IMG/VR virus record: IMGVR_UViG_3300017777_002509
Span: 1-28,383 of that record
Source: a virus
Taxonomy: Duplodnaviria > Caudoviricetes
DNA length: 28,383 nucleotides
Direction: 5' to 3' (one strand)
The position numbers were made by a program, and so were the translations under genes. Below, in pieces: positions 1-28,383 of this stretch. The first letter of the stretch is position 1; every line of letters starts with the position of its first letter. The notes under the pieces were generated by a model, which ran no database searches, had not been told where the DNA came from, and saw only the letters and a program-made list of their open reading frames with translations.

Positions 1-294
1 ATTATCTACGTTCCACTGATTAACTTTACGATTACTGTCAAGAATAGCAACAAATCCATTTGCCGCAGTTGTTGGATTTGATTGACCCGCAACTAATCCA
101 GGAGCAATGCTTAAAAGGTCTGTGTAGTATCTACCACCAACTACTAGTGGGTTGGAGGAGTTGTCTCCGACAAACAATCTACCACCTTTATTGCCGTGCG
201 TTCCGACCCCAATCGTAAGACCAGGTTCCCCATAGTTAAGAGTTGTCGGAGCAATGGTTCCTGTGGATCTTTTAAATCTAATTATACTTGCCAT
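1..294 (-). CDS. 5' part of a probable tail fibre/virion structural protein, running off the window edge (not in ORF track)
   Basis: ATG at 294-292 overlaps the upstream stop (TAATG). The frame is open to base 1: MASIIRFKRSTGTIAPTTLNYGEPGLTIGVGTHGNKGGRLFVGDNSSNPLVVGGRYYTDLL... The IRxKRS...P..L..GE..........L+VG N-terminus is typical of phage fibre proteins. Confidence 0.65.
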   Translation of the reverse strand, partial: MASIIRFKRSTGTIAPTTLNYGEPGLTIGVGTHGNKGGRLFVGDNSSNPLVVGGRYYTDLLSIAPGLVAGQSNPTTAANGFVAILDSNRKVNQWNVDN

Positions 295-634
295 TAAAAG
301 ATACCTCCGTCAATGTTCAAATTTTGGGTATTTCCTGGTGTTAAATCTAAAGTTGCTTCCCACTTAGAGATTGCAGAATTATATACTAGAACCATACCAT
401 TCAATAAACCTCCACTAGTACTAACATCATCCAATGTACTTAAATTTCCCCCACCATTACCAGAAAAAGACGTTTTAACTTTAATTATACTTGACATTAA
501 AAGATACCTCCATCAATGTCTAAATTTTGGGCATTGTCTGATGTTAGATCTAAAGTTGCTTCCCACTTAGATGTCGAAGAATTATATACTAGAGTCATAC
601 CATTCAATAAACCTCCACTAGTACTAACATCATC
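279..634. repeat. direct repeat: 153-bp copies at 279-431 and 482-634 (period 203 bp)
   Basis: Manual alignment gives about 15 mismatches in 153 nt with no indels. Confidence 0.9.
294..497 (-). CDS. small virion-associated hypothetical protein, paralog of 497..730
   Basis: 67 aa; LDDV...NGMVLVYNS...KWEAT...IDGGIF motif; TAATG coupling on both sides. Confidence 0.75.
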   Translation of the reverse strand: MSSIIKVKTSFSGNGGGNLSTLDDVSTSGGLLNGMVLVYNSAISKWEATLDLTPGNTQNLNIDGGIF

Positions 635-730
635 TGATCCACTTAATAGAGTTTCGACGCCACTACCAGAAAAGAACGGTATAACTTTGAGTGCATTTTG
701 AGATCCAGCTCTGACTCTTATGTTTGCCAT
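497..730 (-). CDS. small virion-associated hypothetical protein, paralog of 294..497
   Basis: 77 aa; shares its C-terminal 45 aa with the neighbouring ORF; in a tightly packed operon. Confidence 0.8.
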   Translation of the reverse strand: MANIRVRAGSQNALKVIPFFSGSGVETLLSGSDDVSTSGGLLNGMTLVYNSSTSKWEATLDLTSDNAQNLDIDGGIF

Positions 731-735
731 TTTTG

Positions 736-1074
736 TTAACCTGTAGTAATTCCAGCAGTAACGAGTGCGCTACCTTCAACGACTCTGGTTTTTATTAATC
801 CATCATTTAATAATACATCATAACAATATCTTCCTGGTTTTAAACCCGATGTTATCGTTGACCCCAAAGATAATCTCAATGCTCCATAATTTGGGCTAGG
901 AAAAGAAACAACAAATGTGGCAGCAGTGGAACTAGATGAGGGATGCTTCTTCATTTTTGAAGTAGCAGTATATCCAGTCAAATTTAATGGTGTATTCGAA
1001 GTAGTCTCAAGATAAAATGTCTGAGTAAAATCAGATCCAACATCAATTACTATGTTACTAACATATGCTGCCAT
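736..1074 (-). CDS. small beta-sandwich virion structural protein (tail/baseplate-associated)
   Basis: 112 aa; N-I-IDxGxDF...LNLTGYT...MKKH...L.PGRYxYDV...RVVEG pattern common in myophage tail clusters; preceded by a late-promoter-like motif. Confidence 0.65.
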   Translation of the reverse strand: MAAYVSNIVIDVGSDFTQTFYLETTSNTPLNLTGYTATSKMKKHPSSSSTAATFVVSFPSPNYGALRLSLGSTITSGLKPGRYCYDVLLNDGLIKTRVVEGSALVTAGITTG

Positions 1075-1101
1075 TGAATGTAAATATATTACTTTCTAAT
1101 A

Positions 1102-1108
1102 TATTTAT
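1102..1108 (-). promoter_or_regulatory. T4-type late promoter-like motif ATAAATA
   Basis: Minus-strand ATAAATA about 28 nt upstream of the 1074 ATG (T4 late consensus TATAAATA); AT-rich background lowers specificity. Confidence 0.55.
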
Positions 1109-1326
1109 CATTTAGATAATATTAATTTATTTAATAAATCTTTTATTTCGTCAATATCATTTTTGATCTTTATTACATCTTCTTCTATTTGTTTTGATTT
1201 TTTAATTTCATTCATTTTATCTTCTTTTATTTTTAGATATTTTTGATAGTCAAGACTTGAGCAATTAATAATTGCATTAGTTTTTTCGTCCCTAAACAAA
1301 AAATTATGATCTTTTACTGGTATCAT
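1108..1326 (-). CDS. hypothetical coiled-coil protein
   Basis: 72 aa; LFRDEKTNAIIN N-terminus and heptad-like C-terminus; ATGA overlap with the upstream gene. Confidence 0.75.
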   Translation of the reverse strand: MIPVKDHNFLFRDEKTNAIINCSSLDYQKYLKIKEDKMNEIKKSKQIEEDVIKIKNDIDEIKDLLNKLILSK

Positions 1327-4300
1327 GATTTTGTTGCAATTACTCTTAAATCTTTAATTTTTGGATACAAAGCTTGATTTGTTCCAGACATTAAAATTTT
1401 AATTTGAAGTCCATTAAATAAAGGAAGAGCATCTGCCGTAAACTCATAACTTCCAAAATCATTAAAGTTTATAGAAGGAATAACTAAATTATCCGGTAAA
1501 CTATTATTATCTTTTTCATTTATTATATTTCCATTATTGTCTAAATTTGTATATCCTGGAAATAATTCAAATGCTTGTTGTTGTGATGATGTATCATCTC
1601 TCAGAATTCTATACATTACTCTAATATCACTAGATGCATCTCGATAAGCATCAAATAGTACTTTTAAACTATCCGCAGATTGTTTTAATTTAATAATTTT
1701 TGAAACATAAATCGCTGCATGTGGGTCATCAGTTAAACTATTTACTCTAGAATCTGTAACATAATTATCTACTGGTTTATTTAATCTTGTCATTATTGTA
1801 ATAATATTAGTTCGATCTAAGTCAATCATTGGTGATACTTTTGGATCACCAGTCGAAAGTAACATTTCTAAAGTAAATGATTTTGCCCCTGGATAATTCG
1901 ATAATCTTGCTGTTTCATTTATTTTTGAAGAAATAATTCTTGGTGATGTTAAAATATTATCAGAATTTAAAGAAATATCTTGATAACCTTGATCTACGAA
2001 TGATATTTCAGTACCATCCGCACTTGTTCCTGAAAATGTTCTTATTTTGGAACTAATTTCTGTAGTTTGTGGTAATAGTGTTTGAATATTTGGTCTTATA
2101 ATATTAAATTGAATATTTTGAGATGCTTTTGGTCCTTTTGTAGATCCAACAACAGGAGAAAATGCTTCATATGTTCCTCCTGATTTTGTTTCATTAAAAA
2201 ATAATTCAGAAAAACCATTTACATTACCGGTAGATCTATCTAAACCTCCAGTAGATTGGTCTAATGCTATACTATATTCATCCAAATCAATATTATAAGA
2301 TCCAGAAATTGTATGAGTTTTATTTATTCTTTTTAAAGAAACACCATTTAATTCATATTTAAACACTAATTGATTAGCATCATATGACTCTAGAATAGTA
2401 CCTCTGACGATTCCGGTTATAGTATTTGTTGCCACATTTGCCGATGTATATCCAACAATTTCATCTTTAATTAATATGTAACCCGTATTTCCTGCACCTA
2501 CTGGAATATTTTCAAACGTTGTAAGTATTCCAACGGAAGAAGTAAATGAAATATCAGCAGTTGAAGTATTACTATAAGATGTTGCTAATTTTAATGGTGC
2601 TAAATCTGGTTCAATTCCACTTAAAATTACTTTATTTTGAGGAGAATACATTCCATGATTATTATGATTTACTTTAAATCGTAATCCGTCTTTAATTTCG
2701 ACAATAGATGTTATGCTAGAATTAGATATAGTTGCAATTCCGGAAGATCCTTCATATTGAAGATATTTTGTCGGATCTGTGTCATTTATTTTTCCTTGAA
2801 TATTGTCAACAATCAAACTATTTACTGATGTAATAATACCAGTAGTATTTGGAATACTTAAAATGAGATTCTTTCCAAGATTTCCTGTATTTGTTGATGC
2901 AACACTTAAAATATCACCAACAGCATAACCAGTTCCTCCAATAGAAACTGTTGCTGCTATTGCTACTCCATTATTTACAGTCAAATTTACTTTAGCCCCT
3001 CTACCAAAACCACTAATACTAATCAAGTCTACATTTGAGAATACTGTAGTCGTATATCCCGTTCCTGGATTTGTTATTACCAATGTTCCAGTTGTTCCTG
3101 TACTGATACCACCAAGAACTTTTACTAATTTTGAAGAAAAATTAGAATTATTTTTTTGTGTAATTTTAACACCAGAAGAAAGATTTTGTTGATCAGACGA
3201 TGAAATACTAGTCCCAATACCAATAAAACTCGATTTAGAATACATTTGAATTGGATTTGATCTCAGCGATACAACTTGATCATTTCCGATGTCTAAATTT
3301 GGATTATAAAATCTCACAGATCCAGCATCAGTTACAAAATTTGCACGATAAATTGTTAATTTCAAATCTTCAAGTTGACTTGGATCCCAAGTAGAACCAT
3401 TTTGGGATTTAAATAATGACCCCAAAAGTGGTTGTTGTGAAACTATTATTTTTTCTGCTTCTGGTCTTGAAAGTGTAGAAATGTCCGTTTCTGTCATTCT
3501 AGAAATCCAAACATTGTATTCGTCAGATGCAGATAAAAGAACTACAGAATAAGAATTTGATGTTTCAAGATAAACTGGAGATGGAAATGTAAATGTGGTT
3601 GGAATTGAAGCATCATCAGAGATAGATACTTGATCTGGATTTAAAATAACTTCACCAAAAGGCAAAATTGTTTGAGTAGGAAGTCCAGTATTCATAGTTC
3701 TAACTTGTAAAGTAACTGGAAGATTGTTTGTTGATTTGGATTGAAAATAAATATCACATTTAGTTATAAATACACCATTCGAATCCGCAACTTCAAATGA
3801 TTGTGCAAGTGGATCTACCCATCTTGTTTGTGTTACTGTGCGATTTGAAAATGTAGTATTTGATACTAATCTTGTATCAGTTTCTGTAGTTATTCTATCA
3901 TCGGTTCTAGTATTTCTTGATATATCAGCATTTCTGATACGTAATGTTGTTGCTTCTACATTATCTAATGTTCCACTAGAAGAAAAACTAGTTTCGCCTG
4001 AACTTTGTGCGGAACCAGAAACTGTTGAATTTGTAGAACTTGTAGTTAATGTAAGAGTTTTTGTTCCTGTCGTAAATACTGGTGCCGATGGAGAAATTGG
4101 ATCTGGTATAAAAAATGATCCAATAAACGTACCGGCATTATCACTAATTAATCTTAAATTGTTAATATTTGCTATTGCGCCACTCGATTGTCCAATCAAT
4201 TTCATTCCTACTGCAATGCATCCATAAAAACTCGAATCCGATTGTAGTTCTAAACTTGCCGTATCAACATTTAACAAATTGGTAGTTGAAGAATAAGAAG

Positions 4301-7300
4301 AAGAAATTATACTAGTTGTATCGTATGGATTTGATACATACACTTCTGATGGATTATTATAAGGTCCATACTTATGATTTTGTGTCGATAATCTAAATTT
4401 AATGGTTTTTGATCCCAATACACCAGTAATAGTTTCTCCATTAATAAAAGTTCCACTAGACATAGAAACTTCTAATAGTTTTGGTATTACATAATTTGTA
4501 ATGTCAATATTGTCAAAAAATGCATAAAATTGACTATTTGGTTTGAGCCTTCTTGCTATCATTTCAATATTTCTAGATCTCATATATGTTAAAATTTCTC
4601 TAGAAATTACTTTATCTCCAAGATTTGTTGTGTTAAATCTTTCGGAAACTCCAAATTGAATTCCATTTCTTGTTTGATTTCTTGTTGTAATTGATGTTTG
4701 ATTTGAAAAATTAATAAAACTATCTTGAAATGTTTGTGCTGTGGTGATTGGGATTCCAAAGTTTTGTCCATCATTTGTAAATCCACCACTTTGAAATGAG
4801 GATTCGGAAAGTAAAGATGTTCCAGTTTGTGACGAAAAAACTGTTGGACCTTGAGATTGTTGTATTCCCGTCCAAGTGGTCTCCCAAGATCCCCAATCGA
4901 CTGGCGATAATCCAGTATTTGTGTCAACACTTAGTTGTTGTATTGCAGAATTATAAGAACCTTCAATATCTGCAGTTTTCTCTGTTTTTCTAGTTTCAAT
5001 CCAAGTATCTGACGAAGGATTTAATTCAATAGTACCTATCCAATTTACAACATTAAATGGATTTACATTTACGAATCTAGTTGCGTATTTATTTTTAACA
5101 TATTCAACATCAGTATATTTCAAACATACAACATCACCAACTCTTGTGATATTTGGGGAACCAAGATCATTTACAAATCTTAAATCTGCATTTGGGTCAA
5201 AAACATTTCCAATACCAATTATTGATTCTGACCCTAATAAAAGATCAATACTTGTAGTATATGGTTGTGGTTTTAATTCTCCAGAATTTGCATCAATACT
5301 ACTTCTATATAAACGATTTGAAATATCCCCACCATTATATGATTTAAAATTATCTACAAAAAAACCACATTTAAACCTATCTAATTGTGTGGTTTTATCT
5401 CTAATTGTTAAATTTTGAGTATCAGTTTCAAGTAAAGACAAAGAAGTGTAATATTCCACATTCGAAAGTCTTTTATCAAGACTTGATATATCTTGCATTC
5501 TATATCTTTTATGAGCTGCTAAACTTATTTTTGCGCTAGATGCATTAAATAAATATGCAGGTAAATATACTGTTCCTATTTCTAATGAAGAATCCAGACC
5601 ATTTGGAACTTTTGGTGCGAGTGAAGGAACACCTTTATTGATAATAAATGCCCCATCTTTATCTAAGAAAATTCTATCTATTCTAGATAGGTAATAATCA
5701 TAAGATAGATTTATATTTTTATTTTTTGCAAAAATATCAGTAGATGATCCATTTAGTGGTTCAAATATTCTTGATTGGAAATCAAATGGTGATAGAGATC
5801 CGGAATAACTAGATACCTTTGGTCTGCAATCTAGAACATCTGTTAATCTAATTCCATCAACAAATGATATATCTTGATCATATCGATCTTTATCATATGA
5901 ATTTACACCAACAAAATCACCAGTGTCTGAAGAACTTATAGTATAATAATTGTAAATTATTTTAATTTTTTTAGATGGGGCAACACTATCGGACTTTCTT
6001 ATAATTCTTGAATAATCTAAATATTCCGATCTTTGCCCATCATCAAATATATAATTATTTTTTATATTTTTATCACCGGGAAATTGAAAAGAGACAGATG
6101 CTTGAATTTGTGATTCTTGAAAAATGATGGTTTCATTTATTGAAAATAAATTTTCATTTAAATAAACTATATCAATTTGATTTGTTCCTACAGATGATAC
6201 TAATATTGCTACTGCTCCACTAGATTTTCCTATAATTAATTCACCTTTTACTGAATTTAAAACATTTGATGTTAAATTTATAAGTTGTAAATATGGTAAG
6301 GATGGATCTCCTGTTGTTGATGATTCAACAACTGCAATAACATTCGAAACATCTGGAATATTTAAAGAAATTTCTTTATCTTGAACTCTAATACCATATA
6401 TCGAACTATAAGCCAATCCGTCATTAAGTGTAGTTCCACCGATACCAGAACCTTGAGATGATGACTTGTTAACAATTAGTGATGAACATCTATTAAAAAT
6501 TTTCTTTTTAGTTTTAGCATTTATTTTATTTAAAGTGTAAGTAAATGTTGCTAATCCATTTTGACTTATATTAAATAATCTATTATTTTGAAGATCAACT
6601 TTTTGATTTGAAAGTGTTTCTATTGTTCCATTAGAAAATGTTAAATTATAATCTTCTTCATCAAATGGAACAAATGTTAAATCTGCAGAAGTTAATAATG
6701 AAGATAAATTGGTATATCCATTATTAGTAATTGTAATCAATATACTTCTTCTTATTGTGATATCGGATCCAGTTAAATTTAAGTTGGCAATATTTGATTT
6801 ATTTAATTTAGAATATAGAGACACGTTTGTAGTATTTAAAACTTCAAGTGTAACTTTTTTGAGATCATTAGTCGTAATTGCAGAACTTGGAAGAGATCCA
6901 GAACAAATTCCAGAAATAGATGGCAATGCTACAATTTGCAAACTTTTGGAAGAGGTGCTGATTTGATTTACTTGATTATAAACGGGTAAACTTTCTCCCT
7001 GTTTGCTGTAAGAAATGATATCACCTGTGTTTATTCCAATATAAAAATTCTGATTTGAAGTTGTAACTGTACTAATTCCACCAGAATTTGCCGAAATAGT
7101 AAATTGTGTACCAGTTGGTGCAATTGATATTTGATTGGAAAGTAATGGATCTCCAGTAAAACTTACTCCATTTCCAACTAATTGGTGAACATCGGAAAAA
7201 TTATAGTCTCTAATATTGACAATTGTTCTTTCTGTAGTTTCGTTTATTTCTATTGTTTCTTCTTTAATAAAAGAACCAGAAACTTGATACAATTTCATAA

Positions 7301-8813
7301 TATTTGATGAACTCATACTATTCACAAGATAACCAGTTGCTCCGCTATTTTTGCCTTTAATAAATGCTGGCAGTGTTTGAGATAATGTTGCATTTAATGT
7401 TAAAATTGTATATGTTTGTATATCATACAATGATATTTCAAATTGAGTGATTGCATTGGCATATGGAGCATTTTTTAATTTAAGATCATAAACTCTAGAA
7501 ATTCCAATTTGTTCTCCTGAAGATATACCAGCAGTTGCAGTTCTTCCATTGTACAGATTTACATACGATGTTGTACCAAAACCAACTGGAATAGAACCGG
7601 TCACGTTATTTAAAACTATTTGTCTGCCAAGATTAAACGGGATTGCTTGATTGTAATCAGTGTCTGTAGTTCTTGGTTTTTCTAAATCAATTATTGTATT
7701 ATTAATGGTTTCTACTTCATAACCTCTTATGTAAGCTTTTCCTGGGCTTACTGAAAGGCAAAGTAAATCTTTGGATACTTGATTTCCTTGTTTTGTTTTT
7801 TGATTTTCAAAATATATTCCATTATTTCCAGTTCTATTATTTAAACATTCTTTTGGTACTATATCAAATGACTTAATGTAATAGTCACCACTTTCGTCAT
7901 ATGTTCTTCTTGCCAATTCATCACGAATTAAATTGTAATTTGTATTTTTTACAAATTTTTGCAATAAACCATTTTCTACTCTTAAAAGTTCAATAAAATT
8001 TTCATCATTAAAATCTTCAATATTTTTTTTAATTAATGATGTAGATATTTTTAATCTATCTGCTCCTGGAGCCGCATAATTTGAAAAACCTTGGGCATTA
8101 TCAAATAAATCAAGATATTCATCAGATGCTACAACTATTTCTTCATTAATTAAAAGTCCTACTCTGTAACTTGGCACATTTGTATATTGGTCAAGTATTA
8201 TTGTTTCTTTGTTTATATTTACAAAAAAACCACGAATAAAATAAATACCTTCTTCGATTTTAGCAGCAGAACCAATAGCAGTAGAATTTGAAAGTATTGT
8301 TGTCGCAAATGTTGTTCCAGTTCTTATTGTTGATAGTGAATAAGTAATATCTTCTAAAGTAACTAAATTTTCTCCATCTACAAATGTATTTGTGGTAAAA
8401 TCAGTTTCACCGGAACTTTGATATTTAATATAAAGGGTATAGTTATTATTTTCGGAATCCGAACTATTAATATAAGTTTCTACCTTTGCTTTAACACCAC
8501 TAATTTCACCTTGAATTAATTTTCCAATCAAACTTTCAATATAAAGAGAAACTGGAAGACCCAAATGTGATTCATCTATTTGAATGCAAGTATACTCGGA
8601 ATCGTATGCTATTTGTCCAGGAATGACCATTGCACCTTCTTTGAATAAGTGCTTACCAAACTTTTCAATTTGGTTTTGTAGTATTGATTGTAATGTTGTT
8701 AATTCTCTAGCTTGTATTGGAGTTCCGGGTTTAAATAAAACTCTTTGATAATTATTTGAATCAGAAAAATCATCAAAATATGGTGATACATTTAAATTGG
8801 TGTTTTGTGGCAT
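1323..8813 (-). CDS. large virion structural protein, VrlC-like / DUF4815-type
   Basis: 2496 aa; N-terminal NLNVSPYFDDF...YQRVLFKPG.PIQARELTTLQSILQNQIE, LARRTYDESGDY, later DPLAQSF and GSLFKSQNGSTW motifs; follows gp8 as in cyanomyoviruses. Confidence 0.8.
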   Translation of the reverse strand: MPQNTNLNVSPYFDDFSDSNNYQRVLFKPGTPIQARELTTLQSILQNQIEKFGKHLFKEGAMVIPGQIAYDSEYTCIQIDESHLGLPVSLYIESLIGKLIQGEISGVKAKVETYINSSDSENNNYTLYIKYQSSGETDFTTNTFVDGENLVTLEDITYSLSTIRTGTTFATTILSNSTAIGSAAKIEEGIYFIRGFFVNINKETIILDQYTNVPSYRVGLLINEEIVVASDEYLDLFDNAQGFSNYAAPGADRLKISTSLIKKNIEDFNDENFIELLRVENGLLQKFVKNTNYNLIRDELARRTYDESGDYYIKSFDIVPKECLNNRTGNNGIYFENQKTKQGNQVSKDLLCLSVSPGKAYIRGYEVETINNTIIDLEKPRTTDTDYNQAIPFNLGRQIVLNNVTGSIPVGFGTTSYVNLYNGRTATAGISSGEQIGISRVYDLKLKNAPYANAITQFEISLYDIQTYTILTLNATLSQTLPAFIKGKNSGATGYLVNSMSSSNIMKLYQVSGSFIKEETIEINETTERTIVNIRDYNFSDVHQLVGNGVSFTGDPLLSNQISIAPTGTQFTISANSGGISTVTTSNQNFYIGINTGDIISYSKQGESLPVYNQVNQISTSSKSLQIVALPSISGICSGSLPSSAITTNDLKKVTLEVLNTTNVSLYSKLNKSNIANLNLTGSDITIRRSILITITNNGYTNLSSLLTSADLTFVPFDEEDYNLTFSNGTIETLSNQKVDLQNNRLFNISQNGLATFTYTLNKINAKTKKKIFNRCSSLIVNKSSSQGSGIGGTTLNDGLAYSSIYGIRVQDKEISLNIPDVSNVIAVVESSTTGDPSLPYLQLINLTSNVLNSVKGELIIGKSSGAVAILVSSVGTNQIDIVYLNENLFSINETIIFQESQIQASVSFQFPGDKNIKNNYIFDDGQRSEYLDYSRIIRKSDSVAPSKKIKIIYNYYTISSSDTGDFVGVNSYDKDRYDQDISFVDGIRLTDVLDCRPKVSSYSGSLSPFDFQSRIFEPLNGSSTDIFAKNKNINLSYDYYLSRIDRIFLDKDGAFIINKGVPSLAPKVPNGLDSSLEIGTVYLPAYLFNASSAKISLAAHKRYRMQDISSLDKRLSNVEYYTSLSLLETDTQNLTIRDKTTQLDRFKCGFFVDNFKSYNGGDISNRLYRSSIDANSGELKPQPYTTSIDLLLGSESIIGIGNVFDPNADLRFVNDLGSPNITRVGDVVCLKYTDVEYVKNKYATRFVNVNPFNVVNWIGTIELNPSSDTWIETRKTEKTADIEGSYNSAIQQLSVDTNTGLSPVDWGSWETTWTGIQQSQGPTVFSSQTGTSLLSESSFQSGGFTNDGQNFGIPITTAQTFQDSFINFSNQTSITTRNQTRNGIQFGVSERFNTTNLGDKVISREILTYMRSRNIEMIARRLKPNSQFYAFFDNIDITNYVIPKLLEVSMSSGTFINGETITGVLGSKTIKFRLSTQNHKYGPYNNPSEVYVSNPYDTTSIISSSYSSTTNLLNVDTASLELQSDSSFYGCIAVGMKLIGQSSGAIANINNLRLISDNAGTFIGSFFIPDPISPSAPVFTTGTKTLTLTTSSTNSTVSGSAQSSGETSFSSSGTLDNVEATTLRIRNADISRNTRTDDRITTETDTRLVSNTTFSNRTVTQTRWVDPLAQSFEVADSNGVFITKCDIYFQSKSTNNLPVTLQVRTMNTGLPTQTILPFGEVILNPDQVSISDDASIPTTFTFPSPVYLETSNSYSVVLLSASDEYNVWISRMTETDISTLSRPEAEKIIVSQQPLLGSLFKSQNGSTWDPSQLEDLKLTIYRANFVTDAGSVRFYNPNLDIGNDQVVSLRSNPIQMYSKSSFIGIGTSISSSDQQNLSSGVKITQKNNSNFSSKLVKVLGGISTGTTGTLVITNPGTGYTTTVFSNVDLISISGFGRGAKVNLTVNNGVAIAATVSIGGTGYAVGDILSVASTNTGNLGKNLILSIPNTTGIITSVNSLIVDNIQGKINDTDPTKYLQYEGSSGIATISNSSITSIVEIKDGLRFKVNHNNHGMYSPQNKVILSGIEPDLAPLKLATSYSNTSTADISFTSSVGILTTFENIPVGAGNTGYILIKDEIVGYTSANVATNTITGIVRGTILESYDANQLVFKYELNGVSLKRINKTHTISGSYNIDLDEYSIALDQSTGGLDRSTGNVNGFSELFFNETKSGGTYEAFSPVVGSTKGPKASQNIQFNIIRPNIQTLLPQTTEISSKIRTFSGTSADGTEISFVDQGYQDISLNSDNILTSPRIISSKINETARLSNYPGAKSFTLEMLLSTGDPKVSPMIDLDRTNIITIMTRLNKPVDNYVTDSRVNSLTDDPHAAIYVSKIIKLKQSADSLKVLFDAYRDASSDIRVMYRILRDDTSSQQQAFELFPGYTNLDNNGNIINEKDNNSLPDNLVIPSINFNDFGSYEFTADALPLFNGLQIKILMSGTNQALYPKIKDLRVIATKS

Positions 8814-8819
8814 TTTCTT

Positions 8820-10403
8820 TTAAAATTCCAATACGATTTTTACATCTTCTTTTTGACTAGAAGATCTGGGAATTGCTGATCTATTATCTATGTATATGAT
8901 TTCTCCAGACCTTTTATTGTATTCTGCTGATGCAATACCGGAATTAAAAGTAATTCCAAGTTGATATGTTCGATTATTTATGATTGTCGATATACCACTA
9001 AATCCAGAACTAATTGATAATGGTGTAGTTCCATTCATAGATGAACCAGTAATCAATAAACTACCACCAGACCCAGGAGATGAAGTAAATTTATTTATTT
9101 TATATCCAACACCAGTTGTTCCTAATCCAACTGGTTGGTAATATTTAAGAACTCCTGTAATGTTATCCCAAGATGCTACAAAACCAATTGCAGTAGATCC
9201 AGTGCTAATAGTTTGAGTAATCGTAGAATCTACAGCATAGGTTGTTGCGGTGGTTGCACTTCCGGTAAACTTAAGAGCACTAAGACCACTCACCAAAGAA
9301 GTATTTAAAATTTCGGTATTACTTCCTAATATTGTAGGATTTTTGATAATACCAACTCTTGCAAAATCATTACCAGAAATAATATCAGGATTTGATTCTA
9401 AAGTTTCATATCTAGAATATACAAGAACACGATATGCTCCTAGTTCTCTGTAAATATCATATCCATGCCCACCTTTTGGTGGTATGATTACATCAAATGT
9501 GGCAAGTGATGTGGCACCTATTCCTGTATTTAATAAAGATGTTGTAAGACCTGGAGCACCTGGAGAGAATTGGATAGTTGCATTTGTATATCCTTGCCCT
9601 CCATCAGTAACATAAACATCCATAACTTTTCCAAAAGAATCAGTAGTTACAGTTACTTTACCATCAGAACCATCTCCTAAAATTGGTATATTTGTAAATG
9701 TCGAAGATGCTGGTTCGTAATTATTTCCTCTTTGTTTAATGACAACTGAATGTATTTTTCCATCTATAGAATTTTCTTTAATTGATATACTCTCTCCAAC
9801 TATTCCCCAATTTTCTGGAACAGGTATAAATTCAATTGAATCAAACTTTACAATTTCCGATGGTTTAATTGTATAAAGATATTTCCAAATATATCCATCT
9901 CCACTTGTTCCTGCTGCTCTTTGTTCTAAATCAATAAAAGATGGTTCATCATATGAAGGTCTTCCGTTTGGATTTTCTGGATCTGTTCCATTTTGAATGC
10001 AAATATAAACTCTTAAATCTTCATTAACTACATAGTAATTTGCTTGATATAAACTTGATTGTTGTGTTACTGGTGTTTTGTTATAAATATTATAATCATT
10101 TCTATACATTTCATAAGTTGTTCCAGCAGTCCAAGTAACTTTTCGAATCATTCTACGAACATCATCCGTAGTAACTTGTTTCATTGCAATTATTGTATCT
10201 TTGATGTCATTTTCTTCCTTAAATCCGTCCAATGGAGATGGCCCAGTGTTCCAAGTAGATGATCCTCCGGCTAAAGGATTTGTAGAATTTGGTTGTCCAA
10301 TAAAAGTATAATAACGATTAAAAGTTTGTCCAATACCAATAAAACTTTTAACAAAGGTTTCGGCATTTAATATTCTAAATTGGTCAGATATAATAGCAGG
10401 CAT
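8820..10403 (-). CDS. gp8: baseplate wedge subunit (T4 gp8-like)
   Basis: 527 aa; MPAIISDQFRILNA start, W..GT.YEMYR, YYVVN...VYICIQN, DGYIWKYLYTI, and C-terminal SGEIIYIDNR...R...QKEDVKIVLEF. Confidence 0.88.
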   Translation of the reverse strand: MPAIISDQFRILNAETFVKSFIGIGQTFNRYYTFIGQPNSTNPLAGGSSTWNTGPSPLDGFKEENDIKDTIIAMKQVTTDDVRRMIRKVTWTAGTTYEMYRNDYNIYNKTPVTQQSSLYQANYYVVNEDLRVYICIQNGTDPENPNGRPSYDEPSFIDLEQRAAGTSGDGYIWKYLYTIKPSEIVKFDSIEFIPVPENWGIVGESISIKENSIDGKIHSVVIKQRGNNYEPASSTFTNIPILGDGSDGKVTVTTDSFGKVMDVYVTDGGQGYTNATIQFSPGAPGLTTSLLNTGIGATSLATFDVIIPPKGGHGYDIYRELGAYRVLVYSRYETLESNPDIISGNDFARVGIIKNPTILGSNTEILNTSLVSGLSALKFTGSATTATTYAVDSTITQTISTGSTAIGFVASWDNITGVLKYYQPVGLGTTGVGYKINKFTSSPGSGGSLLITGSSMNGTTPLSISSGFSGISTIINNRTYQLGITFNSGIASAEYNKRSGEIIYIDNRSAIPRSSSQKEDVKIVLEF

Positions 10404-10412
10404 TTTATTTGA

Positions 10413-10429
10413 TATTTATGTTTATTTAT
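10413..10429 (-). promoter_or_regulatory. tandem late promoter-like motifs ATAAATA (10423-10429, 10413-10419)
   Basis: Two minus-strand ATAAATA motifs at the gp7-gp8 junction. Confidence 0.55.
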
Positions 10430-13400
10430 TTACTTTTAAACAAACCTCTTGTTCTTGTAACTTCCGGAGCAGTCGAAAGTCCAATTAAACCATTATTAGT
10501 GTTTAATGTAAATTCTTTTGGAGAACCAAGTGATCTATTTTGATAATCATATATCTTACCCCAACTATAATTTCCATAATAACCATTTGTTGTTATTCCA
10601 GGATTTATCGTAAAATTAATTCCGGACCCTGTTGATGGATTGGGAAGAAATGTACAAGTAACAGTCACTATTCCTACTACAGACGAATTGATTGGTTTTT
10701 CTACTATATCGGCACGATATAATCCATCAATAAATGAAGTTGCAGTACCAACAACTTCCCAAGAAGTAGAATTCGTAGTTATTCCGGTTAAGGAATGTCC
10801 ACACTGAACATTACTATTATATATTATGAAATAATCTCCTGCCGAAATTCCACTTGAATTTATATTATAACTATTAAGAGCAGAATACCCTATTCCTAAT
10901 TGAGTATTATCATAAGATTCGGTTTTTAATTTAATTTTTATTTTTGGTATAGTTGAACCGATACTAATGCTGGTATCGATACCCACTATAATACCAAAAT
11001 CACCCTTTGCCTTGATTGATTCGATTTCTTCTATTTTTGTTTTTTCTGATTCAATTAATACTTTTGGTGGATTTGCTTGATTATATCCAAAACCGGGATT
11101 TGTAATTATGATAGAAGTTACAATTCCAGATGTTGCATCTGAAATTGCTGATGCAAAATTATAAACAGGAACAGAATAAATTGAAGTGGCCCCAGATCCA
11201 ACAGAAATATATCTATCTTCAACAATTGAATAATTAATATCTTTTAATACATTTGATTGATTTGTGGATCTCTGAGTCCAATTTTGAAGATTAAATGAAT
11301 AATATAATATTCCATTTGAATCTAATAATGTATATAAGTCGTAATATGAATTGTAATGTATATTTGTAAAATTACCAGAAATATTGGGAGTAATCTGCAC
11401 CCAACTAGTTCCATTGGTAGAAGTTCTAATTTCGGAATTGTTACCAACAGTTATAAATTGAGATCCAGTCCAAATAACTTTATTTAAATTTTCTCCTGTA
11501 ATATTATTAGAACTCCAAAATGTTCCTACATCACTTGTAATAACTGTTCCATTATTTCCAACTGCAACAATAATATTTCCTATAGAAATTGATTTTAAAT
11601 CATCAATTGTATTTGATGGTTTTTTGACAAATTCTGTACTACCAAATCCAACTGCAGAAAAAATTGCACCACCACAACCAACAGAAATCCATTTATCTGT
11701 AGATGATGAATATTTAATGTCGGTCAATGATGAAATATAATTACTTAATGATCTAGTTACAATACCAAATTGAGAAGTTTCTTCGTATTTATTGTATTCG
11801 GTCCAAGAAGATATCGTTACACCAAATCCAATAGATCTTACAATCTTACCTTTTTCTCCAACAGCAATATAATAATTTGTAGAACCCAATCCAACAGAAT
11901 TGAAGGAAATCGTTTTACCATACCCAATATTTGTTATTGTATTAAATGATATTCCATTTGTTGTAATTGCTACTATTCCACTTTGTCCAACAGACACTAT
12001 AGGATTTCCAATAGTAAATGATAATAATGAGGTATTTGTCGATAATCCACTCGTAGGCAACCAATTTAATATTGGATCTTTACTTTCGACTGATATTGTT
12101 GATATTAAAACTTTTGGAGAAATTGTCGATGCATATCCAATACCTCCAGTAGAAATTGCAATAGAAGATATTGTATTTGCAATTGATACAACTGCTGTTG
12201 CAATTCCTGCTTCTGTGTCTTTATTTTCAATTATTAATACATTTCTGTCTGCTTCTTCTATTAAATCAATATCAGTAAATAAAGGATATGCATTATTTAC
12301 ATATATTGACGTATCTGTAGCACTTAAGTTTTTAATAATTCTAGTTGTGGGTCTAATCGTTGATATTAAACTTGGTCTTGCTTTAGAAACTAAAGAACCA
12401 AGAATAACTCTATCTTCTGTTTGTTTTGTCCATTTTAATGGTCTAAATTTATCCGGATTTGTATTGATTCCAATACTATCATAATTATAAGTATCAAGTT
12501 GATCTGATGCAACAATTTTTTTAACTACTCTTTCAAACTGTTCTCTATCTAAATTATCGTAAATATTTTCTCCAATTTGAACAATATCCCCCTCTTTAAT
12601 TGTTTTTGGCGGAATAATTGTTTCAACATCTAAAGAAGAACCTCTGTAAAATATAACAGAACATTTTGAGTTTATTTTTGGTGGTTCATTAAAAAATATT
12701 CTAGAACCAGAAAATGTGTAAGATTCTCCTGGTACTTGAAGTACATCATTCAAGAATATAAAAATATTATTTTGTAATATAATATCAGACCCAAAATTCT
12801 TTTTTAAATCAACTATTTCAGTATTTCCACTACTAGTTTGTGTTAATGTAAATTTTTTGCGAGATCCATTAAAATATTGAGAAAAATCATCAAAATAAAT
12901 AAATTGTCCAGGATAAAAACCACTAAATTTATCTGTTAGAGTTTCTGTCACTGTAAGTTTAAACTCTTGAAATCCTGCACCAATCGTTGGATTTGTAGTT
13001 AATCCAACTACTTTAAGAATATCTCCAACTTTATACCCAACACCAGGATTGTCCAAATTAAAACCAATAACACTTGAACCAGATCCAACTTGAATTGATA
13101 CTTTTGCATCAGTTCCAACTCCAGATGAACCACTAGTATACGCAACACCAAGATTGCTGTATGCAAGAGGTAAGTCGATATTTACATATACTGGTGAAGA
13201 TGAGGTATATCCAATTCCGCCATTAATGATTGAAAGTGACGACAATGTACCACCAACACCAACATTAGCCGTTATAGACGCACCAGAACCAACATTAGAC
13301 GTAATACTGATGCTTGGAGGTGTTCTATAACCACTACCACCACCTTTTATGGTAATTGAGGTAATTGTCCCTGCAGATGAAACTGATGCTGTTGCTGCTG

Positions 13401-16400
13401 CTCCAATTAATGGTTGATATCCAAATCCAGTTGTAATTGCAACATTTACAATTTTTCCAGCATTTGGGATACCAGTTAAAAATTTAATAGTATTATTTCC
13501 GGGTGTATCAATTGAATAATCTACTTCTGGACCTTGGAAAATATTGTTTATAAGTATAATCGGATTATTGTTAATGTCTGTAGAACTATTTGTGTCTGTA
13601 TACAATCCAACAACACTATTTCCATTTGATTTTAAATTAAATTGTGTTGCTGCAATTCCAGTAAAATTAGTAGAAATATCATCTAAAATTAAATTTTTAT
13701 CATTTGGACTTGAAGAATCAAATGCCCTAGAGAATGCTCTACCAGAGAAGAAAGATGATACTTTAAATTGAGGGTCCGTTGATGCTATTGCTGGTCCATA
13801 TGGTGGAGTAGAAAAATATATTACATCATCTATGATATTAAAATCACCAGTATGAACAGTAACCGCAGAACCTATTGTGTGCCCAGCAGCAACTGTTCCC
13901 ATAAATGAACGAGTAACATCTATTTTATTTGTAGATCCAATACCAACAGAAATGATTTTTAAAAATTCATTATTAATTTTTAAAATGTCTGATCCTGATA
14001 CGGAATTAATACCAGAAGAAATGTATATTGCGGTTGACCCAATACCGATTGATGTAGAAAGACCTATTGTAATATTTTTTCGATGAACTGCACTTTGAAT
14101 TATATTATCTATAGAAATAATTACATTTTCATTTGGATTTTTAAAACTAAATGATTGAGTTCCAGAACCATATGAAACTAAATTAAAAGGAGTCGAAATT
14201 GTTGTAGATAATCCACAAAGTTGAAAATTATTTACGTCAATTTTACGAACAAAAACATTTGATGGTAGTTTTTTAGTTCCCAGTAATGTCGGAGAAAGGT
14301 AAACATTATCTGCAGGTGTAGATCCACCAATATAAGTTCCAGCAATTGATATCTGGTCAGTTGATGCATAACCAGAACCACCATTCACTACAGACACTAA
14401 ACTAATATCTAGATTTGCATTTCTGAATACATTAAAAATCGCACCTGTACCTATTCCACTAGAAGAAGAAGGCACATTATTGTAAGTCGCATTTGCAGAT
14501 CCGGATCTGGTAGATGATAGTTTAGATATTGTAAAATACAGATTATTGGTGGGTGTTGCCCCACCCATATATGTTCCAGCAATTGAAATTTGTTGCCCTA
14601 CAGAATATACACTTCCACCATCAATTAACTGTATTGATGTACTTAATGGTATTCCAGTACCACCACTATAAGTGATAAGAACTTGAAATAGTGCTCCTGT
14701 ACCAATTCCAGTATTTACTTGTCCGGGAATAGGATTACCAAATCCAAAATATTGAATAACAGGACCAGGGGGAGATATAGTAGTGCTAATTCCAGTAACA
14801 ATTCCAGTATATGGGACATAATTATTATATCCATTTTCATATATTGCACTTCCTATTCCTGCTCCCACATTTATTAGTATATCAAGAGTTCCCGTTGCAT
14901 ATGATGTGGTAGCAATGCCTATAGTTGTCCCAACTCCAGAATTGTAAATTATTTCTTGCCCAGATTGAAATCCATGATTTGGGATAATAAATTTATCATT
15001 TGATAAATCGACAATTGTACTAGCAGATCCAACAAATTCTCTATAAAATAATGAATTTTCCGAACTTTTAAGTTTAAATGAAGACAAACCAACGATTGTT
15101 CCTCCAATTGTGCTAGTAATTCCTGTAAATTGTGAACTAATATCATCAATTGATGAAACTTTATTGGTCTTATTTAATATAAAAGTCCTCAAAGCAGTTC
15201 CTTCTGGGAAATAAATCCTTTCTACGGATTCGTCATCTAACACATCTTCTTCATATACCATCGAAAAATTATGTTTTGTATATAAAGAATCAAAGCTATC
15301 CATATTTACAAGTAATGTTGTTTCCGATGATGCAACAGAAACTTTCATATTTGTAGATTTAGCAATTCCAAGATTAACTGGGCCACTGGTGGGTATTCCA
15401 ATTATATTTAAATCTGAAAATTCTTTAAATCCAGATGGGTGTATAATTGATTTTACAGATTCTTTCCAAGTTGAGTATGGTATTTCGCTTTTAATTGAAT
15501 ATGAGAATTTTTGATAATAATTATTATCTGATATTCTTTGCTGATAATCGTTCAAAAAACCAACTTTGTCTCCAAAATTATTAATTTTGTCTCTAGAAAC
15601 TCCTAAAGATGCAGAAAGATTAAATATAGATACAAATTTTACTACTCCATTTAATTTTGAATTTTCCCCATAAAGTTTATCACCAACATTTAACACTCCT
15701 TTAGCGTTTATTAATCTTAATTGATTTATGTCATTATCCCAACCATCTTCCATTACTTGTGCTGAAAAATTAGTAGATGATACTTTTTCTCCAGAAAAAT
15801 ATTGGGCATCATCAATTATATTCATTTTAAATTCAGCCATATCTTTTTTATTGACAACATAACCAAGAGTAAAATCTGAATTATATTCACCAAATGAATT
15901 TGTTTGCAAACCATTCATATTATAGTTTATAGTTCTATTTGTTGTGTTTATTCCTGTTACTGTAAAAAAGTTATACCCATAATCTTTTGAATTAAAATTA
16001 GCAGAAGATGCAGATCCTACAGTCAATCTACATTTTTCAATAAAAATATTATCACCTACTACAAATGGAAATTCTGTTATTGTTGACCCATATCCAATTG
16101 CGATTGGTTCAAATAAAATAGGATCATTTACTAATTCTATTGTTCCATTTCCTGTGATATGATTTGCATATATTTGATCAATTTCATATCCATTTGAATT
16201 ATTGTATGGAACAATTCTGAGCGGATCTTTCAAATTAAAAACATTTTTTACTATTTTTACATCAATTACAGACCCACCTTGAATTTTAGATGTCAATTCT
16301 AATTGATCATTTCCAATAACTTTTAATCTTGGTGATGTATTATAATTTTTTCCTCCTGTCAAAATACCAATAGATTCTACTCTAGATATTTCTTTAATAA

Positions 16401-19400
16401 TGCAAATAGCAGGAACACTCAATTGTGGCAGTATAGTAGGATCTGTTGGATAATCAAATCCATCTTTAATTCTATCAAATGATAATATTTTACCAATTTC
16501 GGATGAAACTGGATACAATATTGCATTTTTTCCAGAAGAAGATTTGATATAATCTACAGATGGAAGAATCGAATACGATTTTCCTTTTGAATTAATTCTA
16601 ATTTGTGATATTTGTCCAGTTGTGTTTTTTGAATTTGTATCATAAAAAACTGAAGAAATTCCTGATACCTGAGTGTATTCTGTATATTCTGGTTTTTTAT
16701 TTAAATTAAATTTAAAAGAATTGGTTCCAATACCAATAATAGATTGTTCATTTGATAAATTGCTTGGCAGAATGTCAATTCGATTAAAACCAAAAACTTC
16801 TTTATCCGTAGATAATTGATTTTTTTCTACATCATTGGATGACGTAATAAAATTATAGTAAAGATTTGCAGGAATTGATCTATCATTAGTTTGTAGTGTT
16901 ATATTTGTAGATGTTCTTTGAATTGCAAATTGATTTGTTTCTTTTTTATCAATTTCAAACTGTTTTTTGAAATCTTGATCTATATAAAATCTTAAATCAA
17001 TATCCAATAATGTTGGATCGGATATATCAAATACTATTATATTTCCTTTTGAAAATGATAGTGGTGGATTTATAAGAGCAATATTTTGAGTACCAATTCC
17101 AGCATTAGAAAATGATATCCCCAATCCAATAGTCACGTCATAAGAATATTTACAAAGTTGTATTTTATCTGGGTGTTCTTTTAACACATAATAAACTGAT
17201 TCATTTTCTAAACCACCAATAGCAGTAGTTCCAGAATAATAAACAATTTTATCTCCATTTTTTAATATATTAGAACCAATATCAATTGTTGATGTAGAAC
17301 CAATAGAAACTTTTGATGTAGAAAAACCTATAAGATCGGTTGTAATTTTTCTATTTTTTTCATCAAATCTAAAAGATACATTTTCTGTTCTTGATGGTAT
17401 AATTGTAAATTTAATTTTATCTCCATCAATTAAATTGTGAGGTTCTGAAGTAGTCACAATTCCAGAATAATTTTCAACTCTTGCAGTTACTGTTTGATAT
17501 GTAGTTCGAATTGAATGAGAATAACCAACATTTGAATTGTAAGTAAAATATAAAGAATTTAAAGTACTCCCAATTCCAACTGAGGTAGTAAAACCTAATG
17601 TAGATATTCCCAGATAATTATTTCCAAAATTTACAGCATATATTGTTTGATTCTGCGTTAAACTAAATGCAGAAGAAGGATTGTTGTCATACACACTCAA
17701 TCCTATACCAGCAGAATAATTATAAATCAATTGTTGTCCAGTATAAAATTTATGATTTGGAATATAAATCGATTTTGATGGAACAAATTTATTTACGGTA
17801 GTGCTTGTTCCAATACCAACAACCGAATAATTAGTTCCAGTAATTCCAAATCCAACACTATTTGTTGGATCAAAATATATCATTTCATTTTCTGGCAAAA
17901 ATGATGAAATTGGATTAATTTCAGTAAATTGAAACTTTTTGGGAAGTAATCTTACACTTTCAATTCCTGCAGTATGAATTCCACCAGAAGAAGATCTATT
18001 GACCAATAACTGTGATGTTTCTGGTATGATATTTGTAATGGTTAATATTTCTGTTCCAATTTGAATTGAATCGTTAACTTCAAAACCAAAAATATCTGTG
18101 ACATTTATATTTGTAGAAATTCCAGTAACACCAACGTTTTGTAAACTAGTCGTCAATCCAGTTACTTTTTGATTTACAATTATAGTTTTTGTGCCTTCAA
18201 GTTGATACAGGGATATTGTTGATATTCCTGAAATAATTATTTTATCATTAGATATCAAATTATGTACTGATGAAGTAATTCCTATAATATTATTACCTTT
18301 AGTCGTAAATATAACGTCATTGAAAGTAGATACCCCAACAATCATATTTGATATTGTTTTACCATTTACTCTACCAATTTCTGCACTTATTCCTGTTCCT
18401 TCTTTTGCTTTTTTAAAATTTATAATATCATTTACACGATAGTCTTCACCCAAAGAATCAATTACAATAGATGTAATTCCGGATTTTTTAATTTGCTTTA
18501 CTATAAAATCTTGTTTTAAATTTGAAATATTTTTATTTAAAGCATCATATCCAGAATTTTCAGAATCTAAAAAATAATTTCCGAAATTTCTTATTAAATT
18601 AAGATTTTTAAAATCTAATTTTTGAGAAAAATTTGGATTAAAATTTTCAATAACTGGCGTATCTTTAAAATATTTTCCAATTACATATGGATATTTTGGA
18701 ATTAGATTTCCTGTAACTAAATCATGAGTTGCAAAGTAAGCATATGTTCCATATGGATACTCCGGAGTTATACAAAATCTTCCATTATATTGATCCAAAT
18801 CTCCAGAATTATTAAACTTATAATCGTTTACAAAAAAACCAATCTCAAAAGAATTTGGTCTTAACGAAGAAGAAATAATTGGATCTTCTATATAACTAGA
18901 ATTAATTAATTTAATACTAGTATCAGTTAAACTTGCATATCCATATGGTCCATAAATCGGATTTCCATCATAAGACCATCCAATAATTGGGCTATGCGAA
19001 GTGTCAATTCCAACTTCAGTATTATTATCGTTAATATTATCACCGATATTTTTTCTTAATTTTTTTGGTAGATAAAAATTAATTACTTTCAACTGAAGAG
19101 ATTGATCAATGCTTGGATATGTTATTGTTTCATCATCCCCACCATAAGATGATATTATATCTTTATTTCTTTTAATTTGATTAATGTTCCACTCAAATAC
19201 ATTTGCAATAAATTGCAAATCTTTTCCTCTTCTAATTGCCTCTATTGTGGTATTTGATTTTTTATATCCAACTCCACCATCAATTATTACAAATGATGTA
19301 ATTTTTCCATTTGCAATAATAGGTTGGATATTGGCATATTTTCCATCTCCAGAAATTATTATTTCAGTTCCATCATCATATCCCTTTCCAGAAAAAATAA

Positions 19401-22400
19401 TTTGAATGTCAGTAATTGAACCATTTATAATAACAGGTTTCAATAAAGCAGAAGTGATCGGTATTAAATCCACATTGGGTCTTCTGTGGAAATTAATAAT
19501 ATCAGAAGAACCATAAGAACTACCACCATCTTCAATATAAACACTTTCGGCACTTCCAAGTACTATTGGAGTCAATACTGGCGATACAATTGATGTTGAA
19601 CCTATTCCAGGTATAGATTCAACTTGAATATTAATCGGAGGATATGCAAACGTATGTGTACCAACTCCTAAAGAATTAAATTTAATATATTTTTTATTAA
19701 TATAATTTAAATTGGTTGATGTAGTTCCAATACCTGCATCAGATAATTTAAATTTATCTTGATCGATAACTGTAATATAGTATTCAATATTGGTAGATAA
19801 TCCAGATATTGAAGTACCGGTGTTGGAATATTTAATAAAATCTCCATTTCTAAATCCATGATTTTTGGCAAAAATATAATCATCAAATGTGCTAATTCCA
19901 GAAATTTGATAATCTAAAGATGGGTATGAAATAGAAGATACTTTAACTAATCTATTTGAATATCCGGAACCTGAATTTTTGACATAAATTTTATTAATAG
20001 TTTTTTTACTGTTAAGAGTTCTAAATTCATGAAATCCGGAACTTATTCCGGTAATATTAATAGTATTAATTCCTGATAAAACATCTGATCTATTTTTGTG
20101 TAATTTAATTTGTTTTGAATTTATAATATTTACAAAATAATTTGATTTATCATTTAATCCAGGGAGAACCGAATTTCCATTTGAATAATATGTGACTTCT
20201 TCATAATTATCAAAATTATGATTATCTATAAATGATATGGTTTCTGTAGATGTATTAATTGCTGTTAAATCTGCTTTAAATTTTGCAATAATTCTTGTTT
20301 TTACTAAATTGGATTCTAATACTGCACCAGAACCATTTCCACCAATTAAAGTTATTTTTGGTTTTCTATCATAACCAATTCCTGGGGAATTTATTTTTAC
20401 TTCTTTTAATGATCCAGAAAGAATTAAATTTGCTTTACATCCAGATCCAATAGAATCACTAATAATTAAATCTGAAGAATTTATCACATCATAATCTTTT
20501 CCTGGATTTGTTATTTGAATTGAATCTATTTTTCCGTAATAAATATTTTCATCAAATAAAGTTGGTGAAAATAATTCCACACCATTAACTAACAATCCAA
20601 TATTTCTATTAAATGTAGTTCGATCATTTTCGTTATCAAAATAATTAATATTTTCAGTTAAATTGAATTTTCTTAATATTTTTTGATCTTTAATTGTTTT
20701 ATTTTCATAACCAAGTTTGAAAATAAAATCATTAGAAACTCCAGAATATAAATTAATATATTCTTCGGCAAATAAATTAGTATTACTATATGCCAGTGAT
20801 ATGGAATTATTATTAATTTTTTTTACAAAATAAATTCCAGTTTCAATTCCGGCAGAAGTTTTTGAATCATAATAAATTTTATCTCCAGATAATAAATTAT
20901 GATTAGATATTTCCAAAATTGTAGTTGATCCTGTTCCTGTAGTGATAACATTTCTTTTTGTATTTTTAGACGTAATTGTATAATTCGGAAAACCAGAAGT
21001 AGTCACGTATAAATATTTTCCCTCATTATCAATATAAGTATTTTGGACTCCTCCATTTATATTTGATATATCAGTAAAATTTGGAGAATTGGCTTTAGTA
21101 ATTTTTTTCTTAATTTTTATTATATTGTCTATATTTGGTAATGATTCTATAATAATCGTGGTTGATGATTCGATAGTTTTAACTATAGCATCAATATCTA
21201 CATTTAATACATCAGAAATATAAATTTGATCATTTTTATAAAGTTTAACGTTGTCTTTTAATATTATTCTATAATTGTTATTGCCAATTGATGTTATTCC
21301 ACTTATATTATGATATGTTGGTATATTATAAATCCAACTATCAAATTTTATATTTCCTGATAAGTTTTTTCCAAAAGAACTGAGTGATATTTTATCTCCA
21401 ATTTTTAATCCAGAAGAAGTTTTAGTATCAATTTTATCAATTACACTAATAACTCTAAATTCGTTTAATGATGTATCTGATTGATCATATGCATATGCTA
21501 ATTTTTTTTCATAAATAAAATCTCCAAAATTTAAATTTTGACTAATGCCAGAAACATTTAAAAATTGAGTGCTTGTTTTGTCTGTATAATTTAAAGTTAA
21601 TTCGGTTAAATTTGATTTTTGGGCAATAATTGTTCCTGATTGTGCAAATCCAACTGTAGAATCAACAGTAATTGTATTATTTGATGCAGGAACAGTTTCA
21701 ATTACTTTAGTAGATCCTGTAATTTCAAAATCACCAGTAAAAGAGGTAGAATCTAAAGATATTTCATAAAAATCTTTACCTTGTATTGGTCTATATTCAA
21801 TATTATAGATAGAGGCAGAAACTGTACCAATTCCACTTATAAATTGATTTAATGTTGTTCCTTTTAATGAAGTGATATTTTTTCCAGAAATTTTTTCAAC
21901 TAAAATGTTTTTTGTTACAAAATAATTATTATCAGATGGCCTCAACATATATTCTTGAGGATTTATTGTTTCTATTTCTGTTCCATATAAAATTGAAAAA
22001 AGAATTTTAAAAGACTGTGCTGTTCCTTTTGAAGAATAAAAATCTTTTGCTCTTGATAAAATATTTTGTAAAGAAATTTCTGGAGTAAATTTTCTTTCCT
22101 CAAAACCAGGCAAAAACTGATATTTAAATTTTTTAAATATTTCAAAAAAGAATATAAAATTTAAATTTTGCAAAGAACTTCCAGATGTATGCTCTGATGC
22201 TTCAGTAATTGAAAAATTTAAAAATTCTGGATTATTGTTTCTTTGTAAACTATCAATTCCACTAAATCCACGAATACAACCCAAAAATGAATTTGAAGTT
22301 TTTGAGGTATAAGTAATAATTTCATCATTAATTTTAATTAATCCATATTTACTTGGATATCCAATTGTATGTGATACTAAAATAGTATCATCAAAGGATA

Positions 22401-22638
22401 AAATATTAGAAGTTAATATAGATGGAAGATTTAAATCTATTAATGTTTCATTGTTAAAATTTTGTATTTTTTTATATTTTTGAATATTAGATGATAAATC
22501 AACTATTCCAGTTTGATGTTCCTGTGATGTATAATATTGATTTAAAAATTCTTGAAAAATTGGAGATTCTTCATTCAAAAATTCAGGAATTTGTGAATCT
22601 AAAATATGATTGATTTTTATTCTTTTGATTTCCGTCAT
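10426..22638 (-). CDS. gp7: giant baseplate wedge initiator (gp7-like) with YHYH-like domain, beta-propeller and repeated beta modules
   Basis: 4070 aa between gp6 and gp8; N-terminal QIPEF...F.EFL.QYY, KDFYSSKGT..SFKILF.ILYG; internal DNNYYQKFSYSIKS...W...VK.IIHPSGFKEF; C-terminal G.YSWGKI. Confidence 0.78.
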   Translation of the reverse strand: MTEIKRIKINHILDSQIPEFLNEESPIFQEFLNQYYTSQEHQTGIVDLSSNIQKYKKIQNFNNETLIDLNLPSILTSNILSFDDTILVSHTIGYPSKYGLIKINDEIITYTSKTSNSFLGCIRGFSGIDSLQRNNNPEFLNFSITEASEHTSGSSLQNLNFIFFFEIFKKFKYQFLPGFEERKFTPEISLQNILSRAKDFYSSKGTAQSFKILFSILYGTEIETINPQEYMLRPSDNNYFVTKNILVEKISGKNITSLKGTTLNQFISGIGTVSASIYNIEYRPIQGKDFYEISLDSTSFTGDFEITGSTKVIETVPASNNTITVDSTVGFAQSGTIIAQKSNLTELTLNYTDKTSTQFLNVSGISQNLNFGDFIYEKKLAYAYDQSDTSLNEFRVISVIDKIDTKTSSGLKIGDKISLSSFGKNLSGNIKFDSWIYNIPTYHNISGITSIGNNNYRIILKDNVKLYKNDQIYISDVLNVDIDAIVKTIESSTTIIIESLPNIDNIIKIKKKITKANSPNFTDISNINGGVQNTYIDNEGKYLYVTTSGFPNYTITSKNTKRNVITTGTGSTTILEISNHNLLSGDKIYYDSKTSAGIETGIYFVKKINNNSISLAYSNTNLFAEEYINLYSGVSNDFIFKLGYENKTIKDQKILRKFNLTENINYFDNENDRTTFNRNIGLLVNGVELFSPTLFDENIYYGKIDSIQITNPGKDYDVINSSDLIISDSIGSGCKANLILSGSLKEVKINSPGIGYDRKPKITLIGGNGSGAVLESNLVKTRIIAKFKADLTAINTSTETISFIDNHNFDNYEEVTYYSNGNSVLPGLNDKSNYFVNIINSKQIKLHKNRSDVLSGINTINITGISSGFHEFRTLNSKKTINKIYVKNSGSGYSNRLVKVSSISYPSLDYQISGISTFDDYIFAKNHGFRNGDFIKYSNTGTSISGLSTNIEYYITVIDQDKFKLSDAGIGTTSTNLNYINKKYIKFNSLGVGTHTFAYPPINIQVESIPGIGSTSIVSPVLTPIVLGSAESVYIEDGGSSYGSSDIINFHRRPNVDLIPITSALLKPVIINGSITDIQIIFSGKGYDDGTEIIISGDGKYANIQPIIANGKITSFVIIDGGVGYKKSNTTIEAIRRGKDLQFIANVFEWNINQIKRNKDIISSYGGDDETITYPSIDQSLQLKVINFYLPKKLRKNIGDNINDNNTEVGIDTSHSPIIGWSYDGNPIYGPYGYASLTDTSIKLINSSYIEDPIISSSLRPNSFEIGFFVNDYKFNNSGDLDQYNGRFCITPEYPYGTYAYFATHDLVTGNLIPKYPYVIGKYFKDTPVIENFNPNFSQKLDFKNLNLIRNFGNYFLDSENSGYDALNKNISNLKQDFIVKQIKKSGITSIVIDSLGEDYRVNDIINFKKAKEGTGISAEIGRVNGKTISNMIVGVSTFNDVIFTTKGNNIIGITSSVHNLISNDKIIISGISTISLYQLEGTKTIIVNQKVTGLTTSLQNVGVTGISTNINVTDIFGFEVNDSIQIGTEILTITNIIPETSQLLVNRSSSGGIHTAGIESVRLLPKKFQFTEINPISSFLPENEMIYFDPTNSVGFGITGTNYSVVGIGTSTTVNKFVPSKSIYIPNHKFYTGQQLIYNYSAGIGLSVYDNNPSSAFSLTQNQTIYAVNFGNNYLGISTLGFTTSVGIGSTLNSLYFTYNSNVGYSHSIRTTYQTVTARVENYSGIVTTSEPHNLIDGDKIKFTIIPSRTENVSFRFDEKNRKITTDLIGFSTSKVSIGSTSTIDIGSNILKNGDKIVYYSGTTAIGGLENESVYYVLKEHPDKIQLCKYSYDVTIGLGISFSNAGIGTQNIALINPPLSFSKGNIIVFDISDPTLLDIDLRFYIDQDFKKQFEIDKKETNQFAIQRTSTNITLQTNDRSIPANLYYNFITSSNDVEKNQLSTDKEVFGFNRIDILPSNLSNEQSIIGIGTNSFKFNLNKKPEYTEYTQVSGISSVFYDTNSKNTTGQISQIRINSKGKSYSILPSVDYIKSSSGKNAILYPVSSEIGKILSFDRIKDGFDYPTDPTILPQLSVPAICIIKEISRVESIGILTGGKNYNTSPRLKVIGNDQLELTSKIQGGSVIDVKIVKNVFNLKDPLRIVPYNNSNGYEIDQIYANHITGNGTIELVNDPILFEPIAIGYGSTITEFPFVVGDNIFIEKCRLTVGSASSANFNSKDYGYNFFTVTGINTTNRTINYNMNGLQTNSFGEYNSDFTLGYVVNKKDMAEFKMNIIDDAQYFSGEKVSSTNFSAQVMEDGWDNDINQLRLINAKGVLNVGDKLYGENSKLNGVVKFVSIFNLSASLGVSRDKINNFGDKVGFLNDYQQRISDNNYYQKFSYSIKSEIPYSTWKESVKSIIHPSGFKEFSDLNIIGIPTSGPVNLGIAKSTNMKVSVASSETTLLVNMDSFDSLYTKHNFSMVYEEDVLDDESVERIYFPEGTALRTFILNKTNKVSSIDDISSQFTGITSTIGGTIVGLSSFKLKSSENSLFYREFVGSASTIVDLSNDKFIIPNHGFQSGQEIIYNSGVGTTIGIATTSYATGTLDILINVGAGIGSAIYENGYNNYVPYTGIVTGISTTISPPGPVIQYFGFGNPIPGQVNTGIGTGALFQVLITYSGGTGIPLSTSIQLIDGGSVYSVGQQISIAGTYMGGATPTNNLYFTISKLSSTRSGSANATYNNVPSSSSGIGTGAIFNVFRNANLDISLVSVVNGGSGYASTDQISIAGTYIGGSTPADNVYLSPTLLGTKKLPSNVFVRKIDVNNFQLCGLSTTISTPFNLVSYGSGTQSFSFKNPNENVIISIDNIIQSAVHRKNITIGLSTSIGIGSTAIYISSGINSVSGSDILKINNEFLKIISVGIGSTNKIDVTRSFMGTVAAGHTIGSAVTVHTGDFNIIDDVIYFSTPPYGPAIASTDPQFKVSSFFSGRAFSRAFDSSSPNDKNLILDDISTNFTGIAATQFNLKSNGNSVVGLYTDTNSSTDINNNPIILINNIFQGPEVDYSIDTPGNNTIKFLTGIPNAGKIVNVAITTGFGYQPLIGAAATASVSSAGTITSITIKGGGSGYRTPPSISITSNVGSGASITANVGVGGTLSSLSIINGGIGYTSSSPVYVNIDLPLAYSNLGVAYTSGSSGVGTDAKVSIQVGSGSSVIGFNLDNPGVGYKVGDILKVVGLTTNPTIGAGFQEFKLTVTETLTDKFSGFYPGQFIYFDDFSQYFNGSRKKFTLTQTSSGNTEIVDLKKNFGSDIILQNNIFIFLNDVLQVPGESYTFSGSRIFFNEPPKINSKCSVIFYRGSSLDVETIIPPKTIKEGDIVQIGENIYDNLDREQFERVVKKIVASDQLDTYNYDSIGINTNPDKFRPLKWTKQTEDRVILGSLVSKARPSLISTIRPTTRIIKNLSATDTSIYVNNAYPLFTDIDLIEEADRNVLIIENKDTEAGIATAVVSIANTISSIAISTGGIGYASTISPKVLISTISVESKDPILNWLPTSGLSTNTSLLSFTIGNPIVSVGQSGIVAITTNGISFNTITNIGYGKTISFNSVGLGSTNYYIAVGEKGKIVRSIGFGVTISSWTEYNKYEETSQFGIVTRSLSNYISSLTDIKYSSSTDKWISVGCGGAIFSAVGFGSTEFVKKPSNTIDDLKSISIGNIIVAVGNNGTVITSDVGTFWSSNNITGENLNKVIWTGSQFITVGNNSEIRTSTNGTSWVQITPNISGNFTNIHYNSYYDLYTLLDSNGILYYSFNLQNWTQRSTNQSNVLKDINYSIVEDRYISVGSGATSIYSVPVYNFASAISDATSGIVTSIIITNPGFGYNQANPPKVLIESEKTKIEEIESIKAKGDFGIIVGIDTSISIGSTIPKIKIKLKTESYDNTQLGIGYSALNSYNINSSGISAGDYFIIYNSNVQCGHSLTGITTNSTSWEVVGTATSFIDGLYRADIVEKPINSSVVGIVTVTCTFLPNPSTGSGINFTINPGITTNGYYGNYSWGKIYDYQNRSLGSPKEFTLNTNNGLIGLSTAPEVTRTRGLFKSK

Positions 22639-22639
22639 T

Positions 22640-24508
22640 TTATCTTGTGTAGTATCCGTTTAAGTAACTCGATGTTGAGGTATAAGAAGTAGCAGAAATA
22701 TTTTCTCCTGAAGTAATTGTATCCTCTATAGTATTTACTATAGTATTATTGATATCTATTTGTAAATAAATATCTTTCAATGCAATTACATCATTTGATT
22801 CTGGTATTGCTTGTATTTCAATTTTATTATTTGGCAATGATGTCGATACAATATTTACTATATTTAATTTAATTTCTCCTTTTAAATAATCAACTGTTCC
22901 TGCATCTGAAGATATTATTGTTGGAACATTATCTATAAGTTTAAAAAATAATATTTTTCCATTCATAGAATCAATTGGATCATCAGTTAAATATAAGGTG
23001 TCTGCAACATCTTTAATTTTAAATCCTGAAGATTTGATGTTATATTTTCCTGTTTTTTGGTGAAATTTATTCCCAAAACACACCTCATACGTAGCAAATT
23101 TATTCATTTCTACTGAAAGATCTCTTCTCATTCTAACTTTAGTAATATTTGAAGTAATTCCTCGATTTGTATTATCGATTAAAGTATTTACTCTACTAAA
23201 TTTAAATCTTCCCCCAAAACTATTTACATCAGAAGATATAGAATAGGAATTTAAAGTATTTAAAACTTGATTTTTAATTATAACTGGATCTGAAATAAAT
23301 GCTGGATTATAATAAACAGTAGAATCAATTTCAACATATAGATATTTTAAATCAATAAGTTCTGGTTTAATTCCAGCAATTGAATACTGTTTTAATTTTT
23401 TCCTAATATCATTTTTTGTAATTTCTGATAAAAAATTACCATTTCTTGGTTTAATTGAAATAAAAACCTTTCCATATTGTGGGGGATCCAATTCTTCTCC
23501 CCCATATGCAGTTACAGAATCTATATTCGAATAAAGATAAGGTATTAAACCTTTATAGTCATTTGCGGTTACGGCTCTATATTGAGAGGCATACACTCTT
23601 GGGGCAAGATACTTTACAGAATCTATCGTTTCGATGTCATCTCCATTTTCCGATGAAGACGTTGTTGTAATTAAAGAAATTCCACTTGTAATATTAGTTG
23701 AGTTATTATCTTTAATATTTCCAGAAAAAGTAAAGTTTGCAGATCCATCTGCAGATTTTCCATTAGTTACAATATAAGAAATGGAAATTGTGCTACCATG
23801 TTCTGGTTTTTTTCCTAAAATATTATCACCAAATAAAATTTCATATTTTTCATCTTCTATTTCTTGAATTAAAAATAATTTTGATGTTTTATTTACATTT
23901 AAAATATTTTCATATAATGTATATACTTCAATTGTGCTATTAGACACACTTACACGAATCGTTGAAGTATCTACATTTGAATTTGGTATTAAAAATCTTT
24001 GATTTGGTTGGCTGTAATCGACTGTAAATGTTTTTGTTAAGTAGGACCCTTCGTAAATATCTAAATTTTCAAAAAATGCAATATTTGAAGTATTTACAGG
24101 AACTGTTACATCAGATGGTATTGAGAATATATAATTACCATCTTGAACTGCGCCCAATGCAAATGGTCCTGCTTTTAATGTTACAGTTCTAGAATTATAA
24201 GATGAGGTATCTACAGAAAAACTTATTTTTGCTTTAGATGATTTTTTTGAACGAGGCACATATCCAATATTACGAGCATGAGAAACTACATTTTCTCTTA
24301 ATGTTGCACTATCTAAAAATGCTTCATTTGCTTGCATATTAGTATTATATGCAGTAATATAGGAATTGTATGCAAGAATATCAATCAGAACGGAAAAATT
24401 TGATCCTTCAAAATCAAAATCAGTAAAATTAGAATTTGATCTCAGATAGTCTTTAATCTGAGTACGTAAATCATTAAAATCTAAATTAGTAAATTGATTG
24501 AATGACAT
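22640..24508 (-). CDS. gp6: baseplate wedge subunit (T4 gp6-like)
   Basis: 622 aa; LDFNDLR..IKDYLR...FTDFDFEGSNFSVLIDILAYN, AFLDSATLRENVVSHARNIGYVPRS, QYRAVTANDY, YGKVFISIKP. Confidence 0.92.
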   Translation of the reverse strand: MSFNQFTNLDFNDLRTQIKDYLRSNSNFTDFDFEGSNFSVLIDILAYNSYITAYNTNMQANEAFLDSATLRENVVSHARNIGYVPRSKKSSKAKISFSVDTSSYNSRTVTLKAGPFALGAVQDGNYIFSIPSDVTVPVNTSNIAFFENLDIYEGSYLTKTFTVDYSQPNQRFLIPNSNVDTSTIRVSVSNSTIEVYTLYENILNVNKTSKLFLIQEIEDEKYEILFGDNILGKKPEHGSTISISYIVTNGKSADGSANFTFSGNIKDNNSTNITSGISLITTTSSSENGDDIETIDSVKYLAPRVYASQYRAVTANDYKGLIPYLYSNIDSVTAYGGEELDPPQYGKVFISIKPRNGNFLSEITKNDIRKKLKQYSIAGIKPELIDLKYLYVEIDSTVYYNPAFISDPVIIKNQVLNTLNSYSISSDVNSFGGRFKFSRVNTLIDNTNRGITSNITKVRMRRDLSVEMNKFATYEVCFGNKFHQKTGKYNIKSSGFKIKDVADTLYLTDDPIDSMNGKILFFKLIDNVPTIISSDAGTVDYLKGEIKLNIVNIVSTSLPNNKIEIQAIPESNDVIALKDIYLQIDINNTIVNTIEDTITSGENISATSYTSTSSYLNGYYTR

Positions 24509-24909
24509 TATACCCTAGTTGGTTGTAAGATAAACTCTATATTTTGAGTTGGAAATGGTAGTCCAACAATATCATAAGTAATTTTAATGTTTAAATCATT
24601 TGTATCATCTGGATTTTCAATTTCAACACTGCGTAATAATATTCTTAATTCGAAATTATTCAATAAGGTTGTGATTTCTTCTTCTAAAAAAGAGAATACA
24701 TCAGAATTTCCTATTTCAAATAATGTATCATCAACTGATGTTCCTATTAGATTATTAAAAAACCTTTCATTTAAACGAGTCCTAACAAGATTAATAACAG
24801 ATTTTTTAATTGCATCTTCATTTTTAAGTATTGTTATATCATTAGTAACTGGATGTTTCGCAAAAGATAAACTGATATCTTTAAAACTACGAGAAATTGT
24901 TACTGCCAT
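24508..24909 (-). CDS. gp25: baseplate wedge subunit / sheath initiator (gp25-like)
   Basis: 133 aa; FKDISLSF..HPVT.DI..LKNEDAIKKSV.NLV.T...ERFF...IG; TAATG coupled to gp6. Confidence 0.9.
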   Translation of the reverse strand: MAVTISRSFKDISLSFAKHPVTNDITILKNEDAIKKSVINLVRTRLNERFFNNLIGTSVDDTLFEIGNSDVFSFLEEEITTLLNNFELRILLRSVEIENPDDTNDLNIKITYDIVGLPFPTQNIEFILQPTRV

Positions 24910-24934
24910 TCATTTGTTTTTCGCCTTTATATAT

Positions 24935-25186
24935 CTATAATACTTTTTTCCAAGTTTTTCCATAATTTGGTTCCGTTCCATATTCCCAATCATCATAATC
25001 TTCATCATTACGAATTTTTTCATGAAGATCGGTTTGTTTTTTTAAATTATGATTGGGTGCCAAATCATGCATAATTTCTTGAATGATTCTTTTTGGAGGT
25101 TCTGTTTTATAATCCGTAATCAAATGCGTAGTTCCCCACATTTGACGCATATATTCTTTGTCTCTATCGACTGATAAATTGGACAT
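24935..25186 (-). CDS. hypothetical protein
   Basis: 83 aa; AGGAG Shine-Dalgarno 4 nt upstream of the ATG; acidic DYDDWEYG C-terminal motif. Confidence 0.75.
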   Translation of the reverse strand: MSNLSVDRDKEYMRQMWGTTHLITDYKTEPPKRIIQEIMHDLAPNHNLKKQTDLHEKIRNDEDYDDWEYGTEPNYGKTWKKVL

Positions 25187-25190
25187 TTTT

Positions 25191-25253
25191 CTCCTGTTTT
25201 AAAAATAAAACAGAACTTTTATGATGGAGGTTTCTATCTCCAAATATATTTAA
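25191..25253 (-). promoter_or_regulatory. late-promoter-like TAAATA followed by a two-hairpin leader that covers the RBS
   Basis: TAAATA 25247-25252; stem UGGAG/CUCCA 25225-25242; stem UUCUGUUUUA/UAAAACAGGA 25192-25215 including AGGA of the SD. Confidence 0.45.
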
Positions 25254-25591
25254 CGATTTAGATTTCTGATTTTATAATTGTATGAATTAAAATATTTTAA
25301 AAGTTCAATTGCAACAATTTTTGGATTTCCTTCTCCACAAGTATAAATGTCAATTGCAATGCATCCTTTTTCTGGCCATGTATGCGCCGAAAAATGACTT
25401 TCTGATAGTGCAATTACGATAGTAAGACCTTGTGGTTCAAATTTATGAGTAAAGATATTTAAAATAGTCATCTTTGCACGAGAAATCCCCCTTTGGATTA
25501 CTTCCAATAGAGGGATTGTATCATTTAACAAATTATATTCAATATCATATACCTCTAATAAGAGGTGATTGCCCATAGAAAATTGTTCCAA
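25250..25591 (-). CDS. speD: S-adenosylmethionine decarboxylase proenzyme (pyruvoyl-dependent, SpeD class 1b)
   Basis: G.HLL.E, HKFEPQG.T....LSESH.S.HTWPE.G..AIDIYTCG; the E|SH autocleavage site and Cys are present. The true start is probably the ATG at 25576 (MGNHLL). Confidence 0.92.
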   Translation of the reverse strand: MEQFSMGNHLLLEVYDIEYNLLNDTIPLLEVIQRGISRAKMTILNIFTHKFEPQGLTIVIALSESHFSAHTWPEKGCIAIDIYTCGEGNPKIVAIELLKYFNSYNYKIRNLNR

Positions 25592-25612
25592 TAATTATGA
25601 TACTAAAAAAAT

Positions 25613-25619
25613 TATTTAT
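25613..25619 (-). promoter_or_regulatory. late promoter-like motif ATAAATA upstream of speD
   Basis: Minus-strand ATAAATA in the short intergenic gap. Confidence 0.55.
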
Positions 25620-25620
25620 T

Positions 25621-26250
25621 TTAATTTAAATTTGTAATTTCATACATGTAATGATTAGATGTTTCTATTTTTCTTTTATTTTCTACGGAATATAAATTCA
25701 TATCAATCTCATATCCAGGATTTTTGTCTATTCTATTGAATGTCCAGGCACTATCATACCATATAATTCTATTATTTGGGTATGCATAGTAATTTCCAGT
25801 TTCCATCTTGAACAAATGAGCACATTTATGTTCAGGAGTCTCTGAATAATTAAAGTCCGTCATTGCCTTATTCTCAAATCCCCAGTCAAGAGTGAACATA
25901 TACTCACCTTGAACTTTAGTATTATCAGGACGAATAAGTTCTGCACTCAATCCAGCAAGACGATTCCTTCGTTGAACATCCACATAAGAAGAGAAACAAT
26001 CCCAATACATAATATCTTCCAATGGTTCAATTGGTGCATCTGATTTCCAACAAAAGGCATGAAGAGGTCTACGAGTCCAATTTACACCATTTTCAAGAAA
26101 TGCCTCAAACAAAGGAACTCTTTTTTCAATACTAGCAACACAATGCACATCACATTTGGTTACTTCGCCATGCCCCTTTATATGATTAAAAAGAAACTCA
26201 TTACGAATATAACAACTCCAATCTGGAAGGCTGTGATTTAGATAAGCCAT
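25621..26250 (-). CDS. phage hypothetical protein
   Basis: 209 aa, aromatic/His/Cys-rich (WDCFS, YMFTLDW, EHKCAH, AYPNNRI). Confidence 0.8.
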   Translation of the reverse strand: MAYLNHSLPDWSCYIRNEFLFNHIKGHGEVTKCDVHCVASIEKRVPLFEAFLENGVNWTRRPLHAFCWKSDAPIEPLEDIMYWDCFSSYVDVQRRNRLAGLSAELIRPDNTKVQGEYMFTLDWGFENKAMTDFNYSETPEHKCAHLFKMETGNYYAYPNNRIIWYDSAWTFNRIDKNPGYEIDMNLYSVENKRKIETSNHYMYEITNLN

Positions 26251-26252
26251 TT

Positions 26253-26390
26253 TTATCCTTTACCTTGACCTCTATATTTTTTTCGAGCGGAATTTCGACT
26301 TGTCTTCGAATACTTTGTATTCTTTCCTTGTCCTTGAAGTGTATTCTTAGGTGTACTATCAATCTTTTGATCTTTTTTATTTAGTGCCAT
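26253..26390 (-). CDS. small basic protein, 45 aa (not in ORF track)
   Basis: MALNKKDQKIDSTPKNTLQGQGKNTKYSKTSRNSARKKYRGQGKG; strong SD (AAGGAG, ~26402-26407); stop 2 nt before the next ATG. Confidence 0.8.
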   Translation of the reverse strand: MALNKKDQKIDSTPKNTLQGQGKNTKYSKTSRNSARKKYRGQGKG

Positions 26391-26458
26391 TTTAATTTTT
26401 TCTCCTTTTTTGTTCAAAAAACGGTTTTTGACGGGATTTTTGCGTAAGTTTTATAAGA

Positions 26459-26542
26459 ATGTTATAAGAAGCAGTTCCTATAACATCTCTGAGATATAGA
26501 AAAATACCTCTATAAGACTTGTTTAAATCTCATAGAGGTATT
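26459..26542. repeat. two inverted repeats (12-bp stem 26459-26486; 18-bp stem 26503-26542)
   Basis: ATGTTATAAGAA-gcag-TTCCTATAACAT and AATACCTCTATAAGACTT-gttt-AAATCTCATAGAGGTATT. Confidence 0.85.
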
Positions 26543-26568
26543 CTAAGTTAAACCACTGAAAACGTCAA
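26540..26568 (-). promoter_or_regulatory. sigma70-type promoter TTGACG-N17-TAGAAT
   Basis: -35 at 26568-26563, 17-nt spacer, -10 at 26545-26540; each box matches consensus at 5/6. Confidence 0.7.
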
Positions 26569-26589
26569 GAAATGCCTGAGAGATAATGC

Positions 26590-27342
26590 TCAGATAACTC
26601 TCATCTTTTCATGTCCGACACGAATCTGTGGATCACACCAAATTTCAAATCCTTCTTCTTTTGCATCAAGACAGAAAGAAACATCTTCTCCGCACATATC
26701 TTGCACTTCGCCAGATTCAAAGACTTGCATCTTAGGAGCAAACCAAGGATATTCAAGTTTTTCAAATACTCCTTTTTTAATCAGTACCCAACCAAATCCT
26801 GTATAATCAACTGTAAATGGCTTGCGCCTCTTGCTCATTGTATCTCCAGTTTCATGATTCATGACTCCTCCATTGCCCCTAAAATCGTCCTCCTCTAACC
26901 AATGAGCAACTGAGGTAGTATGACCATCTTCAGTCATATACCACCCTGCTGCAATGTCTTTATCCATTGCTACAAGACGATAAAACTTTTCTGTATCAAA
27001 TACGATATCACTATCAATCCAAAGTTGATAATCATAATTCAATTTTCCATCCCATGGAACTTGTTTTGGTCCCCTGAGAACATTTGCACCTAAACATTTG
27101 CAACGTGCAAAGTTTACCATGGAAGAATAATCCTGTGATATTTGAATGCTTGCACCATTCTGCACAAGATCAAAACATAACTGAACAAAATTCTTTAAAT
27201 ATGTATATGATACTCCACGACCTGGAAGACAAAATACAACCGATTTTCCTTTAATTAATTCTTTAGCTGCCTGTAAATTAAAATCATCTGTTGATGATGT
27301 ACTTAATGGTGCCTTTGCTTTAACTGTAAATCCTTTTGCCAT
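26590..27342 (-). CDS. GT-A fold (GT2-like) glycosyltransferase
   Basis: 250 aa; VNFARCKC, YDYQLWIDSDIVF (DxD), GFGWVLIKKGVFE...PWF, GEDVSFC, IWCDP..RVGHEK. Confidence 0.75.
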   Translation of the reverse strand: MAKGFTVKAKAPLSTSSTDDFNLQAAKELIKGKSVVFCLPGRGVSYTYLKNFVQLCFDLVQNGASIQISQDYSSMVNFARCKCLGANVLRGPKQVPWDGKLNYDYQLWIDSDIVFDTEKFYRLVAMDKDIAAGWYMTEDGHTTSVAHWLEEDDFRGNGGVMNHETGDTMSKRRKPFTVDYTGFGWVLIKKGVFEKLEYPWFAPKMQVFESGEVQDMCGEDVSFCLDAKEEGFEIWCDPQIRVGHEKMRVI

Positions 27343-27366
27343 AAAAATTGAAATAGTAACGTTTAC

Positions 27367-27395
27367 ATTCTACCACCACAAATCAAATTTTGCAA
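27367..27395 (-). promoter_or_regulatory. sigma70-type promoter TTGCAA-N17-TAGAAT with extended -10 (TGG)
   Basis: -35 at 27395-27390, -10 at 27372-27367, 24 nt upstream of the GT ATG; a late-like CTAAATA also lies at 27409-27415. Confidence 0.65.
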
Positions 27396-27553
27396 GGTGG
27401 ATTTGTTTTATTTAGTGTAACTTCAATGTCCTTGTCATTCCCCCCAGAAGTCCATACAAGTCCTCTGATAAGTTTCAGATTCTTCTGTAAATCATTCTGA
27501 GGGATTTGACTTAATATACTTATGCCTTTTACATCAATATTATAAGTATTCAT
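27383..27553 (-). CDS. hypothetical protein, 56 aa (not in ORF track)
   Basis: MNTYNIDVKGISILSQIPQNDLQKNLKLIRGLVWTSGGNDKDIEVTLNKTNPPCKI; overlaps the upstream ORF by 14 nt. Confidence 0.6.
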   Translation of the reverse strand: MNTYNIDVKGISILSQIPQNDLQKNLKLIRGLVWTSGGNDKDIEVTLNKTNPPCKI

Positions 27554-27692
27554 CTTCTTCGACTTTTCGAAGTAATTCTGTGAGTTCTTCTTTTAGTGAA
27601 TTGTTAATTACCAATACCTTATCTGTGTCCAACCTATGTCGAATTGTATCAATTAGTAAATCTTTTTCAAATTCGTCAAATTCTAATTTCAT
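27540..27692 (-). CDS. hypothetical acidic helical protein, 50 aa (not in ORF track)
   Basis: MKLEFDEFEKDLLIDTIRHRLDTDKVLVINNSLKEELTELLRKVEEDEYL; ATG start, protein-like composition. Confidence 0.62.
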   Translation of the reverse strand: MKLEFDEFEKDLLIDTIRHRLDTDKVLVINNSLKEELTELLRKVEEDEYL

Positions 27693-28085
27693 TTTTTTTT
27701 GTTTTGGGTCTTCAAAAATTATATAGGCATTGTGATACTTTGATTTGTGCGATATTATGAGAGAAACCTTTTTTTGTGTATTTTTTCCCTCCGAAATTTT
27801 TTATAAAAGAGGGGAAACACTTATGCAATTTGAAACGGACTCGTAATCACTCTCTCGTTTTTGGTCCGTTGTAGGTTAGGGTAGTTATGCGTTTTTACTT
27901 TAGGCATCGGTTTATAATAACAAACAAACAACGTTGAATATAACTGTCCAAACAGTGCTGTATAATAATATACACGAACTACAAAATATTGGTTATTATT
28001 CTAAATTGATTGATATTAATATAAACTATACCCAGGGTATGTAAAATAACTGTACCGGGGGTATCATAATTAGAAGAACTGAGAG

Positions 28086-28357
28086 TTTTCCACAGGACGA
28101 TAAAGGTTTTCCACAGGTAAACGAAGAGTTTTCCACAGGTATTCCACAATCTTATGAGGTTTTCCACAGGTTTGTGTAGTTTTCCACAGGTAAACGAAGA
28201 GTTTTCCACAGGTTTATGAGAGTTTTCCACAGGGCAATTCTTATAAACCCTTGCAAACACTACAACTACTTCTAAATCTGTGGAAAACTATTACAACGAA
28301 CAGTTCTTATACTCTATACTACCACGAACAACCTGTGGAAAACTACTTTTCCACAGG
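28086..28357. repeat. cluster of DnaA-box-like TTTTCCACA(GG) repeats; candidate origin or DnaA-binding locus
   Basis: Exact forward boxes start at 28086, 28107, 28129, 28160, 28180, 28202, 28223, 28347; reverse boxes at 28279, 28334; 1-mismatch TATTCCACA at 28140. Confidence 0.85.
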
Positions 28358-28383
28358 ACGAAGTAGTATCATACTCACAGATA

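Follow-up and report, generated by a model that had tools for sequence, protein, structure and literature searches.

An array of cyanobacterial DnaA-type boxes at a conserved position in T4-like cyanophage genomes

Introduction

Initiation in T4 is the textbook example of independence from DnaA, and the locus described here raises the question of what a dense array of host-type DnaA boxes does in the genome of a T4-like cyanophage. The array lies at one end of a viral contig of 28,383 nt (28 kb), assigned to the Kyanoviridae, which was analysed in its entirety and is referred to as the window in the following. A first-pass annotation of this DNA had described the array as a mimic of the host chromosomal origin (oriC), which would either recruit host DnaA for early origin firing or titrate it in the manner of datA. 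The identity of the boxes and their syntenic conservation were borne out by our analysis, whereas a strict oriC mimic was not.

In the literature searched, with subscription journals and supplements outside the search, we found neither a report of DnaA boxes in cyanophages nor a mapped replication origin in any T4-like cyanophage, and the term 'DnaA' does not occur in the available text of a review of T4 replication (PMC3016281). Host DnaA boxes acting as helpers on extrachromosomal DNA are already known; for T4-like cyanophages they are unreported in the literature searched.

A dense box array in a T4-like cyanophage

Judged from its sequence, the phage is T4-like: it carries baseplate-wedge genes and, near the array, a gene for a 250-aa protein with 80–86% identity to its counterparts in cultured Kyanoviridae. 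Most of the public sequencing runs that contain the window stretch are metagenomes from freshwater, lakes or sediment. The window also holds an S-adenosylmethionine decarboxylase-like gene (25250–25591) and encodes a 4070-aa baseplate wedge protein (10426–22638). Exact copies of TTTTCCACA occur ten times at 28086–28355, eight on the + and two on the − strand; as first annotated, they and one TATTCCACA box lie within about 270 bp; none occurs elsewhere in the window. The features relevant to the argument are the following:

8820–24909, − strand: baseplate-wedge genes (gp25, gp6, gp7-like and the next wedge subunit), which mark a T4-like cyanophage
26590–27342, − strand: glycosyltransferase-like gene for the 250-aa protein, conserved in cyanomyophages (T4-GC 102), used as synteny anchor
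27760–27900: non-coding element that many Kyanoviridae conserve upstream of the anchor gene, whether or not they carry boxes
27979–28260, − strand: ORF over the repeats, GTG start, 93 aa, judged spurious
28086, 28107, 28129, 28160, 28180, 28202, 28223 and 28347, + strand: exact TTTTCCACA
28279 and 28334, − strand: exact TTTTCCACA
28140: TATTCCACA, an eleventh, variant box beside the ten exact ones
28086–28231, + strand: forward run of seven exact TTTTCCACA plus TATTCCACA, differing in length among close relatives
28232–28278: constant-length spacer (47 nt) separating the last box of the forward run from the first reverse box
28279–28287, − strand: reverse box facing the forward run
28334–28355: back-to-back pair (reverse box at 28334, forward box at 28347, 4 nt between them)
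28356–28383, + strand: start of the linker to a cassette outside the window, without DnaA-trios

The consensus TTWTNCACA matches ten times in the window, always inside the array and not once in 1–28085. Markov models predict about 3–6 matches for that stretch, which is a weak hint of avoidance outside the array. While the window-wide number of boxes is unremarkable (mean 6.2 in shuffled sequences; ten reached in 5 of 100 shuffles), their clustering is unusual: by chance, about 0.01 boxes or fewer would be expected per 300 bp, and the maximum of perfect boxes per 300 nt was two in 300 Markov-1 resamples versus ten observed. With ten exact boxes in 270 bp, the array belongs among the cyanobacterial DnaA-box clusters, defined as at least four close consensus boxes in non-coding DNA.

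Within the forward run, start-to-start distances are 21, 22, 11, 20, 20, 22 and 21. The boxes at 28129 and 28140 form a 'double box' with 2 bp between them, the sole such pair in the window. Positions 28106–28140 are identical to 28179–28213 (35 nt), so that some box copies are recent and tandem duplication accounts for part of their number. In the 47-nt spacer, 28 of 47 columns are invariant across six relatives; a motif of this spacer reappears just before the −35 box in the near relative L072, and its recurrence suggests a second binding protein. Back-to-back pairs in relatives keep a 13-nt spacing in six of ten cases. The possibility of a protein-coding repeat was rejected, as the sole ORF over the array is made up of the repeats themselves and matches no PHROGs family. 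Rfam gave nothing near the gathering score for the array region and no match for the element at 27760–27900.

The first-pass annotation had also considered that the array might continue beyond the window, or that the contig might be a chimera with host dnaN/oriC. The same layout, with 11 perfect boxes, is found in L072 (89.6% identity in the anchor gene), which shares the last box of the window; beyond the point that corresponds to the window end it has no further boxes, and a promoter, an AT-rich, G-poor block and phage-type ORFs follow. The array thus ends inside the window, and its right flank is phage DNA. A chimeric assembly is further opposed by the presence of the array in four runs from four studies. 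In one of these (X1, possibly the source sample), a 1106-nt contig equals 28184–28383 with zero differences, and an X1 contig of the same length and depth as well as one X3 contig continue into the promoter, where the spacer differs from that of L072 and the hexamers are identical; no single contig covers the whole stretch. Two RNA runs yielded no contig on the L072 stretch, which is evidence neither way, and in six RNA runs just 0.07–0.11 of the words were present. The array is real and conserved.

The boxes match those of cyanobacterial hosts

The identification of the 9-mer as a cyanobacterial DnaA box agrees with published work: in the available text of the respective papers, TTTTCCACA is the typical DnaA box of the cyanobacterial phylum (PMC4009838), and pairs of it are shifted by domain IV of Cyanothece DnaA in electrophoretic mobility shift assays (PMC4674748). 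The resemblance extends beyond the 9-mer itself. A G precedes 0.66 of 82 phage boxes and 0.65 of 107 cyanobacterial boxes, and a G follows 0.78 and 0.72 of them, respectively. Same-strand spacings of 20–22 account for 10 of 31 cases in phages and 43 of 67 in cyanobacteria, with a mode of 21 in both, and spacings of 11–12 come second in both (6 of 31 and 13 of 67). The cyanobacterial side of this comparison comprises 28 loci, selected by record title from the first 80 matches listed. Both the host-like flanks and the helical phasing are present in the array. A test of the inner-hexamer boundary, largely circular at positions 1, 2 and 9, was used for the outer boundary only.

As probable hosts we took the family of genome G112, which the gene order around dnaN suggests to be picocyanobacterial. 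DnaA was found in 80 of its 81 genomes, and all 30 DnaA proteins examined (L420–L449) carry the motif DH(T/S)T in the recognition helix, in 14 of them as DHST in place of DHTT. The DHST proteins come mostly from high-G+C genomes whose origins use TTTTCCCCA, a link that is confounded with G+C across the 19 hosts compared. On the phage side, the Pfam profile Bac_DnaA_C scored above its cut-off in none of five Kyanoviridae genomes and in 10 of 14 controls, a tblastn search of two genomes found no phage-encoded DnaA, and there were no Kyanoviridae among the listed DnaA matches in the phage collection (40 of 60 and 60 of 91). Because box, flanks and phasing match those of the hosts, and because DnaA was found in the hosts and in none of the phage genomes searched, host DnaA very probably binds the array.

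The array is not a copy of a host origin

Perfect boxes are scarce in the origins of the probable hosts. Among 49 host origins scored (one short locus was dropped), their number ranges from zero to three, 33 origins have none, and TTTTCCCCA is as common as TTTTCCACA. Anywhere in the genome, a close same-strand perfect pair is found in only 14 of the 81 host-family genomes. Consequently, the array is stronger than a probable host origin rather than a copy of one. Phages of TTTTCCCCA-using hosts do not appear to carry TTTTCCCCA arrays in its place, with three copies upstream of the anchor versus nine downstream.

In a true oriC mimic, melting of the phage DNA and loading of a helicase would both be the work of host DnaA. 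The host-like 21- and 11-bp phasing, intervals of about 55 bp, and boxes that abut the AT-rich block described below in S-PM2, S-CAM3 and S-CREM1 are in line with this reading. DnaA of Synechococcus elongatus requires DnaA-trios to unwind DNA, according to the available part of PMC8287927, and in host origins CTA-type trios follow the terminal box. This box-plus-trio element, scored within 16 bp 3′ of a box by a pattern of our own modelled on host sequences and with equal thresholds for both sets, occurs in 38 of the 49 host origins versus 4 of 35 phage clusters. It is absent from the window, where no trios follow the last box. Moreover, neither dnaN nor dnaA is adjacent, the geometry between boxes and AT-rich block varies, and many relatives have no boxes at all, which makes a strict oriC mimic very improbable. 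A check of GC skew and coding-strand switch, proposed along with the mimic, also came out negative: in four whole cultured genomes, with fourfold-degenerate sites examined in two, the skew shows neither an inversion nor a consistent extremum at the cassette.

In larger cyanobacteria, we observed a second, non-oriC array of 3–4 boxes with a period of about 21 bp beside a gene read as guaA (loci L226, L228, L229, L241, L245, L268, L276 and L282); from its sequence, it is a candidate datA/DBC-like site.

Conservation and spread among Kyanoviridae

To follow the array through relatives, the best 80 IMG/VR loci were chosen by the neighbouring protein and not by the motif. They contain 71 boxes in 280,566 nt upstream of the anchor versus four in 602,863 nt downstream (25.2 vs 0.7 per 100 kb), and the boxes are thus kept at the same place. 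The reversed 9-mer, as a control, occurs once upstream and twice downstream, and none of 27 single-base variants tested is clearly enriched upstream. At least two upstream boxes were found in 15 of the 80 loci, many contigs being too short to judge.

Sixteen cultured genomes were scanned whole for clusters, defined as at least two perfect boxes within 35 nt. Such a cluster is present, in one region apiece, in 12 of them, namely DSL-LC03, DSL-LC02, P-SSM7, S-PM2, S-ShM2, ACG-2014d, S-RIM12, S-SM2, S-CAM3, P-TIM68, S-CREM1 and Syn9; this is no measure of prevalence, because most of the 16 were chosen by their similarity to the module (Syn9 was chosen from a paper). S-PRM1 has a single box at the cassette, and S-SRM01, P-SSM2 and S-SCSM2R have none. 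Across relatives, the number of boxes ranges from 0 to 11, and the side on which they lie varies too.

Could the boxes be iterons for a phage protein, as in T4 oriE, or a near-neutral tandem repeat that merely resembles a DnaA box? T4 oriE has 12-nt iterons (PMC3016281, available text), TATAAG, ATAACGAA and further short repeats abound in the region, and some box copies are exact recent duplicates. Between the window and L072, 0 of 10 differences fall in the 45 box bases of 182 compared, which is too few to prove selection. Yet marine and freshwater genera with unrelated spacers have in common the 9-mer, flanks and phasing of host boxes; of the first 80 viral loci listed as having three boxes in close succession, 38 match Kyanoviridae proteins; and five genomes revealed no DnaA-type DNA-binding domain, although a phage protein of another fold could serve. 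On balance, we consider an iteron or neutral repeat improbable.

A different possibility is a sink of the datA or DnaA-box-cluster (DBC) type, which would titrate DnaA away from a weak host origin, stop host initiation and thereby spare nucleotides for the phage. The excess of ten perfect boxes over the zero to three of host origins, the rarity of close perfect pairs in host-family genomes, the growth of the forward run by tandem duplication and the lack of an unwinding element would all suit such a sink. Multicopy datA disturbs replication (PMC2533591, available text). Furthermore, S. elongatus cannot do without DnaA, and a V-shaped skew is found in most cyanobacteria of clades C–G, as stated in the accessible part of PMC7198777, which makes a DnaA-directed effect on the host plausible. 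Against this stand the 2–5 boxes in each of the 11 cultured carriers other than DSL-LC03, the single phage copy at entry, and the association with one promoter and AT-rich cassette, for which a sink has no need. T4-like cyanophages also degrade host DNA anyway. A DnaA sink therefore seems rather unlikely to be the main role of the array.

Box arrays were also seen in other phages. Microvirus mar31 (MZ089777.1, L450:3001–3126), a 5.2-kb gut microvirus, has eleven head-to-tail TTTTCCACA with an 11-bp period and one further TTTTCCACA in the same non-coding gap; these may form a DnaA sink or a primosome site in an ssDNA phage. A capybara microvirus matches the array weakly. Three unrelated phages, represented by IMG/VR contigs of about 42 kb and about 55% G+C (L042, L054 and L080), have 4–6 TTTTCCACA boxes immediately ahead of a pair of large ORFs, which we read as probable terminase and portal genes.

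A promoter and AT-rich cassette beside the boxes

About 105 nt beyond the window end lies a TTGACA-17-TATAAT promoter on the + strand, directed against the genes. In L072, it is placed as follows:

3351–3379 of L072, window + strand: promoter, 132 nt after the last box and followed by an AT-rich block

In a profile built from 21 array-bearing loci, this sigma-70 promoter is joined by about 35 nt of conserved leader and by a T-rich block. The profile matches 44 loci, invariably on the strand that opposes the genes, and each of four whole genomes exactly once. Of the 80 protein-selected loci, 25 contain a match; 11 of these have at least two boxes nearby and 14 have none; cassettes without boxes are also found in S-SRM01, S-SCSM2R and S-SSM7. 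The profile found nothing within 14.8 kb of P-SSM2, nor in the S-ShM2 and S-RIM12 loci of 3 kb, both of which carry boxes. The boxes precede the promoter in the window lineage, follow the AT-rich block in S-PM2, S-CAM3 and Syn9, and lie on both sides of the promoter in DSL-LC03 and S-CREM1. Over 6 kb of L072, stability is lowest in a 100-nt stretch that begins 88 nt past the −10 box; elsewhere, the instability of the block is modest, ranking in the top 6% of windows in DSL-LC03 and in the top 23% in P-SSM7. The module is located at 19231–19307 in S-PM2 and at 52553–52684 in Syn9, where the cassette is accompanied by two perfect boxes. In S-PM2 (L451:1464–1620), the GenBank annotations of tRNA-Leu and tRNA-Asn overlap the AT-rich block and the boxes, and may be misplaced.

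Early small ORFs lie on one side of the module and the baseplate genes on the other, its promoter always opposes the gene stream, and 111 of 173 clustered boxes share one orientation. All this would fit a role in transcription control without any origin, in which DnaA represses or activates the backward promoter, or acts as a roadblock that, together with antisense transcription, shields the late baseplate genes against early read-through. DnaA can terminate transcription depending on orientation. In B. subtilis, clusters of at least four boxes regulate genes, possibly as roadblocks, according to the available text of PMC2533591. The back-to-back pair 28334/28347 scores as a terminator-like hairpin on the − strand, which also folds better than its shuffles (z −3.55), as the inverted boxes explain, and the absence of a skew signal is compatible with this reading as well. 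However, insulation does not call for a conserved untranslated AT-rich block, the boxes may stand on either side of the promoter or flank it, several genes separate the module from the baseplate operon, and no consensus RNA structure emerged from the first 70 nt of 21 transcript starts. Transcription control as the sole function is, in our judgement, doubtful.

Discussion

The explanation we favour, tentatively, is that the array serves as an accessory host-DnaA site for an adjacent R-loop origin of the T4 oriF type, used in early replication. Host RNA polymerase would fire the backward sigma-70 promoter just after entry, and the untranslated transcript would form an R-loop in the AT-rich block and prime the phage replisome. 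DnaA bound 130–260 bp upstream might boost or time this firing through promoter activation or DNA wrapping, much as at lambda pR, while DNA melting would not be the work of DnaA itself. Tandem expansion to 10–11 boxes would strengthen its binding.

Three lines of published evidence, each from the available text of its source, lead us to this preference. At T4 oriF and oriG, a promoter is followed by an AT-rich unwinding element, where the transcript primes replication from an R-loop (PMC3016281); cyanomyoviruses lack MotA and have early promoters of the sigma-70 type (PMC2984593); and in lambda, host DnaA acts at origin-proximal promoters (PMC3985674). For Syn9, a single origin has been predicted (PMC2984593).

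Several observations count against a helper site at an R-loop origin. The skew signal is absent and the instability of the AT-rich block in P-SSM7 is modest. The boxes are missing at many cassettes and hence dispensable. E. coli DnaA favours box pairs 2–3 bp apart (PMC11317965, available text), and the window has only one such pair. Finally, host origins are degenerate and frequently use TTTTCCCCA, and the DHST variants of DnaA are common, which counts against a firm prediction of affinity in the real host. Assistance at an R-loop origin, transcription control and titration are not mutually exclusive.

A more general proposal would be that replication of the Kyanoviridae starts at a single hybrid origin, in which add-on boxes let host DnaA license or time a sigma-70 R-loop cassette; this is possible, though we lean towards doubting it. 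If it holds, a lytic T4-like phage would tie the start of its replication to the host initiator and couple initiation to the light and cell-cycle state of the host, and box-rich lineages would also out-compete the host's weak oriC. Whichever way DnaA might act at the array, be it as helper, roadblock or sink, a very abundant family of aquatic phages would here be taking over its hosts by means of DNA sites instead of proteins, and the timing of infection could be linked to the host cell cycle. In practical terms, the module offers one precise, single-copy origin candidate, and because it is present in the laboratory models S-PM2 and Syn9, origin mapping becomes a direct experiment.

Comparison with known systems

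With cyanobacterial oriC, the array shares the exact 9-mer, the G flanks, the 21- and 11–12-bp phasing, the mixed orientations and the non-coding location. It differs in having neither the dnaN neighbour nor the trios, in boxes that converge in the phage and diverge in hosts, in its ten perfect boxes compared to the 0–3 of picocyanobacterial origins, and in being optional among relatives.

datA, a chromosomal site, requires IHF. Like datA and the clusters of B. subtilis, the array appears from its sequence to be a dense cluster of the high-affinity type without an unwinding element (PMC2533591, available text). Those are chromosomal regulators, whereas the array is virus-borne and tied to a promoter cassette.

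The iteron replicons P1, F and RK2 carry accessory host DnaA boxes, and thus likewise employ them as helpers on an extrachromosomal replicon; they differ in their Rep protein and matching iterons, neither of which was identified in the cyanophage.

T4 oriF (uvsY) and oriG have the same order of a promoter and an untranslated AT-rich block (PMC3016281, available text), and the cyanophage cassette reproduces it, with modest instability in P-SSM7. The T4 promoters are MotA-dependent middle promoters, while the cyanophage cassette has the sigma-70-type TTGACA-17-TATAAT, occurs in single copy, is accompanied by DnaA boxes and is a predicted origin.

Lastly, the lambda ori/pR/pO region also combines host DnaA sites with an origin-proximal promoter, where DnaA is a helper and not the initiator, and lambda is a temperate phage with its own O/P initiator and few, weak sites (PMC3985674, available text). 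The cyanophage array, by contrast, belongs to a lytic T4-like phage and comprises up to 11 perfect, phased sites.
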